Source of the DNA: Pseudomonadota bacterium
Lineage (GTDB): Bacteria; Pseudomonadota; Alphaproteobacteria; Reyranellales; Reyranellaceae
Assembly (NCBI GenBank): GCA_018242505.1
Contig: JAFEBU010000077.1
Coordinates: forward strand, 1,953 to 65,952
Direction: 5' to 3'
DNA: 64,000 nt
In this document: piece after piece, positions 1 to 64,000 of the stretch
Position numbering within the stretch: the first letter of the stretch is position 1
Layout of the letters: every line of letters begins with the position of its first letter
Made by a program: the position numbers and the translations under genes
Notes under the pieces: model-generated
The model's database searches: none
Seen by the model: only the letters and a program-made list of their open reading frames with translations
What the model was told of the DNA's origin: nothing

Positions 1-504
1 CGTGTAGGTGACGCCCCTCTCGTCGAGGACATGCCTGCACACCGTCTCCAGAAGCAGGCGCGCGCTGGCAATCGCCCCCTCGGGATCCGTGTGCCGGCGC
101 TCCAGCGCCTTTTGCCAGAGCGCATAGACGGCTGCCGTTTCGACGCCCTGCAGCCTGTCGCCGGTGCTCGAGTCGGCGGGGTTGGCACCGGCAGTCGCGT
201 CCAGACGGTCGAACAGCGGCGTCATGGTGGTCCGGACGTGCTGCCGCCGCAGCTCCCCTTTCGGACCGACCTCTTTCAGATAAGGCCAGAGATGCCCAAG
301 GTCGCGATGCTCCTGCACGTATGTCGGCAGCAGCGGCTTGAGCGCCAGATCGCGCATCATCGCCTGTCGCAGTTCGACATAGACGGCGTCATCGGCCGGT
401 GTGCGATGGCCTTCGCAGGCCTTGAGCAGCACCGCCTGCAGGAGCCGCGCGCGGTCGCCGGCATTCTTGGGAACAAATTCGTTCAGGTCGATGCCATCGG
501 ACAT
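1..504 (-). CDS. Abortive-infection family protein (Abi C-terminal-like), 3' end runs off the window
   Basis: Manual translation from ATG at 504, open to position 1 (not in ORF track): MSDGIDLNEFVPKNAGDRARLLQAVLL...VYALWQKALERRHTDPEGAIASARLLLETVCRHVLDERGVTY. The W..AL.RR..DPEGAI..AR.LLETVC..L segment is what I recognise from proteins annotated abortive infection family. Confidence 0.7.
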   Translation of the reverse strand, partial: MSDGIDLNEFVPKNAGDRARLLQAVLLKACEGHRTPADDAVYVELRQAMMRDLALKPLLPTYVQEHRDLGHLWPYLKEVGPKGELRRQHVRTTMTPLFDRLDATAGANPADSSTGDRLQGVETAAVYALWQKALERRHTDPEGAIASARLLLETVCRHVLDERGVTYT

Positions 505-664
505 GGAAGCGCACTCCGGTCGACAACACCCAGGGCGGTTCAAGTACGCTCCCATCCTTCCCTTCTCCCGCGCCCACGGCAAGAGAGATGGCGACGAATT
601 TCACCAGGAGTGCTGTTCCGGCCGCGAATCCCATCGGCTTCCGGCCCACGACTCCAATCAATCG

Positions 665-1006
665 TCAATCAATCGCCGGTAGTTTCGCATCCGGCACGAC
701 CCGGAAATGCTCTGAATCGGTCGCATAGGCGACATTGTAGATCGTGTGTTGTCCCTCCAGCTCGCGTTCCGTCGAGCGCGCGTTGGCCTTCTTGATATGG
801 CCGACGTCATCCGCCGGCTAATAGAAGGTGTTGGTCGAGCCTTCGACGTGTGTCGGGCGACTCGGCGCGTGCTCGAGCCTCTTCCAGGCTCCGAACGCGA
901 TCAGCGCAACGATCGCCGCCCCGAGATTCACCGCCGCTGACAGCCCCCAATGCCGCAGACGCCGCCTATAATCTGCTCTTGGTCTTCGGCCGCGACGGGT
1001 CAGCAA
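665..1006 (-). pseudogene. Possible interrupted membrane-anchored protein gene (in-frame TAG at 818-820)
   Basis: ORF 818..1006 has one hydrophobic segment. The same frame stays protein-like for 50 codons past TAG (PADDVGHIKKANARSTERELEGQHTIYNVAYATDSEHFRVVPDAKLPAID) until TGA at 665-667. Confidence 0.3.
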
Positions 1007-1514
1007 TCACGCAGGTCCGCTGCGGTCGCCGCGCCGATGACCGCCCATCAGGCCACAGGTGCCGAAGACGAGCAGGTCCGGGTTTTGAGCTTGCTGATCA
1101 TAGAGCTCTCCCTGATAGAGCCCTCCTTGGCGGCTGCGTCGACCAGCAACGCAGGCGCTACAGGCTCGTTGCGGTCCTATCGTGTTGCACTGCGCCGGTA
1201 GAGCGCCATCCAGTCAGCCGCCAATGGGCATACGGCGCGCGCATTGGAGCGACGATCTCCGAGGCGTGGCTCCAGCCCGACTTTCTCACGGTTTCTCTCG
1301 AATTTCTCATCAGGGTGAGAAGCCTCCGATGCCCATGGCATCGGCATTTCAGGCCAGTTTCTCATTTTCTCGCCACACCCCCGTATGGGGTAATAGGATA
1401 CCGTCGACCATCCTGATTGAGGCGCGTTTGGGCGATGGCGAACTTGCTTTCAACGCCGCTTCGCTGGTGGCGGCCTTGATCCTTCTAGGGCTGATGTTCG
1501 TTCATCCACCCCCT

Positions 1515-1584
1515 TTCTTCTCTTCTTCTCTTCTTCTCTTCTTCTCTTCTTCTCTTCTTCTCTTCTTCTCTTCTTCTCTTCTTC
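1515..1584. repeat. Octanucleotide microsatellite (TTCTTCTC)x8 plus a 6-bp partial unit
   Basis: Eight perfect units at 1515-1578 and TTCTTC at 1579-1584, counted directly. Confidence 0.97.
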
Positions 1585-1676
1585 CTTTTGCCTTATCTCC
1601 TCTTCTTCTTTTTCTTTGCGCGTTTCGGGTGCCCTCATTTCCCCGAAGCGCGGTCCAGGCTGGACGATCGCGTTTT

Positions 1677-2799
1677 CTAAGCCGCCGCCTTGTCGTTTCC
1701 TTCGCCGACGCGGGCCGCAAGAGAGGCCGCCATGAATTCGTCGAGGTCGCCGTCGAGCACCTTCTGCGGGTCGGAGCGTTCGACGTTGGTCCTGAGGTCC
1801 TTCACCATCTGGTAGGGCTGCAGCACGTAGGAGCGGATCTGGTGGCCCCAGCCGATGTCGGTCTTGTTGGCTTCCGCCTCCAGCCGCTCGGCCTCGCGCT
1901 TCTGCAACTCGACCTCGTAGAGGCGCGCCTTCAGCATCTGCATCGCCTTGGCGCGATTCTGATGCTGGCTGCGTTCCTGCTGGACCGCGACCGCGATGCC
2001 GGTCGGGATGTGGGTGATGCGCACCGCCGAATCGGTCTTGTTGACATGCTGGCCGCCGGCGCCCGACGCGCGATAGGTGTCGACGCGCAGGTCCTTGTCC
2101 AGGATATCGATCTCGATGTTGTCATCGACCTCGGGATAGACCCAGACCGAGGCGAAGGAAGTCTGGCGGCGCGCATTGCCGTCGAACGGCGAGATGCGCA
2201 CCAGGCGATGCACGCCCGACTCGGTCTTCAGCCAGCCGTAGGCGTTGTGGCCCTCGACCTTGAAGGCGCAGGATTTGATGCCCGCCTCCTCGCCTGCACT
2301 CTCCTCGAGCCAGGAGACCTTGTAGCCACGCCGCTCGGCCCAGCGCGTGTACATGCGCGCCAGCATCTCGGCCCAGTCCTGGGCCTCGGTGCCGCCCGCA
2401 CCCGAATTGATCTCGACATAGGCGTTGTTGGGATCGGCCTCGCCAGAGAGCAGCGTCTCGAGCCGGGCCGTCGCCGCCACCTCGCGCGCCTCGGCGAGCG
2501 ACCGCTCGGCGTCGGCGATCATGGCTTCGTCCTTCTCGGCCTCGGCCATCTCGATCAGGCCGACATTGTCGTCGATCGCCGAACGCAGCCGCCTGATGGT
2601 GGAGATCGCGCCTTCGAGCCGCGTGCGCTCGCGCATCACGGCCTGGGCCTCTGCAGGGTTGTTCCACAGCGCCGAATCCTCGGCGCGCGCGTTCAGCTCA
2701 TCCAGACGTACGACCGCGCGGTCGTAGTCAAAGACGCCTCCTCAGGAGCGCCAGCGACTCCTCGATCTCGTTCACCATGGCCTGAGCTTCGGCGCGCAT
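1677..2799 (-). CDS. prfB: Peptide chain release factor 2, programmed +1 frameshift
   Basis: GGQ motif (GAGGQHVN) and SPF motif. ATG at 2799 gives MRAEAQAMVNEIEESLALLRRRL, then CTT TGA C, and the +1 frame continues into ORF 1677..2639. Confidence 0.98.
2727..2742 (-). promoter_or_regulatory. RF2 frameshift cassette: internal SD AGGAGG and CTT-TGA-C slip site
   Basis: Minus strand reads AGGAGG CGT CTT TGA C, the canonical prfB recoding signal. Confidence 0.95.
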
Positions 2800-2963
2800 A
2801 GGTGCTCCTCGACTTCCGCTTCCTTCTCCTCCCCAGTCTGCTGGAGGTGGCGCCGTCCTGCGGCGACGGAGGGGCATGGGCCGCGCTTCAGCGCTTCTGT
2901 CCCTTCCGCCCGCTTTGCGGGCACCTCCCCATACGGAGTGGGGAAGAAGTCTCTCGACTAGAA

Positions 2964-5459
2964 CTAATACGTCTCGCCGGTCCCGCTCATCGAGCCGCGC
3001 GGCAGGCCGCTGCCGGACGACATCGGGCCGCCGCTTTCGGACGGGTCTATAGCCGAAAGGGAGGCGGAGCCGTCAAGCACCTGCTGTTGATTGTCGCCGT
3101 AGGGCTCGGTGCCGGGCTTGAAGAACTCGTCGATGACGTTGGAATCGCCCGGCCACGCGGGTTGGCCGGTGTCGTGATCGACGCGCACCAGGCGCAGCCC
3201 CGGCGGCACGCGGAACGGCGTCGGCGGCTTGTCCTTGTAGACGACCTTGGCGATGCGTTCGTAGATCGGCGCGGCCGTGCCGCTGCCCGCCTCCATGCGA
3301 CCGAGCGTGCGCGGATCGTCGAAGCCGACATAGACGCCGATCGTGAAGTCGGGCGTGGAGCCGAAGAACCAGGTGTCCTTCGAGTCGTTGGTGGTGCCGG
3401 TCTTTCCGGCGATCGGCCGTTTCAGCGCGGCGAGCTGGGCCGCGGTGCCGCGCGTGGTGACGCCCAGCATCATGTTCACCACCTGGTAGACCGAAGCGGG
3501 ATCGTGGAACGGCTGGCGCGGATCGACGATGCGCGGCGGCTTGGGCTTCTGACCGTTGGCGGCCGGCCCGCAGCCCTCGCAGATACGGGGCTCGTGACGG
3601 TAGATCGTCTTGCCGTCGCGATCCTGCACGCGGTCGATCAGGCTCGGCGTGATGCGGCGCGCCCCGTTGGCGAGCTGGGCATGCGCCATGGTCATACGCA
3701 GGAGCGTGGTGTCGACGGCGCCCAGCGCCATCGGCAGGTAGGCGCCCATGTTGTCGGCGATGCCGAACTCCTTCGCCACCTCGACCACGCGCTTCATGCC
3801 GATCTGCTGCGCCATGCGCACAGTCATGAGGTTGCGCGAGAGCTCCAGACCGCGACGCACCGTGGCCGGACCGAGATCGGCCTCGTGCTGGTAGTTGCCC
3901 GGCCGCCAGATCGGCTGGCCGTAACCCGGGTTGTATTCGAACGGCGCATCGAGCACGAGGGTGGAGGGCGTGAGGCCGGCATCCATCGCCGCGAGATAGA
4001 CGAACGGCTTGAAGGAGGAGCCGGGCTGGCGCTGGGCCTGGACGGCGCGGTTGAACTGGCTCATCCCGTAGGACCAGCCGCCCGACATCGCGAGGATGCG
4101 GCCGGTCTGCGGATCCATCACGATGACCGCGCCGTTCACGTTGGGCACCTGGCGCAGCGCGTAGGTGTTGGCCGGATAGGGCTTGTGGTTGGCGTCGGTC
4201 GCAGCCTTCTCGACCACGATCACGTCACCGACATTGACGACGTTGGCCGGCCGGCCGGGACAGGCGCCGACCGTCTGTTCGGGAGCGGTCTTGCAGGCCC
4301 AGCGCATCTCGGCAAAGGGCACGGTGCCGGTGCCGTTGTCGGGCAAGCCACCGATGATGGCGGCCTGTGGTTCGACCTTGGTGACGACCGCGAGCTGCCA
4401 GGTGGGTGGACCGTAGAGCGGTCGGCGCTGCTGAACGCGCGCGAACTCCTCCTGCCAGTTTGTGCTCATATCGGCGATCTTGGCATAGGGCCCGCGCCAG
4501 CCGTGGCGGCGGTCATAGGCGATGAGACCGGCCTGCAAGGCCTTGTCCGCCGTCTCCTGGATCTCGGGATCGAGCGAGGTCATGACAGTGAGGCCCCCCT
4601 CATAGAGGCCCTTGTCACCATAGGCGGCCAAAAGGTTGCGCCGCGCCTCCTCGGCGAAATAGTCGGCGGTCACGATCTCGGTCGGACCGCGTCGACGGTA
4701 CTGCAGCTTCTCGGCCTTGGCGGCCTTCTCCTCCGCCGCGGTGATATAGCCGTCCTCGCGCATGCGCCCCAGCACATAGTCCCGCCGTGCATAGGCTTCC
4801 CGCGAGTTGCGCACGATGTTGTAGCGGTTGGGCGCCTTGGGCAGCGCCGCGAGATAGGCCATCTCCGACAGGCTGAGCTCGCCCAGCGACCGGTCGAAAT
4901 AGTTCAGCGCTGCGGAGGCGACGCCGTAATTGCCGCCGCCGAGATAGATCTCGTTGAGATAGAGCTCGAGGATGTGGTCCTTGGAATAGGTCTGCTCGAT
5001 CCGGAAGGCGAGGATGGCCTCACGGATCTTGCGCGACAGCGTGGCCTGGTTGGAGAGCAGGAAGTTCTTGGCCACCTGCTGGGTGATGCCCGAGGCGCCC
5101 TCGGGCCGCTTCCCCGGATTGGCGAGATCGGTGATCGCGGCCCGCGCCATGCCGATGAAATCGACGCCAGGGTGGGTATAGAAGCGCTGGTCCTCGGCCG
5201 ACACGAAGGCCTCGAGCAAGCGCTTGGGCATGGCCGCCACGGGCACGAAGATGCGTTTCTCACGCGCATACTCCGCCAGCAACCGGCCGTCGGCGGCATA
5301 GAGACGCGACACGGTGGGCGGCTGGTAGTCGGCCAGCTGCTTGTGGTCGGGCAGGCCATGGCTGAAATGCCAGAACAGGCCCGCAACGGTGCCGATACCG
5401 ACGATCAGGCCGGCCAGGCAGAAGGCCAGCAGCACTTTGACGAAGCGGATCACGGTCAC
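2964..5459 (-). CDS. mrcA: Penicillin-binding protein 1A (transglycosylase/transpeptidase)
   Basis: N-terminal TM; EDQRFYTH and GASGITQQVAKN GT51 motifs; SSFK, SRN and KTG transpeptidase motifs. Confidence 0.95.
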   Translation of the reverse strand: MTVIRFVKVLLAFCLAGLIVGIGTVAGLFWHFSHGLPDHKQLADYQPPTVSRLYAADGRLLAEYAREKRIFVPVAAMPKRLLEAFVSAEDQRFYTHPGVDFIGMARAAITDLANPGKRPEGASGITQQVAKNFLLSNQATLSRKIREAILAFRIEQTYSKDHILELYLNEIYLGGGNYGVASAALNYFDRSLGELSLSEMAYLAALPKAPNRYNIVRNSREAYARRDYVLGRMREDGYITAAEEKAAKAEKLQYRRRGPTEIVTADYFAEEARRNLLAAYGDKGLYEGGLTVMTSLDPEIQETADKALQAGLIAYDRRHGWRGPYAKIADMSTNWQEEFARVQQRRPLYGPPTWQLAVVTKVEPQAAIIGGLPDNGTGTVPFAEMRWACKTAPEQTVGACPGRPANVVNVGDVIVVEKAATDANHKPYPANTYALRQVPNVNGAVIVMDPQTGRILAMSGGWSYGMSQFNRAVQAQRQPGSSFKPFVYLAAMDAGLTPSTLVLDAPFEYNPGYGQPIWRPGNYQHEADLGPATVRRGLELSRNLMTVRMAQQIGMKRVVEVAKEFGIADNMGAYLPMALGAVDTTLLRMTMAHAQLANGARRITPSLIDRVQDRDGKTIYRHEPRICEGCGPAANGQKPKPPRIVDPRQPFHDPASVYQVVNMMLGVTTRGTAAQLAALKRPIAGKTGTTNDSKDTWFFGSTPDFTIGVYVGFDDPRTLGRMEAGSGTAAPIYERIAKVVYKDKPPTPFRVPPGLRLVRVDHDTGQPAWPGDSNVIDEFFKPGTEPYGDNQQQVLDGSASLSAIDPSESGGPMSSGSGLPRGSMSGTGETY

Positions 5460-5539
5460 CTTCTACGCGAGCCCTGCAGGGAGCGGCAACCAGTCGATGC
5501 CAGTCCCTCCGAGGCCAATGTTCACAAAGTGATAGCGAC

Positions 5540-6445
5540 TTACGCCTTTCTTGTGGCAGATCCGGCGCCGAAATAAGCATCGACCGAGGCTCGGAGGGCC
5601 CTCCCAAGCGCGACCTGATGCTGCGGCACGGTCAGGAGCTTCTCGTCATAGCGGTTGGAGAGATAGCCCAGTTCCACCAGCGCCGCCGGAATGTCGGGCG
5701 AGGTCAGCACGGCGAAGCCGGCCTCGCGATGGCTGCGCGGCAGCAAGCGGACGCCGCTGCGGCCGAAGGTCTCGACGATCGTGTCGGCGAAGCGGCGCGA
5801 AGCGTTGCCCGTGCCGCGCTGGGACATCGCGACCAGCGTCTTGGCGACGGTGTCGGAATGGCGGCTGAGATCCAGGGTTGCGAGGCCGCTGGCATTCTCG
5901 CGGGCGGCCAGTGCCGCCGCCTCCCGGTCGCTGGCTTCCTCCGACAGCGTGTAGACCGAAGCCCCACGCACCCCCGGATCTGGATGCGAATCGGCATGGA
6001 TCGACAGAAACAGGTCGGCCTTCGCCTCTTCCGCCCGCGCCACCCGTTCGCGCAAGGGGATGAAGGTGTCGCCGCTACGGGTGAGCACGACGCGATAGCG
6101 GCCTCCGACCTTGAGTTGCTGCTGCAGGTCGCGCGCAACGCGGATGACGACGTTCTTCTCCTGGGTACCGCGCAGTCCGAGCGCCCCCGGATCCTTGCCT
6201 CCATGCCCCGGATCGAGAACGATCAGCTTGGGCTTGGGCGCAACCGGCTTCAGCTTCCTGATCGCCGGCGCGGGCAGCTTCTTGGCCGATCGCGCATATG
6301 CCGAGGAACTGCCAGCAACCAAGGTTCCCAGCACCAGCAAAGCGGCGGTCACATCGCGACGGCGAACGTCCATTATTGCCAGCGCCCGTCGATAGAGGGG
6401 TTCAGTTCTTATGAAGATTTCTTCAAGTAAAACATGAAGACCCAT
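5540..6445 (-). CDS. amiC: N-acetylmuramoyl-L-alanine amidase (Amidase_3); start uncertain
   Basis: LDPGHGGKDPGA, EK, SIHAD and LVELGY motifs; Tat-like RR before a hydrophobic stretch; typical position between mrcA and rne. Confidence 0.88.
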   Translation of the reverse strand: MGLHVLLEEIFIRTEPLYRRALAIMDVRRRDVTAALLVLGTLVAGSSSAYARSAKKLPAPAIRKLKPVAPKPKLIVLDPGHGGKDPGALGLRGTQEKNVVIRVARDLQQQLKVGGRYRVVLTRSGDTFIPLRERVARAEEAKADLFLSIHADSHPDPGVRGASVYTLSEEASDREAAALAARENASGLATLDLSRHSDTVAKTLVAMSQRGTGNASRRFADTIVETFGRSGVRLLPRSHREAGFAVLTSPDIPAALVELGYLSNRYDEKLLTVPQHQVALGRALRASVDAYFGAGSATRKA

Positions 6446-6834
6446 GTAAATTTAATGTATTTCAGTTGCTTATGCGACGATTTGCATTGTCGCAATGTTT
6501 GGGGTTGTCGGTCTTCCCCGAACCCCGTATTTTGAGATTTGCGAGCAGTCGCCGTCGTTCGAAGCGCCCTCCCGCGGAGGCCGCGCTCCGACGGCAGCCC
6601 TGCCGGGCCGCCTTTTCTGAGGCAAGGTCCGCGGGATTGTCAGGCAGGCGGTGGCTATCAGGAACCCTCGAGGTGGCAGGACCCGTACGGTCCGGCGGCG
6701 CGATGCTTCCCCGTCTTGGCCTGTTGTTGGGCCGTTCGACGGGTCGATGACGCCCCGTCCCCCTCGCGCCAAGGAGGCGGCAAGGTCGCTGGTTGCTCGC
6801 GCCGGTCGGATCCGAACGCCTCGGGAGCGAGCCC

Positions 6835-9708
6835 ATGGCACGGCGTATGCTCATTGATGCCAGCCATCCGGAGGAAACCCGGGTGGTGGTCGTCGACGGA
6901 ACTCGTCTGGAAGAATTCGATTTCGAGACCGCGTCTCGAAAGCCTCTCAAAGGCAACATCTATCTCGCCAAGGTGATCCGCATCGAACCGTCGCTGCAGG
7001 CGGCGTTCGTTGAATATGGCGGCAACCGCCACGGCTTTCTGGCCTTCTCGGAAATTCATCCCGACTACTATCAAATCCCGGTCGCCGACCGCGAGCGGCT
7101 GATCGCCGAGCAGCAGCGCCTGCACGAGGAAGCCGAGGACGAGCCGGAGCCGCACTCCAACAGGATCGACCGCACCGACATCGAGGAAGTCCGCGCCGAG
7201 CGGGCCGAAGCGATCGCTGCATCCGAAGGACTGCAGGCCGAGACGCCGCACGCCGACGGCGCGAGCGAAGGCACCGCCGAAGAGACCACGGTCGAAGCCT
7301 TCGCCGCCGAGTCCTCCGTCGTGGAAACGGCCGCCATCGCCGAACCTGCCGTGGCATCCGAGTCGCCGGTCGAGGCGCCCCACGAACCGGTATCGACGCC
7401 GATCGAAACCGTCGAGCGTGCGCAGCCGGAGGCGATCGCCGGTGAGCGCATCGACGGACCGTTCGAAAGCGCGCCGGCGGACGAGATCCGCGAAGCGGCA
7501 CCTGAGTCTTCTGAAGCGGTGCCTGAGTCTTCCGAGGCACCGGTCGCGATCGCCGAGACCCTCTCGGCCAACGAGAATGCCCCGGCCGAAGCGACGACCG
7601 ATCTCGCCGAGGCGCCGCAACCCGAGGTCGCGGTCGAGACGCTGGGCGGCGACGATGTGGCCGGGGAAGAACGCGAGACGCGCGAGCGCCGCCGCCGCCA
7701 TCCAGTCCGCACCTACAAGATCCAGGAAGTGATCAAGCGGCGCCAGATCCTGCTGGTGCAGGTCGTGAAGGAGGAGCGCGGCAACAAGGGCGCGGCCGTC
7801 ACGACCTACCTCTCGCTTGCCGGACGCTACTGCGTGCTGATGCCCAATGCCGGCCGCGGCGGCGGGATCTCGCGCAAGATCTCCAACCCCACCGACCGCA
7901 AGCGCATGAAGGAGATGCTGGCCCAGCTCGAAGTGCCGCAGGGCATGGGCGTGATCCTGCGCACCGCCGGGCTGGAGCGCTCCAACATCGATATCAAGCG
8001 CGACTACGAATACCTGTCTCGGCTCTGGGACTCGATCCGCGAACTCACCATGCGCTCGACGGCGCCGGCGCTGATCTACGAGGAAGGCGACCTCATCAAG
8101 CGCTCGCTGCGCGACGTCTACGACACCGACATCGCCCAGGTGCTGGTCGAAGGCGAAGCGGGCTTTCAGGCGGCATCGGAATTCATGCGCCAGCTCGTGC
8201 CGCACCAGGCGAACAAGGTCGAGCAGTACAACGAGCCGATCCCCCTCTTCCACCGCTACCAGGTCGAAAACCAGTTCGACGCCATGCACTCGCCGGTAGT
8301 GCAGTTGCGCAGCGGCGGCTACATCGTCATCAATCCGACCGAGGCGCTGGTCGCGATCGACGTCAACTCGGGGCGCTCGACCAAGGAACGCAATATCGAG
8401 GAGACGGCGCTCAGGACCAACATCGAGGCGGCCGAGGAAGTGGCCCGGCAGGTGCGCCTGCGCGACCTCGCCGGCCTGATCGTGATCGACTTCATCGACA
8501 TGGAGGAGACGCGGCACCAGCGCCAGGTCGAGCACAAGGTCAAGGACGCGATGCGCAACGACCGCGCGCGCATCCAGATCGGCCGCATCTCCGCCTTCGG
8601 CCTGCTCGAAATGTCGCGTCAGCGGCTGCGGCCCTCGCTGCTCGAGCATTCGACCGAGATCTGCCCGCATTGTGCCGGCACCGGCCGCGTGCGCTCGATC
8701 GAATCGGCGGCGCTGCACGCGCTGCGCGCCATCGAAGAGGAAGGCGTGCGCCGGCGTTCGAGCGAGATCGCCGTCAGCGTGCCGCCCAACGTGGCGCTCT
8801 ACCTGCTCAACCAGAAACGCCACACGCTTTCGGAGATCGAGAAGCGCTACGGCTTTACCGTCACTGTCGAGGCCGACGAGGAGATGCACGCCGCCGACTG
8901 CGAGATCGAGCGCGTACGCTCGCGCCGCGGCGACGACCAGCGCCCCGCCCCCGAACTCGCGCGCGCTAGCTACGATGCGGTCGAGGGCGAAGCCCCCGGT
9001 ACGGACGGCGAAGACACCGAGGCCGGTGGCGAACGTGCCGCCAGCGAAGAGGACGGCGAGGGTGGCGGCCGCGGTCGCCGGCGCCGTCGACGTCGCCGGC
9101 GCAGCGGTCGGCGGGACGAGCAGGATCTTGCGCCAGGTGAAGCCGAGGACGAACAGCCGCACGCCGCCGCAAACGGCGCCGGCGAGCCCGACGCCGGCGA
9201 CGAGCCGGTGGCCCACGAGGACGACGCCGACGGCGACGAAGCTGGCGCTCAGGCCGCCAACGATCGCGCCGAGGATGACCGTGCCGATGGCGACCGTGCC
9301 GACGGCGACCGCCGCCGCCGCCGCGGCCGCCGTGGCGGCCGACGGCGTCGCCGCGAGAATGGCGAAGGCGACGTGAGCGACCACGCTGACGACCATCCGA
9401 CCGCCGATGCGCAGCTTTCGGCCGATCAGCCCCCGTCACCACCGGCATCGATGAATGGTCAACCTGTTGACCAGATGGATGGCGGTCACATGCCGGTTGA
9501 GCATCCACCCTTCGAGCCGTCAGCCGAAGCAGTGGCCGAGAGTGTGGCCCCGCCACCGCCGCTTGCGCCGCCGCCGGAACCCATCGTTGCCGCAGCGCCG
9601 CAGCCGGTAGAGCCTCCGGCCGAGCCACTGCCCCCCGCGGTGGTCATTCCGACGATCTCGACCGACACACCTCCCGAGAAACCCAAGCGCGGCTGGTGGC
9701 GTCGCTGA
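6835..9708 (+). CDS. rne: Ribonuclease E/G family
   Basis: MARRMLIDA..EETRV, KGNIYLAKV, AIDVNSG, DFIDM and CPHC motifs; acidic insertion in the S1 region; Arg-rich/Pro-rich C-terminal scaffold ending GWWRR. Confidence 0.96.
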   Translation: MARRMLIDASHPEETRVVVVDGTRLEEFDFETASRKPLKGNIYLAKVIRIEPSLQAAFVEYGGNRHGFLAFSEIHPDYYQIPVADRERLIAEQQRLHEEAEDEPEPHSNRIDRTDIEEVRAERAEAIAASEGLQAETPHADGASEGTAEETTVEAFAAESSVVETAAIAEPAVASESPVEAPHEPVSTPIETVERAQPEAIAGERIDGPFESAPADEIREAAPESSEAVPESSEAPVAIAETLSANENAPAEATTDLAEAPQPEVAVETLGGDDVAGEERETRERRRRHPVRTYKIQEVIKRRQILLVQVVKEERGNKGAAVTTYLSLAGRYCVLMPNAGRGGGISRKISNPTDRKRMKEMLAQLEVPQGMGVILRTAGLERSNIDIKRDYEYLSRLWDSIRELTMRSTAPALIYEEGDLIKRSLRDVYDTDIAQVLVEGEAGFQAASEFMRQLVPHQANKVEQYNEPIPLFHRYQVENQFDAMHSPVVQLRSGGYIVINPTEALVAIDVNSGRSTKERNIEETALRTNIEAAEEVARQVRLRDLAGLIVIDFIDMEETRHQRQVEHKVKDAMRNDRARIQIGRISAFGLLEMSRQRLRPSLLEHSTEICPHCAGTGRVRSIESAALHALRAIEEEGVRRRSSEIAVSVPPNVALYLLNQKRHTLSEIEKRYGFTVTVEADEEMHAADCEIERVRSRRGDDQRPAPELARASYDAVEGEAPGTDGEDTEAGGERAASEEDGEGGGRGRRRRRRRRRSGRRDEQDLAPGEAEDEQPHAAANGAGEPDAGDEPVAHEDDADGDEAGAQAANDRAEDDRADGDRADGDRRRRRGRRGGRRRRRENGEGDVSDHADDHPTADAQLSADQPPSPPASMNGQPVDQMDGGHMPVEHPPFEPSAEAVAESVAPPPPLAPPPEPIVAAAPQPVEPPAEPLPPAVVIPTISTDTPPEKPKRGWWRR

Positions 9709-10105
9709 TCTGACGGCCTTCAGGAGAAGCCCACGGACGAGAGCCGGCTCGGTGTCGCTCTGATCGCGGGCGTCCTGCCATCGCCTGCCGGGCGCCCTGC
9801 CCATCGCCTACGAGGGCTGGCGGACCGAAGCCGCCGCCGCCGGCGGCAAAGACTGCGGCGTCGACTCCAGAGCCAGCTCCTTGCCGTGCGTCTCGACGCT
9901 GATGGCGTCGCTGATCTGACGGCCTTCACGAGGAGCCCACGGACGAGAGCCGGCTCGGTGTCGCCCTGATCGCGGGCGTCCTGCCATCGCCTGCCGGGCG
10001 CCCTGCCCATCGCCTACAAGGGCTGGCGAACCGAAGCCGCCGCCGCTGGCGGCAAAGACTGCGGCGTCGACTCCAGAGCCAGCTCCTTGCCGTGCGTCTC
10101 GACGC
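9697..10105. repeat. Tandem duplication, 206-bp period, two ~203-bp copies (9697-9899 and 9903-10105)
   Basis: Manual alignment shows 6 substitutions and no indels. The unit carries the rne 3' end, the intergenic spacer and the MFS 3' end. Confidence 0.95.
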
Positions 10106-11447
10106 CGAGAAAGGTGAAGGCGAGACCAATTGCGAGCCCACACCCGCCCAGGAACAGGAATGCCGGCATCACCGCCTCGATCGTCGCCTTGGGCGAGATG
10201 AGGTTCGACGTGCCGGCGATCAATGCAAGGCAGAGCGGTCCCGCGATCTTGCCGATCCCGTTCGCTGCCTGCGCCAGGCCAACACCGCGCGCACTCAGTC
10301 GCACCGGAAAGATCTCGGCCGAATAAGGCGCAAGGTTGGAGAAGCCGCCGTCGAAGAACAGCGCGGCCGGGATCAGCAAAACGATGAATGCAGGATAACC
10401 CGCGATTGTGCGGTCGAAGAACAGTCCCGCGGCGCCAAGACTGATCGCAATGCCGTATCCCATGATCTCGCCGCAGCGCCGGCGCCCGAGCCACTGCGGC
10501 AGCAGCGAGAAGGCGGTGCGACCCACGATGCCGGTAAGGCTGATGACGACGAAAAGCTGCGCCACGTCCTTCGGCGAAACGCCCATCAGCAGCGCCACGA
10601 TCGTCGGTCCCCACAGGAAAACGCCGTAGTTCGCCGTGCTGGCGCCAAACCAGACGATAACGGTCAGCCAGAAGAGCCGCGGCTCAGCCAGAAGATCCGA
10701 GAAGCTCACGCTCGATGCCGCAGAACGATTCGCGGCACCCGAACCGGAGGGGCCGGGCAGGCTCGACGGCGAAACGCCGAGCGTGCGTCCGGCGATCGTG
10801 CGTGCCTCGTCGTGGCGGCCGCGCGTCACCAGCCAGCGTACCGATTCGGGCATGACGAGCGCGATCAGCACCGCCGGCAGCAGCGGGATGAAGCCCAGCA
10901 TCGCGAGGCCACGCCAACCGATCTCGTTCAGCATGATCGCAGACGTGAGCGACGCCGCGAGGATACCGAGCGACACCGGGATCACGATCGCGCTGGTGAG
11001 AACGGTGCGATAGCGAGTGGGCGTGTACTCGACGATCAACGGAACGGCGACCGAAGCGGCCGCGCCGACGCCGAAGCCGACGATGAAACGCAACATCGCG
11101 AACAAAATCCAAGCGTTGTCAGGGACAAAGGACACCGAACCCGATCCGAGGGCGCAGAGCGCGATCCCGGCCGCCAGCAGCATCTTGCGGCCAAAGCGAT
11201 CGGCGAGCGCGCCCCAGACAAGCGCCCCGACGATGGCGCCGACTCCCGCGCTCAGGAGCATCACCGAGGTCTGGCCGAAGGTCAGATGCCATTGCGGCGC
11301 CAGCACTGCGACCAGGAAGCCGACGATGTAGAAATCGAAATAGTCGAAGACGCTGGCCGTCACCGCCAGCGCCATGCTGACCCAATAACGCGGATTGAGC
11401 GGCGCCTTATCGTAGAGCGCGACGAGATCCTCCTGCGGTCCGGTCAT
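10014..11447 (-). CDS. MFS transporter (aromatic acid:H+ symporter/sugar porter-like)
   Basis: ~12 hydrophobic segments, FDYFDFY, GALADRFGRK and EIFPVRL motifs; RBS GGAGGA before ATG 11447. Confidence 0.92.
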   Translation of the reverse strand: MTGPQEDLVALYDKAPLNPRYWVSMALAVTASVFDYFDFYIVGFLVAVLAPQWHLTFGQTSVMLLSAGVGAIVGALVWGALADRFGRKMLLAAGIALCALGSGSVSFVPDNAWILFAMLRFIVGFGVGAAASVAVPLIVEYTPTRYRTVLTSAIVIPVSLGILAASLTSAIMLNEIGWRGLAMLGFIPLLPAVLIALVMPESVRWLVTRGRHDEARTIAGRTLGVSPSSLPGPSGSGAANRSAASSVSFSDLLAEPRLFWLTVIVWFGASTANYGVFLWGPTIVALLMGVSPKDVAQLFVVISLTGIVGRTAFSLLPQWLGRRRCGEIMGYGIAISLGAAGLFFDRTIAGYPAFIVLLIPAALFFDGGFSNLAPYSAEIFPVRLSARGVGLAQAANGIGKIAGPLCLALIAGTSNLISPKATIEAVMPAFLFLGGCGLAIGLAFTFLGVETHGKELALESTPQSLPPAAAASVRQPL

Positions 11448-12267
11448 GATTGTTTCCTCCGGTGGTTTTCGTTTCTTTTGCAGTTCTGTCTTCCAGGAAC
11501 GGCAGTACCGTTGCCGCAACGGCCGTCGGGTCCTGCAGCGTGGCGACGTGGCCGACCTCGGGAATCACGGCGGTCCTGGCGTTCGGGATCTCGTCGGCAA
11601 GGGCAAGCGAGTGCGCTGGCGGGATAAGCCGGTCCTCGGCACCAACGACGACGAGCGTGGGCGCCGTGATCGCGGCAAGGTCGACCCGAGCCGGCTGGGC
11701 AAGGATCGCGCCTCGCCGCTGTTTCTGCGCCTCGTTGCGGCTGTTGCCAGCGAAGATCCGTACGACTTCGGGATGAGCCGCGATATGGGCGGGCGGAAAG
11801 AAATACGTCGCAATCTCGCCAGCCGTACCGGGCAAACCGGTTCGCAAGGCGGCGAGCCTTGGAAAGACCTCGGGGTTGATCGAGAGCGGTGGCACGCCGA
11901 TGCGGAAGGTGCTCGACAGCACCAGACGATCGACACGTTGTGGATGACGGACCGCCAGCGACTGCGCAATCGCACCGCCGAGCGATGTGCCGAACACATG
12001 CGCACGCTCGTAGCCCATGGCCGCGATCAGGTGCGCCGCATCGTCTGCGAGTTCATTGAGACCATAGAGGTCGGCTGGATTACGGGTTCCACCCGAGTCG
12101 CGCTGATCGTAGGCGATGACGGTGAAGTGCTCCGCCAGCAGCGCACCAAAGGCATCGAACATCGAATGATCGGCCTCGGCGCCATGCATCAGGATCAGCG
12201 GCGGCCCGCTGCCGGTTTGCTTGAAGGCGATGGAAGTGCCGTTGGCGTCGACGGTTCGCTTGGCCAT
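11407..12267 (-). CDS. Alpha/beta hydrolase (enol-lactonase-like)
   Basis: C-terminal part of track ORF 11407..13704 from ATG 12267: LMHG, YDQRDSG, nucleophile GTSLGG, GAEDRLIP, VGH. Its tail overlaps the MFS start by 41 nt. Confidence 0.88.
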   Translation of the reverse strand: MAKRTVDANGTSIAFKQTGSGPPLILMHGAEADHSMFDAFGALLAEHFTVIAYDQRDSGGTRNPADLYGLNELADDAAHLIAAMGYERAHVFGTSLGGAIAQSLAVRHPQRVDRLVLSSTFRIGVPPLSINPEVFPRLAALRTGLPGTAGEIATYFFPPAHIAAHPEVVRIFAGNSRNEAQKQRRGAILAQPARVDLAAITAPTLVVVGAEDRLIPPAHSLALADEIPNARTAVIPEVGHVATLQDPTAVAATVLPFLEDRTAKETKTTGGNNHDRTAGGSRRALR

Positions 12268-12275
12268 CCGTGTTC

Positions 12276-13895
12276 TCAATGCAGCAGTGCGCCAACGGCG
12301 CCCGCCAGCTCGCGCGCCGGCTCGGTTGGCAGATAGGGCATGCGCCAGGCGACGTGGCCGTCGGGACGCACCAGCACAGCGCCGCGCATGCCCATCTGGA
12401 TGCCGTCGGCCGGATGGGCATTGGGCAGTTGCCTCAGGCTCATGGGCAGGCCGAGCTTCTGTGATACCTCGCGGCCGGCCTCGAGCCACGCATCGCCCAG
12501 CGGCCCTGCGACCACGGTGAACTCCTGGTCGAACCAGTCGAGCGTCGAATGCTTGCGTGCCATGTCGAGCCAGAGATGCGGGAAGCGTCCGCCCGGACGA
12601 TCGGTCGGTGTGTAGACTCGCGTGAGATGGCCGCCGCGCGGCGTGCCGTCGGGGATCACGGCGCCTTCCTCGTAGGAGAAGCCCAGTGCCTGGCCGATGC
12701 TGTGCAGATGGTTGTCGAGGTCGTTGACCCAGAAGCGGATATGATCCTCGTTGCCCGATCGGACCGCCTGGTCGATGCGCAGGAAGCGGGTGCGGTTGCC
12801 GAAGCTGAAATCGGCATTCGACTGCGCCACCGGACGACGTTCGACGTCGTAGCTGTCGAGCAACCGCTCCGATGCCCAACCGCGCAGCACATAGACAAGC
12901 TTCCAGGCGAGGTTGTGGGCGTCCTGCACACCTGAATTGAGGCCGAAACCGCCCGTCGGCGGAAAGCGATGGGCCGCGTCGCCGACCAGGAACACACGCT
13001 TGTGTCGGAAGGTCGCCGCCACCTGGCGGCTCATGCGCCAGATCGAACGGTTGAGCAGCGTCACCTCGAGATCGGGCACGCCGACATGGGCGCGGATGAT
13101 CTCGATCATCTCGGCATCGGTCCATGGCCGCGGCCGCTCGTCCTTCGCCTCGCCGATCTGGATGATGCTGAGCCAACGATCGCGGCCGTTGGTGTTGAGG
13201 ATGCCGGCGCGCGGCACGTCTCGCGTCTTTGGATAGACCTGATAGCCCGCCGCCTCGCGCGCGAGTGGAAAGCGCGAGAGGTCGCCGCGCCAATATTCGT
13301 TCAAGAGCACCGCGAGCGTCGCCGGCCCTACCATCTCGATGCCCGCCGCGCGGCGCGTCTGACTGCCCGCGCCGTCGCACGCCAGCAGGTACCGGGCATG
13401 CCAACGCTCGCTCTGTCCACTCTCGACCGAGCGGATCTCGCAGATCACGCCGTCCTCGACCTCTTCGAAGCCGACGAACTCGGTCGAGAAGAGCATCTGC
13501 ACCTGGTTCGAATGCTCGATGACCTTGTAGATCTCCTCCTCGACCGCATCCTGCGCCACCAGGCACTTCCAGGCCGGTGTCTGGCCGAGGTTGGGTTCCG
13601 GCCGGGAACGACCGATCTCGCGACCGGCGATGCTCTCGACCTGCACGAAGATATCGGAATTGTCCTGCAGCCCGCGGTCGCGGATCGCCTGCTCGATCCC
13701 CCATTGGCGGAAGATTTCCATGGTCCGCACCCAGCAGCCGCGCGACTTGGGATGGTCTGTCGTGGTCGGGCTCTTCTCGACGATCACGGCATCGATGCCG
13801 AACCGGTCGAGCAACAGCCCCATGGCCAGTCCCACCGGACCGCCGCCGACGATGAAGACGGACGTGCGGCGTGGTGCGTCCAGGGCATCGCCCAT
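12276..13895 (-). CDS. FAD-dependent monooxygenase (PheA/TfdB-like aromatic hydroxylase)
   Basis: GGGPVGL, LACDGAGS and GDAAHRFPPTGGFGLNSGVQDAHNL motifs; C-terminal thioredoxin-like LVRPDGHVAWR. Confidence 0.92.
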   Translation of the reverse strand: MGDALDAPRRTSVFIVGGGPVGLAMGLLLDRFGIDAVIVEKSPTTTDHPKSRGCWVRTMEIFRQWGIEQAIRDRGLQDNSDIFVQVESIAGREIGRSRPEPNLGQTPAWKCLVAQDAVEEEIYKVIEHSNQVQMLFSTEFVGFEEVEDGVICEIRSVESGQSERWHARYLLACDGAGSQTRRAAGIEMVGPATLAVLLNEYWRGDLSRFPLAREAAGYQVYPKTRDVPRAGILNTNGRDRWLSIIQIGEAKDERPRPWTDAEMIEIIRAHVGVPDLEVTLLNRSIWRMSRQVAATFRHKRVFLVGDAAHRFPPTGGFGLNSGVQDAHNLAWKLVYVLRGWASERLLDSYDVERRPVAQSNADFSFGNRTRFLRIDQAVRSGNEDHIRFWVNDLDNHLHSIGQALGFSYEEGAVIPDGTPRGGHLTRVYTPTDRPGGRFPHLWLDMARKHSTLDWFDQEFTVVAGPLGDAWLEAGREVSQKLGLPMSLRQLPNAHPADGIQMGMRGAVLVRPDGHVAWRMPYLPTEPARELAGAVGALLH

Positions 13896-13974
13896 GCTGG
13901 GTCTCCTCCTATTCGTTGACCGGAGGGTTGCTTGCCTCTCTTCATCTCACAAGAATATGTTTGATATGTATCTG

Positions 13975-13989
13975 ATCTCGAATTGAGAT
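13975..13989. promoter_or_regulatory. Putative LysR binding site ATCTC-N5-GAGAT (T-N11-A)
   Basis: Dyad between the divergent monooxygenase and LysR genes, 80 bp upstream of the monooxygenase start. Confidence 0.55.
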
Positions 13990-13996
13990 GGTGCCC

Positions 13997-14887
13997 ATGG
14001 ATCTGCGCCAGCTTCGCTATTTCGTAGCGGTCGCCGAACGCGGCGGTTTCGGTGCGGCGGCAAGCGCGCTCAACGTCGCGCAGTCGGCGCTCAGCCGTCA
14101 CATCAAGCTTTTGGAGCACGAACTGGGCGGCGCCCTTTTCGAGCGCGGCGCGCGCGGCGTTGTCCTGACCGAGCCGGGCAAGGTGCTATTGGCGCGCGGC
14201 CGCTGGCTGCTCGGCGCGGTCGAGGATATCCGGGCCGAGGTGAGCACCGAGAACCGCGAACCTGGCGGCACGGTGCGGCTCGGTGCCCCGTCGACCCTGG
14301 CGGATATCTTCTTTGCGCCGCTGGCGCGGCTGTTCGCCGAACGCTTTCCCCGCGTGCACCTCGAGCTGAGCGAAGGGCTGACCGAAGAGATGACCGATCG
14401 TCTGTTGCGCGCCGAACTCGATATCGCCATCGTCACGGTCCCGCAGCCCAACGACCATCTCGACTACTCGACCTTGGTGATCGAGCAGGTGTTCGTGATC
14501 GGGCCGGCCAACGATCCGCGACTGAAGCGCGGGACACTGACGCGCAAGGAATTCGATCGGCTGCCGGCGGCAATCCGGCCGCTGAGCCGCACGCCTTTCC
14601 CGCCCAGCGTCCCCTCCTCGCTTCGGGTCGAAAGCATGACCCCGCTGAAGCAGATGGTCGCCTTGGGGTTGGGCTATGGAATGCTCCCCTTCTCCGGCAT
14701 CCATCAGGAAGTAGCGGCAGGCACGTTGTCTGCGGCGCGCCTGCCCTGGCTCCAAGCCGATCGGGTGCTCGCCCTTCCTCGCGGCCGTCCCACCAGCCGT
14801 GCGACCCGTGAGACCGCGGCCGCCCTGATGGAAGTGTGCCGGCACCTCATCCAGGACGGGAAGATCCTGGTATCAAAAAACACATGA
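13997..14887 (+). CDS. LysR-family transcriptional regulator
   Basis: MDLRQLRYFVAVAE...AQSALSRHIKLLEHELG..LFER HTH; divergent from the monooxygenase. Confidence 0.95.
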   Translation: MDLRQLRYFVAVAERGGFGAAASALNVAQSALSRHIKLLEHELGGALFERGARGVVLTEPGKVLLARGRWLLGAVEDIRAEVSTENREPGGTVRLGAPSTLADIFFAPLARLFAERFPRVHLELSEGLTEEMTDRLLRAELDIAIVTVPQPNDHLDYSTLVIEQVFVIGPANDPRLKRGTLTRKEFDRLPAAIRPLSRTPFPPSVPSSLRVESMTPLKQMVALGLGYGMLPFSGIHQEVAAGTLSAARLPWLQADRVLALPRGRPTSRATRETAAALMEVCRHLIQDGKILVSKNT

Positions 14888-14969
14888 TAATCATGTTGAA
14901 ATTAAAATTCATTTATTTCTGCATATTTATATGATATTCTTCATGTAATACTTAAAATAGGATGCGCTC

Positions 14970-15212
14970 ATGGGAGTTGTCTCTTTCCTGAAATCCCGTT
15001 TGAGCCGACCGCCTGAACTATCGGCGGGCTGCGTTTTCGCCTTGGGTGGTGCACTGGAGCAGGATTTGTGGCGGGTCTGCCGGATCCAGCCCTATGTCGG
15101 CATCCCCCACGCCCGCATCGAGCAACTGGCAACCGGCCTTACCAAGACGATCGCAGTGTCGGCCCTGCTGGGGGATCGGACCTTCAAGGTCGTTCGCACG
15201 ACCGGCGCCTGA
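14970..15212 (+). CDS. Small hypothetical protein (80 aa)
   Basis: ATG after an AT-rich tract with AGGA upstream; globular-looking composition; no family recognised with certainty. Confidence 0.45.
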   Translation: MGVVSFLKSRLSRPPELSAGCVFALGGALEQDLWRVCRIQPYVGIPHARIEQLATGLTKTIAVSALLGDRTFKVVRTTGA

Positions 15213-15224
15213 AACGCCCCGATC

Positions 15225-15368
15225 GGCTGTTGAAAAGGATTTTGAGCCAGGTGGCCAGGCAATATCGCTTCAAGGACAGCGCCGAGATCGCTCGTTAGAC
15301 GCAAGATTGCACCGATCTCGATTCGGTTGCTGCACGCCCTGTCGTGGTTCCCGACTTTTTCAGCAGCC
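15225..15368. mobile_element. Possible MITE or IS-end relic (144 bp)
   Basis: Terminal inverted repeats GGCTGTTGAAAA and TTTTCAGCAGCC match at 11/12; internal dyad CGAGATCG/CGATCTCG; no transposase and no clear target-site duplication. Confidence 0.4.
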
Positions 15369-15416
15369 TGTTGAAGCTTCCATCTTCCACCGGCGGCTAG
15401 CATGAGTTGGCCCCCG

Positions 15417-15428
15417 CTGATATATCAG
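15417..15428. promoter_or_regulatory. Putative GntR operator CTGATATATCAG (copy 1)
   Basis: Perfect 12-bp palindrome just upstream of the gntR start, followed by TGACATATAAC. Confidence 0.75.
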
Positions 15429-15443
15429 TGACATATAACGCGG

Positions 15444-16163
15444 GTGTCACTGTTGGACCAACTCCGGACTGCAAGATCGAAGGTCGCCAAGCGTAGCGTA
15501 CGTCAGGCAGTTCCTCCTATCGACCCGCAGGAAAGCTCCCTCACCGAGCGCGCCTGGCGTGCCTTGGAAGAAGAGATTGTCACCCTGCGCATCGCACCGG
15601 GCAGCGTCGTGAGCGAAGCTGGCCTCAGTGCGCGACTCGGTCTTGGCCGCACACCGGTGCGCGAGGCGTTGCAGCGACTGGCCAACGAAGGCCTTGTCCA
15701 GATCCTGCCCCGCCGCGGCATCATCGTGACCGACATCGATATTGCAGCCCAGTTGCGGCTCCTCGAGGTCCGCCGCGAGATCGAGCGGCTGCTCGCCCGT
15801 TCTGCGGCGCAGCGCAGTTCGCGCGAGATGCGCGATCGCTTCGAAGCGATCGCCGACGAGATGGAGGTGGCGGCGAAGCGCGAGGACGACGTGGCGTTCA
15901 TGCGCCTCGACCGCGCCTTCAACCTGCTGCTGCTCGAGGCGGCGGCCAACGAGTTTGCGACAGCGGCGATGCGCGTGATGAACGGGCTCGCTCGCCGCTT
16001 CTGGTATGCGCACTACAAGCTGGTCGCCGACATGCCGCTCACGGCGCGGCTGCACGCCGCCGTCGCGCGCGCTGTCGCTTCAGGCGAACCCGGTGTGGCC
16101 GCGATCGCGTCGGACCGGCTGATCGACTACATCCAGGACTTCTCACGCAGATCGATCGGGTGA
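15444..16163 (+). CDS. GntR (FadR/FCD) family regulator
   Basis: LSARLGLGRTPVREALQRLANEGLV wHTH plus FCD-type C-terminal domain. Confidence 0.94.
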   Translation: MSLLDQLRTARSKVAKRSVRQAVPPIDPQESSLTERAWRALEEEIVTLRIAPGSVVSEAGLSARLGLGRTPVREALQRLANEGLVQILPRRGIIVTDIDIAAQLRLLEVRREIERLLARSAAQRSSREMRDRFEAIADEMEVAAKREDDVAFMRLDRAFNLLLLEAAANEFATAAMRVMNGLARRFWYAHYKLVADMPLTARLHAAVARAVASGEPGVAAIASDRLIDYIQDFSRRSIG

Positions 16164-16171
16164 GCAGCCCC

Positions 16172-17275
16172 ATGCAATTCCGCGCCGCCATCCTCCACGA
16201 ACCCCGCACGGCACTCACGATCGAGACGATCGAAGCCGTCGACCTGCAGCCCAGCGACGTGCTGGTCCGGGTCGCCTCCGCCGGCCTCTGCCATACCGAT
16301 CTCGAGGTGATCGAGGGACAGCTCGTCTATCCGATGCCGATCGTGCTCGGGCACGAGATCGCCGGCGTCATCGAGGCGGTCGGCAGCGCGGTCAGCCCCA
16401 GGCGGCGCGGTGAACGCGTCGTGCTTTCGTGGAACCCGTATTGCGGCCACTGCTTCCACTGCGAGCGCAATCAGCCGATCCTGTGCGAGACCTACATCGC
16501 GAACGGCCCGCAGGCGGTCCAGTTCGACGGCACGAGCCGTCTCAAGTTGAACGGCGCGCTGTTGCGCACCATGTTCTACATCGCGGGTTTCGCCGAATAT
16601 GCGATCGTCACCGACCCCTGCGCCATCGCCATTCCAACCGACATGCCGTTGGATCGTGCCTGCCTGATCGGCTGTGGCGTGATGACGGGCGTGGGCGCCG
16701 CGATCAACGTCGCGAGGCTCGGCTATGGCGAGACGGTCATGGTGATCGGCTGTGGCGCGGTCGGACTCTCGGCCGTGCAGGGTGCGCGCCTCGCCGGCGC
16801 CACCACCATCCTCGCTGTCGACCGCAACCACGAGCGGCTCGCGCTCGCGCAAAGGGTCGGCGCGACCCACGTGGCCGCGGTGCCCGATGAGGATGCGTTG
16901 GCCGTCGCCCGTCGCCTGACCGGCGGACGCGGGGTCGACTGCGTACTGGAGTCTGCCGGCAACGCCCCCGCCTTCCGCCTCTCCGCCGAGGCCTGTCGCG
17001 CCGGCGGCCGGATCGTGTGGCTGGGCAAGACCGGCGTGAACGAGGACGTCGCCTTCCGCTGGGGATCGCTGATGGGCGAGAAGCAGATCGTGCGCAGCAG
17101 CTACGGCGGTGCCCGGCCGGCGCGGGATTTCCCGCGCCTGGCAAGGGCTTACCTCGACGGTGCGCTGCAGCTCGATCCCTATGTGACCCGCCATCTCAAG
17201 CTCGAGGAGATCAATGCCGGGTTCGATGACCTCAGGGCCGGCCTCGGCATCCGCTCGGTGATCCAGTTCGGCTAA
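16172..17275 (+). CDS. Zn-dependent alcohol dehydrogenase (MDR family)
   Basis: CHTD, GHE, structural Zn CGHCFHC...C, LIGCGVMTG and GCGAVG motifs. Confidence 0.93.
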   Translation: MQFRAAILHEPRTALTIETIEAVDLQPSDVLVRVASAGLCHTDLEVIEGQLVYPMPIVLGHEIAGVIEAVGSAVSPRRRGERVVLSWNPYCGHCFHCERNQPILCETYIANGPQAVQFDGTSRLKLNGALLRTMFYIAGFAEYAIVTDPCAIAIPTDMPLDRACLIGCGVMTGVGAAINVARLGYGETVMVIGCGAVGLSAVQGARLAGATTILAVDRNHERLALAQRVGATHVAAVPDEDALAVARRLTGGRGVDCVLESAGNAPAFRLSAEACRAGGRIVWLGKTGVNEDVAFRWGSLMGEKQIVRSSYGGARPARDFPRLARAYLDGALQLDPYVTRHLKLEEINAGFDDLRAGLGIRSVIQFG

Positions 17276-17290
17276 CGATGGAAACGGCTT

Positions 17291-17321
17291 TTGACCTCAT
17301 GACATACAACTGATATATCAG
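17291..17321 (+). promoter_or_regulatory. Sigma70-like promoter overlapped by GntR operator copy 2 (CTGATATATCAG, 17310-17321)
   Basis: TTGACC at 17291, 17-bp spacer, TATATC inside the palindrome; the second motif TGACATACAAC is adjacent. Confidence 0.7.
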
Positions 17322-17344
17322 ACGCAAAGCCGGAGGAGACGACC

Positions 17345-18133
17345 ATGGAACTGGTTTCGAGCCCGATGTCCGAACGGCAGAGGCAATATCGCGCCAACTA
17401 CCGGCACCGCGTGTCCGGCTGGTACAACGGCTACCTCCACATCGCGATCATCTACATCATCGGCTTCACGGCGCTCTACATCTACCTCGCGAACCTCGAC
17501 CACGTGACGCCGCTGGAGTGGCTCACGGTGCCGCTCACCTTCCTGTTCTGCAATTTCTTCGAATGGTGGCTGCATCGCTACGTGATGCACCGGCCGTCGC
17601 AGAATCCGGTGTTCCGCGCCGTCTACAACCGCCACACGCTGATGCATCACCAGTTCTTCACCGACAGCGAGATGCGCTTCGCCAACCATCTCGATTACCG
17701 CGTGACCTTCTTCCCGCCCTACGCCCTCTCCACGTTCACGTTGATGTCCATTCCGGGCGCCATCGTATTGGGCCTGCTGTTCGGCACCAATGTCGGCTGG
17801 CTGTTCATTGCCACCACGACCTCGGTCTACCTGATCTACGAGTTCATGCATTTCTGCTGCCATGTCGACGAGAATGCGTTCGTGCGCTGGATGCCGTTCG
17901 TGAACACGCTGCGCCGGCATCACATCGCCCATCATGCGCAATCGATCATGATGGAGCGGAACATGAATCTCACCTTCCCCATCATGGACTGGGCGTTCGG
18001 CACGTCCGACCTCAATCGCGGCCTGCTGGGCACGCTGTTCAACGGCTACAACACCGCCTACGTGAAGACCGACATGCGCAAGACCGCGCGCACGCCGCGG
18101 CTCCGCCAGGCCGGGTTGCGGCCGGCGGAATAG
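17345..18133 (+). CDS. Sterol desaturase/fatty acid hydroxylase superfamily protein
   Basis: His boxes HRYVMH, HTLMHH, HFCCH and HHIAHH; TM segments; RBS GGAGGA. Confidence 0.9.
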   Translation: MELVSSPMSERQRQYRANYRHRVSGWYNGYLHIAIIYIIGFTALYIYLANLDHVTPLEWLTVPLTFLFCNFFEWWLHRYVMHRPSQNPVFRAVYNRHTLMHHQFFTDSEMRFANHLDYRVTFFPPYALSTFTLMSIPGAIVLGLLFGTNVGWLFIATTTSVYLIYEFMHFCCHVDENAFVRWMPFVNTLRRHHIAHHAQSIMMERNMNLTFPIMDWAFGTSDLNRGLLGTLFNGYNTAYVKTDMRKTARTPRLRQAGLRPAE

Positions 18134-18148
18134 CGCGGGAGAAAGGCC

Positions 18149-18352
18149 ATGCCCTTTCGGGTCAAATTCCCGCTCACCCTGATGGTCGCCCTCGCCGCGA
18201 TCGCCGGCTGGTTCTACATGGGCTATCTCGGCCAGACCGGCCCGCAATGGGCGGTCGCCTTTCTCGGGCCGTTCACGGTGATCTCGCTGTGGATATTCCC
18301 CGAGGTCACGCGTCATCCGTCCGACGTGAAGGCGCAGAAGAAAGCGCCATGA
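18149..18352 (+). CDS. Small two-TM hypothetical membrane protein (67 aa)
   Basis: Operon position, two hydrophobic helices, ATGA overlap with the next gene. Confidence 0.75.
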   Translation: MPFRVKFPLTLMVALAAIAGWFYMGYLGQTGPQWAVAFLGPFTVISLWIFPEVTRHPSDVKAQKKAP

Positions 18353-18645
18353 AGACCTATACCGGCGACCGCACGATCGACGGCATCCAGGTGCTGGTCG
18401 ATGGCCGGCCGCTCGATCCGCGCACCGACCTCAAGCCCCTGTCGAAGAACGGCTTCGAATGGAGCTACGAGGGTCCGGAGCCGGCACAGCTCGCCTTCGC
18501 CATCCTTGTCGATCACCTCGACGACCCACAACGCGCCGAGGCCCTGCACGAGGCCTTCATGCGCGAGATCGTGGCCAACTTCGACAATACCTGGGAACTC
18601 ACTTCCGCCGACATCGACGCCAACCTCCCGGCGCTCGCGCGATAA
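18349..18645 (+). CDS. DUF6166-like small protein (98 aa)
   Basis: C-terminal part of track ORF 17518..18645 from ATG 18349: MKTYTGDRTIDG...GFEWSYEGPEPAQLAFAIL. The FEW.Y.G..PAQLA.A.L signature is recognised from memory. Confidence 0.75.
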   Translation: MKTYTGDRTIDGIQVLVDGRPLDPRTDLKPLSKNGFEWSYEGPEPAQLAFAILVDHLDDPQRAEALHEAFMREIVANFDNTWELTSADIDANLPALAR

Positions 18646-18679
18646 TCTGCGGCGGCGTGCCGTCCCTCCTTGGAAGGCC

Positions 18680-19153
18680 CTATTCCTCCAGGTCGCCGGC
18701 CACGATCGGCTTCACGTCCTTGAGGTTCATCCGCCCGTCGTAGATCGGCCGCGCACCGGTTGTCGGTCCCGGATACTGGACGAACAGCACCGTACCGCCG
18801 GTCTCCGTGTACATTTCATATTCGAAATGCGGATCGGCCATGTAAGCGATGGTGCCGGGGCCATGGATCGAACCGTTGATCTTGAATTCGCCTTCGATGA
18901 TGTACCAGATCTGGGCAAAGTTGTGCTTGTGCAGCGGGAAACCCGCCGTCGGCTCGTAGCGCAGGAAGCCGGCGTTCGGTTCGTTGGGATCCTCGGGCCG
19001 GGGATGGAACAGGAACTTGGTCTTGTTCTTGAACCGCCCCATCTCCCATTCCATGTCGTCGGGATGCCTGAACTGAGGCGCATGATGGGTTCTCGTGACG
19101 AGCGGCTCCTTGTCCGTCTGGTCCTTGCCGGCCGGCTCCCTGATCGTGGACAT
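18680..19153 (-). CDS. Cupin domain protein (ChrR-like)
   Basis: FPLHKH..AQIWYIIEGEF and PHFEY cupin motifs. Confidence 0.82.
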   Translation of the reverse strand: MSTIREPAGKDQTDKEPLVTRTHHAPQFRHPDDMEWEMGRFKNKTKFLFHPRPEDPNEPNAGFLRYEPTAGFPLHKHNFAQIWYIIEGEFKINGSIHGPGTIAYMADPHFEYEMYTETGGTVLFVQYPGPTTGARPIYDGRMNLKDVKPIVAGDLEE

Positions 19154-19299
19154 GGGCTCTCCTGTGGCGGGCGGTGCAAGCTTTCCGAGCATCGCCCTTG
19201 TCCACGCCGTCACGCAAGCCCGATCAACTCGCGGTCAACGTGTTGCTCCAATGCGACAAAGGTCGCCATGCACACCGCAGCGACCGATGAACCGCTCAC

Positions 19300-20361
19300 T
19301 TACGCCGCGTACCGGCTCGCGCTCAGCGCAGACCACAAGGCCTGCGGACCGGCTTTGGCGTAGGCTGTCCCGATCTTCTCTCCCCAGAATGTCTCGCTGC
19401 CGAAATCGCGCCGCCATACCCAGAGCCGGCGCGTATAGTGATGCAGGATGTGCTCGTGCGTGAAGCCCATGGCGCCCATCGACTGATGGGCGATGGCGGC
19501 AATGCGTTGGGCGAAGTCCGATGCCTGGCTCTTGGCCGCAGCGATGGAGAAGCTTCCGCCATCGGCCAACCCGCCCTCGTCGGCATCGCGCGCCGCCGCC
19601 TCGGCCGAGGCGATGGTGGCGGCGACACAGCTCGCGAGTTCCGCCAGCATCTGCTGGATCGCCTGGAAGGTCGAGATCGGACGGCCGAACTGGGCTCGTT
19701 GCTTGCAGTATTCGACCACGGTGGCCAGCACCTTGTCGGCGGCACCGGCCATCTGCATCGCCCGCATGAGGGCTCCGAGTTCATAGGCGCGCTCGACGCC
19801 GACCGGCGACGCCCCCACGAATTCGCATGTCGCATTGTCGAAACTGACCGTGCCACAGGGCTCGCCTGCATGACTCGGCGTATTCGTGATCGTGGCATTG
19901 CCCGCCGCGACGACGACGACCTTCGGTCCATCGGGCGCCGTCGCGACCGTGACGAACCGCTGGACCACCGACGCAAAGGGCACACGAGCGACCGTGCCGC
20001 CCAGGCGATTGCCCGCGAGGGTCGTCGCACCAAGTGCCACCGTGCCGGGACCTGCCGCCGCGCTGCCGCCTGCCGCCGAGACCAGCAGATTCGCGAGCGC
20101 CGTCTCGGCAAGTGGCACCGGCACCGCATGGGCGCCGGCAAGGCGCAATATGGCCAGCATGTCGGCCAGAGTGCCACCGGCACCGCCCCTTTCCTCGGCG
20201 ACGGCGATCAGCGGCAGGCCCATCTCCTCGATTTCCATCCAGAAATCGGCAGGCCAGACGCCTTTCTCCACGCCGTTCACTACGTCACGGCCGCAGCGCT
20301 CGGTGAAGAAGCGATCGGCGGTCTCGAGCAGCATATCGCGCGTTTCACGATCCATGGTCAT
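19300..20361 (-). CDS. Acyl-CoA dehydrogenase family protein (short partner subunit type)
   Basis: RAQFGRPISTFQAIQQMLAE and HQSMGAMGFT motifs. Confidence 0.9.
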   Translation of the reverse strand: MTMDRETRDMLLETADRFFTERCGRDVVNGVEKGVWPADFWMEIEEMGLPLIAVAEERGGAGGTLADMLAILRLAGAHAVPVPLAETALANLLVSAAGGSAAAGPGTVALGATTLAGNRLGGTVARVPFASVVQRFVTVATAPDGPKVVVVAAGNATITNTPSHAGEPCGTVSFDNATCEFVGASPVGVERAYELGALMRAMQMAGAADKVLATVVEYCKQRAQFGRPISTFQAIQQMLAELASCVAATIASAEAAARDADEGGLADGGSFSIAAAKSQASDFAQRIAAIAHQSMGAMGFTHEHILHHYTRRLWVWRRDFGSETFWGEKIGTAYAKAGPQALWSALSASRYAA

Positions 20362-20368
20362 CTCCTCC

Positions 20369-21526
20369 TCACCGCAGTCCAAGCCCGCGCGCGACGATGC
20401 CGCGCAGGACCTGGGTCGTGCCGCCCTGGATGGTATAGGAGGGCGCCATCATGGTGGCGTACTGGGCGATATCGAGAAAATCGGCCAGGTCGTCCTCGGT
20501 CGTCGCATCCGATTCAGCCAGCACGCGGGCGATCTCGGGCAGATCCTGCTGATAGATCGTGCCGAGATCTTTCACCAGCGACGCTTCGATCGCAGGCGAC
20601 TTGCCGCCCTGCATCATGCCGGCAACCGCGACCGACATCTGCCTCAAGGTCCAGAGCCGCGCGATCAGCCGGCCGAGAACGGAGGCGGCCCGCTTGGCGG
20701 GTTGGCGGCCCAGCACACGCACGAGTTCCCGCAGCACGTAGAAATTCTGCAGGAAACGTTCGGGGCCGGAGCGCTCGAAGGCAAGTTCGCTCGTCACCTG
20801 CAGCCAGCCGTCACCTTCGTTGCCGATCAGGCAGCTCTCGGGAATGAAGGCGTCGCTGAAGGTCACCTCGTTCCAGTCATGCCGGCCGGCAAGGTTGATG
20901 ATCGGCCGGATGGTGACTCCCGGCGTCTTGAGATCGACCAGGATCTGGCTCAGCCCCTTGTGACGGTCGCCGTGCTGGCCCGACGTGCGCACCAGCGCGA
21001 TGCAGTAGTGGTTGCGATGGGCGCCCGACGTCCAGACCTTGGTGCCGTTGACCCGGAAGCCGCCGGGTACCGGCTCGGCACGCGTACGCACGGAGGCAAG
21101 GTCGGAACCCGAATCGGGCTCGCTCATGCCGATGCTGAAATAGCATTCGCCCTTGGTGATACGCGGCAAGACAGCCTGGCGCTGCTCTTCGCTGCCGAAG
21201 CGCAGCAGGAGTGGACCTGATTGGCGATCGGCGACCCAGTGGGAGCCGGCCGGCGCGCTGTTGCCCAAGAGCTCCTCGGTGACGACGTAGCGGTCGAGGA
21301 AGCTCCTTTCCGAACCACCGTACCGCTTGGGCCAGGTAATGCCGATCCAGCCCCGCTTGCCGAGTGCGCGGCTGAAGTCCGGCGACGGGGTATTCCAGCT
21401 CGCGAACCGGTCCTCCGTCTTGATGCCGGGCAATGTTGCCTTGAGGAAACCGCGCACTTCCTCGCGCAGCGCCTCGGCCTCGGGCGGCAAATGGAAGGGC
21501 GGGAATTCGAGCTTGGGGATGGACAT
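20369..21526 (-). CDS. Acyl-CoA dehydrogenase family protein
   Basis: FSIGMSEPDSGSDLAS, NGTKVWTS, FERSG and TIQGGTTQVLR motifs. Confidence 0.92.
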   Translation of the reverse strand: MSIPKLEFPPFHLPPEAEALREEVRGFLKATLPGIKTEDRFASWNTPSPDFSRALGKRGWIGITWPKRYGGSERSFLDRYVVTEELLGNSAPAGSHWVADRQSGPLLLRFGSEEQRQAVLPRITKGECYFSIGMSEPDSGSDLASVRTRAEPVPGGFRVNGTKVWTSGAHRNHYCIALVRTSGQHGDRHKGLSQILVDLKTPGVTIRPIINLAGRHDWNEVTFSDAFIPESCLIGNEGDGWLQVTSELAFERSGPERFLQNFYVLRELVRVLGRQPAKRAASVLGRLIARLWTLRQMSVAVAGMMQGGKSPAIEASLVKDLGTIYQQDLPEIARVLAESDATTEDDLADFLDIAQYATMMAPSYTIQGGTTQVLRGIVARGLGLR

Positions 21527-21603
21527 CGTCGTTCTCGACAGTTGGATGGCCCTTCTCTGTCGGCTAATCCTAGACCGCGCAACCATGGAGTTTCGAAGAT
21601 CGA

Positions 21604-22080
21604 ATGCCGCGCCGAACGCCCCGCCTGCCGCCGCTCCTGGCGGAATTCGACGACGAGGAGCGCGAGGCCGTTCTGGCCGCCAACCGCGCCTTCTATCGTG
21701 CCTTCAGCGACCGTGACTACGAGGCGATGGACCACCTCTGGGCACCGACCGGTTCGATGGTCTGCCTGCATCCAGGGCAAGCGCCGTTGCTCGACCGCAG
21801 CGAGATCATGGCAAGCTGGCGCGCCATCCTGCGTCATCCCGGAGCACCGCGCGTGCGCTGCACGGACGAATGGGTGCTGGGCCGCAGCGGCCTCGCCCTG
21901 GTCGTCTGCCGCGAGATCCTGAGCAACGGCCAACTCATGGCGACCAATACCTTCGTCCGCCTGAGCGACGGCTGGCATATCCTCGGCCATCATTCCGGGC
22001 CGGTGCCGACCGTCGAGCAAACCCGGGCAAACGCTGCATCGGCGACACCGCCGATGCGCGATCGGCGCAAGCTCCACTGA
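21604..22080 (+). CDS. SnoaL/NTF2-like family protein
   Basis: VLAANRAFYRAF..RD..AM..LW, CLHPG, ATNTF and WHILGHHS motifs. Confidence 0.82.
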   Translation: MPRRTPRLPPLLAEFDDEEREAVLAANRAFYRAFSDRDYEAMDHLWAPTGSMVCLHPGQAPLLDRSEIMASWRAILRHPGAPRVRCTDEWVLGRSGLALVVCREILSNGQLMATNTFVRLSDGWHILGHHSGPVPTVEQTRANAASATPPMRDRRKLH

Positions 22081-22086
22081 CGATCG

Positions 22087-23088
22087 CTAGCGCAGGCTCC
22101 CCAACGGGCCGTCCTTGGCCAGAAGCGGCTTCAGGGTGGCGTAGGGTATGTCGACGGTGAACGGGCCGGCCGCATAGGGACCGACGACATAGGCATCGAA
22201 GATCAGTTCCAACTTGTCGCGGCGGTAATAATAGTGATCGGACTCGCGCAGGAGCTTCGCGAGCTTGCCGGGCTCGATCGCATCGTCGAAGCCAGGCTTG
22301 CCGTCGCTGAACTGCTTCTTGAGGTTGGCATGCACCAGCGGCACGAGCGTCTTGAGCCAGGCGTCGCCCTTGGCAAAGACGGCGCTGGGGGGCACGGCCT
22401 GCCCGTTGCGCAAATCGACCAGATAGGCGGTGGTCCCGCTCATGCCATGGGCGCCGCCGGTGTAGCCGTAGAACTTGATCGCCACGGCGACGGCATCGGC
22501 GGAAGGCCGCTGCACGGTAAAGTTCTGATCGTACGTCCAGGTCTGGTCGAATGGCGCATCCCTGCCCGACTCGCGGTCGGGAATCGCCTCGTCGCCCGCC
22601 TTGCGCGACAAATCGGCGAAGTGGCGGTTCAAAAGCGAGAAGTCCGCCGTCGTCCCGTCGAACTGCGGCCAGGTCGCATCGATGCTGTAGCCGACCTTGC
22701 CGACCTTGCCCTCCTTGAACAGCGTCTGCTCACTGACGAAGGGATAGGAGTCGTGCCCGAAGGTCCCGAGATTTTCCAGGCGCGCCTCGTAACGTTGCCT
22801 GAGGCAACGCGCGATTTCCTCGGCGCCGCCAGTGCAGGCCTTGTTGCGCGACGCGATCCAGCGCGCCTGGTCCTTCACCAGATGATCCTTGGCCGCACCG
22901 GTCAGCCTGCCGACAAGGGCGGTGTAGGCTGCCCCCATTGCCCGATCGGCCTTGGCGAGTTCGGGCCGCGCGCAGATCGCTTTCTCGATGGCTGTCGACG
23001 CCTTGGAGCAGTCGAAACTCGGCCCTGTCTGGGCCCAGGCCGGCGCGGCCATGGACGATGCAAGCAGCACAAGGATCGCAATCCTCAT
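22087..23088 (-). CDS. Secreted LprI-like plus DUF3298/PdaC-like protein
   Basis: Signal peptide, PSFDC.KA...EKAIC (LprI-like); YTGGAHG and YVVGPYAAG (DUF3298-like). Confidence 0.75.
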   Translation of the reverse strand: MRIAILVLLASSMAAPAWAQTGPSFDCSKASTAIEKAICARPELAKADRAMGAAYTALVGRLTGAAKDHLVKDQARWIASRNKACTGGAEEIARCLRQRYEARLENLGTFGHDSYPFVSEQTLFKEGKVGKVGYSIDATWPQFDGTTADFSLLNRHFADLSRKAGDEAIPDRESGRDAPFDQTWTYDQNFTVQRPSADAVAVAIKFYGYTGGAHGMSGTTAYLVDLRNGQAVPPSAVFAKGDAWLKTLVPLVHANLKKQFSDGKPGFDDAIEPGKLAKLLRESDHYYYRRDKLELIFDAYVVGPYAAGPFTVDIPYATLKPLLAKDGPLGSLR

Positions 23089-24236
23089 TTTTTCCTCCAG
23101 ACACTGAGGCGGCGCACCGCTTCTTCCATTTCCAACGGCGAGCCGGCAAAGGAGATGCGCAAGGTCCCGGCTCCCCGCGCACGGTCGAAATCGACGCCCG
23201 GCGTCGTCGCCACGCCCGCTTCCTGGAGCATGCGCTTGCAGAAGTCACGGCTGTCGTTGGTGAGGTGCGAGACGTCGGCATAGAGATAAAATGCACCCTG
23301 TGCCGGCGTCAGCCGATCGAAGCCTGCCGCCGGCAACCCCGCGATCAGGAGATCGCGATTGGCGCGATAGCGGCGCACATGACCGTCCAGTTCCTCGCCA
23401 CATTCGAGAGCTGCAAGCGCAACGTGCTGGCTGAGCGTCGGCACGGAGATGAAGAAGTTCTGCGACAGCCGCTCGATCGGCCGGACCAGTTCCGGCGGCA
23501 CGACCAGCCAGCCAACGCGCCAGCCGGTCATCGAGAAATACTTGGAGAAGCTGTTCACCACGATCGCCTGCTCTGAAACCTCGACCGCCGAGGCCGTTTC
23601 GCCCTCGTAGACGATGCCGTGATAGATCTCGTCGGAGATCAGGCGCACGTCATGCGCCTCGCACCATCGCGCCAGTTGCGCCAGTTCGGCGCGTGTCACC
23701 ATCGTACCGGTGGGATTGGACGGGCTCGCGACGATCAGGCCGGCGATCGGCCCCGCCTTCTCCAGCGCCGCGACGGTCGGCTGGAACCGATCGGCGGCGG
23801 AGGTCGGCAGGTCGACCGCCTCGAGGTTGAGCGCTGCGAGGATGTTGCGATAGGCCGGATAGCCAGGCGCGGCCAGGGCCACGCGATCGCCAGCGTCGAA
23901 GCTTGCCAGGAACGCCAGCGGAAAGCCGCCCGACGAGCCGGTCGTGACGATCACCCGCTCCGGCGACACCTCACAGCCATAGGCGTCGCGATAATGGCGC
24001 GCAATGCGCTCGCGCAACGCCGGCAAACCCAGCGCCGCGACATAACCGATCCGGTCGCGATCAAGTACGGCGTGCGCCGCAACGAGGGCGCCTTTCGGCG
24101 CCGGTGTGCTGGGCTGGCCGACTTCGAGATGGATAACGGTGTCGCCTGCCGCCTCCTTCTCCGCGGCTGCGGCCATGACATCCATAACGATGAACGGATC
24201 GACAGCGCCTGAACGGCGCGATGCTGGACGGGACAT
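23085..24236 (-). CDS. PLP-dependent aminotransferase class I/II
   Basis: LEVGQP, SPSNPTG, SDEIYH and SFSKYFSMTGWRVGW motifs. Confidence 0.93.
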   Translation of the reverse strand: MSRPASRRSGAVDPFIVMDVMAAAAEKEAAGDTVIHLEVGQPSTPAPKGALVAAHAVLDRDRIGYVAALGLPALRERIARHYRDAYGCEVSPERVIVTTGSSGGFPLAFLASFDAGDRVALAAPGYPAYRNILAALNLEAVDLPTSAADRFQPTVAALEKAGPIAGLIVASPSNPTGTMVTRAELAQLARWCEAHDVRLISDEIYHGIVYEGETASAVEVSEQAIVVNSFSKYFSMTGWRVGWLVVPPELVRPIERLSQNFFISVPTLSQHVALAALECGEELDGHVRRYRANRDLLIAGLPAAGFDRLTPAQGAFYLYADVSHLTNDSRDFCKRMLQEAGVATTPGVDFDRARGAGTLRISFAGSPLEMEEAVRRLSVWRKK

Positions 24237-24244
24237 CGGAAGGT

Positions 24245-25558
24245 TCAGCGCACAGTCGCCAGAAGAGCCGCCCCCAGCCCTGCCGGATCCAATCCTGTCT
24301 GGCAGGTCCCGCCGCCGCTGCGAATACCATAAGGGCAGGCGATCGCGTTCACATAGCCGCCACGGCCACCATTGCGGGTCAGCACCGTCTGGACGGGAAG
24401 CCTCTCGTCGACAGTGGCGCGGGCGACCGCCCCTGTCGCATAGCTTGCCGTCGACGCCCCGCCGCCCGCACCGGCGAAACGGACCTCGCCATTGTTGGGA
24501 TTGCCGATGACGACGGGGCTCACCGCGGTACTGTCAGCCGTCGGCGCCCCCAGCAGCATGCCGGTTCCAGGCACCATCAGGCGTGCGCCGAAGAGCTGGC
24601 CCATGGACAGGCTGCAGGCGGCGGCGTTGCCCTTTTCGTCGATCGCCGCGAAGCCGGAGAAGCCGCCGGAATCGGTCGGTGTCGTCATCGACGGTGCGGC
24701 CTGACCGTTCCAGCCAGCCAGTGCGCTCGCGCCCGCCATCGGCGGCGGCGCGACATAGACGCGGTAGCCGCCATCGCTTTCGGACACTGGCGGTCCGGAC
24801 CGGGGCACGGCATTGCGCAGCGCCTCGACGGGAAGGCTGCCGCCGAGCTGAGCGACCTGATCGGACAGGCGGCGCGCGAAGTTGCCCTGGAAGAAATCCA
24901 CGCCACCGCCACGGCGAACCGCACCAAGCGTCGCGGCAAGATCGGTTTGGACGAGGGTGTCGCCTTGCCGGAGCATGGTGCCGTTTCGACTGAAAACGCG
25001 ACGCGCCTCATCGTTCAGCGAAGCGCCGGCGGCCGAGAGATCGCGCGCCAATGCTCCCGACACCGTCATGCCGAAACTCGCGAGCTTCTCGGCCGGGGCG
25101 ATATCGAACTCCCAGCGCGCCTGACCGTGCCGGATCTGCATCAGGGCAAGCGCACGCACGGCCGCGGGAACGGTGAAGGACGTGCCTTTGATGGGGCCAG
25201 GCGCGGCGGTCGGCGCGAAAACAAAGGCCTCCGCCGCCCGCGTCTTCGCGTCGTGCACGACACAGGCGCCCGACGCACCGAGACCCGCGGCCGAGGGCAG
25301 CGTCACGGTCATGACGAAATACATGGCGACTGCGGCATCCGTGGCGTTGCCTCCGCTTTGCAGGACGGACCGGCCGGCTTCCGCCGCCTGCCCTTCGTCC
25401 GCCGAGACCGCCGAGAACTTTTCGGTACCACCGAAGATGTCGTTGTAACCCGCCTTGATGGGGGACGCTCCCGAAGGATTGATTGCGTTGCGCGGATCCG
25501 TCTCATTTCCGCCACAAGCCGACAGCAAAAGCAGCGCCCACAATGCCAGGCTGCGCAA
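24245..25558 (-). CDS. Gamma-glutamyltransferase-fold lipoprotein, shortened; start uncertain
   Basis: Lipobox LLLSAC; GGNATDAAVA..F, SAAGLGASG, IAPAEKLA..G and IDEKGNA motifs. Confidence 0.8.
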   Translation of the reverse strand: MRSLALWALLLLSACGGNETDPRNAINPSGASPIKAGYNDIFGGTEKFSAVSADEGQAAEAGRSVLQSGGNATDAAVAMYFVMTVTLPSAAGLGASGACVVHDAKTRAAEAFVFAPTAAPGPIKGTSFTVPAAVRALALMQIRHGQARWEFDIAPAEKLASFGMTVSGALARDLSAAGASLNDEARRVFSRNGTMLRQGDTLVQTDLAATLGAVRRGGGVDFFQGNFARRLSDQVAQLGGSLPVEALRNAVPRSGPPVSESDGGYRVYVAPPPMAGASALAGWNGQAAPSMTTPTDSGGFSGFAAIDEKGNAAACSLSMGQLFGARLMVPGTGMLLGAPTADSTAVSPVVIGNPNNGEVRFAGAGGGASTASYATGAVARATVDERLPVQTVLTRNGGRGGYVNAIACPYGIRSGGGTCQTGLDPAGLGAALLATVR

Positions 25559-25598
25559 TTGACGATTTGATCCCGTGTTCCTAGCCTGCGCGCAACGC

Positions 25599-26978
25599 GT
25601 GCCACCCGTGCTTAGACGCATCTTCACCCTCTTCTCTCTCGCGCTGTTCGCGCTCGCGCCGCTTCGTGCCGCGAGCGCGCAGCAAGGTCAACGTCTCAAT
25701 CTCGTACGTGACGCCGAGATCGAGAACACCATCCGCACGTTCCTGACGCCGATCTGGCGGGTCGCCGGCCTCGACCCGGAAGCGGTGCAGATCATGATCG
25801 TCCAGGATAACAGCCTCAACGCCTTCGTCGCCGGTGGGCAGAGGATTTTCATCAACACCGGCCTCCTGATGCGCACCGAGACGCCCAATCAATTGATCGG
25901 AGTGCTGGCCCACGAGACCGGTCATATCGCGGGCGGCCATCTGGCGCGCCAACAGGAAGAGTTGAGCAAGCTTAGCACGATCCAGATCCTGGAAATGCTG
26001 CTCGGTGGCGCGGCGATGGCCGGCAGTGCGGCTGCCGGCGGCGGCATGGGCCGCGGCGGCCCGACCGGACCGGGCGGTCCGCCCATTCCGGGGTCGCTCT
26101 ACTCCATGCTGCAGTATTCCCAGACGCAGGAAGCGGCAGCCGACCAGGCCGCCATCACTTATCTGGAGCGTACCCATCAGTCGCCCAAGGGCGCGGTGCA
26201 ATTCCTGCGCATCCTGGAACATCAGGAGCGGCTGCAGATCGGACGGCGCGACGCCTATCTGACCGACCATCCGCTCACGCCCGACCGCATCGACACTTTC
26301 GAGCGGGCGGCCGCGCGCTCTCCCTATGCCAACGTGCCCGACTCGCCGCAGTTCGTCGAGATGCATGCGCGGATGGTGGCGAAGCTTTTCGGCTTCACGG
26401 CGCCGAATGCCGCCCTGAGCCGCTACCGCGAAGGCGATCGGTCGGTACCGGCGCGCTACGCCCGGGCGATCGCGCTCTATCGCACCGGAGCACTGGGCTC
26501 GGCGTTGCTCACCATCGACGGATTGCTGAAGGAACATCCCAACGACCCCTACTTCAACGAACTCAAGGGGCAAATGCTGTACGAGAACGGTCACGTCTCC
26601 GAAGCGGTGCCGGCCTACCGAAGGGCTGTCCAACTCCTGCCGAGCGCGGGCATCCTGAAGGTCGAGTTCGCCGCGGCCCTGCTGGAGACCAACAATCTTA
26701 CAAACGACCAGGAAGCGGTCCGCAACCTCGAGATCGCACGGCAAAGCGAAGGCGATTCGTTCGAGCTCTGGCGGCTGATGTCGATCGGCTATGCACGGCT
26801 GAACAATCGTGGCATGACCTCTCTGGCCCGGGCCGAAATGGCCGTCCTGCGCGGACAACGGGCCGAGGCGCAGGCGATGGCCGACAGTGCCTCCCGCGAA
26901 CTGAAACCGGGCACGCCTGCCTGGCAACGTGCCCAGGACATCAAGGCCTATATCGATTCGCGACCGCGCAGGCGCTGA
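25599..26978 (+). CDS. M48 family metalloprotease with TPR (BepA/YfgC-like); start uncertain
   Basis: LNAFVAGG, HETGH (HEXXH), QEAAAD and LTDHP motifs; TPR C-terminus. Confidence 0.9.
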   Translation: MPPVLRRIFTLFSLALFALAPLRAASAQQGQRLNLVRDAEIENTIRTFLTPIWRVAGLDPEAVQIMIVQDNSLNAFVAGGQRIFINTGLLMRTETPNQLIGVLAHETGHIAGGHLARQQEELSKLSTIQILEMLLGGAAMAGSAAAGGGMGRGGPTGPGGPPIPGSLYSMLQYSQTQEAAADQAAITYLERTHQSPKGAVQFLRILEHQERLQIGRRDAYLTDHPLTPDRIDTFERAAARSPYANVPDSPQFVEMHARMVAKLFGFTAPNAALSRYREGDRSVPARYARAIALYRTGALGSALLTIDGLLKEHPNDPYFNELKGQMLYENGHVSEAVPAYRRAVQLLPSAGILKVEFAAALLETNNLTNDQEAVRNLEIARQSEGDSFELWRLMSIGYARLNNRGMTSLARAEMAVLRGQRAEAQAMADSASRELKPGTPAWQRAQDIKAYIDSRPRRR

Positions 26979-27016
26979 CAGGCGTCGATCCAATTCCTCC
27001 CTACAGGAGCACCGAA

Positions 27017-27790
27017 ATGCGCCTTCCTCTTCTTCTTGTATGCGGCATCCTGATCGCTGCCGGCGGGTTCGTCGCCGCCCGAGCGACAGCGCCTGACTTT
27101 CCCAACGCCTCACAGCCCGTTTCGACCGGCAGCACCGTCGACGAAGGCGCCATGGGCAGGATCATCCACGATTATCTGGTGAATCATCCCGAGGTTCTCG
27201 TCGAGTCCATGAACGCCCTGGAGCGCAAACAGAACCAGGAACGCGACGCGACGGCCCTGAAGGCCATCCAGCAGCATGCCAAGGAGTTGACCAACGATCC
27301 GGACAGCCCGGTCTCCGGCAACCCCAACGGCGACGTCACCATTGTCGAGTTCAGCGACTATCAGTGCCCCTACTGCAAGCGCGCCTTCCCGGCCGTCAAG
27401 TCGGTCGTCGCCGCCGACGGCAAGGTGAGGCTGGTCCACAAGGATCTGCCGATCCTGGGCGAGGCCTCGCACATCGCCGCCCTGGCGGCCCTCGCTGCCC
27501 GCAACCAGAACAAGCATGACGCCCTCCACGACGCCCTGATGTCCTTCAACGGCAAGCTCGACCGCGACCGGATCCTCCAGATCGCCTCTTCGGTCGGCAT
27601 CGACGTCGACCGCCTGCAGCAGGACATGAAGGACCCGAAGCTGGAAGCCATCCTCCAGCGCAACGAGGCCCTTGCCAGGGAGCTCGACGTGCGCGGAACC
27701 CCCGCCTTCGTAGTCGGTCGCCAGTTCATCCCCGGTGCCGTCGATGCCAGCACGCTGAAGCAATTGATCGCCGCAGCCCGCAAGGGTTAG
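27017..27790 (+). CDS. DsbA family thiol-disulfide oxidoreductase
   Basis: EFSDYQCPYCK and GTPAF motifs. Confidence 0.92.
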   Translation: MRLPLLLVCGILIAAGGFVAARATAPDFPNASQPVSTGSTVDEGAMGRIIHDYLVNHPEVLVESMNALERKQNQERDATALKAIQQHAKELTNDPDSPVSGNPNGDVTIVEFSDYQCPYCKRAFPAVKSVVAADGKVRLVHKDLPILGEASHIAALAALAARNQNKHDALHDALMSFNGKLDRDRILQIASSVGIDVDRLQQDMKDPKLEAILQRNEALARELDVRGTPAFVVGRQFIPGAVDASTLKQLIAAARKG

Positions 27791-29262
27791 CGAGACAGCG
27801 CGGCGGAAAGCCCCAGCAGGTTCACGAGATCGGGGCCGGCGATGCTCAGCCGGCGCGCCGCGGCGAGATCGAGCGGCGGATCAGGCTTGGCCTCAATGGT
27901 GAGCGTCCCACCGCGTTCGACGAACCGGGCCACAGTATCGAGTAGCTTCGTCAGATCCTCGGTGATGAGTATGTCCGGCGGCTGGTAGGTTCGGATATCG
28001 CGGGCGATATTGGCGCGCGTGACGGTCGGCGCCTGGTTCGTGGCCATGGCCAGCGCCCGCGCCGAACGCTCGATCAGGCCCTTGTCCACCAGCACCAGCC
28101 GGGCCGAAGCAAGCGCGACCGAGGACCGCGACAAGATTCGCGCATCGCCCTCGTCGATGGCCCGCCAAAAGGTCTCGTCCGCGCCGACGAAAGCGGCGGC
28201 AAGCGACAGCTCTCCCAAGTCGGCAGCGGCAAGCATGCATCGATCGATGGCCAGCTCCCCCTTGCTGCGACGCTCGATGCCGGTGCAATCGACGCCAAGC
28301 TTCAACTCGGAAAGGCCCATGGCCTGCAATATCATCCGCAACCGCGCGCCTTCGGGGTTTTCGCCCGGTCGCAGTACCAGATCGTCGATGCGCAGCCGCG
28401 AATGGCTCGAATCGACGGTCTCGTGCACCGTCTCGAGCGAGACGCCCTCCAGTGTAACGCCACTGCGCGAGAACAAGGTGCCGCCAAAGCCCGACGCGTT
28501 TACCGAGGCGACGGCGATACGAGGGACAGGACGCCCGGGTTCCCAGGAGCTGTCCGCGAGCTGCGCCAGCACGCGCTCCAGGTCGAGGTCTTTTGCCTTT
28601 ATGTCGCCGATGCTGATGGCCGCCTCGTTCGAGCCACGGGGCATCGCATCGAGATCGGCGATAGCGAGGGTAGCGATCCGGCCCCGATCGAAACGGTCGA
28701 CGGACGTGCGGCGCGCGGCGACGGCATCGTCCGTCCCCGCAAGCGTGTAGGAGACGTCCTTTTCCTCGACATGCCGCAGCTTGAGGGCCTTGGCGATTCG
28801 CGCCGCAAGAATGACGTGACGATAAGGGCCGGCCACGTTGGCATCATAGGGCGCCAGATCGAGGCCCTCGGCCGTGAGCGATCCGATGCTCCAGGCCGTG
28901 CCATCCGAAGGGTTGGTGAAGCGGGCATCGACCAGTTCAAGGTGGTCGACCCGCAGGGGATCGCCGAGCTTGAAGTCGGAGAGCGGCGTGCGGCCTTCAA
29001 GCAGGTCGCCGAGCGATTCGGCCAGCCCGCGTGCCTCCCACCGCCGCGCCGTCAGACCGCCGAAGGCGCTTGAGTGAAAATCAGTCAAGGTCACGCGGCG
29101 ATCGAGCAGTCCGACTTCGACCGTTCCGACGGATGCCTGGCCGTCGCGCTCGATCCCGGCCTTGATCTGGCCCGCGGCATAGCGCTCTGCGACCGGGATC
29201 GCTATCGCACCGAGTGCCGCCAACGCTGCGACGACGATGGCGGCGACGACGATCTTCCTCAT
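27787..29262 (-). CDS. Large hypothetical N-anchored periplasmic protein
   Basis: MRKIVVAAIVVAALAALGAIAIP anchor; ATGA overlap with the maiA stop. Confidence 0.7.
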   Translation of the reverse strand: MRKIVVAAIVVAALAALGAIAIPVAERYAAGQIKAGIERDGQASVGTVEVGLLDRRVTLTDFHSSAFGGLTARRWEARGLAESLGDLLEGRTPLSDFKLGDPLRVDHLELVDARFTNPSDGTAWSIGSLTAEGLDLAPYDANVAGPYRHVILAARIAKALKLRHVEEKDVSYTLAGTDDAVAARRTSVDRFDRGRIATLAIADLDAMPRGSNEAAISIGDIKAKDLDLERVLAQLADSSWEPGRPVPRIAVASVNASGFGGTLFSRSGVTLEGVSLETVHETVDSSHSRLRIDDLVLRPGENPEGARLRMILQAMGLSELKLGVDCTGIERRSKGELAIDRCMLAAADLGELSLAAAFVGADETFWRAIDEGDARILSRSSVALASARLVLVDKGLIERSARALAMATNQAPTVTRANIARDIRTYQPPDILITEDLTKLLDTVARFVERGGTLTIEAKPDPPLDLAAARRLSIAGPDLVNLLGLSAALSR

Positions 29263-29903
29263 GTTTCGGCGTCGGGCTGCTTCACAGGCTGAGCGGCATC
29301 GAAGGCCGGCAGCGTCATGCAACGATCGAAGATGCGCTTCAGCGTCGGATATTTCGCCATATCGACCTTGAAGCGGCCGGCATTGAACACCTGCGGCACC
29401 AGGCAAAGATCGGCCATGGACGGCTGATCGCCATGACTGAAAGCACCGGTACCGCGATCGTTCGCCACCGACGCCTCGTAGGCCTCGAAACCCAGCTCGA
29501 TCCAGTGCCGCGACCAGGCGAACGCCGCCTCCTCCGACTGATCGTATTTCTGGCGCAGGTAAGCCATCACCCGCAGGTTCTGGATGGGATGAATATCCGC
29601 AGCCACGATCAGCGCCAGCGCGCGCACTCTGGCGCGCCCAACCGGGTCCTTCGGCAACAGGGGCGGCTCGGGATGCGTTTCCTCGAGATATTCCAGGATC
29701 GCGAGCGACTGGGTCAGCGGCTCGCCCGAATCCAGCACGAGCGTCGGCACCAGCTTCTGCGGATTGAGCGCGGCATAGTCAGGCGTGCTCTGTTCGCCCT
29801 TGCGCAAATGGCGAAAGGCATGGTCGACCGTGATACCCTTGAGATTGAGCGCGATGCGCACGCGAAATGCGGCCGACGAACGAAAATATCCGATGAGCTT
29901 CAT
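29259..29903 (-). CDS. maiA: Maleylacetoacetate isomerase (GST zeta)
   Basis: YFRSSAAFRVRIALNLK, DIHPIQNLRV and LVPQVFNA motifs. Confidence 0.96.
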   Translation of the reverse strand: MKLIGYFRSSAAFRVRIALNLKGITVDHAFRHLRKGEQSTPDYAALNPQKLVPTLVLDSGEPLTQSLAILEYLEETHPEPPLLPKDPVGRARVRALALIVAADIHPIQNLRVMAYLRQKYDQSEEAAFAWSRHWIELGFEAYEASVANDRGTGAFSHGDQPSMADLCLVPQVFNAGRFKVDMAKYPTLKRIFDRCMTLPAFDAAQPVKQPDAET

Positions 29904-29932
29904 GGAGCCTCCCGGCGCGACCCTAGCACGGC

Positions 29933-30925
29933 TCAGCCGGGAGGAGTGTAGCGGACCACCTTATGGTCGATGGCGCCGAAGATCGACCGGCCGGCGCGGT
30001 CGAGCATTTCGATGCGGACATGGTCGCCGAACTTCATGAAGGGCGTGCTTGGCTTGCCGGTGTCGATCGTCTCGCGAACCCGCCGCTCGGCAATACAGGA
30101 GCAGCCGACCGACGGATCGCGGTTGGCAACCGTGCCGGAGCCGATCACCGTCCCAGCCTCGAGATGCCGCGAGCGGGCGGCATGGGCGATCAACTGGCCG
30201 AAGTCGAACGTAAGGTCGGTCGCCGCGTTGGGATGGCCGAATTCCTTGCCGTTGAGGGTCGAGATCAATGGCAGGTCGAGCTTGGCGCCGTCCCAGGCGT
30301 CGCCCAGCTCATCCGGCGTCACCGCCACCGGAGCGAAGGCCGTCGCCGGCTTGCCATGGAAGAAGCCGAACCCTTTGGTCAGCTCCGTCACGATCACGTT
30401 GCGCAGGGAGACATCGTTCAGGATGGTCACGAGCTTGATGTGCTGGCGCGCGTCCGCCGCCGACATCCCCATCGGCACGTCGTCCACGATCACGCCGATC
30501 TCGCCTTCGAAATCGATCCCCCAGGCCTCGTCCTCCAGCTCGATCTGGTCCCTGGGGCCGATGAAGGAATCGGAGCCGCCCTGATACATCAGCGGATCGG
30601 TCCAGAAGGAGGGCGGCATCTCGACACCGCGCGCCTTGCGCACCAACTCGACATGGACGACGTAGGCCGATCCGTCCGCCCACTGATAGGCCCGAGGCAG
30701 CGGAGCGGCGAGCGCCGCCATATCGAGCTCGAACGCGCCCGGCGCCTTGTCATTGCGCAATTGCTCCGACAGTGCGGCGAGCCGGGGCGATACGGCGTCC
30801 CAGTCTTCGATCGCCTTCTGCAGCGTGGGCGCAACGCCTGTCGCACGGACGGCCCTCGTCAGCTCGCGATTGACCACGATCAGCGTACCGTCGCGGCCAC
30901 CTTCCTTCAGTGTTCCAAGCTTCAT
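29933..30925 (-). CDS. Fumarylacetoacetate hydrolase family protein
   Basis: MKLGTLK..GRDG.L, DFEGE, NDVSLR and GSGTVAN motifs; within the homogentisate operon. Confidence 0.92.
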   Translation of the reverse strand: MKLGTLKEGGRDGTLIVVNRELTRAVRATGVAPTLQKAIEDWDAVSPRLAALSEQLRNDKAPGAFELDMAALAAPLPRAYQWADGSAYVVHVELVRKARGVEMPPSFWTDPLMYQGGSDSFIGPRDQIELEDEAWGIDFEGEIGVIVDDVPMGMSAADARQHIKLVTILNDVSLRNVIVTELTKGFGFFHGKPATAFAPVAVTPDELGDAWDGAKLDLPLISTLNGKEFGHPNAATDLTFDFGQLIAHAARSRHLEAGTVIGSGTVANRDPSVGCSCIAERRVRETIDTGKPSTPFMKFGDHVRIEMLDRAGRSIFGAIDHKVVRYTPPG

Positions 30926-30935
30926 CGACCGGACC

Positions 30936-32084
30936 CTACTCCGCCGCCTGCTTCAGTTCGGCCGGACGCCAGGACCCGACATATCCCTCGAATTCGACGC
31001 CGGCCGGCATGGCCGCGATATCGACCGCGTCGCGGGTATCGATCATCACCGCCACCTCGTCGGTCTCGGTCTTGCCGCCCTTGGTTGCAGCCTGGAACGC
31101 CTTGGGATGTGGACCATGGGTGAAGCCCGAGGGGTGGATCGTCATCATGCCGGGATGGATGTTGTCGCGGCTGAAGAAGCTTCCCTTGTGATAGAAGATG
31201 ATCTCGTCGAAGTCGTCGTTGTTGTGGAAGAAAGGCAGCCGCAGCGCTTCGGGATCGCTTTCCAGCGGCCGTGGGACGAAGGTACAGACGACGAACCGGC
31301 CCGCCATGAAGGTGGTATGCGCCGACGGCGGCAGGTGGGCGCGGTGACTCATCAATGGCCGCAGGTCGCGCCAGTTGATGCGCACGACGCTGAGATCACC
31401 GTGCCAACCGACGGCATCCAGGGGATTGAACGGGAAGGTGACCGTCGAGATCGCATTGCGCCGCTTCACCGAGACCGACCAACTCCGCTCGTCCTGCTGC
31501 GCCTTGAAGGCGTCGTCGATATGCGGCGTGTCCAGCATCGCCGGATCGAAGATCGCATGGCGGCCGACCAGGCCCTTCTCCGGCAGCGTGAAATGGTCGT
31601 TCGTGGCCTCGATCATGAGCGAGGTCGTCGGCTTTCCCGGGGCGAGGCGCCACATCGTGCCGCGTGGGATCACGATATAATCGCCGTCCCGATATTCGAG
31701 GTGACCGTAGTCGCAGAACAGGTCGCCCTCACCCTCGTGCACGAACAGGAGCTGGTCCCCGTCGCTGTTGCGCGCCAGCTCTGTCATTGCCTTTTCGATC
31801 TTCCAGATCCGCATCTGCAGATGCGGATTGCCCATGACCAGTTCCGCCTGCCACGGACTCGCCTGGGGCTTCGCGAGCTTGATCATGTCGAGCGCCCGCG
31901 GCCGGATCGGTCCCTCGAAGGCCACCCAGTCGGTCGGCTTGTGCCTGTGGTGGAACTGCGCCGACGGCCCGAAGAAGCCTTCCTTGCTGATCTCGCGCTC
32001 GTAGGTGCCTTCGGGCAGCCGGACATGGGCCTGACGCGATGCCGTGCCTTCGACCTGGCGCAACGGGATCCAGTTCCTGGACAT
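30936..32084 (-). CDS. hmgA: Homogentisate 1,2-dioxygenase (short type)
   Basis: RNSDGDQL, PFFHNNDDFDEIIFYH and HPSGFTHGPHP motifs. Confidence 0.92.
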   Translation of the reverse strand: MSRNWIPLRQVEGTASRQAHVRLPEGTYEREISKEGFFGPSAQFHHRHKPTDWVAFEGPIRPRALDMIKLAKPQASPWQAELVMGNPHLQMRIWKIEKAMTELARNSDGDQLLFVHEGEGDLFCDYGHLEYRDGDYIVIPRGTMWRLAPGKPTTSLMIEATNDHFTLPEKGLVGRHAIFDPAMLDTPHIDDAFKAQQDERSWSVSVKRRNAISTVTFPFNPLDAVGWHGDLSVVRINWRDLRPLMSHRAHLPPSAHTTFMAGRFVVCTFVPRPLESDPEALRLPFFHNNDDFDEIIFYHKGSFFSRDNIHPGMMTIHPSGFTHGPHPKAFQAATKGGKTETDEVAVMIDTRDAVDIAAMPAGVEFEGYVGSWRPAELKQAAE

Positions 32085-32100
32085 GCTTTCCTCCTTGGTC

Positions 32101-33183
32101 TTATGCCTTGAGCACGCCGCGTCGGATCTGGTCGAGCTCGATCGACTCGAACAGGGCGCGGAAGTTGCCTTCGCCGAAGCCCTCGTTGCCGCGACGCTGG
32201 ATGATCTCGAAAAAGATCGGCCCGATCACCGTCTGGGTGAAGATCTGCAGCAGCAGCCCCCCGCCCTCGGTCGGCGCACCGTCGATCAGAATGCGGCCGG
32301 CCGCCAGCCGGCCCAGGTCTTCGCCATGGCCTGGCACACGCTGATCGACCTGTTCATAATAGGTATCGGGAACGGTCTGGAAGGGCACGCCCCTGGCTCT
32401 GAGCGCCTCGACCGTACGGTAGATGTCCCCGGTCCCGAGGGCGATATGCTGAATACCCTCGCCATGATAGGCCGCAAGATATTCCTGGATCTGCGACTTG
32501 TCGTCGGTGCTCTCGTTGATCGGGATGCGGATCTTGCCGCACGGGCTGGTCATCGCCCTCGACTTGAGGCCGGTGAGTTTGCCTTCGATGTCGAAATAGC
32601 GGATCTCGCGGAAATTGAAGAGACGCTCGTAGAACTCTGCCCATTCGTTCAGGCGGCCGCGGTGCACGTTGTGGGTCAGATGGTCGATGTAGGTGATGCC
32701 GACGCCCGCCGGATGCGGCTCGACGCCGGGCAGGAACTCGAAGTCGACGTCGTAAATGCTGCTCTTTTCACCGTAGCGGTCGACCAGATAGATCAGCGAA
32801 TCGCCGATCCCCTTGATGGCGGGGATGTTGAGCTCCATCGGCCCCACCTTGTTCTCGACCCCCCAGGCGCCGAGCGAGAGGGCGCGTTTGTAGGCACGGG
32901 CAGCATCCTTCACCCGGAAAGCGATCGCGCAGACGCTGGGGCCGTGAACGCGGGCAAAGCCCTGGGCGAAGCTTTCCTTCTCGCCATTGACGATGAAATT
33001 CACATCGCCCTGCCGGAACAGCGACACATCCTTCGAGCGATGGCGGGCAACGCGCACGAAGCCCATGCTCTCGAACAGGCTTCCCAGCGCCTCGGGGTCG
33101 GGCGCGGTGTATTCCACGAATTCGAACCCGTCGGTTCCCATCGGGTTGACGGGATCGATCTCGAGCTCGCCGATGCTGGCCAT
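32101..33183 (-). CDS. hppD: 4-hydroxyphenylpyruvate dioxygenase
   Basis: NPMGTDGFEFVE, IDHLTHNV, GIQHIAL and GFGEGNFRALFESIE motifs. Confidence 0.97.
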   Translation of the reverse strand: MASIGELEIDPVNPMGTDGFEFVEYTAPDPEALGSLFESMGFVRVARHRSKDVSLFRQGDVNFIVNGEKESFAQGFARVHGPSVCAIAFRVKDAARAYKRALSLGAWGVENKVGPMELNIPAIKGIGDSLIYLVDRYGEKSSIYDVDFEFLPGVEPHPAGVGITYIDHLTHNVHRGRLNEWAEFYERLFNFREIRYFDIEGKLTGLKSRAMTSPCGKIRIPINESTDDKSQIQEYLAAYHGEGIQHIALGTGDIYRTVEALRARGVPFQTVPDTYYEQVDQRVPGHGEDLGRLAAGRILIDGAPTEGGGLLLQIFTQTVIGPIFFEIIQRRGNEGFGEGNFRALFESIELDQIRRGVLKA

Positions 33184-33216
33184 GTCGTCCTCCCGAATTG
33201 ACCGAACGCATAATTG

Positions 33217-33230
33217 GTTTCATATGTAAC
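33217..33230. promoter_or_regulatory. Putative MarR operator GTTTCATATGTAAC
   Basis: Near-perfect palindrome (one mismatched pair) between the divergent hppD and MarR starts. Confidence 0.65.
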
Positions 33231-33234
33231 TATT

Positions 33235-33696
33235 ATGGCGAACGTTCCGCAAGCCCTCGAACTTGAAAATTTCCTGCCCTACAGGCTCTCCGTCCTGGCG
33301 CAGATCGTGAGCGAATCGCTGCACGATCTTTATGCCGGGCCTTTCCAGTTGACCGTGACGCAGTGGCGGGTGATGGCCGCGCTGGGCCGGTTCGCGCCCC
33401 TCACCGCATCGGATGTGGGGCAGCGCATCGTGATGGACAAGGTCGCGGTCAGCCGGGCGGTCGCAGGCCTCCTGCAGCGCGGACTGGTCGAACGGGCAAC
33501 CGACCGCAGCGACCGGCGGCGCGCCTCGCTGAGGCTGTCGGCGCGCGGCCGCGCCATGCATGCCCGGATCGTGCCCATCGCGCTCGCCTACGAGAAAAGG
33601 CTCTACGATACCCTGACCGGCCATGAGCGACGGCTGTTCGACACACTGGCCCAGCGGCTTCTTGACCATGCCAAGGCCCTGCGAAGCGCCCCCTAA
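33235..33696 (+). CDS. MarR-family regulator of the hppD-hmgA operon
   Basis: [27 protein letters not shown] and DRSDRR motifs. Confidence 0.92.
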
Positions 33697-33806
33697 CTGT
33701 CCCCGGCCCGCTTCTTGTGGCCGAGTCTCACCATGCTATAAACCCGCGACTTGTAAGGATGGGGGAGGAAGGTTTGGCCGCCAAGGCCGCCCGACGCTCG
33801 CCGGCG

Positions 33807-34244
33807 GTGAAACCGGTGCTGGTGCTCAATGGGCCCAATCTCAACATGCTGGGCAAGCGGCAGCCGCAGATCTACGGCCGCGAGACCCTGGCGGACGTCG
33901 AGAAGGCGTGCCGGGTCGAGGCCACGCGCCTCGGCCTCGAGATTGAATTCGCTCAGAGCAACCATGAAGGCGTCCTCGTCGATCTCATTCAGGCAGCGCG
34001 CGAAAAGAACAGCGGCATCGTGATCAATGCCGGCGCCTACAGCCACACCTCAGTGGCTCTGCTCGATGCCCTGAATGCCGCCGAGGTGCCCACCATCGAG
34101 GTACACATCTCGAACATCTACAAGCGTGAAAGCTTTCGCCACCGCTCATATATAAGCCCAGCGGCGGTCGGCGTGATCGCCGGCCTCGGCAGCCAGGGCT
34201 ATCTCCTCGCCCTGCAGGCGCTGGCGCGCCTGCTCGGCCGCTGA
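33807..34244 (+). CDS. aroQ: Type II 3-dehydroquinate dehydratase
   Basis: [24 protein letters not shown] and EVHISN motifs. Confidence 0.96.
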
Positions 34245-34265
34245 CACTTTCCAGGAGCGTTCTTC

Positions 34266-34733
34266 ATGGCCAAGTTCGAGATGGATACCGAGTTCGTCCG
34301 CAAGCTGGCGGAACTCCTGGAGGAGACCCATCTCGGCGAGATCGAACTGGCGGACGGCGAGCGGCGCATCCGCGTCGCCCGCCCCCAGGTGACCATGGCG
34401 GCCACGGCCCCCGTTGCCTTCGCCGCTCCGGCAGCCCTTGCCGCCGCGGGAAGCGCCGGCTCGTCGGCACTTGCCAATGGCGGCGATCTCGACGCCCATC
34501 CCGGGGCAGTGAAATCGCCCATGGTTGGCACCGCCTACCTGGCACCCGAGCCTGGCAAGCCGGCCTTCGTGAATGTCGGCGACAAGATCGCGGCCGGGCA
34601 GACGCTCCTGATCATCGAGGCGATGAAGACGTTCAATCCGATCAAGGCGCCCAAAGCCGGCACGGTGACCCAGATCCTGGTCGAGAATGCCCAGCCGGTG
34701 GAGTTTGGACAGCCGCTGATGATCGTTGAATAA
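34266..34733 (+). CDS. accB: Acetyl-CoA carboxylase biotin carboxyl carrier protein
   Basis: SPMVGT and IEAMK biotinylation motif. Confidence 0.96.
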   Translation: MAKFEMDTEFVRKLAELLEETHLGEIELADGERRIRVARPQVTMAATAPVAFAAPAALAAAGSAGSSALANGGDLDAHPGAVKSPMVGTAYLAPEPGKPAFVNVGDKIAAGQTLLIIEAMKTFNPIKAPKAGTVTQILVENAQPVEFGQPLMIVE

Positions 34734-34748
34734 CGGCCGTCTGTCGCA

Positions 34749-36092
34749 ATGTTCGAGAAGGTCCTGATTGCCAATCGCGGTGAGATCGCGCTCCGCATCC
34801 ACCGTGCTTGCCGCGAGATGGGCATCCAGACCGTCGCAGTGCACTCGACGGCCGACAGCGATGCCATGCATGTGCGGCTGGCCGACCAGTCGGTCTGCAT
34901 TGGCCCTCCCGCCGCCCGCGACAGCTACCTCAATATCCCGGCCATCCTGTCTGCCGCGACGATCACCGATGTCGACGCCATCCATCCAGGTTATGGCTTC
35001 CTGTCGGAGAATGCGCGTTTCGCCGAGGCCGTCGAAGCAAGCGGCTTCACCTTCATCGGTCCGACGCCGCAGCACATCACCATGATGGGCGACAAGATCA
35101 TGGCCAAGCAAACCGCGCAGGAGCTTGGCCTGCCCCTGGTGCCGGGCTCGCCAGGTCCCGTAGGATCGATCGAGGAGATCGTGGCGCTGGGCGAAAAGAT
35201 CGGCTGGCCGGTGCTGATCAAGGCTGTTGCCGGCGGCGGCGGCCGTGGCATGAAGGTGGTCGAAAATGCCGATGCTGCGGCCGAGGCCTATGCGCTCGCG
35301 CGGGCCGAGGCCAAGGCGGCCTTCAACAATGACGCCGTCTATGTGGAAAAGTACCTTGGGCGGCCCCGCCACATCGAGATCCAGGTATTGGGCGACGGCC
35401 GGGGCGAAGGCATCCACCTCGGCGAACGCGATTGCTCCCTGCAGCGTCGCCATCAGAAAATTCTGGAAGAAGCGCCCTCACCCGCACTCAATCCCGAGCA
35501 GCGCAGCCGCATCGGCGAGCTTGCCGCAGCGGCCATTCGCAAGCTGAAGTACCGCGGCGCCGGCACGATGGAGTTCCTGTTCCAGGACGGCGAGTTCTAT
35601 TTTATCGAGATGAATACCCGACTGCAGGTGGAGCATCCCATCACCGAGGCCGTAACCGGCATCGACCTCGTGCGCGAGCAGATCCGGATCGCCGACGGCG
35701 CGCCCCTCGGCTTGAAGCAAAGCGACATCGTCATCCAGGGCCACGCCATCGAATGCCGCATCAATGCGGAGAATCCGGAAACGTTCGCGCCCTGCCCCGG
35801 CCGCGTCGCCGACTACCATCCGCCCGGCGGCCTCGGGGTGCGTGTCGATTCCGGCCTCTATTCGGGTTACATGATACCGCCCTACTACGATTCCATGGTG
35901 GCCAAGCTGATCGTGAGCGGGCAGACGCGCAACGAATGCTTGATGCGGTTGCGCCGTTCGCTGGAGGAATTCGTGATCGGCGGCATCGACACCACCATCC
36001 CGCTGCATCAGCGCATCATCCGCCAGCAGGAATTCATCGACGGCGAATACGACATCCACTGGCTGGAGAAGCTGGTCGGCCTCAAGAAATAG
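34749..36092 (+). CDS. accC: Acetyl-CoA carboxylase biotin carboxylase
   Basis: [26 protein letters not shown] and [10 protein letters not shown] motifs. Confidence 0.97.
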
Positions 36093-36099
36093 CCTCGAC

Positions 36100-36750
36100 A
36101 TGCTGGAGATCACGCCAGAGCTCCTGCTGCAGGCCTACCGGATCGGCGTCTTCCCCATGGGCGAGCGCCGCGACGATCCCAAGCTCTATTGGCTCGATCC
36201 GCGGCTGCGCGCGGTGCTGCCGCTCGACGGCTTCCACCTGTCGCGCCGGCTCGCGCGCACCGTCCGTTCCGATCATTTCGGGGTCAGCGCCGACCGGGCC
36301 TTCGTCGACGTCGTGCGCGCGTGCGCCGAACCGCGGCCGGGCCATCCCGAAAGCTGGATCAACGAGCCGATCGTCGATCTCTACAGCGAGCTGCACAGGC
36401 GGGGCCATGCCCACAGCGTGGAGACCTGGCGCGAAGGACGTCTGGTGGGTGGCCTTTACGGCGTCTCCGTCGGCGCCGCCTTCTTCGGCGAAAGCATGTT
36501 CAGCCGCGAACGCGACGCCTCCAAGGTTGCGCTGGTCCATCTTGTCGGCCGGCTGGTCAAGGGCGGTTTCCGGCTGCTCGACTGCCAGTTCATGACCGAG
36601 CATCTGCGCAGCTTCGGCGCGATCGAGATACCGCGTGAGGCGTTCCGCGAACGGCTGGCAGATGCAGTCGGCAGCGAAGCCGTCTTTCAGCGCGACTTGG
36701 ACGGCGAAGACGCCTGTTCCCTGGTACAGGCCAGCACGCGCACGTCGTAG
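36100..36750 (+). CDS. aat: Leucyl/phenylalanyl-tRNA-protein transferase
   Basis: [25 protein letters not shown] and [14 protein letters not shown] motifs. Confidence 0.95.
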
Positions 36751-37169
36751 ACGCCGTCATCGAGAGCGGAAAGCGACGGCGTCGAGGCGAACATCCAGCC
36801 CGCAAACAGCTTCTGCTCCGGCTGGCCGGGTTTGTGGTCCACGATCGTGAGATATGCCGCCGACTCGGGCGGTGCGTCCGGCGTATTGACAAGGCAATCG
36901 CCCACGGTGATGGCGAGCGTGCCGAAGGTCGTCGATTCGCCGACCGGGGCATTGAAGCGGCGGGTGCGCGCGGTCACCTTGTCGAGCCCCTGCAGCTCCG
37001 CCATCGGCTTGCCTGGACCGTCTGGAATCGCGCGCAAGGTCGCGTTGTCGTCGAACGAGGACGGCTGCGCCGCCGATGACTGCGGCGGCGGCGACTGGGC
37101 AACGGCCGTGCCGACAGCGGCCATGCCGACCGCGATGGCGATTGCCGCCCGGGCGGCGCAGGAGATCAC
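36687..37169 (-). CDS. DUF2155 domain protein; start uncertain
   Basis: [31 protein letters not shown] motifs. Confidence 0.85.
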
Positions 37170-37171
37170 CC

Positions 37172-37405
37172 TCAGCCTTTCTCGACGTGGGGGACTGCCA
37201 GCCCGTCGATCAGTTCGTGCAGTGCAGCCTTGATCTGTTCGGCATCGCATCCCATCAGGACTCCGTCCTCCAGCGCGTCGGCACAGAGGGTTTCGATCTC
37301 CTGGATATTCTGATTGAGGACTTTGATCTTTTCGAGGCATGAGACCGGCTTGCCGTCGGATTGCCGCCAGACTTGGGGCGCCTTGGGAAGGCGTGCGTTC
37401 ATCAT
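37172..37405 (-). CDS. Small conserved hypothetical protein
   Basis: W...DG.PVSC.EKIKVLN.N..E pattern; operonic between mlaD and DUF2155. Confidence 0.7.
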   Translation of the reverse strand: MMNARLPKAPQVWRQSDGKPVSCLEKIKVLNQNIQEIETLCADALEDGVLMGCDAEQIKAALHELIDGLAVPHVEKG

Positions 37406-37851
37406 TTTTGTCCTGTTCCACCAAACATGAACTTGGCGATCAACTCTGTCAGGGAAATGGCATCCTGGGTATTGGTGATCTCGCCGCCCGACTTCAGCAT
37501 TTTGGTGTCCGCACCCGGCTCGAGCACCACGACCATGCCGCCCAGCAGGGACTCGCTTATGATCTTGGCGTTGGTATCGTCGGAGAGTTGCAACCTCGAG
37601 GACAAGGCCATGCGGACCACGGCCTGGTAGGTCTTGGTGTCGAGGTCGATGGCAGTGACAGTGCCGACCTTCACCCCGCTCAATGTGACATCCGCCCCGC
37701 GTTTCAGGCCGTCGATGCGGCCGAAGCGTGCAGTGATCTCGTAACCATCAGAACCCGATCGATCCGAATTGGCGAAGGCGTAGAAGACGAAGGCGCCTGC
37801 CACCACCAGCACGATGGCACCCACGATCGTCTCGACGATATTGCGGCCCAC
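37402..37851 (-). CDS. mlaD: Outer membrane lipid asymmetry protein MlaD (MCE)
   Basis: ETIVGAIVL anchor; GLKRGADVTLSGVKVG and SESLLGG motifs. Confidence 0.9.
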   Translation of the reverse strand: MGRNIVETIVGAIVLVVAGAFVFYAFANSDRSGSDGYEITARFGRIDGLKRGADVTLSGVKVGTVTAIDLDTKTYQAVVRMALSSRLQLSDDTNAKIISESLLGGMVVVLEPGADTKMLKSGGEITNTQDAISLTELIAKFMFGGTGQK

Positions 37852-37890
37852 GCGCTACCTCCCACTGTCCTTCCCGATCGCGGCTGGTAT

Positions 37891-38244
37891 TCAGCCGGGA
37901 CGCCACGCCTCGTATGTCGGCTTGGGCTTCTCGCCGCTCGTCAACAACGTGGAGCCTGGCGGCCGATAGGCAAGGCCGGTGCCGCTCAAATTGCGCTCGT
38001 GCTCCTTCTGCCAGGGTTCGCGCGGCAGGCCGTTCGCCGGCGGCGGTGCATTGGTCGTGTGATGCAACCAACCATTCCAATCGGGAGGAACGCGCGAAGC
38101 TTCGGGTTCGCCGTTATAGATCACCCACCGCTTGCGGCGCCGGCCGGGATACATGCGCTTGTCCTGATAGTAGCGATTGCCTTGGCTGTCCGTGCCAACC
38201 AACTCGCCGCGCATCTTGGTGAACAGCCATGTACCGAACGTCAT
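37891..38244 (-). CDS. NADH:ubiquinone oxidoreductase NDUFA12-like protein
   Basis: G.LVG.D..GNRYY, RRKRWVIY, PPDWNGWLHH and YEAWRP motifs. Confidence 0.92.
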   Translation of the reverse strand: MTFGTWLFTKMRGELVGTDSQGNRYYQDKRMYPGRRRKRWVIYNGEPEASRVPPDWNGWLHHTTNAPPPANGLPREPWQKEHERNLSGTGLAYRPPGSTLLTSGEKPKPTYEAWRPG

Positions 38245-38377
38245 CAATCACTCTCTCGAAAAAGCATCGCGCGCTTGTACGCGCGCCTCTCGTGACGCGC
38301 AACGCAGCGCCTGTGCGGATCGTCGAGATCGTTTGTCCTCATACGATTTGCACGTGAATCGGAGCCGTGTTGCGTTC

Positions 38378-38443
38378 TTGCATCATCTAGTGCCATCAAC
38401 ATACTGGTCTACAAAATATAGTTGCGCACACAAGATTTTGTAA
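38378..38443. promoter_or_regulatory. Putative NrdR boxes upstream of nrdJ
   Basis: Matches to the core CWANATMTWG: CATCATCTAG (38381, 1 mismatch), CAAAATATAG (38412, perfect, 31 bp from the first) and CAAGATTTTG (38431, 1 mismatch). Confidence 0.65.
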
Positions 38444-38540
38444 TTTAGTATCATCGTGTGCCTATATCTGCGTGCTCTGAAACTGAGAGAGCACACCCGC
38501 GATGGGACACGAGACGGGACGTTGGCACGGGGGATCGTTG

Positions 38541-41500
38541 ATGCGCTTTGAGCGCCGGAACACGCGAGCAGGAAAGTCGCCATTCGAAGGAGTGGCGTTT
38601 CGTGCTGCCGATTCCGAAATCCGTAATCCCGACGGCACGATCGTCTTCCGGCAGGAAGATATCGACGTTCCCGCCGACTGGTCGCAGGTTGCGACCGACG
38701 TCCTGGCACAGAAGTACTTCCGGCGTGCCGGCATCGCTCGACGTCTTGCACGCGTCGCCGAGGACGACGTACCCGAGTGGCTGTGGCGCTCTGCCCCCGA
38801 TGAGGGCGCGCTGGCGGCACTGCCGGAAGAGCAACGCTTCGGCGGCGAACGGTCGGCGCGCCAGGTGTTCCAGCGTATGGCCGGCGCGTGGACCTATTGG
38901 GGCTGGAAGGGCGGCTACTTCGACAGCGAAAACGATGCACGCGCGTTCCACGACGAGATCTGCTTCGCGCTGGCGGCCCAGTTGTGTGCTCCCAATTCGC
39001 CGCAATGGTTCAACACCGGACTGCACTGGGCCTACGGCATCGACGGACCGGATCAAGGCCATTGGTTCGTCGATCATCGCGACGGTGCCGCCTACCCTTC
39101 CGATTCGGCCTATGAACGGCCCCAGCCGCACGCGTGCTTCATCCAGGGCGTTGCCGACGAACTGGTGAGCGACGGCGGCATCATGGATCTGTGGGTCCGC
39201 GAGGCCCGGCTGTTCAAATACGGCTCGGGGACCGGTTCCAACTTCTCCCGGCTGCGGGCCGCGGGCGAGAAATTGTCGGGCGGTGGCAAGTCCTCCGGCC
39301 TCATGTCCTTCCTCAAGATCGGCGATCGTGCGGCCGGCGCAATCAAGTCAGGCGGCACCACGCGTCGCGCGGCCAAGATGGTCGTGGTCGACGCCGACCA
39401 TCCCGACATCGAGGAGTTCGTCTCCTGGAAGATGCTTGAGGAGCAGAAGGTGGCCGCCTTGGTGGCGGGCTCGCGCCTGGCCAACCGGCATCTCAATGCC
39501 ATCATGCGCGCCTGCCTCGAGAGCGACATCCAAGGCGACAGTGCATTCGATCCAAAGCGCAATTCGCGCCTGCGCCAGGAGATCGTGGCGGCGCGGGCGG
39601 CCGAGCTCCCCGAGAACTACATCCAGCGGGTCATCCAGTTCGCCCGCCAGGGCTATCGTCACATCGAGTTTCCGGCCTTCGACACCGACTGGGAATCGGA
39701 GGCCTATGCGACGGTGGCGGGCCAGAACGCCAACAACTCGGTGCGGGTCACCGACGCCTTTCTCCGCGCGGTCGAGGCCGACCGGGACTGGGCCCTGACC
39801 GAACGCACCACCGGCAAGGTCGCTCGCACGATCGCCGCGACCGCGCTCTGGGAGCGTATCGCAGAAGCCGCCTGGCACTCGGCCGACCCCGGCGTGCAGT
39901 TCGACACCACGATCAACGACTGGCACACCTGCCCGGAATCGGGACGCATCAATGCCTCCAATCCGTGCTCGGAGTACATGTTCCTCGACGACACGGCCTG
40001 CAATCTTGCCTCGCTGAACCTGTTGAAGTTCCGGCGCGGCGACGGCACCGTCGATGTCGCGGCATTCGAGCATGCGGTCCGTCTGTGGACCGTCGTCCTG
40101 GAGATTTCCGTGATGATGGCGCAGTACCCCTCGCGCCGCATCGCCGAGCTTTCCTATCGCTATCGCACGCTGGGGCTGGGGTACGCCAATCTCGGCGCCC
40201 TGCTGATGGCCTCCGGGCTGAGTTACGATTCGGCGCAGGGCCGGGCCATTGCTGGCGCCATCACCGCGATAATGACTGGCGCCGCCTACGCAGCCTCGGC
40301 CGAAATGGCGAAGCTGATGGGCGCGTTTCCCGGCTTCGTCGCCAATCGCGAGTCCATGCTGCGGGTCATCCGCAACCATCGCCGCGCCGCCTATGGGGAA
40401 GAGCAAGGCTACGAGGCCCTGTCGACGCCGCCGGTCGCACTTGATGCGATCAACTGCCCGGACACTGCGCTGGTCGTGGCCGCGCAGCGCGCCTGGGATC
40501 GTGCGCTTGCCATGGGCGAAGAGTACGGTTTCCGCAACGCCCAGGTCTCGGTCATTGCCCCCACGGGCACGATCGGCCTGGTGATGGATTGCGACACCAC
40601 GGGTATCGAGCCCGATTTCGCCCTGGTGAAGTTCAAGAAGCTGGCGGGCGGCGGCTACTTCAAGATCATCAACCGCACGGTGCCGCTGGCCCTGCAAACA
40701 CTGGGTTATGACGCGGCGGCGATCGCGCGCATCGTCGCCCATGCCGTTGGACACGGCACACTGAAATCGGCGCCCGCGATCAATCACGAGACGCTGGCGG
40801 CACGCGGCTTCGATGCAATGACGTTGCAACGCATCGACAAGGCGCTCGCCACGGCCTTCGACATCCGCTTCGCCTTCTCGCGTTACACGTTGGGCGACGA
40901 GTTCTGCCGCACAGTGCTGGCGCTCGACGATGCAGCGCTTGCCGATCCGGAACTCGACCTGTTGAGGCGACTTGGTTTCTCCCGCAACGACATCGCGGCG
41001 GCCAACATCCATGCCTGCGGAACGATGTCGATCGAGGGTGCGCCCGACCTGAAGCGCGAACACCTCGCCGTTTTCGATTGTGCAAATCCCTGTGGACGAG
41101 ATGGCAAGCGCTGCTTGTCTGCAGAAAGCCACATACGCATGATGGCTGCGGCACAACCGTTCATATCGGGCGCAATCTCGAAAACGATCAACATGCCGAA
41201 TGCCGCCACGGTCGAGGATTGTCGCAAGGCCTACGAGATGTCGTGGAGGCTGGGCCTCAAGGCCAATGCTCTCTACCGCGACGGCTCGAAGCTGTCGCAA
41301 CCGCTCTCCGCTCTCGCCCTTGGCGAGGACAAGGCGGCGAACGACGACCTTCTCGAGCTTCCACCCGTCGCGCGCGCCCCGGTCATCGCCGAGCGCATCG
41401 TGGAACGGATCGTCGAGCGCGAGGTGCGCCGTCGCGGCCGCGAGCGCCTGCCGCAGCGGCGCAAAGGCTACACGCAGAAGGCGATCGTCGGCGGCCACAA

Positions 41501-42239
41501 GGTCTATCTGCGCACCGGCGAATACGAGGACGGCCGGGTCGGCGAGATTTTTGTCGACATGCACAAGGAGGGGGCTGCCTTCCGCAGCCTGATGAACAAC
41601 TTCGCGATCGCGATCTCGATCGGCTTGCAATACGGCGTACCGCTGGAAGAATTCGTCGAGGCCTATACCTTCACGCGGTTCGAGCCGAGCGGCATCGTCG
41701 AAGGCAATGACGCGATCAAGATGTCGACCTCGCTGCTCGACTACATCTTCCGCGAGCTCGCGATCTCGTACCTCGGGCGCAACGATCTCGCCCATGTCGA
41801 GCAGGCCGACCTTCGCCCGGACGGCGTCGGCCGCGGCCAGCTCGACGACGGGTTGCCGACCGACGGCACCGACGCGGCGCAGGCTGCCGCGGCGGCCGTC
41901 AGCCGAATCGCCAGCGTCGGCTATTTGCGCAGCAACCTCCAAGGATTGAACGGCCGGGCGGCCGACAGAGTCGCGATCGCCAACGAGGCGGTCGCGACCG
42001 GCCCCGCGCCCATCGAACTGACGGACGGCCCAGCCGTCGCTTCGGCGCACATCGCCCAGGCGGCCGTCGTCGGCGTCGCGCCCGGAGGGGCATCCTCCTC
42101 ACCCGTGGGTCTGGCCGTCGAGGCACGGCTCAAGGGGTTCGAAGGGGATGCCTGTCCGGAATGCGGCAACTTCACCATGGTCCGTAACGGGACGTGCCTC
42201 AAATGCACGACCTGCGGCGGCACCACGGGATGCAGTTGA
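38541..42239 (+). CDS. nrdJ: Vitamin B12-dependent (class II) ribonucleotide reductase
   Basis: [25 protein letters not shown] and IAPTGTI motifs; TSCPD-type domain; C-terminal Zn ribbon CPEC...CTTC. Confidence 0.95.
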
Positions 42240-42317
42240 GCATGCGTGGCGTAGCGTACCCGCGTACTCCGGGGACCTCGCGGTTGGGGACCTCATAGCT
42301 AACCATAGGAGACAGTT

Positions 42318-42374
42318 ATGGCTGCTAAGAAAAAGGCTGCTAAGAAAAAGGCTGCTAAGAAGAAGAAGCAGTAA
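42318..42374 (+). CDS. 18-aa Lys/Ala micro-protein MAAKKKAAKKKAAKKKKQ
   Basis: AGGAGA RBS at 42307-42312, 5 nt before ATG; (GCTGCTAAGAAAAAG)x2 plus a variant unit; TAA stop; below the ORF-track cutoff. Confidence 0.7.
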   Translation: MAAKKKAAKKKAAKKKKQ

Positions 42375-42381
42375 AAATAAG

Positions 42382-42519
42382 GAAAGGGCGTAGGCCAAAG
42401 CTCAACTTTGGCCCCTCTAACCGACGCCTTTCGGCTTCCGTGTGGGTGCCCTCTCGGCCCCACCGGAAGCCACCTTCAAATTCAAACATTGAGCCAATAC
42501 GACGTCTCGCTTGCGAGAC
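42382..42519 (+). ncRNA. Putative structured RNA or long structured 3' region downstream of the micro-ORF
   Basis: Stems seen directly: GGCCAAAG/CTTTGGCC inside GAAAGGGCGT/ACGCCTTTC; GGCTTCCG/CGGAAGCC with inner GTGGG/CCCAC and GCC/GGC; GTCTCG-CTTG-CGAGAC. Confidence 0.5.
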
Positions 42520-42541
42520 CGGGAAGGCGAAACTGATTAGT

Positions 42542-42573
42542 GTCCGGCGACCACGGTCTGCCGGACTTTTTTT
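42542..42573 (+). terminator. Intrinsic terminator
   Basis: GTCCGGC-GACC-AC-GGTC-T-GCCGGAC followed by T7. Confidence 0.88.
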
Positions 42574-42635
42574 GCTCCTGGAACCAGGTCCGAGATCGGC
42601 CTCAATCCTTCCAAGATTCGCGCTATGCTCGGGCC

Positions 42636-43814
42636 ATGCCGGATGATTCGCCAACTGTCGGCCTGCGCGTCGTCGAATCACTTGCCGCGGTCGACGCCGC
42701 GCAATGGGACGCCTGCGCGCTCGCCCCGGGCGCCGCGGGCAATCCATTCCTGACACATCGCTTTCTGAAGGCGCTGGAGGATTCGAAATCGGTTGGCCGC
42801 CGCACCGGCTGGCAGCCCCAGTACCTGCTGGCGGAAACAGCGGATGGAACGTTGCACGGCGCCGCGCCGCTTTATCTCAAGGGCCACAGCCAGGGCGAAT
42901 ATGTCTTCGATCATGGCTGGGCACAGGCCTTCGAACGCGCCGGTGGCCGCTACTATCCCAAGCTCCAGATCGCGGTCCCGTTCACGCCGGTCCCGGGCCC
43001 ACGACTGTTCGCCCGCCCGGGGACGATGGCCGACGCGGTGCGCGACGCCATGATCGACATGCTGGCCAAGATCGCCAAAGACAACGGCATCAGCTCGGTG
43101 CACGCGACATTCTGCAGCGAGACCGACTGGAATCGGTTCGGCGCGCACGGATGGCTGCAGCGGCTGGGGCAGCAATATCACTGGCATAATGCCGGCTATC
43201 GGACGTTCGACGACTTCCTCGGCGCCCTCGCCTCGCGCAAGCGCAAGGCGATCCGCAAGGAGCGGGAGTCGGTCCGGCGCGAAGGCCTGGAGGTGCGCGC
43301 CCTCACCGGGGCCGACATCACGCCGCGACATTGGGATGCCTTCTTCGCCTTCTACATGGACACCGGCGGACGCAAATGGGGCTCGCCCTATCTGACTCGC
43401 GCCTTCTTCGACATCCTGGGCGCCACCATGGCCGACAAGGTCGTTCTGATCATGGCCGAAGCCGACGGCCGGCCGGTCGGCGGCGCGCTCAATCTCCGCG
43501 GCGACGATACGCTCTACGGCCGTTATTGGGGTTGCCTCGAAAGCCATTCGTTCCTGCATTTCGAAGCCTGTTATTATCAGGCGATCGATTTCGCGATCGC
43601 TCACGGCCTGGAGCGTGTCGAAGCCGGCGCCCAAGGCGATCATAAGATTCAGCGCGGCTATCTTCCGGTGCCGACCTATTCCGCCCACTGGATCGTCGAT
43701 CCCGGCTTCCGGAGCGCCGTCGAGGACTATCTCAGGCGCGAACGGCCGGCCGTCCAGCAGGAGATCGACGGCCTGCAGGAGTATTCGCCGTTCCGGAAGG
43801 AGAACGAGAAGTAA
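42636..43814 (+). CDS. GNAT/FemAB-like protein (DUF482 type)
   Basis: LYLKGHSQGEYVFDHGWA, YYPKLQ..VPFTPVPGPR, HFEACYYQAI and EAGAQG motifs. Confidence 0.9.
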   Translation: MPDDSPTVGLRVVESLAAVDAAQWDACALAPGAAGNPFLTHRFLKALEDSKSVGRRTGWQPQYLLAETADGTLHGAAPLYLKGHSQGEYVFDHGWAQAFERAGGRYYPKLQIAVPFTPVPGPRLFARPGTMADAVRDAMIDMLAKIAKDNGISSVHATFCSETDWNRFGAHGWLQRLGQQYHWHNAGYRTFDDFLGALASRKRKAIRKERESVRREGLEVRALTGADITPRHWDAFFAFYMDTGGRKWGSPYLTRAFFDILGATMADKVVLIMAEADGRPVGGALNLRGDDTLYGRYWGCLESHSFLHFEACYYQAIDFAIAHGLERVEAGAQGDHKIQRGYLPVPTYSAHWIVDPGFRSAVEDYLRRERPAVQQEIDGLQEYSPFRKENEK

Positions 43815-43826
43815 CGCGTGGCGGCG

Positions 43827-44000
43827 TCACTTCTTCTCGATCATCAGGATCCCAAGGAAGAAGATGATGAAGAAGATAAGCTGCTTCGTCAGGTCAAGCG
43901 GCGCCTGCCAGTGGAGCTTGTCGACAATGATCGTCGCCACCCAGAAGACCGCGGTGGCGAGCACCGCGGCCCGGAAGGCAAGCCAGAGAGGCCGGAACAT
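43827..44000 (-). CDS. 57-aa two-TM small membrane protein coupled to clpA
   Basis: ATG overlaps the clpA TGA (TGATG); [57 protein letters not shown]. Confidence 0.72.
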   Translation of the reverse strand: MFRPLWLAFRAAVLATAVFWVATIIVDKLHWQAPLDLTKQLIFFIIFFLGILMIEKK

Positions 44001-46315
44001 CAGTCGGCGAGCACCGGTTCCTGACTGGCGGGAGGTAAGGCGCCGCGCTCAGGCGGCAGGAAAGTGAAGACGAGCTTGGCCGCCGCGCCTTCTCCCTGGG
44101 CGTCGACCCGGACCGTGCCGCCGCCGTTGGCGAGACTGCCAAACAGCACTTCCTCGGCCAGCGGCTTCTTGAGGTGCTCCTGGATGACGCGGGCCAACGG
44201 CCGGGCACCGAACAGCTTGTCGTAACCCTTCTCCGCCAGCCACCGCCGCGCCGAATCGCTGAGCTCGATAAAGACCTTGCGGTCGGCGAGTTGCACCTCG
44301 AGCTCGGCCACGAACTTGTCCACCACCTTGCCCATGCTCTCGGGGCCGAGGTTGGCGAACTTGATGATCGCGTCCAACCGATTGCGGAACTCCGGCGCGA
44401 ACAGACGGTTGATGGCCTCGTCATCCTCGTCGCTCCGCGCCTCGCGGCCGAAGCCCAGGGCCGGCTTGGCGATGTCGGCCGCGCCGGCATTGGTCGTCAT
44501 GCACAGGATGACGTTGCGGAAGTCCACGGTCCGGCCGTTGTGGTCGGTGAGCTTGCCGTAATCCATCACCTGCAGAAGGACGTTGAACACGTCGGGGTGA
44601 GCCTTTTCGATTTCGTCGAAGAGGATCACGCAGTGCGGATGCTGGTTGACCTTGTCGGTCAGAAGGCCGCCCTGGTCGAAGCCGACATATCCCGGCGGCG
44701 CGCCGATCAGACGCGAGACACTGTGCCGTTCCATGTATTCGGACATATCGAAGCGGACCAGCTCGAGGCCGAGCAGCCGTGCAAGCTGGCGCGTCACCTC
44801 GGTCTTGCCGACGCCGGTAGGACCGGCCAGCAGGTATGAACCGATCGGCTTCTCCGGCGAGCGCAGGCCCGCCCGGGCAAGCTTGATCGCAGCCGCGAGC
44901 TGGTCGATCGCCCTGTCCTGGCCGAACACCACGGTCTTCAGATCGCGGTCGATGTTGCGCAGCATCTCGGTGTCATCCTTCGACACGCTCTTGGGAGGGA
45001 TGCGCGCGATCTTGGCGACGATCTCCTCGATGTCCGGCACGTCGATGGTCGACTTGCGCGCATCCTGCGGCCGCAGCATCTGGGCCGCGCCCACCTCGTC
45101 GATCACGTCGATCGACTTGTCGGGCAGCTTGCGGTCGTGGATGTAGCGGGCCGCCAGTTCCACCGAGGCCTTGATGGCGTCGTCGGTATAGGTGACGTGG
45201 TGGTGCTTCTCGTAGACCGTCTTCAGGCCCTTCATGATCTCGACCGCATCGGCGATCGAGGGCTCGGGCACGTCGATCTTCTGGAAGCGGCGCACCAGGG
45301 CGCGGTCCTTCTCGAAGTAGTTCCGGTATTCCTTGTAGGTCGTCGAGCCAATGCAGCGCAGTTCGCCCGACTGCAGCGATGGCTTCAGAAGGTTCGACGC
45401 ATCCATCGAGCCGCCCGACGTGGCGCCGGCGCCGATGATCGTATGGATCTCGTCGATGAACAGCACGGAATTGGGCTTCTTCTTGAGTTCCGACAGCACG
45501 GCCTTCAGCCGCTCCTCGAAGTCGCCGCGATAGCGCGTGCCGGCAAGCAGCGCGCCCATGTCGAGCGCATAGATCACCGATTCCTTGAGCACATCGGGCA
45601 CCTCGCCCTCGATGATCTTGCGCGCAAGCCCCTCGGCGATCGCCGTCTTGCCGACGCCGGGCTCGCCGACATAGAGCGGATTGTTCTTGGTCCGGCGGCA
45701 CAGCACCTGGATCGTGCGCTCGACCTCGTGTTCGCGGCCGATCAGCGGATCGACTCGGCCCTCGCGCGCCTTCTGGTTCAGATCCACGCAATAGGCGGCC
45801 AGCGCCTCGTTGCCCTGCTTTACAGCGGCCTCGCCATTCTCCTCCTCCGCGCCGCTGACGCGGCGGGCACGAGCGCGGCCCGGCACCTTGGCCTTGCCGT
45901 GGCTGATATAGTCGACCGCGTCGAGCCGCGACATGCCCTGGTTCTCGAGAAAGGACACGGCGTGGCTATCGCGCTCGGAGAACAACGCCACCAGAACGTT
46001 GGCGCCTGTCACTTCCTTGCGGCCCGAGGATTGCACGTGCACTGCCGCGCGCTGCACGACCCGCTGGAAGCCGGCCGTCGGCAGTGGCTCGCTCGGCGTC
46101 TGGGTGACGATGCCTTTCAACCGATTGTCGATGAAGGCTTCAAGATCGTGCCGAAGACGATCGATATCGACCCCGCATGCCTTGAGCACGGGGGTTGCAT
46201 CGTCATCCTCCGTCATCGCCAGGAGCAGATGCTCGAGTGTCGCGTATTCGTGCCGCCGCTCTCCGGCGAGCGCAAAAGCGCGGTGGAGGGACTTCTCGAG
46301 GTTCTTGGACAACAT
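44000..46315 (-). CDS. clpA: ATP-dependent Clp protease ATP-binding subunit ClpA
   Basis: Clp N domain; Walker A GEPGVGKT and GPTGVGKT; FDMSEYME and FRNRLD; downstream of clpS. Confidence 0.96.
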
Positions 46316-46350
46316 CGACATCGAACACCTCGACCAAAAGCGAACGTTGC

Positions 46351-46779
46351 TTACTCTTTCTCCAGGGTACACTGCAGCGGATGTTGATTCTTGCGTGCAT
46401 AGTCGACCGTCTGCGTGACCTTCGTCTCGGCGACCTCGTAGGTATAGACACCGCATATGCCCACGCCCTTCTGATGGACGTGAAGCATGATCTGCGTGGC
46501 TTCCTCGCGGTTCTTCTGGAAGATGTGCTGCAGGACGTCGACCACGAACTCCATAGGGGTGTAGTCGTCGTTCAGCATCAACACCTTGTACATGGATGGC
46601 TTCTTGGTGCGCGTACGGGTGAGCGTCAGCGCTCCGGAGCGGCCCTCGCTGTTGTCTCCTTCCCCATCGTCCCGGCGCGCCGGCGGACGAGGCGGAACGC
46701 CGCCGCCCGGCGGTTCATTGGGGCCGCCCAACCAGCCATCGCCAAGGCGCCCGTCTTGTGCAGAACCGGAACAGAGCAT
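46351..46779 (-). CDS. clpS: Clp protease adaptor ClpS; start uncertain
   Basis: [25 protein letters not shown] and HPLQCTLE motifs. Confidence 0.95.
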
Positions 46780-46841
46780 CGTCGTCAGCTGATCCCTCTC
46801 GAAGCCACCCGCGAATTATATAGGTACACCAAGCGATTCCG

Positions 46842-47561
46842 CTACCTCGGCCGCAAGCCATCCTTCCCCACCACCAGCATCCAGCGATCGCCACGTCCGC
46901 GTTGCGCCGAGTGGCTGTCGAAGCCCCGGCGGAACTCGGCCGGTTCGAGCTTGCGGGGACGATTCACGGGAACATTCACGTTGTCCCAGGCGAAAAGTTG
47001 CTCAGCGAATTTCACATTCACGAAACCGTCGGTCGGATAAAGGTAGGCTTGGAAGCCCCAAGCGCCGTTGCGACAGGACGCAACCGTCCACCAGAAGTCG
47101 TTGTCGGGCAGCCGCAAGCCGTCGCGCGGCGGCCCAAAGGCGGCACTCGCCTGCAATAAATCCATCAAATGCCGCGTTTCTGCGACGTCAAGCAGCCGCT
47201 GGCCGTGCTTCATGCGCCATGGGCTCAGAACGTCGGTGGGGCTTTCCGCCAGGATGTTGCTCACATTCCCTTGATCGGCAAGAACGCCGATGTTCAGGCC
47301 CGCGGTTCCGTCCGGTTGCAGGAAAATCTCGTATGTTCGGACTTGTTCCTCCCACAATGCGTTATACACGAGCCGAATGCGACTGCGGTTCCCGGGCCGG
47401 CAGGCCGCGCGAATATCGTCGCCACCGACATAGCTGAACCAATGGAAACTGCGCACGATGGGGGTATCGACGTTGCGGTCGGCGCGCTGTGCCCACGCAG
47501 CCCCGGATACCGGCAGGAGCAGGCACAGTGCCAAGGCGGACATTGTTGCTTGCGTTCGCAT
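46842..47561 (-). CDS. Secreted hypothetical protein
   Basis: RBS AGGAGG; signal peptide ending AAWA; no family recognised. Confidence 0.7.
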   Translation of the reverse strand: MRTQATMSALALCLLLPVSGAAWAQRADRNVDTPIVRSFHWFSYVGGDDIRAACRPGNRSRIRLVYNALWEEQVRTYEIFLQPDGTAGLNIGVLADQGNVSNILAESPTDVLSPWRMKHGQRLLDVAETRHLMDLLQASAAFGPPRDGLRLPDNDFWWTVASCRNGAWGFQAYLYPTDGFVNVKFAEQLFAWDNVNVPVNRPRKLEPAEFRRGFDSHSAQRGRGDRWMLVVGKDGLRPR

Positions 47562-47724
47562 AGGTGTTCCTCCTATCGCTCCTGCAGTTTCCGGGCCAAC
47601 TGCGGCAACAGGACGACCGTAGAAAAGTTGCACAACGGCACAAACTTTAGTAATCTTCAAGAAATTGCCTTAAGCCATTGGCTGGGCACAAGAAATCACT
47701 CGTACATCGTATGGCGTTTTTGAG

Positions 47725-49143
47725 ATGATCCCCTCCCTCAGGCGCTGTGCGGCGGGCATTGCCTGGCTCGTCGTAGGCTTTTTCATTCTCGCGCTGCTGG
47801 TGCCTCTCAATGCAGACGCGCAAGGACCGTCGACGAAGTCTCGTGCCGCGCCGACGCGCACGCATGGCCTATCGAAGGCTCGTCGGCATGCAACTCCCTG
47901 GATTCCCAATCCTGCCGTCACCGCAAAGGATTCCTACTTGATCGTGGACGCCACCAGCGGGCGCGAACTTGCCTCCGATCAACCCGACAGCCTGCGTCAC
48001 CCAGCGTCGCTTACCAAGCTCATGACGCTCTACCTTACCTTTTCCGCACTCGACTCCGGCCGGCTGTCGCTGGGCGATTCATTGAAAGTATCGAGTGCGG
48101 CTGCGAGCGCACCGCCGACCAAGATGGGTATGCCCGTCGGCGGCACTGTCATGGTGCGCGACGCAATCATGGGGCTCGTGACACGATCCGCCAACGATGC
48201 CGCCGTCTTGCTGGCCGAAGCCCTGGGCGGCTCCGAAGAGCAGTTCGCGCGTCTCATGACGCAGAAAGCGCGCCAGCTTGGCATGACCTCGACGGTCTAT
48301 CGCAATGCCTCGGGGCTGCCCAATCGCGAGCAGGTCACGACCGCTCGCGACATGGCGAAGCTTGCCCACGCCCTGCTTCGGGATTTCCCGCACTACTATC
48401 CGATCTTCTCGGTCCAGAGTTATCAGTATCACGGCCACCCACTGGCCAATCACAACCATATGCTCGGCAACTATCCCGGAGCCGATGGCCTGAAGACAGG
48501 CTACACTGCAGCGTCGGGGTTCAATCTCGTGATGTCGGCCATACAGGACAATCGACGGCTGATCGGCGTGGTCATGGGAGGCGACAGCCCCGGACAACGT
48601 GACAGGTTGATGGCCGAGCTGATGGATCGCGGTTTTGCGACCGCCCAGTCGCTACATCTTTCGCCCTGGACGACGCCGCGTGTGCCGCCGTCGGCGCGCT
48701 ATGCCGCCGCCAACTTCGTGCCCGGCTCCGCCATTCCCAATGTCGCCCGCGTCGGACAGGTCGTCCGTGCCGAGCCGGCAACGACTGCCAACGCCCTGCA
48801 ATCCACGAGTTCCATTCGCGTGGCCAGCAATGCCGCGACCGTGCCCGCCGCGAGCACCACCCCTGCCGTAGGGAGCTGGGTTATCCAGGTCGGCTCATTC
48901 TCGGACTCGCGCTCGGCGCAGCTCGTGCTGGAACGCGCCTCCACGATCCTGCCCGATCTCATGCGCGGCCACGCATCCACCACCATCGACGAAGTGCAGA
49001 TGGCACAGAAGACGTTCCATCGCGCACGCGTGACCAATCTGTCCCAGGCCGAAGCAGTCGATGGCTGCAAGCGCCTGGAGCAGAAGAAGATCTACTGCTC
49101 GGCGCTCGAGGTCACCTCCTGGAATACGCAGGGTGCGCGCTGA
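47725..49143 (+). CDS. D-alanyl-D-alanine carboxypeptidase (S11) with C-terminal SPOR-like domain
   Basis: PASLTKLM (SxxK), SANDA (SxN), GLKTGYT (KTG) and WVIQVGSF motifs. Confidence 0.92.
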   Translation: MIPSLRRCAAGIAWLVVGFFILALLVPLNADAQGPSTKSRAAPTRTHGLSKARRHATPWIPNPAVTAKDSYLIVDATSGRELASDQPDSLRHPASLTKLMTLYLTFSALDSGRLSLGDSLKVSSAAASAPPTKMGMPVGGTVMVRDAIMGLVTRSANDAAVLLAEALGGSEEQFARLMTQKARQLGMTSTVYRNASGLPNREQVTTARDMAKLAHALLRDFPHYYPIFSVQSYQYHGHPLANHNHMLGNYPGADGLKTGYTAASGFNLVMSAIQDNRRLIGVVMGGDSPGQRDRLMAELMDRGFATAQSLHLSPWTTPRVPPSARYAAANFVPGSAIPNVARVGQVVRAEPATTANALQSTSSIRVASNAATVPAASTTPAVGSWVIQVGSFSDSRSAQLVLERASTILPDLMRGHASTTIDEVQMAQKTFHRARVTNLSQAEAVDGCKRLEQKKIYCSALEVTSWNTQGAR

Positions 49144-49546
49144 ATGCGCGCCTGATCCGATCGACAAACGCCCGTTTATGACGGCGCTGCCAGAGCGCCA
49201 GGTCCCACGCACCGTCAACCGGTTCGAAGCGCTTCTCCAGCGGTTCGAAGACCGACACCGTCGTCAAAGCTGCATGGATCTCGACCGTCAGCGGCGCGAT
49301 CCGGTAACGCGGCCCCTCATAGGCCGCAAGCCGCGCCACATCGAGCGCACTCAGCCCCTGGACAATCGCTCCCTGCACTTGCCCGTTCGGGTCCCGCACG
49401 ATGATCGGATAGGTGACTCCGCGGGCCCGATATCGCGTGTGGCCGTGCAAGGTCGCCGAAATGAATGCCTGCGGCGGCAGTCGACGCCCCAGCACGATCG
49501 CTGTCACGTCCCGATCGAGCAGGGTGCCGTAGAAGAAGAACCGCAT
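49112..49546 (-). CDS. Gamma-glutamylcyclotransferase family protein
   Basis: FFFYGTL, YP.I and L.AYEG motifs. Confidence 0.85.
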   Translation of the reverse strand: MRFFFYGTLLDRDVTAIVLGRRLPPQAFISATLHGHTRYRARGVTYPIIVRDPNGQVQGAIVQGLSALDVARLAAYEGPRYRIAPLTVEIHAALTTVSVFEPLEKRFEPVDGAWDLALWQRRHKRAFVDRIRRAFSAHPAYSRR

Positions 49547-50949
49547 CAGCCGTGGCCGGCCGAGGCCTCATCCGGCAAATCGACACCGCTCGCAGCAAGC
49601 GCCGCCTTGAGGTCGTCCTTCAGGCGATCGAGACCGGCTTCGTTGGCGCTTTCGCAGCGTGCGACGAGGACAGCCTGGGTGTTGGAGGCGCGCAGCAGCC
49701 ACCAGCCGTCCGGCGTATTCACCCGGACGCCGTCGATATCGTTCACTTTCGCACCAGCCTGCTTCAGCCGCGCCTTGACCTCGTCGACGATCTTGAACTT
49801 GCGCTCCTCGGCGCAATCGAAGCGAAGCTCCGGCGTATTGACGAGCTGCGGAAGCTTGTCGCGCATTTCGGCCAGGCTCTCACGCTCGTTGGCCACGATA
49901 TTCAGCAGGCGAAGGCTGCAATAGAGCGCATCATCGAAGCCGTAGAATGTGTCGGCAAAGAAAACGTGGCCGCTCATCTCTCCGGCAAGCGGCGCCTTGA
50001 GCTCGGCCATCTTGGTCTTGATCAGGGAATGGCCGGTCTTCCACATCAGCGGAGTGCCGCCGGCCCGCAGGATCTCGTCAAACAGGGCCTGGCTTGCCTT
50101 CACGTCGGCAATGATCGTGGCGCCCGGGCGGCTCTTCAGCACGTCGCGCGCCCAGAGGATCATGAGCTGGTCGCCCCACAGGATGCGGCCCTTGCCGTCG
50201 ATCGCACCGATGCGATCGCCGTCGCCGTCGAAGGCGATCCCGAGATCGCAGCCGCGCCGGCGCACCTCGGCCACGAGCTGCTCCAGGTTCTTCGGCACCG
50301 TCGGATCGGGATGATGGGAGGGGAAGGTGCCGTCCACCTGCTCGTTCAGCACGAAATGCTCGCCGGGCAGCTTGTCGACGACAGCGCGGATCGACACGCC
50401 CACTGCGCCATTGCCGGTGTCCCACGCGACCTTGAGCTTGCGGCCGGGCTTCACATCCTTCAGGAGCCGGGCGGCATAGTCGGACAACACGCTCTTCTGT
50501 TCGACCGAGCCGTTCCCCGTCTCGAAGTCGCCCTTGGCCGCCATCTCACCCAGCTTCTGGATGTCGGGACCGTAGAACGACTTCTTGCCCATCATCATCT
50601 TGAAGCCGTTGTAGTCGGGCGGATTGTGCGATCCGGTGATCTGGATTCCCCCATCGGTGTCGAGGTGCCAGACCGCGAAATAAAGCATGGGCGTGGCGGC
50701 CAGGCCGATATTCACCACTTTCACGCCGGACGAGATGAGCCCCTCGATGCAGGCCTGGGCGAGATCGGGCGAACTCAGGCGGCCGTCATATCCCAGCGCA
50801 ACCCGCTTGCCGCCCTTGCGCCGCACCATGGAGCCGAAGGTGCGGCCGATGGCGCGTGCGTCGGCCGCATGGAGCGTGGTTCCCACAACTCCCCGGATGT
50901 CGTACTCGCGCAGGATCGTCGAATCGAACTTGTGACCCGTCTGGCTCAT
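49546..50949 (-). CDS. Phosphomannomutase/phosphoglucomutase
   Basis: REYDIRG, TGSHNP, FDGDGDR and GEMSGH motifs. Confidence 0.95.
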
Positions 50950-50974
50950 CGAAAAGGCTCCGCAAAAGTTTGGT

Positions 50975-52291
50975 CTAGGTGCGCGGCCGCGGCCGACCGA
51001 TCCCCTCGTAGGTGAAGCCGAGGCTGCGCATCTCCTCGGGATTGAAGATATTGCGCAGGTCGACGATGCGGGGCTGACGCATCGCCTCCTTAATACGCCG
51101 CGGATCAAGCCCGCGGAACTCGTGCCACTCCGTGATCACAACCAGGATATCGGCGTTGGCCACCGCCTCGTAGGCGGTTTTGACGAAAGTCACACCGGAC
51201 AGCAGCCGTCCGGCTTCAGTCATGCCCTCGGGATCGAAGGCCACGATCTTCGCTCCGGCCGCCTGGAGCGCCGGAACGATGTCGAGGGACGGTGCATCGC
51301 GCATGTCGTCGGTGTTGGGCTTGAAGGTAAGGCCCAATACGCCGATGGTGAGGCCGGCGATCGACCCGCCACAGAAATCGATCACCTTGCGCGCCATGCT
51401 TTTCTTGCGCGCATTGTTCACCTTGATCACCTGCTCGACGATCGTCTGGGGCGCTTCGGCCTCGCGCGCCGTGTAGGCCAGCGCCAGCGTATCCTTGGGA
51501 AAGCAGGAGCCGCCGAAGCCGGGGCCCGGATGCAGGAACTTGCGTCCGATACGGCCGTCGAGGCCGATCCCCCGCGCCACGTCGTGCACATCGGCGCCCA
51601 CCTTTTCACACAGGTCGGCGATCTCGTTGATGAACGTGATCTTGGTCGCAAGGAAGGCATTGCCGGCGTACTTCGTCACCTCGGCGGTCTCGATATTGGT
51701 GAAGACCATCGGCGTCTGGATCAGGTTGAGAGGCCGGTAGATCGCCGCCATCACCTCGCGGGCGCGCTGGCTTTCGACGCCGATCACCACCCGGTCCGGC
51801 TTCATGAAATCCTCGATCGCCGCACCCTCGCGCAGGAACTCCGGATTGGACGCCACGTCGAACTCGGCCGTGGGCCTGGCCTCGCGAATGATCCGCTCCA
51901 CCTCGCGGCCGGTTCCGACCGGCACCGTCGACTTGGTGACGATCACGGTGTAGTGCGCGATCGCATCGGCAATTTCCGCTGCCGCGGCATAGACATAGCT
52001 CAGGTCGGCATGTCCGTCGCCACGGCGGGTCGGCGTGCCGACGGCGATGAAGACGGCGTCCGCATTGGCCACGGCATCGGCCAGGCTGGTGCCGAATTCG
52101 AGGCGGCCGGCCCGCTTGTTGTCGGCGACCAAACGGTCGAGGCCAGGCTCGTATATGGGGATTTCACCGCGGCGCAGGCGGGCGACCTTCTCCGCGTCCT
52201 TGTCGATGCAGACGACGTCGTGACCGAATTGGGCGAAACACGCGCCTGAGACGAGGCCCACGTAGCCCGAACCGATCATCGCAATGCGCAT
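50975..52291 (-). CDS. ugd: UDP-glucose 6-dehydrogenase
   Basis: [25 protein letters not shown] and FKPNTDD motifs. Confidence 0.96.
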
Positions 52292-52295
52292 TCGA

Positions 52296-53171
52296 TCAGC
52301 CCTTCAGCAGCCGCTCAAGAAGCGCGCGCGTCTCGGCTGCGGTATCGGCACGGTCGAGCGCCACCGCGATATTGGCTTCCAGGAACCCCAGACGGTTTCC
52401 GCAGTCGTAACGTCCGCCGGTATAGCGCATGGCATGGAAAGGCTTGCCGCCGATCATCTTGGCCATGGCGTCGGTGAGCTGTATCTCGCCGCCGGCGCCG
52501 GTTTCGTGCTTGTCGAGATGGTCGAAGACTTCGGGCAGCACGACGCTTCGGCCGATCCAGGCCAACGTCGAAGGCGCCTCTTCCGGCTTGGGCTTCTCGA
52601 CGATGCCCGTCATTTCGGCGAGCCCGTCCTTCTCACCCCTGACCGCCACGATGCCGTAGCTTCGGGTTTGTTCCCTCGGCACGTCCATTACGGCGACGAC
52701 GTTGCCGCCCGTCTTCTCATGCGCGGCGACGAGCTGCGCCGTACAGGTCGGCGAGCTCACCATCAATTCGTCGGGCAGAAGGACAGCGAAGGGTTCATTG
52801 CCGATCCAGTGCCGGGCGCACCACACGGCATGACCGAGGCCAAGCGGCTTCTGCTGGCGCGTGAAGACGGCATTGCCGGGCTTGATCGTGGCGTTCTGGG
52901 TCTGCTTCAGCTCGGCGGCCTTGCGTCGCTGCTCGAGCGTCATCTCGAGCTCGTAGGCATGGTCGAAATGATCTTCCAGCGCGCCTTTGTTGCGACCCGT
53001 GACGAAGACGAACTCGTCGATGCCTGCCGCAAGGCATTCCTCGATCGCGTACTGGATCAAAGGACGATCGACGACCGTCAGCATCTCCTTCGGCATCGCC
53101 TTTGTGGCGGGCAGGAATCGCGTACCCAGTCCAGCGACCGGCAAGACAGCTTTACGGACGCGCTGCGCCAT
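52296..53171 (-). CDS. galU: UTP-glucose-1-phosphate uridylyltransferase
   Basis: PVAGLGTRFLPATKAMPKEML, PLGLGHAV and GEIQLTDA motifs. Confidence 0.96.
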   Translation of the reverse strand: MAQRVRKAVLPVAGLGTRFLPATKAMPKEMLTVVDRPLIQYAIEECLAAGIDEFVFVTGRNKGALEDHFDHAYELEMTLEQRRKAAELKQTQNATIKPGNAVFTRQQKPLGLGHAVWCARHWIGNEPFAVLLPDELMVSSPTCTAQLVAAHEKTGGNVVAVMDVPREQTRSYGIVAVRGEKDGLAEMTGIVEKPKPEEAPSTLAWIGRSVVLPEVFDHLDKHETGAGGEIQLTDAMAKMIGGKPFHAMRYTGGRYDCGNRLGFLEANIAVALDRADTAAETRALLERLLKG

Positions 53172-53288
53172 GCTTTGTCGACCTCGTTCGCAATTCATGT
53201 TTATCGAGCCGGATCAATGGCTTGTCCGGGCTGCCCTGGGAAGGGGCGCGGCGGTTGATGCCACAGCCGATCAAGGCCGGCAAGGTGC

Positions 53289-53996
53289 TTAGCCAAGCAG
53301 GACGTCCTTGGCGCGATTGATGCGGGCCGCCAGGTCGGCACTTCCACCCACATCCGGATGCACCCGCTGGATCAGGCGTCGATGGGCCGCCCGGACTTCT
53401 TCCGCCGTGACCCCTTCAGCAAGCCCGAGTACAGCCAGCGCTTCCTGCCGGCTCATATCGACCTTGGCCGATTTGGGGGGCGGCTGTTGCGCGTTACGCC
53501 AGCCCTCGCCGAGGCGCCGATCGAGATAGGCTTCCAGCACGCGCGCTGAATCCGCATCCGAAGCCGTCTCGATCTGCAATTCGAGGAGCTCGGCATCGGC
53601 GAGGCTTTCTAGCGTGCGGCCGGCAAAGCGTCCCGCCAGCACCGCGCCGCCGACATCGCCGGTCCCGTGATCGATCCAGGCGCGCAGGAAGGCAGTCCGG
53701 ACCTCGGTCCGTTGGCGACCGCTCCCCGGCGAACTGAACCCGCCGGATGAACGATGGCGCAGGAAGCGCGTAAGAAGCGCCGTTCCCACCAGGGTGGCAA
53801 GCCCCAGCAGTTCGGGCAGCACCTCCGGCAGGAAGCGGACCGAGAAGACGAGCAGCACGGCGACGACAATGCCGGCCAGCACGAAAGCCGTGCGCCGCAA
53901 CCCGTGCGACAGCGTCGAAGGCTTGGCGCGAAGGAACCAGCCGATCCCCAGCACCATGACCGCCAACACCCCCAGGGCGAGGAGGACGGCCGCCAT
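53289..53996 (-). CDS. Membrane-anchored protein with C-terminal DnaJ domain
   Basis: N-terminal TM segments; EALAVLGL...HRRLIQRVHPDVGGS..LAARINRAKD. Confidence 0.88.
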   Translation of the reverse strand: MAAVLLALGVLAVMVLGIGWFLRAKPSTLSHGLRRTAFVLAGIVVAVLLVFSVRFLPEVLPELLGLATLVGTALLTRFLRHRSSGGFSSPGSGRQRTEVRTAFLRAWIDHGTGDVGGAVLAGRFAGRTLESLADAELLELQIETASDADSARVLEAYLDRRLGEGWRNAQQPPPKSAKVDMSRQEALAVLGLAEGVTAEEVRAAHRRLIQRVHPDVGGSADLAARINRAKDVLLG

Positions 53997-53999
53997 GGC

Positions 54000-55013
54000 T
54001 CACGGCTTGGGTCGCGCCGGTGGAGAGGCCTGCTCCTGCCGCTCGCGCTGGATCTCCTTCCAACGCTCGACGTTGCGATTGTGCTCGGCGACCGTGCGCG
54101 AGAAGACATGGCCGCCCTGCCCGTCGGCGACGAAGTAAAGCGACCGGTCGTGTGCGGGATTGGTCGCAGCCAGGATGGAGGCGCGTCCAGGATTGCAGAT
54201 CGGACCGGGCGGAAGACCCGTCACGACGTAGGTGTTGTAGGGCGAGTGCGACTGCAGATCCGCCTTGGTGAGCTCGCGGTTGAACGAGCCTTTGCCGCCG
54301 GTAAGGCCGTAGATCGTCGTCGGATCGCTCTCCAGCTTCATCTTGAGCCGCAGGCGGTTGAGGAACACGGCGGCGACCCGGCTGCGCTCCGCCGGGATGG
54401 CGGTTTCCTTCTCCACCATCGAGGCGAGGATCAACGCTTCACGCCGATTGGCCAGCGGCAACCCCGGCGTGCGTTTGCGCCACGCCTCGTCGAGCGTCTT
54501 TTCCATCGCCTCCTTCATGCGCAGCAGAAGGCCGTCGCGCGTATCGTCCCGCGAATAGAAATAAGTCTCGGGAAGGAGATCCCCCTCCTTCACGTCCACC
54601 GTGATGTCGCCCGTCAGCGCATCCGCCTTGCGCACGAGATCGAGGACCTCGGCGGTGGTCATACCCTCCGGAACCGTCAGACGGCGCTGCACCAGCTTGC
54701 CCGACTGCAGCAGCTCCACGAGCCCCTGCATGGAGGTATGCGCGGGCACTTCGTATTCGCCCGCCTTGATGGGCTTGGGATCGGGATCGATCATCAGCGC
54801 CACGCGAAACAGCAGCGGATGGGTGATCGCGCCTTCCTGATGAAGGACCTTCGCCATGGTGGCCGGCCCTGCACCGCGTGGAATGACGATCCGCTTCGTC
54901 GCATCGAGCGGGCCTTGGGCCACCAGGATCTCGTGGCCGAAGAACAACGCGCCCCCCATCACGGTCAGGAGCAGGGCGATGAAGAAAAGGACCCAGCGGA
55001 AAAAGCTGAGCAT
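54000..55013 (-). CDS. mltG: Endolytic transglycosylase MltG
   Basis: LASMVEKET, NRL..KMKLESDPT, SPYNTY..GLPPGPI.NPG and YFVADG.GGH motifs. Confidence 0.95.
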   Translation of the reverse strand: MLSFFRWVLFFIALLLTVMGGALFFGHEILVAQGPLDATKRIVIPRGAGPATMAKVLHQEGAITHPLLFRVALMIDPDPKPIKAGEYEVPAHTSMQGLVELLQSGKLVQRRLTVPEGMTTAEVLDLVRKADALTGDITVDVKEGDLLPETYFYSRDDTRDGLLLRMKEAMEKTLDEAWRKRTPGLPLANRREALILASMVEKETAIPAERSRVAAVFLNRLRLKMKLESDPTTIYGLTGGKGSFNRELTKADLQSHSPYNTYVVTGLPPGPICNPGRASILAATNPAHDRSLYFVADGQGGHVFSRTVAEHNRNVERWKEIQRERQEQASPPARPKP

Positions 55014-55030
55014 GACTCAGCCTCCGATAA

Positions 55031-56290
55031 TCAGGCGGCGCCAACGATCAGGCAGGCATTGGTGCCGCCGAAGCCAAACGAGTTACTGAGCGCATAGCGG
55101 ACCTTGCGCTGCTTTGCCTGCTTGGGCACCAGATCGATATCGCAGCCCTCGTCAGGCTCGTCGAGATTGAGGGTCGGCGGCACCGTCTGGTCGATGATCG
55201 ACTTGATGGAGTAGATGGCCTCGATGGCGCCGGCTGCACCGAGAAGATGGCCCGTCGCCGACTTGGTCGACGACATCGAAAGCTTGTAGGCGTCGGCGCC
55301 AAACGTCTTCTTGACCGCACCGAGCTCGATCACGTCGGCCATGGTCGAAGTGCCGTGCGCATTCACGTAATCGATCTGGTCCGTGTTGAGGCGGGCGCGC
55401 TTCAGCGCCGCCTTGATGGCTCGCTGCGCACCGTCCCCGTCCTCCGACGGCGCCGTGATGTGATAGGCATCGCCCGACAGGCCGTAACCAAGGATCTCCG
55501 CATATATCTTGGCGCCGCGCTTCTTGGCGTGCTCGTACTCTTCAAGGATGACGCAGCCTGCGCCCTCGCCCATCACGAAGCCGTCCCGCCGCTTGTCCCA
55601 CGGCCGCGACGCCTGGGCCGGCAGGTCGTTGAAGTCGGTCGAGAGCGCCTTGCAGGCATTGAAGCCTGCGATGCCCAGGCGACAGATCGCCGCCTCCGCG
55701 CCGCCCGCCACCATCACGTCGGCATCCTCGTACTGGATCAATCGTGCGGCGTCGCCTATGGCATGGGCGCCTGTGGCGCAGGCCGTGACCACCGAGTGGT
55801 TGGGGCCACGGAAGCCGAACTCGATCGAGACCTGGCCCGATGCAAGATTGATCAGGGCCGAAGGAATGAAGAACGGACTGACGCGACGCGGTCCGCGCTC
55901 TTTCAGGATGATCGACGTCTCGTAGATCGTCTGCAGGCCACCGATCCCGCCCCCGATCATCACGCCGGTTCGGTTGCGCCCTTCATCGTCCTGCGGCTTC
56001 CAGCCCGAATCCTCGACGGCCTGCTTGGCGGCAGCCATGGCGAAGACGATGAAGCGATCGACCTTCCGCTGGTCCTTCGGCGCCATGTAGAGATCGGCAT
56101 TGAAATGGCCGTTGGCGGTATCGCCAATCGGAACCTCGCCCGCGATCTTGGTCGCAAGGTCCGACGTATCGAATGCCTGGATCGCACGAATGCCCGACTC
56201 GGCAGCCAGCAGGCGCCGCCAGTTGGTGTCGACGCCGTCACCCAACGGCGTCACCATCCCCATGCCGGTTACGACGACTCGCCTCGTCAT
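55031..56290 (-). CDS. fabF: 3-oxoacyl-ACP synthase II
   Basis: VTACATG, NAHGTST, KSATGHLLGAAG and NSFGFGG motifs. Confidence 0.96.
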   Translation of the reverse strand: MTRRVVVTGMGMVTPLGDGVDTNWRRLLAAESGIRAIQAFDTSDLATKIAGEVPIGDTANGHFNADLYMAPKDQRKVDRFIVFAMAAAKQAVEDSGWKPQDDEGRNRTGVMIGGGIGGLQTIYETSIILKERGPRRVSPFFIPSALINLASGQVSIEFGFRGPNHSVVTACATGAHAIGDAARLIQYEDADVMVAGGAEAAICRLGIAGFNACKALSTDFNDLPAQASRPWDKRRDGFVMGEGAGCVILEEYEHAKKRGAKIYAEILGYGLSGDAYHITAPSEDGDGAQRAIKAALKRARLNTDQIDYVNAHGTSTMADVIELGAVKKTFGADAYKLSMSSTKSATGHLLGAAGAIEAIYSIKSIIDQTVPPTLNLDEPDEGCDIDLVPKQAKQRKVRYALSNSFGFGGTNACLIVGAA

Positions 56291-56321
56291 TCGCCTTCCT
56301 TCCCGCAGGAACCGGCGCTGA

Positions 56322-56561
56322 TCAGGACTTGGCGTTGCTCTTGATGAAACCGACCGCGTCGCCGACGGTCTGGATCTTCTCGGCGGCGTCATCGGGAATC
56401 TCGATGCCGAATTCCTCTTCGAACGCCATCACCAACTCGACAGTGTCGAGGCTGTCGGCGCCGAGGTCGTCTATGAACTTGGCATCTTCCTTCACCTGGG
56501 CCGCCTCGACCCCGAGATGCTCCACGACGATCTTCTTAACGCGCTCGGCAATATCGCTCAT
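56322..56561 (-). CDS. acpP: Acyl carrier protein
   Basis: [20 protein letters not shown] motif. Confidence 0.98.
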
Positions 56562-56697
56562 TTTGTTGTCCTTCCCGTGTTCTTCAAAATTCCGGCTCAC
56601 CGAAGGGGACGGCGAATCCGGCTCTCCTAACATAGCTCCCCGGCCAAGGCTAGCGCCGGAAAGCCCACGAAATCAGGGGCTTGTGCCCCAGTCCCCC

Positions 56698-57435
56698 CTA
56701 GATCATCGCCATGCCGCCGTTGACATGCAGGGTCTGGCCCGTGACGTAGGCGGCCTCGTCGCTGGCCAGGAAGACCACGGCGGCCGCGATCTCTTCCGGC
56801 GTGCCGAGGCGGCCGGCCGGTACGCGACCGAGAATGGCCTTCTTCTGTTCGTCCGACAGCACATCGGTCATGGGCGTGGCGATGAAGCCCGGCGCCACGC
56901 AATTCACGGTGACGGCGCGCGAGGCCAGTTCCTGAGCCAGCGACTTCGACATGCCGATCAACCCGGCCTTGGCCGCGGCGTAGTTCGCCTGCCCGGCGTT
57001 GCCGGTGATTCCGACGACGGATGTCATGTTGATCACGCGGCCGGCGCGACGCTTCATCATTCCGCGCATCACCGCCCGCGTGAGCTTGAAAGTGCCGGTG
57101 AGATTGACCTGCAGCACCTTCTCCCACTCCTCGTCCTTCATCCGCATCGAGATGTTGTCGCGCGTGATGCCGGCATTGTTCACCAGGATGTCGATCTTGC
57201 CTGCAACAGCCTCGGCTTCCTTGGCGAGCCGCTCGATGTCGGCGGAATCATCCATTTTTGCCGCGATGGCATGCGCACGCCCGTCCAGCATTCCCCTGAG
57301 TTGTTCGAGGGCGTCGACGCGGGTTCCCGACAGCACCACCGTCGCGCCCTTGACATGAAGCGCACGGGCGATCGCCCCGCCGATGCCGCCCGACGCGCCG
57401 GTGATCAGCGCGACCTTGCCGCTGAGATCGAACAT
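56698..57435 (-). CDS. fabG: 3-oxoacyl-ACP reductase
   Basis: TGASGGIG, NNAGITRD, YAAAK and GQTLHVNGG motifs. Confidence 0.96.
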   Translation of the reverse strand: MFDLSGKVALITGASGGIGGAIARALHVKGATVVLSGTRVDALEQLRGMLDGRAHAIAAKMDDSADIERLAKEAEAVAGKIDILVNNAGITRDNISMRMKDEEWEKVLQVNLTGTFKLTRAVMRGMMKRRAGRVINMTSVVGITGNAGQANYAAAKAGLIGMSKSLAQELASRAVTVNCVAPGFIATPMTDVLSDEQKKAILGRVPAGRLGTPEEIAAAVVFLASDEAAYVTGQTLHVNGGMAMI

Positions 57436-57446
57436 GGCGGTACTCC

Positions 57447-58388
57447 TCACGCCTTTTTCAGGAAGGTTTCGATATCCGCCGGCGTGTTCAACGAAACGCC
57501 GGCCATCTCCTTGTCGATCCGCTTCACCAGCCCCGACAGGACCTTGCCCGAGCCGCATTCGACCACCGTGTCGACAGCGCCCGCGCGCATGTACAGCATG
57601 CTTTCGCGCCAGCGCACGAGCCCGGTCACCTGCTCGACCAGGCAGCGCTTGATCTCCCCGGGAGCGGTGATCTCCGACGCCAGGACATTGGCGACCAGCG
57701 GCACGCGCGGTGTCGCGAGCGCCACCTTGTCCAGTGCCTCCTCCATCACCTTGGCGGCGGGCTCCATCAGCGGACAATGGAAGGGCGCGCTCACCGGCAA
57801 GAGCATACCGCGCTTGCACCCTTTGGCTTTCGCCGCCTCGATCGTTCGCTCGACGGCCGGCTTGTGCCCACTGACGACGATCTGGCCGCCGCCATTGTCA
57901 TTGGCCACGGCGACGACCTCGCCCTGCGCCGCTTCCTTGCAGGCCTCTTGCGCCGCTTCGAGCTCGATGCCGAGCAGGGCCGCCATCGCGCCCTCGCCGA
58001 CCGGGACCGCCTTCTGCATGGCCTGGCCGCGCAGCTTCAGGAGTCGGGCGGCATCGGCAAGCTCGAGAGCGCCCGCTGCCGCAAGCGCCGAATATTCGCC
58101 CAGCGAATGGCCGGCGACATGGGATGCGAGTTCGGTCAAGGGCTTGCCGCCATCCCTCTCCAGGATCCGCACCACGGCCACGCTCACCGCCATCAAGGCA
58201 GGCTGGGCGTTTTCCGTCAGCACGAGGTCGGACTCCGGGCCTTCGCGCATCAGCTTGGACAGATTCTGCTTCAGGGCCTCGTCGACTTCCCCGAAGACAT
58301 CCCGGGCTGTGCCGAAGGCGTCGGCGAGATCGCCCCCCATACCGACGGCTTGGGATCCCTGTCCCGGAAACACGAAAGCACGACTCAT
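57447..58388 (-). CDS. fabD: Malonyl-CoA:ACP transacylase
   Basis: FPGQGSQ, GHSLGEY and VSAPFH motifs. Confidence 0.96.
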   Translation of the reverse strand: MSRAFVFPGQGSQAVGMGGDLADAFGTARDVFGEVDEALKQNLSKLMREGPESDLVLTENAQPALMAVSVAVVRILERDGGKPLTELASHVAGHSLGEYSALAAAGALELADAARLLKLRGQAMQKAVPVGEGAMAALLGIELEAAQEACKEAAQGEVVAVANDNGGGQIVVSGHKPAVERTIEAAKAKGCKRGMLLPVSAPFHCPLMEPAAKVMEEALDKVALATPRVPLVANVLASEITAPGEIKRCLVEQVTGLVRWRESMLYMRAGAVDTVVECGSGKVLSGLVKRIDKEMAGVSLNTPADIETFLKKA

Positions 58389-58584
58389 CAGGCTTTCCCC
58401 CTGTTTTGGCCTTGTCCTTGGCCCGAAGCGGCGTCCCTATACCCCACCCGCGCCGCGCCCGGAACGGCCTTGATTCCGGGCGATTTGCCTGTATAACCGC
58501 CGCTCTTCGGGGCCTAAATCGGCCCCGTCTCCTTGCCGACCCAGATCCTGGACAAATCCGTCCAAGCGAAGGGCCGGCTAGATT

Positions 58585-58658
58585 CGGGTGGTTGCCGGTC
58601 GAGTTCCCCATGGGGCCACGACGAACTCCGGGTCATTAACAGCCATAAGGAGCCTCGG
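58585..58658 (+). promoter_or_regulatory. Candidate S6:S18 autoregulatory leader
   Basis: Stem GAGTTC (58601) / GAACTC (58623) with an adjacent CCC tract upstream of the rpsF RBS AAGGAG; fits the position and CCR feature of the known element, but not model-verified. Confidence 0.35.
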
Positions 58659-59114
58659 TTGGCACTCTACGAAAACGTCTTCATTGCGCGCCAGGACGTT
58701 CCGGCGACGCAGGTGGAGGCTCTGACCACCCAGTTCGCGGACCTGATCGCGAGCCAAGGCGGCACGGTCTCCAAGAAGGAATATTGGGGTCTGCGCTCGC
58801 TCACCTTCCGGATCAAGAAGAACCGCAAGGGCCACTATACCCTGCTCAACATCGACGCCCCGCCGGCTGCGGTGAAGGAGCTGGAGCGGACGATGTCGAT
58901 CAACGAGGACATCCTCCGCTACCTGACCGTCCGCGTCGATGAACTGGAGGAAGGTCCGTCGGCTGTCATGCTGCGCGCCAGCGAGAAATCCGACCGGCCG
59001 TCCGGCGATCGTGGCGGCTGGGGTGATCGCCCACCGCGCCGTGAGCGGCCGCGCTTCGGCGAAGAGGCGCCGGCGGTGGCAGGAGCAGGAGCAGGAGCAG
59101 GAGAAGAAGAATGA
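58659..59114 (+). CDS. rpsF: 30S ribosomal protein S6 (TTG start)
   Basis: [31 protein letters not shown] motifs. Confidence 0.97.
59079..59102 (+). repeat. (GCAGGA)x4 in the rpsF 3' end
   Basis: Four perfect units encoding AGAGAGAG. Confidence 0.9.
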
Positions 59115-59344
59115 GCGCCCAACGTCGCCCCTTCACCCGCCGACGCAAGAGCTGCCCGTTCTCGGGCGCCAATGCGCCAAAGATCGACTACAAGGACGTG
59201 CGGCTCCTGCAGCGCTTCATTTCCGAGCGCGGCAAGATCGTGCCGAGCCGCATCTCGGCGGTCTCGTCCAAGAAGCAGCGCGAGCTCGCGCAGGCGATCA
59301 AGCGCGCCCGCTTCCTGGCGCTCCTGCCCTACGTGATCTCCTGA
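59111..59344 (+). CDS. rpsR: 30S ribosomal protein S18
   Basis: RRKSCPF, IDYKDV and [14 protein letters not shown] motifs. Confidence 0.98.
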
Positions 59345-59354
59345 GGAGCGCGCC

Positions 59355-59996
59355 ATGCCGATGAACGTCATCCTGCTCGAGCGCGTGCCCAAGCTCGGCC
59401 AGATGGGCGACGTTGTGAAGGTGAAGCCCGGCTTCGCCCGCAACTTCCTCCTGCCGCAGAAAAAGGCCTTGCGCGCCACCAAGGACAACATCGCCTACTT
59501 CGAATCGCAGCGTAAGGTGCTCGAGGCGCAGAACCTCGAACGCCGTTCCGAGGCCGAGGCCGTCGGGACCAAGATGAAGGACCTCAAGGTCACCCTGATC
59601 CGTCAGGCATCGGAGTCCCTGCAGCTCTACGGCTCGGTCACCTCGCGCGACATCGCCGACGCGGCCAATGCGGCGGGCGTGAAGATCGCCCGCGGCCAGA
59701 TAGAGCTCGACAAGCCGATCAAGGCGCTGGGCGCCCATCCGATCAAGGTTCATCTCCATCCGGAGGTGGATGTCGAGATCATGGTGCTGGTCGCCCGCTC
59801 GCCCGACGAGGCCGACTTCCTCGCCAAGGGCGGCACGCTGGTCGCCGAGACCGAGCGCGCCGCGCTCGAGGCGGCGGAAGAGGCGCAACGCGCAGCCGAG
59901 CAGGCTGCCGCGCTGTTCGAGGCCAAGCCTGCCGCCGAGGGCGATGCTGCCGAGGCACCGGCCGGCGACGCCGAAGCGGAGGCCGAAGAAAAATAG
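59355..59996 (+). CDS. rplI: 50S ribosomal protein L9
   Basis: VILLERV.KLG..GD.V.VKPGFARNFLLPQ and LYGSVT motifs. Confidence 0.98.
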   Translation: MPMNVILLERVPKLGQMGDVVKVKPGFARNFLLPQKKALRATKDNIAYFESQRKVLEAQNLERRSEAEAVGTKMKDLKVTLIRQASESLQLYGSVTSRDIADAANAAGVKIARGQIELDKPIKALGAHPIKVHLHPEVDVEIMVLVARSPDEADFLAKGGTLVAETERAALEAAEEAQRAAEQAAALFEAKPAAEGDAAEAPAGDAEAEAEEK

Positions 59997-60042
59997 GTCG
60001 AATGGAATAGGCCGAACCGGGCCCCGCGCCCGTCCTGCCAAC

Positions 60043-60086
60043 AAACGCCTGCCGTCGCACGCCCGCGACGGCAGGCGTTTTATTTT
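60043..60086 (+). terminator. Intrinsic terminator of rpsF-rpsR-rplI
   Basis: Perfect 16-bp stem AAACGCCTGCCGTCGC/GCGACGGCAGGCGTTT, 6-nt loop, then TATTTT. Confidence 0.9.
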
Positions 60087-60265
60087 GTGTTCCCCAACTC
60101 GCTCTATTGCCTATTTCCGACAGGGAAACCTGCCGGTCACACGAGTAATTTTCTTTCGACAGACCTTTGCATTAAAAATGCCTATGGGATTAACATTTGA
60201 GGCGACAACATGGCATTTCCCGGTGGAATTTGAATTTTCTGCCGGCTTGCGAGGGTGACCAGACG

Positions 60266-61504
60266 ATGCTGTTAGCCAAGGTCCTTTCCCGCGTATTGGG
60301 GGAAGGCCAACTGACGATCATCGATGCGGCGGGACGCTCGCATCGCATTCAGGGAGCGCAGCCTGGCCCTGCCGTGACGGTGCGGATACACGGCCGCTGG
60401 ACCGCGTTGCGCCTCCTGCTGCGTCCACGCCTTGCCTTCGGCGAAGCCTTCATGGACGGCCAGCTGACGGTCGAGAATGGCGGAATCTACGACCTGCTCG
60501 ATTTGCTCGGCCGCAATATGGCGAGGCTCGACGCGACGCCCTTCGTACGCTGGTCCTATTCCTTCCAGCGCCTGATACGCGCCGTCGAGCAGTACAATCC
60601 GGTCGGCACCGCCGAGCGCAACGTCGCCCACCATTACGACCTCAACGATCAGCTTTACGATTTCTTCCTCGATCGCGACCGCCAGTATTCCTGTGCCTAT
60701 TTCAAGACCGGCGAGGAGCCGCTGGAGCAGGCGCAGCTCGACAAGAAGCACCACATCGCCGCGAAGCTGTTGCTGAAGCCCGGCCAGAGCGTCCTCGATA
60801 TCGGATCGGGCTGGGGCGGCATGGCCCTCTTCCTCGGCCAGCAATTCGGCGTCGATGTCACCGGTGTGACGCTGTCGAAGGAGCAGCTCGCCGTCTCCAG
60901 CCGGCGCGCCCTGGAAGGCAGCCTTGCCGATCGGGTGCGGTTCAAGCTGCTGGACTATCGTCATGAGACCGGCCAGTACGACCGCATCGTCTCGGTCGGC
61001 ATGTTCGAACATGTGGGCGCCGCCCACTACGTTGAGTTCTTCCGCAAGGTGAAAGGCCTCCTCAAGGAGGATGGCGTGATGCTGCTCCACGCAATCGGCC
61101 GCATGGAGCCCCCGGGCGGAACCAACACCTGGCTGAAGAAGTACATCTTCCCGGGCGGCTATACGCCGGCTCTATCGGAGGTGACGGCGGCGATCGAGAA
61201 GGTCGGTCTCTGGGTGACCGACCTCGAGGTGCTGCGCCTGCACTATGCAAAAACGCTGCGTCTCTGGCGTGACCGTTTCAATGCCAACCGCGAACGCATC
61301 AAGCAGATGGCGGGCTACGACGAGCGCTTCTGCCGCATGTGGGAGTTCTATCTCGCCGGCTGCGAAGTGGCGTTCCGATACATGAATCAAATGGTGTTCC
61401 AGATCCAGATCGCCCGCAAGCAGGACGCCGTGCCGCTCACCCGCGACTACATGGTGGATGCAGAACGCGGAGTCGCCACGGCCCGCTCGATGGCAGCGGA
61501 GTGA
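60266..61504 (+). CDS. cfa: Cyclopropane-fatty-acyl-phospholipid synthase
   Basis: HHYDL.DQLY..FLD..RQYSCAYF, LDIGSGWGG, SVGMFEHVG, KYIFPGG and RMWEFYL motifs. Confidence 0.93.
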   Translation: MLLAKVLSRVLGEGQLTIIDAAGRSHRIQGAQPGPAVTVRIHGRWTALRLLLRPRLAFGEAFMDGQLTVENGGIYDLLDLLGRNMARLDATPFVRWSYSFQRLIRAVEQYNPVGTAERNVAHHYDLNDQLYDFFLDRDRQYSCAYFKTGEEPLEQAQLDKKHHIAAKLLLKPGQSVLDIGSGWGGMALFLGQQFGVDVTGVTLSKEQLAVSSRRALEGSLADRVRFKLLDYRHETGQYDRIVSVGMFEHVGAAHYVEFFRKVKGLLKEDGVMLLHAIGRMEPPGGTNTWLKKYIFPGGYTPALSEVTAAIEKVGLWVTDLEVLRLHYAKTLRLWRDRFNANRERIKQMAGYDERFCRMWEFYLAGCEVAFRYMNQMVFQIQIARKQDAVPLTRDYMVDAERGVATARSMAAE

Positions 61505-61608
61505 GAAACTATCCGACCAACTATCAAAGTGTGGACAACATTCCTGTGCATGTTCCCGAAGTGAGCCATCCCATTGAAATCTGAGAGCTAGCCTGTCCCA
61601 TCCCTCTA

Positions 61609-63156
61609 ATGGAAAAGGCTCTCCCCATGGAGCCAGAGAAGAAAGACGATCCGGGAGACAGCACAGTCGTTAAGCTTGCTGCTGTCCGCGAAGAGCCGCA
61701 AAACGTCGAGGCGGAACAGGCACTGCTTGGCTCGATCCTGATAAACAATGCCGCCTATCACCGGGTCGGCGAGTTCCTGAAGGGCGAGCACTTCACCAAC
61801 CCGCTCCACGGCAAGCTCTTCGACGATATGGCGCGACTGATCGAGAAGGGTCAGGTCGTCAGCGTCATCACGCTCAAGACGTATCTCGAGCACAACGAAG
61901 CGATGAAGGAGGCAGGCGGCGCCGAATATCTGGCGAACCTTGCCGCCGCCTCGGTGCATGTCATCGATGCCGAGCAATACGGCCGCGTGATCCACGATCT
62001 CTATCTGCGCCGCCAGCTCATCGCCCTTGGCCATGACGTGGTGAATGGCGCGTTCAAGCCCACGATCGAAGAAAGCGCCCTGGAGCAGATCGAGACGGCC
62101 GAGAAGCAGCTCTACGATCTCGCCAGCGCCGGCCAGATCGAAGGCGGCTTCAAGCCGTTCCGCGCCTCGTTGACCGAAGCGATGAATGCCGCCGAGGCCG
62201 CCTATCATCGCGCCGGCCAGCTTACCGGCGTGTCTACCGGCCTGTTTCAGCTCGACCAACTCCTGGGCGGCCTGCACAAGTCGGACCTGATCATCCTCGC
62301 CGGCCGCCCCGCCATGGGCAAAAGCTCGCTGGCAACCAATATCGGCTTCAATGCCGCCAGAGCCTATCGCGAGGAGCACGACGCCAATGGCCGCGCGAAA
62401 GCGGTCGACGGAGCCGTCGTCGGCTTCTTCTCGCTCGAGATGTCGGCAGAGCAGCTCGCGACCCGCATGATCTCCGAACAGGCGGAGATCCCCTCGGAGA
62501 AGATCCGCAAGGGCGAGCTGATCAGCGCGGACTTCGACCGGGTCTTGTCCGTGTCGCACGAGCTCGAGCATCTCAACTTCTTCATCGACGATACGCCGGC
62601 GCTGTCGATCGCCGCTCTCCGGACGCGCGCACGCCGGCTCAAGCGCACGCACGGCCTGGGACTGCTGATCGTCGACTATCTGCAGTTGCTTGCGCCATCG
62701 GGCAGGACGCGTCAGGAGAACCGCGTGCAGGAAGTGTCGGAGATCACGCGCGGCCTCAAGACCCTGGCCAAGGAACTCGACGTGCCGGTGCTGGCGCTCA
62801 GCCAGCTCAGCCGCGCCGTCGAACAACGCGAGGACAAGCGCCCACAGCTCGCCGACCTGCGCGAGTCGGGATCCATCGAGCAGGACGCCGACGTCGTCAT
62901 GTTCATCTACCGTGACGAGTACTACCTGATGCGCGACGAACCGCAGCGTCGTGCCGAGGAAAGCGATCAGCGCTTCAACGAACGGCACGACGCCTGGCGG
63001 CAGCGCTGCGAGCAGCAATACGGCAAGGCCGAGGTGATTGTCGCCAAGCAGCGCCACGGCCCGACCGGCATCGTGAGGCTGGCGTTCGAAGGCCAGTTCA
63101 CCAAGTTCGGCAATCTGTCCGCCGACGACGATCGATCAGGCGCGCCGGCCTTTTAG
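61609..63156 (+). CDS. dnaB: Replicative DNA helicase; start uncertain
   Basis: EAEQALLG, AGRPAMGKS, SLEMS, VDYLQL and SDL-equivalent ADLRESGSIEQDAD motifs. Confidence 0.97.
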   Translation: MEKALPMEPEKKDDPGDSTVVKLAAVREEPQNVEAEQALLGSILINNAAYHRVGEFLKGEHFTNPLHGKLFDDMARLIEKGQVVSVITLKTYLEHNEAMKEAGGAEYLANLAAASVHVIDAEQYGRVIHDLYLRRQLIALGHDVVNGAFKPTIEESALEQIETAEKQLYDLASAGQIEGGFKPFRASLTEAMNAAEAAYHRAGQLTGVSTGLFQLDQLLGGLHKSDLIILAGRPAMGKSSLATNIGFNAARAYREEHDANGRAKAVDGAVVGFFSLEMSAEQLATRMISEQAEIPSEKIRKGELISADFDRVLSVSHELEHLNFFIDDTPALSIAALRTRARRLKRTHGLGLLIVDYLQLLAPSGRTRQENRVQEVSEITRGLKTLAKELDVPVLALSQLSRAVEQREDKRPQLADLRESGSIEQDADVVMFIYRDEYYLMRDEPQRRAEESDQRFNERHDAWRQRCEQQYGKAEVIVAKQRHGPTGIVRLAFEGQFTKFGNLSADDDRSGAPAF

Positions 63157-63163
63157 GATCATC

Positions 63164-64000
63164 GTGTCGCATTCCACCAACTCCGACGCGACGCGCCGGG
63201 CGGGCGCCGTTTTGACCGTCGATCTGGCCGCGATCGCCGCCAACTGGCGGGGCCTGCGCGATGCCGGCCGCGCTGCCGGCCGACCGGTCGAATGCGCCGC
63301 CGTCCTCAAGGCCGACGCCTACGGCACCGGTGCGACGATTGTGGGCCCGAGGCTTGCCGCCGAGGGCTGCCGTCAATTCTTCGTCGCCCATATCGACGAA
63401 GGCATCGCCCTGCGGGCTGTCCTGCCCGACCATCCGATCTATGTCCTGAATGGCCTTCTGGCCGGCACCGAGCCCGACTTCGTGGAGCACGGGCTCACGC
63501 CGGTGCTGAACCATCTCGGCCAGCTCAACGCCTGGCGCGCCGCTGCCCAGCGCTACAATCGCGCCCTCGATGCCGTGATCCACATCGATACCGGTATGCA
63601 TCGCCTCGGCTTCGGGCCCGAAGAGGAGCAGGTGCTGATCAACGAACGCGGCCGGCTGCGCGGGCTCAGGCTGGCGCTGCTGATGAGCCATCTCGTCGTC
63701 TCGGAGGAGCCGGGCAACCCGATCAACAGCGAGCAGCTCTCGCGCTTCCGCACTTTCGTGCGCGCGATGCCCGGCGCGCCCGCCTCGCTGGCCAACTCGT
63801 CGGGCATCTTCCTCGGACCCGACTATCATTTCGATCTGCTGCGGCCCGGCGCGGCGCTCTACGGCATCAACCCCCTGCCCGGCCAACCCAATCCGATGCT
63901 GCCGACGGTGCGGCTCGACGTACGCATCCTGCAGACCCGCGTCATTGACGCTCTGCAGACCGTTGGATACGGTGCCGCATGGCGGTCCGCGAGGCCGAGC
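63164..64000 (+). CDS. alr: Alanine racemase, 3' end runs off the window
   Basis: Manual translation from GTG 63164: VDLAAIAANW, AVLKADAYG (PLP Lys), HIDTGMHRLG, SLANSSG and LRPGAALYG. Absent from the ORF track. Confidence 0.95.
   Translation, partial: MSHSTNSDATRRAGAVLTVDLAAIAANWRGLRDAGRAAGRPVECAAVLKADAYGTGATIVGPRLAAEGCRQFFVAHIDEGIALRAVLPDHPIYVLNGLLAGTEPDFVEHGLTPVLNHLGQLNAWRAAAQRYNRALDAVIHIDTGMHRLGFGPEEEQVLINERGRLRGLRLALLMSHLVVSEEPGNPINSEQLSRFRTFVRAMPGAPASLANSSGIFLGPDYHFDLLRPGAALYGINPLPGQPNPMLPTVRLDVRILQTRVIDALQTVGYGAAWRSARPS

Follow-up and report, generated by a model that had tools for sequence, protein, structure and literature searches.

The locus described here lies in a window of 64,000 nucleotides (the whole stretch of DNA that was analysed, from a member of the Reyranellaceae) and consists of a run of forward-strand genes headed by gntR (15444–16163), which encodes a presumed autorepressor of the FadR subfamily and whose start codon, a GTG at 15444, is uncertain. 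The protein combines a winged helix-turn-helix with an FCD effector domain, and its FadR-type identity, as originally predicted, is confirmed by Pfam matches above cut-off to PF00392 (57.6 bits versus 27, residues 34–95) and to PF07729, the C-terminal, all-helical FCD domain (66.8 bits versus 24.3, residues 106–227). It falls below the cut-offs of all NCBIfam FadR-subfamily equivalogs, the models compared being PhnR_burk, NanR, CsiR, LldR, PdhR, FadR and GlcC, and the best score was obtained with TIGR03338 (78.7 versus 271.5 bits). The next gene (16160–17275, forward strand) encodes a zinc-dependent medium-chain alcohol dehydrogenase (ADH) and forms an operon with gntR through a GTGA overlap, or alternatively starts with an ATG at 16172. 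Its product contains ADH_N (GroES-like, 84.4 bits) and ADH_zinc_N (89.7 bits) domains, and in its translation the zinc-ligand residues can be read as CHTD, GHE and a cluster of four Cys, CGHCFHCERNQPILC. This ADH scores under every NCBIfam equivalog cut-off, including those of the formaldehyde dehydrogenase-type (glutathione/mycothiol) models (TIGR02818, 239.8 versus 543.95; TIGR03451, 254.1 versus 512.9; TIGR03989, 281.8 versus 440), and its PDB relatives, the closest of which are class I/III ADHs at about 217–221 bits, include benzyl alcohol dehydrogenase (1F8F).

Further downstream lies a gene (17345–18133, forward strand; ribosome-binding site GGAGGAG at 17332–17338) for a membrane hydroxylase from the fatty acid hydroxylase superfamily, a predicted di-iron enzyme with four putative transmembrane helices. 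The only family reported for it at E ≤ 0.01 is PF04116 (35.7 bits versus a gathering cut-off of 31, residues 64–220), with no match to PF00487, the FA_desaturase family of the AlkB/XylM/MocD type. Ten histidines in four boxes (H77/H82, H97/H101/H102, H169/H173 and H192/H193/H196/H197, with the patterns HX4H, HX3HH, HX3H and HHX2HH) are invariant in 81 sequences and are predicted to ligate a di-iron centre. Orthologues are 68–94% identical across Alphaproteobacteria. The AF2 model (mean pLDDT 65) shows four confident long helices, and its top Foldseek match is Scs7p (4zr0), with a probability of 1.00 but a TM score of 0.44 and an E value of 0.014. Two small genes follow. The first (18149–18352, forward strand) encodes a 67-aa membrane protein with two helices and a conserved FLGxFxV...WxFPEV signature, which has no match in Pfam or NCBIfam; the second (18349–18645, forward strand) encodes a soluble, Cys-less protein of 98 aa belonging to DUF6166 (PF19663, 112 bits versus a cut-off of 27, covering 89 of 93 profile positions), whose AF2 model (pLDDT 94) matches none of the PDB folds at E < 2 and whose family is unmentioned in the literature searched. 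An ATGA overlap at 18349–18352 couples the two translationally, and the linkage of both to the hydroxylase, which had been proposed from this single locus, is conserved in relatives. In our comparison set of 80 related loci, drawn from many alphaproteobacterial orders, a homologue of the 67-aa protein adjoins the hydroxylase gene in 73, and DUF6166 is present in 61 and at the flank edge in 7 more. The gene-neighbourhood check suggested for DUF6166 gave the same answer, with the gene found within 5 kb of 13/13 close orthologues of the hydroxylase across 301 sampled genomes; 8 of the 21 DUF6166-positive genomes there carry DUF6166 without the hydroxylase. The three proteins therefore travel together across loci, and from this co-occurrence the two small ones are presumed to be accessory subunits of the hydroxylase. 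A 130-aa four-helix protein accompanies the cluster in most other genomes. The gene set is widely conserved but unstudied, and its enzyme module is uncharacterised.

What ties these genes to the regulator is a pair of identical palindromes. The original prediction had placed one before gntR–adh and one before the hydroxylase operon, and a scan of the whole 5,786,682-bp Reyranella genome upheld this: CTGATATATCAG, at 15417–15428 and 17310–17321, has only these two exact copies, both borne by the cluster, and its 10-mer core TGATATATCA is found at the same two places only, against whole-genome chance expectations under a base-composition model of 0.06 for the 12-mer and 0.6 for the 10-mer. Both copies are intergenic, the first ending 15 nt ahead of the gntR ORF and the second lying in the 69-bp spacer between adh and the hydroxylase gene. 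An abutting second motif was also claimed, and it is present at both sites (TGACATATAAC at 15429–15439 and TGACATACAAC at 17300–17310, the final C of the latter being common to the palindrome); to judge from its letters, however, it repeats the palindrome itself in degenerate form, 11 bp away from centre to centre, rather than being a separate element, and each promoter would therefore carry a 23-bp tandem operator. Putative operator 1 (15417–15439) joins the perfect box at 15417–15428 to the degenerate box GTGACATATAAC at 15428–15439, ends 4 nt ahead of the gntR ORF and has the second-best PWM score of the genome (30.2); the same strong-plus-weak layout precedes gntR in Reyranella-type relatives. 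Putative operator 2 (17299–17321) has the degenerate box ATGACATACAAC at 17299–17310 followed by the perfect one at 17310–17321, and its score is the genome's best (34.5). A one-mismatch copy at 30581, inside a 330-aa ORF, is probably a chance occurrence. An interspersed, MITE/REP-like repeat of about 147 bp (15225–15370) closely precedes the gntR promoter region and is context outside the regulon; a blastn search of 15213–15416 against the genome returned 36 matching segments on many contigs, with 70–86% identity among the matches listed.

The operators are conserved well beyond this genome. Across the 80 loci, TGATATATCA with up to one mismatch occurs 100 times, versus 5.45 in shuffled sequences, and 48 of them fall in the 100 bp that precede the hydroxylase start; others are found before gntR, in the divergent regions between gntR and MFS or between SBP and hydroxylase genes, and ahead of DUF6166, PanB2, ADH, ABM and transporter genes. 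In 58/80 loci the 220 bp ahead of the hydroxylase gene contain an equivalent tandem site, the 11-bp spacing is kept across orders, and the exact 10-mer is confined to the cluster in two complete genomes (G103 and G069) and one draft (G320). The core was not found, at up to one mismatch, in beta- and gammaproteobacterial versions of the cluster or in Reyranella sp. CPCC 100927. Orthologues of gntR (49–91% identity) are present in 45/80 loci, and in 5/6 further loci examined one lies just past the 5-kb flank. This uniqueness, together with the positions before hydroxylase, gntR and transporter genes, strengthens the proposal that the palindromes are GntR operators, and they are very probably the sites at which the local GntR represses the gene set. 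It could be argued that another protein, such as the product of the LysR gene 0.5 kb upstream or a global factor, binds the palindromes, or that they are promoter or structural elements and GntR acts elsewhere, since the putative operator has no GT...AC core, a feature of many FadR-subfamily sites. We consider this very improbable, because a LysR gene occurs in just one other locus whereas a gntR orthologue sits beside the operator-bearing cluster almost everywhere, because many loci have sites in the promoter region of gntR itself, a typical trait of autoregulation, and because the rest of the genome has no exact operator copies. The operator can thus serve as a marker binding poorly understood genes into one conserved regulon across Alphaproteobacteria, with carriers that include plant-associated, methylotrophic and marine groups, and operator plus repressor would lend themselves directly to a biosensor with which the inducer could be found.

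A local GntR repressor that acts on palindromic operators follows an ordinary, textbook regulatory logic. At the hydroxylase operon, the predicted promoter can be read from the letters as TTGACC (candidate –35, 17291–17296, forward strand), a 17-nt spacer and TATATC (candidate –10, 17314–17319), with operator 2 overlying spacer and –10; TTGAC stands at equal distance in Reyranella, Roseovarius and other loci. A strict sigma-70 consensus scan nevertheless calls no promoter at either operator site, for which reason the promoter is kept here as a candidate. A precedent is Atu1419 of Agrobacterium fabrum, an FCD/VanR-group GntR repressor (PDB 6Z74) that responds to 5,10-methylene-THF, represses its own gene and governs a small local catabolic regulon through identical 10-bp AT-rich palindromes, ATGTATACAT, placed over target –10 boxes and in its own promoter (PMC7797058). 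The GntR described here resembles it in its winged helix-turn-helix and FCD domains and in having palindromes, as putative operators, at own and target promoters. The similarity is remote, however (44.5 bits, N-terminal part only), the operator here is TGATATATCA, and its boxes are adjacent, 11 bp apart versus 190 bp in Agrobacterium. The FadR-subfamily regulators LldR, PdhR, GlcC and DgoR of E. coli respond to small 2-hydroxy, 2-oxo or sugar acids, bind palindromic operators over promoters and are frequently autoregulated. Our GntR shares their two-domain architecture, with weak NCBIfam matches, but it widely misses the equivalog cut-offs, its putative operator has no TGGT...ACCA-type core and the genes it would regulate are unrelated.

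What the cluster does is best approached through its genomic company. An importer of the MFS, Liv-type ABC or TRAP class is present in 45/80 loci, and importers also occur in the Halomonas version, which carries an aldehyde dehydrogenase, and in the Hydrogenophaga and Cupriavidus plasmid versions, which have transposases on their flanks. The TRAP binding protein of the cluster is closest to TakP, which binds keto acids, and to TTHA0766, which binds lactate. The ADH, which had been assigned to the pathway, is indeed a co-regulated neighbour in this genome but elsewhere a variable accessory: it is found in 26/80 loci and is replaced in others by a PanB paralogue, PhyH, an SDR plus α/β hydrolase, or an ALDH. 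This importer linkage and the variety of accessory enzymes point to catabolism of a soluble carboxylate rather than lipid tailoring; the argument is borrowed from orthologous loci, since the window's version has no transporter gene. The expectation of a membrane oxidation pathway for lipids therefore gave way to one of soluble organic acid breakdown. That the module instead hydroxylates or desaturates an acyl chain, hopanoid, ornithine lipid or sphingolipid, with GntR adjusting envelope composition, is improbable. Such a role would agree with membership of PF04116, with the sphingolipid alpha-hydroxylase Scs7p as nearest solved fold, with the membrane proteins among the partners, with the lack of a redox partner or transporter in the window and with the database names of the hydroxylase (sterol desaturase/lipid biosynthesis). 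Yet it sits badly with the regular linkage to three solute-importer families and catabolic-type enzymes, with an FCD-type repressor and its putative autoregulatory operators, with plasmid carriage between transposases, with a patchy distribution (4/25 genomes of the genus) and with the absence of lipid-synthesis genes near the cluster. Likewise, the hydroxylase shares with Scs7p/FA2H, the ERG25 C-4 methyl oxidase and AGMO its Pfam family, His-box pattern and, to judge from the model, possibly a four-helix membrane core, but it differs from them in having no cytochrome b5 domain, an identity of only 17–18% and a bacterial catabolic context; lipid substrates are unlikely here.

The reading that we prefer, with a probability of roughly 70%, is that this is an autoregulated local catabolic cluster in which a GntR-repressed hydroxylase module oxidises an imported small organic acid. 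The FadR/FCD-type GntR most likely binds the 23-bp tandem operators, possibly as two dimers, with the perfect and degenerate boxes of each on one helix face; one operator would act at the gntR–adh promoter and the other over the spacer/–10 region of the hydroxylase operon promoter, and bound GntR would keep transcription off until the FCD domain takes up a small carboxylate effector, presumably the pathway substrate or an intermediate. The di-iron oxygenase, with its 67-aa partner and DUF6166, would probably hydroxylate a C–H bond, most likely of a methyl group, in a small organic acid that is imported and may belong to the 2-oxo/2-hydroxy acids, and the alcohol product would be oxidised by the co-regulated zinc-ADH in this genome and by another follow-up enzyme elsewhere. 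Because these follow-up enzymes vary so much between genomes, a single substrate is not assured. The scheme recalls XylMA-XylB-XylC and AlkB-AlkJ-AlkH of Pseudomonas putida, in which an ADH acts after a membrane-bound di-iron monooxygenase of the His-box type and a methyl group is converted to alcohol, aldehyde and acid. XylM and AlkB, however, belong to the FA_desaturase family PF00487 and not to PF04116, and have a dedicated reductase or rubredoxin and hydrophobic substrates, whereas the cluster here has two small partners, no electron-transfer partner encoded nearby and linked importers for hydrophilic acids. More tentatively, and with some doubt on our part, the hydroxylase, the 67-aa protein (with, elsewhere, the 130-aa four-helix protein) and DUF6166 may form an undescribed di-iron oxygenase complex for water-soluble acids, acting by C-methyl hydroxylation or oxidative demethylation, with DUF6166 as a cofactor-less coupling or substrate-delivery subunit. 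To our knowledge, the characterised members of the FA_hydroxylase family act on lipids and not on soluble acids, and we know of no established role of the family in the soluble-metabolite chemistry suggested by hydrophilic-acid importers, dehydrogenases and a PanB paralogue. If true, such a complex would account for a missing yet widespread step of carbon and one-carbon metabolism in bacteria, and identifying the substrate would correct the common "sterol desaturase" mis-annotation and could fill a catabolic or one-carbon gap.

One sub-variant of this reading, rather than its opposite, is that the hydroxylase is an oxidative demethylase, which would add a hydroxyl to an N-, O- or S-methyl group carried by the imported compound, giving an unstable intermediate that falls apart into formaldehyde and an ordinary metabolite; the class-III-like ADH, the ADH or SDR plus α/β hydrolase, the ALDH and the PanB-like protein would then handle the one-carbon unit and not the main product. 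Although we regard this as rather doubtful, several observations speak for it. Minimal clusters of the Bradyrhizobium/Afipia type comprise only a transporter, the hydroxylase, the small proteins and GntR, so that one oxidative step must give a common metabolite. Many of the carriers listed come from groups in which methylotrophy is well known (Methylobacterium, Hansschlegelia, Methylopila, Xanthobacter, Ancylobacter, Paracoccus, Hyphomicrobiaceae and Afipia). In the Methylobacterium, Hansschlegelia and Methylopila genomes examined, the PanB paralogue, whose family uses methylene-THF as co-substrate, occurs as a second copy. MocD, another His-box membrane oxygenase, is the proposed rhizopine O-demethylase. 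The activity of the PanB paralogue is nevertheless uncertain, because it has Cys and Gln at the positions of two metal ligands of E. coli PanB, Asp84 and Glu114, and the ADH scores too low for the formaldehyde dehydrogenase equivalogs that depend on glutathione or mycothiol. A published parallel is the 6-O-methyl-D-galactose demethylase cluster of marine Flavobacteriia, in which a zinc-ADH and an esterase stand beside the demethylating P450 CYP236A, but that ADH showed no formaldehyde detoxification with the thiols tested (PMC10033563). Both clusters would place a methyl-attacking, O2-dependent oxygenase, here a predicted one, beside a zinc-ADH and an esterase, whereas the flavobacterial one relies on a P450 with ferredoxin and reductase, acts on a sugar within a polysaccharide-utilisation locus and has no GntR operator system. 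The top PDB relatives of the cluster ADH include FoADH (8H2A).

Our analysis suggests, with a probability that we put at about 0.7, that the cluster formed by gntR, a Zn-ADH gene, an FA_hydroxylase gene, a gene for a 67-aa membrane protein and a DUF6166 gene is regulated locally by its GntR protein and would serve the hydroxylation of an imported soluble acid. The perfect palindrome on which the regulatory part of this reading was originally built, CTGATATATCAG, lies in intergenic DNA before gntR-adh (15417-15428) and before the hydroxylase operon (17310-17321), as first noted, and a pattern search of the whole genome (5,786,682 bp) found no exact copy beyond these two sites in the window. Its 10-mer core, TGATATATCA, is restricted in the host Reyranella genome to the same two places; a composition model of the genome gives a chance expectation of 0.06 copies for the 12-mer and 0.6 for the 10-mer. 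A search of the window allowing one or two mismatches returned further copies at 32785 and 34145, and a one-mismatch copy at 30581 that, being located inside a coding ORF of 330 aa, is probably due to chance. The second motif thought to flank each palindrome is indeed present, but it is not a separate motif: GTGACATATAAC (15428-15439) and ATGACATACAAC (17299-17310) match the palindrome at 8 and 7 of 12 positions, respectively, and are degenerate copies of it. Since each degenerate box has one base in common with the adjoining perfect box, the box centers are spaced by 11 bp, close to one turn of the helix, and each promoter thus carries a putative 23-bp tandem operator with one strong and one weak box, rather than two different motifs. 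The tandem design recurs in loci of the Bradyrhizobium/Afipia type (cTAATAGATTgGTGATATATCAg), in Hansschlegelia/Methylopila (gTGATACGTCacTGATATATTAc), in Xanthobacter (cTGATATGTTagTCATATATTAg) and in Pontibaca (cTAACATATCagTGATATATCAa), and the order of strong box then weak box before gntR is kept in Reyranella-type loci. Upstream of the gntR operator, at a distance of 47 bp, there is an interspersed repeat of ~147 bp (MITE/REP-like; 15225-15370), whose inverted ends resemble GGCTGTTGAAAAGG / CTTTTTCAGCAGCC; blastn against its own genome gave 36 matching segments on many contigs, with 70-86% identity among the matches listed.

The phylogenetic footprint of these sites was assessed in 80 loci, obtained by a scan with one genome per species, whose hydroxylases are 68-94% identical and whose carriers include Reyranella, Craurococcus, Methylobacterium, Methylopila, Hansschlegelia, Xanthobacter, Ancylobacter, Bradyrhizobium, Afipia, Hyphomicrobiaceae, Roseovarius and Paracoccus, among others. 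With at most one mismatch, TGATATATCA occurs 100 times in the 789 kb of these loci (shuffles: mean 5.45, maximum 13), 48 times in the 100 bp that precede the hydroxylase start; when up to two mismatches are allowed, a site precedes the hydroxylase gene by no more than 220 bp in 58 of the 80 loci. Several Methylobacterium loci have a site ~290 bp upstream of this gene and a second one before an MFS gene. The rest of the sites also occupy promoter positions, before gntR, DUF6166, PanB-paralogue, ADH and ABM genes, or fall within divergent gntR/MFS and binding-protein/hydroxylase spacers. The exact 10-mer is confined to the cluster in two complete genomes (G103, a Reyranella, and G069) and in the draft genome G320, and the core was not found, at up to one mismatch, in the three beta-/gammaproteobacterial plasmid versions that we fetched. 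When the genome is scored with a PWM derived from the 51 distinct tandem sites, the two window sites take the top two ranks (34.5 and 30.2), followed by a score of 25.8 at G000:C60:16334. This third-best match, the AT-rich operator-like tandem site CTAATATATATGTAATATATTTAA (G000:C60:16334-16357, or ~6335-6358 of locus L096), precedes an additional gene for an fdxA-type 7Fe ferredoxin and adjoins genes for an Rrf2-family regulator and NnrS. The region upstream of the fdxA-type gene is not conserved in relatives; we did not accept the site as a third member of the regulon, and it is more likely to be of the Rrf2/NsrR type. If the site is genuine, this ferredoxin is a candidate for the missing electron donor.

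The regulator itself (15444-16163; wHTH and FCD domains by Pfam) accompanies the sites closely. An orthologue (49-91% identity) is encoded within 5 kb in 45 of the 80 loci, and of six loci that seemingly had none, five have one (54-59% identity) 1-2 kb past the fetched flank. This co-occurrence, together with the presence of sites in the promoter of gntR itself, is the pattern that would be expected of a local autorepressor, and we regard this regulatory reading, drawn from sequence comparison, as highly probable. The switch is an ordinary kind of regulation. Its best-studied analogue is Atu1419, an FCD-type GntR repressor that recognizes 10-bp palindromes (ATGTATACAT) that overlap the -10 box of each target promoter and are present also in its own promoter, from which it is released by 5,10-methylene-THF (PMC7797058). 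The window GntR resembles Atu1419 in being of the FCD type and in having short palindromes, as putative sites, in its own promoter, but the two proteins are only distantly related (44.5 bits), and the window protein scores below every NCBIfam equivalog cut-off. Neither the LysR gene upstream nor the cupin gene downstream is conserved at other loci, and both were rejected as members of the module.

Of the promoter proposed for the hydroxylase operon, the elements TTGACC (17291-17296) and TATATC (17314-17319), 17 nt apart, are present, and many loci keep a TTGAC/TTGCC element at that distance; however, a strict sigma-70 promoter and terminator scan, which requires the -10 element to end in T, called nothing, so that the overlap of operator and promoter is reasonably inferred rather than found. 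Only 4 nt separate the gntR operator from the GTG at 15444 that opens the gntR ORF and, in a relative (locus L032), the gntR ATG is inside the weak box, which makes a leaderless or near-leaderless gntR mRNA possible. The Zn-ADH gene (16160-17275 by Pfam) overlaps the gntR stop, and either of two codons may be its start: GTG 16160, which lies within this overlap (GTGA), or ATG 16172, which would give the N terminus MQFRAAILHEP, which looks more typical. With either start, gntR and the ADH gene are operonic.

The enzyme module, which is uncharacterized and conserved widely, represents a variant within a known enzyme family; its partners are new, and its substrate class is probably atypical. Pfam and the coordinates agree with the gene content first proposed: an FA_hydroxylase (17345-18133), a 67-aa two-helix ORF without a family (18149-18352) and, overlapping it by ATGA, DUF6166 (18349-18645). 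Ten His are invariant among 81 hydroxylase sequences, in four boxes (HX4H, HX3HH, HX3H and HHX2HH), and the model of the enzyme predicts four long helices with confidence. A sequence search of the PDB found no relative of the hydroxylase, and its single structural relative there, the sphingolipid alpha-hydroxylase Scs7p, is a weak match (TM 0.44). MocD, being of the FA_desaturase type, was rejected as a family member and serves solely as a precedent for the mechanism. The 67-aa ORF encodes a genuine protein, with homologues bearing a conserved FLGxFxV...WxFPEV after the hydroxylase gene in 73 of the 80 loci. Between these two genes, 59 of the 80 loci (e.g., L066:5824-6219) encode an unannotated four-helix membrane protein of ~130 aa, without a Pfam or NCBIfam family, which is absent from Reyranella-type clusters, including that of the window.

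DUF6166 keeps company with the hydroxylase elsewhere. It is encoded in 61 of the 80 loci (and cut by the flank edge in seven more), and in an even set of 301 alphaproteobacterial genomes, where 21 have DUF6166 and 13 a close hydroxylase orthologue (E<1e-80), the two genes are at most 5 kb apart in all 13. The converse fails, as the DUF6166 genes of eight genomes are more divergent and occur in other settings. Two of these genes, without a hydroxylase (L131 and L132, from genomes G308 and G191), adjoin homocysteine S-methyltransferase-like (PF02574) genes, and two more (L135 and L136) adjoin acyl-CoA ligase genes, accompanied in L136 by thiolase and arylmalonate-decarboxylase-like genes. The DUF6166 profile scores above cut-off in the archaeon Haloferax volcanii, a control genome, and the family is thus not confined to bacteria. 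A profile search returned 5,923 representative clusters, and since the best 150 of these are all small stand-alone proteins (69-244 aa), there is no informative (Rosetta-stone) fusion among them. Although AlphaFold models DUF6166 with confidence (pLDDT 94, pTM 0.88), Foldseek gave no PDB match below E=2.4, and an MmoB-like effector or another known fold was rejected on this basis. The protein has no cysteine and is therefore not an iron-sulfur carrier. The literature searched does not mention DUF6166, and searches for a sterol desaturase with GntR/TRAP or with PanB/PhyH found no description of the cluster.

What the module acts upon is suggested by its neighbors. An importer is encoded within 5 kb in 45 of the 80 loci (23 MFS of the aromatic-acid/H+ symporter type, 18 Liv-type ABC and four TRAP), and the follow-up enzymes vary: Zn-ADH in 26, second-copy PanB in 18, PhyH in eight, an ABM protein in six and an alpha/beta hydrolase in five. 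The plasmid version from Halomonas comprises hydroxylase, small protein, DUF6166, GntR, TRAP and aldehyde dehydrogenase genes, and those from Hydrogenophaga and Cupriavidus, flanked by transposase genes, comprise ABC, SDR, alpha/beta hydrolase, DUF6166, hydroxylase, small protein and GntR genes. For the TRAP binding protein of L141, an alphaproteobacterial cluster, the closest matches are the keto-acid binder TakP (2hzk), the lactate binder TTHA0766 and a "ketoacid-binding protein"; that of Halomonas has no match at 1e-20, and the Liv-type binding protein has distant matches only, none informatively named. In the genus, 4 of 25 genomes have the hydroxylase, and the window's own cluster is without a transporter gene. 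Importers, follow-up enzymes, plasmid versions, a TakP-like binder and patchy distribution fit an accessory, sometimes mobile, catabolic trait. This gene company argues for soluble-acid catabolism, and lipid tailoring, which the annotation "sterol desaturase" implies, is disfavored.

The imported compound would be a small carboxylate, perhaps from among the 2-oxo or 2-hydroxy acids, and would be hydroxylated, most plausibly on a methyl group; the product would then be oxidized, by the ADH here and by ADH/SDR with a hydrolase or ALDH in other genomes, or might lose a C1 unit through a PanB-like enzyme. We give hydroxylation of an imported soluble acid, taken by itself, roughly even odds. Pantoate, branched 2-oxo acids and methylated acids were considered as substrates, and the evidence does not discriminate among them. 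Oxidative demethylation, a possible variant of this pathway, explains the minimal clusters well and has a parallel in a demethylating P450 conserved beside a Zn-ADH and an esterase, the roles of which are unresolved there (PMC10033563).

The window's own cluster has no PanB-like gene, and the panB model TIGR00222 has no match anywhere in the host assembly (91% complete). The same model finds two or three copies in each of five other alphaproteobacterial genomes tested; the cluster PanB scores above the equivalog cut-off and is supernumerary in every one of the five. In this paralogue (L038:6851-7750, and 17 other loci), the motifs LGCMPY and VKPQGG place Cys and Gln at metal-ligand positions that in E. 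coli PanB are the carboxylates Asp84 and Glu114, a substitution suggesting that its activity may differ.

Follow-up and report, generated by a model that had tools for sequence, protein, structure and literature searches.

In AbcR1/2, NfeR1/alpha-r14 and related alphaproteobacterial sRNAs, a CU-rich anti-Shine-Dalgarno motif lies unpaired between hairpins, and these RNAs end in a Rho-independent terminator, as does the locus described here. Lys/Ala-rich proteins of the histone-H1 type are represented by AlgP of Pseudomonas (PMC9239181), and rnTrpL/peTrpL of Sinorhizobium is a dual-function RNA with a peptide (PMC6614838, PMC7298713). Segment 42240-42573 of the window, i.e., of the whole 64,000-nucleotide stretch of DNA that was analysed, is a conserved two-part module of the Reyranellaceae, made of a micro-ORF and a structured RNA and located 3' of nrdJ. 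Its bearers include Reyranella, a bacterium of soil and water, and its upstream neighbour, leader and coding part are laid out as follows.

38502..42239, + strand: nrdJ, class II (B12-dependent) ribonucleotide reductase, 1245 aa (Pfam Ribonuc_red_lgC 2.4e-125, Ribonuc_red_2_N 3.1e-42, TSCPD 3.3e-10)
42246..42267, + strand: GCGTA-rich box GCGTGGCGTAGCGTACCCGCGTAC, candidate promoter, operator or RNA site, kept in the leaders of Reyranella, g312, g310, g20 and f2
42271-42279 and 42286-42294, + strand: direct repeat GGGGACCTC ... GGGGACCTC, able to form a putative imperfect 8-bp hairpin with loop GCGGTT
42307..42312, + strand: Shine-Dalgarno site AGGAGA, separated from the ATG by 5 nt; CCATAGGAGACAG is invariant in 33/33 aligned Reyranella sequences
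42318..42374, + strand: micro-ORF of 18 codons plus stop, MAAKKKAAKKKAAKKKKQ, ATG at 42318 and TAA at 42372-42374, net charge about +10

Each of the 54 sampled Reyranella genomes carries exactly one copy of the block that extends from the nrdJ stop as far as the T7 terminator (54/54, RNA model R1), and R1 also matches three further genera of the family; over the 335 nt of the block, 35 of 36 Reyranella genomes show 80-91% identity. Identity is 0.85 in nrdJ (0.675 at third positions), 0.90 in the leader, 0.95 in the ORF, 0.78 in the 3' RNA and 0.91 in the terminator, and 0.56 past the terminator, where synteny among Reyranella genomes directly breaks. The gene that follows varies among these genomes, being FemAB_like in the window, and in the family f2 no relative of the FemAB_like protein is encoded at the position downstream of the module. 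On the other side, nrdJ is the conserved upstream neighbour in all Reyranellales loci examined, and the micro-ORF starts 78-116 nt past the nrdJ stop in every linked homologue of the order. The ORF is missing from about 70 other alphaproteobacterial nrdJ loci, outside the order, and nrdJ loci that do not carry it have a terminator about 100 nt past the nrdJ stop.

A self-contained transcript had been proposed in a preliminary description of this DNA. The unit does have its own terminator, but none was found in the stretch separating the ORF from the nrdJ stop by sequence, terminator scan or fold; together with a linkage to nrdJ retained in at least six genera of Reyranellales, this indicates that the unit is, at a minimum, the 3' end of what is transcribed from nrdJ. 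A promoter of its own is only hinted at, by the recurrence of the GCGTA box in locus L176, where it precedes a second Lys/Ala gene that itself lies behind a terminator. The scan for sigma-70-like promoters returned none, the GCGTA box included, and as a genome-wide motif the box shows no enrichment. Both copies of the GGGGACCTC direct repeat were found where the preliminary description had placed them; the hairpin that they may form is paired in 85.8% of alignment cells, yet shows zero two-sided changes and does not rise above shuffles. Searched for extra copies of the leader plus ORF, nine other Reyranellaceae genomes gave at most one, and this only in the four g310 genomes; the search used an exact pattern, which had no match in the remaining five of the nine.

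By the comparative evidence the micro-ORF behaves as a genuine coding gene, and it is under purifying selection. The AGGAGA ribosome-binding site and an 18-codon ORF with 10 Lys, 6 Ala all encoded by GCT, and a G+C content of 23/57 are present as previously noted; the ORF contains 3.1 copies of a 15-nt unit, and the peptide consists of (AAKKK)-type units. Across the genus Reyranella the Shine-Dalgarno site and ATG are invariant, most changes are synonymous and the peptide is near-invariant, with synonymous variation at six codons and replacement at three (A7V, A13V and the last residue), and identity at codon positions 1, 2 and 3 is 0.993, 0.967 and 0.908. Homologues in other Reyranellales genera are Lys/Ala peptides of 18-22 aa that use other codons and differ in length by whole codons, those linked to nrdJ being MAAKKKAAKKKATKKAAKKKKM, MAKKAAKKKAKKAAKKKKI, MAAKKKAAKKAPAKKKAAKKKK and MAAKKKAAKKK[AV]AKKKAAKKK, and a Shine-Dalgarno-like GGAG/GAGG also lies upstream of the ORF in f2, g20, g310 and g312. 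In other families the same start opens longer proteins, of 34-87 aa. Of 401 genomes of the class, 9 contain the start pattern MAAKKKAAKK, against 0 in a reversed control, and a scan of the 5.8-Mb genome yielded only one further Lys-rich ORF preceded by a Shine-Dalgarno site.

On this basis the ORF is very probably translated. The codons differ from family to family but the peptide is conserved, so the product likely matters, and we consider it probable, with less assurance, that the functional output is the peptide and not the act of translation. That the ORF could be a functionless chance frame in an unremarkable 3' UTR and terminator region of nrdJ is scarcely credible: Shine-Dalgarno site, start, frame, stop and peptide are conserved across genera, the downstream helices covary and identity drops sharply past the terminator, so that the comparative data already contradict this reading.

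Third-position identity is 0.91 in the micro-ORF versus 0.675 in nrdJ, which, with the exclusive use of GCT, argues that some of the conservation either concerns the RNA itself or stems from concerted evolution within the 15-nt repeat. GCT makes up 7% of Ala codons genome-wide and merely 3-4% in groEL, which rules out codon adaptation as the source of the all-GCT usage; groEL is the yardstick here, as EF-Tu and ribosomal protein L2 are missing from the 91%-complete assembly.

The stretch of about 165 nt between the ORF stop and the terminator folds into ordered helices, and the 321-nt region reaches a fold z of -3.66, with 0 of 100 shuffles as stable. The elements of this tail are the following.

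42381..42418, + strand: purine box GGAAAGGGCG and hairpin H1 (GGCCAAAG/CUUUGGCC), predicted pairing 42393-42400/42406-42413 with an extension 42385-90/42414-18
42411..42427, + strand: CU-rich stretch CCCCUCUAACCGACGCC, single-stranded or weakly paired, its sequence kept in Reyranella, g312, g310, g20 and L176
42425..42529, + strand: predicted long-range outer stem CGCCUUUC/GGGAAGGCG around H2 and H3 (42425-32/42522-29), 8 pairs, 97.7% paired
42433..42471, + strand: hairpin H2 (GGCUUCCG-GUGGG-GCC ... GGC-CCCAC-CGGAAGCC), 16 pairs, 99.5% paired, 5 with two-sided changes
42504..42519, + strand: hairpin H3 (GUCUCG CUUG CGAGAC), the most variable helix, 5/5 modelled pairs with two-sided changes
42542..42573, + strand: intrinsic terminator, a 10-bp bulged GC-rich hairpin (42542-42566) followed by T7 (42567-42573)

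Helices H1, H2 and H3 covary in the aligned sequences, which demonstrates that the RNA, too, is under purifying selection. In a plain MAFFT alignment 95.5% of cells pair, versus 38-60% with slid partners, and 12 pairs show two-sided changes, a number reached by 1 of 500 shuffles; in a model-fitted alignment that includes g312, 98.9% of cells pair, 15 pairs show two-sided changes and, on each of five measures, 0 of 500 shuffles reach the observed value. In H1, 98.8% of the cells of its 13 pairs are paired and 4 pairs have two-sided changes, and in g312 the stem sequence is mostly replaced (GGGCCGUA/UACGGUCC) with pairing intact. The outer stem and the CU-rich motif carry no covariation evidence because they are invariant. 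As to H2, a GCUUCC...GGAAGC hairpin is also found in g20, g310 and L176, and in L176 it serves as terminator. The terminator of the module (99.7% paired, pairwise identity 0.91 in the genus) was identified from the fold, the bulged hairpin being missed by the terminator scan.

The three stem-loop domains of the preliminary description correspond to covarying helices, although their boundaries had been placed 1-11 nt off; the described terminator with T7 is present, at 42542-42573, and the ordered RNA reported after the ORF is borne out by conservation and by the shuffles of the model-fitted alignment, ORF and stems being kept in relatives with compensatory changes. The significance attached there to an extra-stable G-CUUG-C tetraloop in H3 does not hold, since no loop sequence of this hairpin, CUUG included, is conserved in relatives.

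Two rival readings place the function in the RNA or in the reading of the frame. The first takes the locus as a dual-function sRNA of about 260-300 nt derived from the 3' UTR, arising by processing of the nrdJ mRNA or by transcription from a promoter of its own, with the peptide as second product, and has a single-stranded CU-rich motif pair with purine-rich (Shine-Dalgarno-like) sites of other mRNAs. Covarying hairpins and an intrinsic terminator are the usual build of such RNAs, conservation of the unpaired blocks exceeds what simple stabilisation would require, and an alphaproteobacterial precedent exists in rnTrpL/peTrpL (PMC6614838, PMC7298713). The sequence CCCCUCUAAC(C/U)GA(C/U)GCC is moreover retained across genera though the surrounding pairing changes, the CU-rich stretch being a linker after H1 in some genera and a hairpin loop in others. 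However, complements of the CU motif in the genome itself are about as numerous as expected by chance, with none at a start site, and the minimum-free-energy fold pairs part of the invariant CCCCUCUAAC motif with a GGAAAGGG box. The family f2 keeps the ORF but lacks the R1 RNA, so that this RNA is not obligatory for the peptide, which also weighs against an sRNA as the core of the system. We regard this reading as unlikely.

The second holds that translating the Lys-rich frame is what matters, remodelling the downstream RNA or setting nrdJ mRNA stability: a ribosome at the UAA would cover the 5' purine box and thereby select between two near-isoenergetic folds. Each of the two purine boxes can indeed pair with CGCCUUUC, the alternative with the 5' box being just 2.3 kcal/mol less stable (-85.7 versus -83.4 kcal/mol); the predicted nascent fold uses the 5' box, which begins 7 nt past the stop codon in most Reyranella sequences, and synonymous sites are unusually constrained. 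Against it, the peptide is conserved across genera despite other codons, insertions of 9 and 22 nt set stop and box further apart in two Reyranella genomes, and the boxes are all invariant and missing in g310, g20 and f2. A conserved regulated downstream gene is likewise absent, because synteny breaks past the terminator. We hold this reading to be improbable, and the same conservation with differing codons and the same absence speak against the translation-sensing peptide of the preliminary description. The RNA partner or scaffold for the peptide that was also suggested there is a conjecture. The locus does not have the layout of a leader-peptide transcription attenuator, in which the ORF precedes a conserved regulated gene and is overlapped by terminator and antiterminator alternatives: the ORF follows nrdJ, the downstream gene varies and the terminator lies 168 nt from the stop.

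The peptide and the RNA tail are in no database searched, and neither matches a known family. Rfam at its gathering threshold gave 0 matches in the whole window, in agreement with the earlier view that the RNA belongs to no named family, and at E up to 10 the interval 42150-42750 gave only chance-level eukaryotic lncRNA models (E at least 0.7); a tRNA/tmRNA search found none. Four homologues of 20-24 aa searched against NCBIfam at E up to 10 matched no family, the bL37, bS22 and bTHX models included, this test resting on homologues as the 18-aa window peptide is shorter than the search minimum. Pfam likewise gave nothing meaningful for the homologues; its model HC2 (PF07382) matched neither 22-aa homologues nor the window peptide doubled in tandem, and K/A proteins of 46 and 87 aa scored 11.4 and 15.3 bits, below its 40-bit gathering cut-off. 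An exact look-up among about 15 billion predicted proteins found none of six homologues (20-24 aa) from both nrdJ-linked and free-standing genes, a homology search with the 46-aa paralogue gave zero matches at E up to 0.001, and nothing was found in the literature on the peptide motifs, nrdJ-linked sRNAs or small H1-like proteins for this locus. To our knowledge, genes so short are missed by every annotation pipeline.

A lineage-specific, ribosome-associated polybasic microprotein comparable to bTHX, bL37, bS22 or eL41 would account for a strong Shine-Dalgarno site, extreme basicity and single-copy presence in every sampled genome of the order, and the size lies within or under the range of known ribosomal microproteins. 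We nevertheless find it a rather poor prospect: NCBIfam gives its homologues no match, the Lys/Ala repeats lack Arg and aromatic residues, other families have the 34-87-aa versions with identical start, and a length of 18-22 aa varying by repeat units is easier to reconcile with non-specific charge binding than with a fixed rRNA pocket. A RiPP-like precursor of an enzyme-modified peptide could be imagined from the neighbouring B12 enzyme. NrdJ is, however, a ribonucleotide reductase and not a peptide-modifying enzyme, the gene past the terminator varies, no conserved adjacent maturase gene is present and the 18 residues have no visible leader/core division, all of which leaves this reading very improbable.

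The best reading overall, to which we give about an even chance, is a module consisting of a translated micropeptide and a family-specific structured 3' RNA, i.e., a polycationic micropeptide carried by a 3' RNA that is stabilised and may be regulatory. It would be transcribed at least through nrdJ read-through, perhaps supplemented from a promoter within the GCGTA box, and the peptide would thus be made together with the enzyme supplying dNTPs. A polycation role for the peptide is suggested by its composition, which fits the histone-H1-type Lys/Ala repeat named in the preliminary description; by analogy with a detached histone-H1 tail, the free peptide may act as a small diffusible polycation binding DNA, RNA, ribosomes or polyphosphate. 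The RNA tail would terminate transcription and shield the short cistron from 3' exonucleases, and its invariant single-stranded CCCCUCUAAC motif probably has a second role, in base-pairing or protein binding, within a picture in which we rate any role of the RNA beyond termination and stability somewhat short of even.

The peptide itself belongs to a widespread, unannotated class of polylysine micro-genes, informally delimited by a Shine-Dalgarno site, an ORF of up to about 45 codons whose residues are at least 45% Lys and otherwise mostly Ala, a following hairpin or terminator, and conservation among relatives; the micro-ORF has 10/18 Lys, 6/18 Ala, the Shine-Dalgarno site, the terminator and the conservation. 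Among the matches listed, a Shine-Dalgarno site with a 12-35-aa Lys/Ala ORF and a hairpin or terminator also occurs in Terriglobales, Nitrospira, Methylomirabilota, Verrucomicrobia, DPANN archaea and others, and in a pattern scan none of the polylysine micro-ORFs of other phyla adjoined nrdJ. The earlier view of the locus as a candidate undescribed system is upheld as to the lack of any database match, but the peptide is one form of a widespread class and not unique; specific to the module are the linkage to nrdJ and the RNA. A bolder version has free polylysine/alanine micropeptides of 12-35 aa as a class spread over many bacterial and archaeal phyla, of which the Reyranellaceae member is a dual-function unit, with peptide and CU-motif RNA both active and expressed with ribonucleotide reductase; we consider this a long shot. 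If true, it would link the making of DNA precursors to the supply of a polycation coating DNA/RNA and to an RNA regulator, as a bacterial counterpart of the coupled expression of histones and ribonucleotide reductase in S phase. Should the RNA do no more than stabilise and terminate, a clean if modest entry for the catalogue of small proteins would still result. In either event the case is approachable, as the micro-gene is fixed in a whole order including cultured Reyranella, such as R. massiliensis and R. soli, and Vineibacter terrae (strain CC-CFT640), and its constant neighbour is the essential gene nrdJ, and the co-conserved RNA, with its clear covariation, is a candidate new RNA family.

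Compared with described systems, the peptide shares AAKK/AKKK-type repeats and extreme positive charge with Hc2/HctB of Chlamydia (PF07382), AlgP and the mycobacterial HupB tail, and electrostatic binding to polyanions is expected of all of them. The H1-like proteins, however, are about 100-350 aa long, whereas the peptide has 18 aa, no folded domain and no PF07382 match, and its gene, unlike theirs, is coupled to nrdJ and to a structured RNA dedicated to it. With bTHX, bL37, bS22 and eL41 the micro-ORF has in common that it is very short, very basic and single-copy with strong translation signals, but these proteins are Arg-rich with fixed sequences, in contrast with a Lys/Ala repeat of variable length. 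From free-standing polylysine micro-genes the micro-ORF differs in being fixed behind nrdJ in a whole order and in its family-specific, multi-helix, covarying RNA. SgrS/SgrT, RNAIII/delta-haemolysin, SR1/SR1P and rnTrpL/peTrpL likewise combine a tiny ORF, a structured RNA and an intrinsic terminator, and in them, as in the module, both parts are potentially active; the module ORF, however, closes an operon at its 3' end instead of belonging to a 5' leader, and has no sequence or Rfam relation to these RNAs. Finally, the module is set apart from AbcR1/2, NfeR1/alpha-r14 and related families by the motif CCCCUCUAAC, by the lack of even a weak Rfam score and by the position of its RNA behind a coding micro-ORF.

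The module behind nrdJ, i.e., the segment from the nrdJ stop codon to a T7 terminator, comprises an unannotated Lys/Ala micro-ORF and a foldable 3' RNA, with the following layout:

38502-42239, plus strand: nrdJ, a 1245-aa ORF for a class II, B12-dependent ribonucleotide reductase (Pfam Ribonuc_red_lgC 2.4e-125, Ribonuc_red_2_N 3.1e-42)
78 nt from the nrdJ stop to the micro-ORF: spacer, with GGGGACCTC in two copies (42271-79 and 42286-94)
42307-12: AGGAGA (Shine-Dalgarno, SD), upstream of the micro-ORF
42318 (ATG) to 42372-74 (TAA), plus strand: micro-ORF, 18 codons, product MAAKKKAAKKKAAKKKKQ
~165 nt between the micro-ORF stop and the terminator hairpin: foldable stretch
42542-66, then 42567-73: terminator, a GC-rich hairpin followed by T7
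42636-43814, plus strand: FemAB_like gene, the next plus-strand gene after the terminator

In a mechanical ORF list, a GTG-started frame of 424 aa crosses the terminator into the FemAB_like gene (42540-43814, plus strand); the true start is most likely ATG 42636, because conservation among relatives having the same gene begins there. The region upstream of nrdJ (38400-38480) is AT-rich, with palindrome-like ACAAAATATAGTTG and ACACAAGATTTTGT, which we take to resemble NrdR boxes.

No terminator was found between nrdJ and the micro-ORF in the sequence, by terminator scan or in the fold, so that, at a minimum, the nrdJ transcript would carry the module as its 3' end; nrdJ loci without the micro-ORF have a terminator ~100 nt past the nrdJ stop. 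The module occurs once in the window's own genome, and 35 of 36 genomes of the genus carry it at 80-91% identity. A search with R1, a covariance model of the 3' RNA, found exactly one copy in each of the sampled Reyranella genomes (54/54), a strong copy in another Reyranellaceae genus, g312 (E 1e-27), weaker copies in two more, g310 and g20, and none in the sister family f2. Checked in relatives, the ORF is kept across other Reyranellales genera and the 3' RNA in four Reyranellaceae genera. Mean pairwise identity within the genus is 0.85 for nrdJ (third codon positions 0.675), 0.90 for the leader, 0.95 for the micro-ORF, 0.78 for the 3' RNA, 0.91 for the terminator and 0.56 immediately beyond it; given this drop, and a gene beyond the terminator that varies between Reyranella genomes, the conserved unit goes with nrdJ and not with the downstream sequence.

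The preliminary description had counted 10 Lys, 6 Ala (all GCT) and 23/57 G+C in the micro-ORF, correctly; a 15-nt unit is repeated 3.1 times inside it. Across 33 aligned Reyranella sequences CCATAGGAGACAG and the ATG are without any variation, and the Reyranella peptide consensus is MAAKKK[AV]AKKKA[AV]KKKK[QSI]. Six codons vary synonymously (AAA/AAG, GCT/GCG/GCA) and three by replacement, two of these being Ala to Val, with identities per codon position of 0.993/0.967/0.908. The strongest evidence for a gene comes from the other genera, where an SD and a Lys/Ala ORF lie 78-116 nt past the nrdJ stop; the codons used there differ, and the ORF lengths change by whole codons. The peptide of g312 is the same as that of the window, that of g310 is MAAKKKAAKKK[AV]AKKKAAKKK, that of g20, including Vineibacter terrae, is MAAKKKAAKKAPAKKKAAKKKK, and those of f2 (uncultured 'Reyranellaceae bacterium' MAGs) are MAAKKKAAKKKATKKAAKKKKM and MAKKAAKKKAKKAAKKKKI. 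A further one, MAAKKKAAKKAVKKKAAKKK, lies on a 3.4-kb contig binned as Caenispirillum (L176), possibly by mis-binning, since its leader is of the g310 type. With SD, start and peptide kept, mostly synonymous changes and different codons in other genera, the micro-ORF holds up as real, and a chance ORF is unlikely; that this conserved peptide is a RiPP precursor is likewise unlikely. No Lys/Ala micro-ORF was seen at ~70 other alphaproteobacterial nrdJ loci inspected. The start pattern MAAKKKAAKK occurs in 9/401 genomes of the class (0 in the reversed control), its matches outside Reyranellaceae being free-standing genes of 22-87 aa, none adjoining nrdJ.

Third-position identity in the micro-ORF (0.91) is far higher than in nrdJ, and all its Ala codons are GCT, a codon that encodes 7% of Ala genome-wide and 3-4% of it in the two groEL genes; for these reasons either part of the constraint falls on the RNA as such, or the repeat of 15 nt undergoes concerted evolution. 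Ala codons are mixed in the f2 micro-ORF, so all-GCT usage is not general. EF-Tu and ribosomal protein L2 were not found in the window's own assembly (91%-complete, 85 contigs), which probably lacks the stretch with the ribosomal-protein gene cluster.

Folding of the 321-nt region gives -120 kcal/mol (z = -3.66), and 0/100 shuffles were as stable. In a plain MAFFT alignment (33 sequences, structure defined from the window fold), 95.5% of cells are paired versus 38-60% with partners slid, and both-side changes occur at 12 pairs (reached by 1/500 shuffles) and in 44 cells (0/500). In a model-fitted alignment (40 sequences, g312 among them), an alignment biased towards the structure, 98.9% of cells are paired, with both-side changes at 15 pairs and in 57 cells, and 0/500 shuffles reached the observed value on any of the five measures. 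The compensatory changes lie in helices H1, H2 and H3, bearing out the ordered RNA proposed after the micro-ORF; H1 of g312 retains its pairing although most of its stem sequence is replaced. Covariation neither supports nor contradicts the outer stem (CGCCUUUC/GGRAAGGCG) and most of the terminator, since their sequence is invariant. H3 is the most variable helix, and the argument once drawn from its G-CUUG-C tetraloop fails, the CUUG loop not being conserved; the GGGGACCTC repeat is present twice in the leader as described, but as a pair shows no both-side change and does not exceed shuffles. Across the whole window Rfam gave no match at the gathering threshold, and at E up to 10 (42150-42750) it gave chance-level matches only, in agreement with the preliminary description, which could not assign a named RNA family; a tRNA/tmRNA search found none.

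Several features suggest more than a terminator. The motif CCCCUCUAAC(C/U)GA(C/U)GCC is retained in Reyranella, g310, g20 and L176, and it forms the linker after H1 in Reyranella and g312 and the loop of another hairpin in g310, g20 and L176, looking like a single-stranded functional motif. A 3'UTR-derived dual-function sRNA would accord with such a motif, and we consider it rather doubtful; in the own genome, complements of the motif are about as frequent as chance predicts. One 11-nt perfect complement, GGUUAGAGGGGG, lies immediately 5' of an intrinsic terminator (contig C33, minus strand, ~26325), one such match being about the chance expectation in 11.6 Mb. Two purine boxes, GGAAAGGGCG (42381-90) and GGGAAGGCG (42521-29), are each predicted to pair with CGCCUUUC, in alternative folds 2.3 kcal/mol apart; the nascent RNA is predicted to adopt the 5' alternative, and a ribosome at the micro-ORF stop codon would mask GGAAAGGGCG. 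A two-fold switch is an idea only, because all boxes are invariant, g310, g20 and f2 lack them, and in two genomes the stop is followed by insertions of 9 and 22 nt. A translation-sensing ORF, to which such masking would be relevant, seems quite improbable.

A GCGTA-rich box (42246-67) lies upstream of every nrdJ-linked copy. On L176 (3205-3421, binned as Caenispirillum bisanense) the GCGTA-box leader recurs past the clear terminator of the micro-ORF and fronts a second, longer Lys/Ala/Pro-rich (H1-like) gene, cut off by the contig end; the box may for this reason serve these Lys/Ala genes as promoter or operator. It does not match the sigma-70 consensus and is not enriched in the own genome. 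In f2 (L032-L037, L042, L043) a long hairpin, e.g. CAGACUGUGCCUCCCAC...GUGGGAGGCACAGACU, is found ~60-110 nt past the micro-ORF stop, ending 1-2 nt 5' of the ATG of the next ORF—judged RidA-like from its first residues—and burying its GGGAGG Shine-Dalgarno site in the 3' arm, possibly as a translational control element.

Taken from sequence, the module is most likely a translated polycationic micropeptide (net charge ~ +10) on a 3' RNA that is stabilised and possibly regulatory, expressed together with ribonucleotide reductase. What was first observed is confirmed, its interpretation only in part: coding ORF, RNA structure and lack of an Rfam family stand, the tetraloop does not. As to function, we infer from composition, and from how H1-type tails and oligolysines are known to behave, that the peptide would be a polycation binding DNA, RNA, ribosomes or polyphosphate; a specifically ribosome-bound microprotein appears improbable. 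Cultured hosts exist, which opens these questions to experiment.

Among the matches listed in a pattern scan, Lys/Ala ORFs of 12-35 aa, preceded by an SD and followed by hairpins, recur in many groups: Terriglobales (L045, L109, L111, L122; free-standing, MATKKKAAKKKKH), Nitrospira (L046, L049, L058, L060, L087; TTG start, adjoining lpxC, MATKKAAKKKKK), Methylomirabilota (L078, L091; free-standing), Verrucomicrobia, Patescibacteria and DPANN archaea, with free-standing, hairpin-followed cases also at L089, L090, L061, L103 and others. Free-standing ORFs of 11-20 codons are conserved per group with synonymous differences; among these matches none from other phyla adjoins nrdJ, and their gene neighbourhoods are unrelated. 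A second small gene rich in Lys is present in the own genome (contig C60, minus strand, 54361-54501; 46 codons, 46 aa, MAGRISTKKRATKKKVAKKKTAKKAAKKSVVKKAAKRKAAKKKKTI), with a TTG start after GGAAAGGAGA, a terminator hairpin downstream and no GCGTA box; it scores 11.4 bits against Pfam HC2, under the cut-off.

By sequence the micropeptide belongs neither to the ribosomal microprotein families (no NCBIfam match for four homologues of 20-24 aa) nor to the histone H1-like Pfam HC2 proteins (no qualifying match); neither it nor the 3' RNA falls in a described family. The micropeptide is one version of an unannotated class that recurs in many groups, and particular to this case are its fixed site behind nrdJ across an order and its family-specific covarying RNA.
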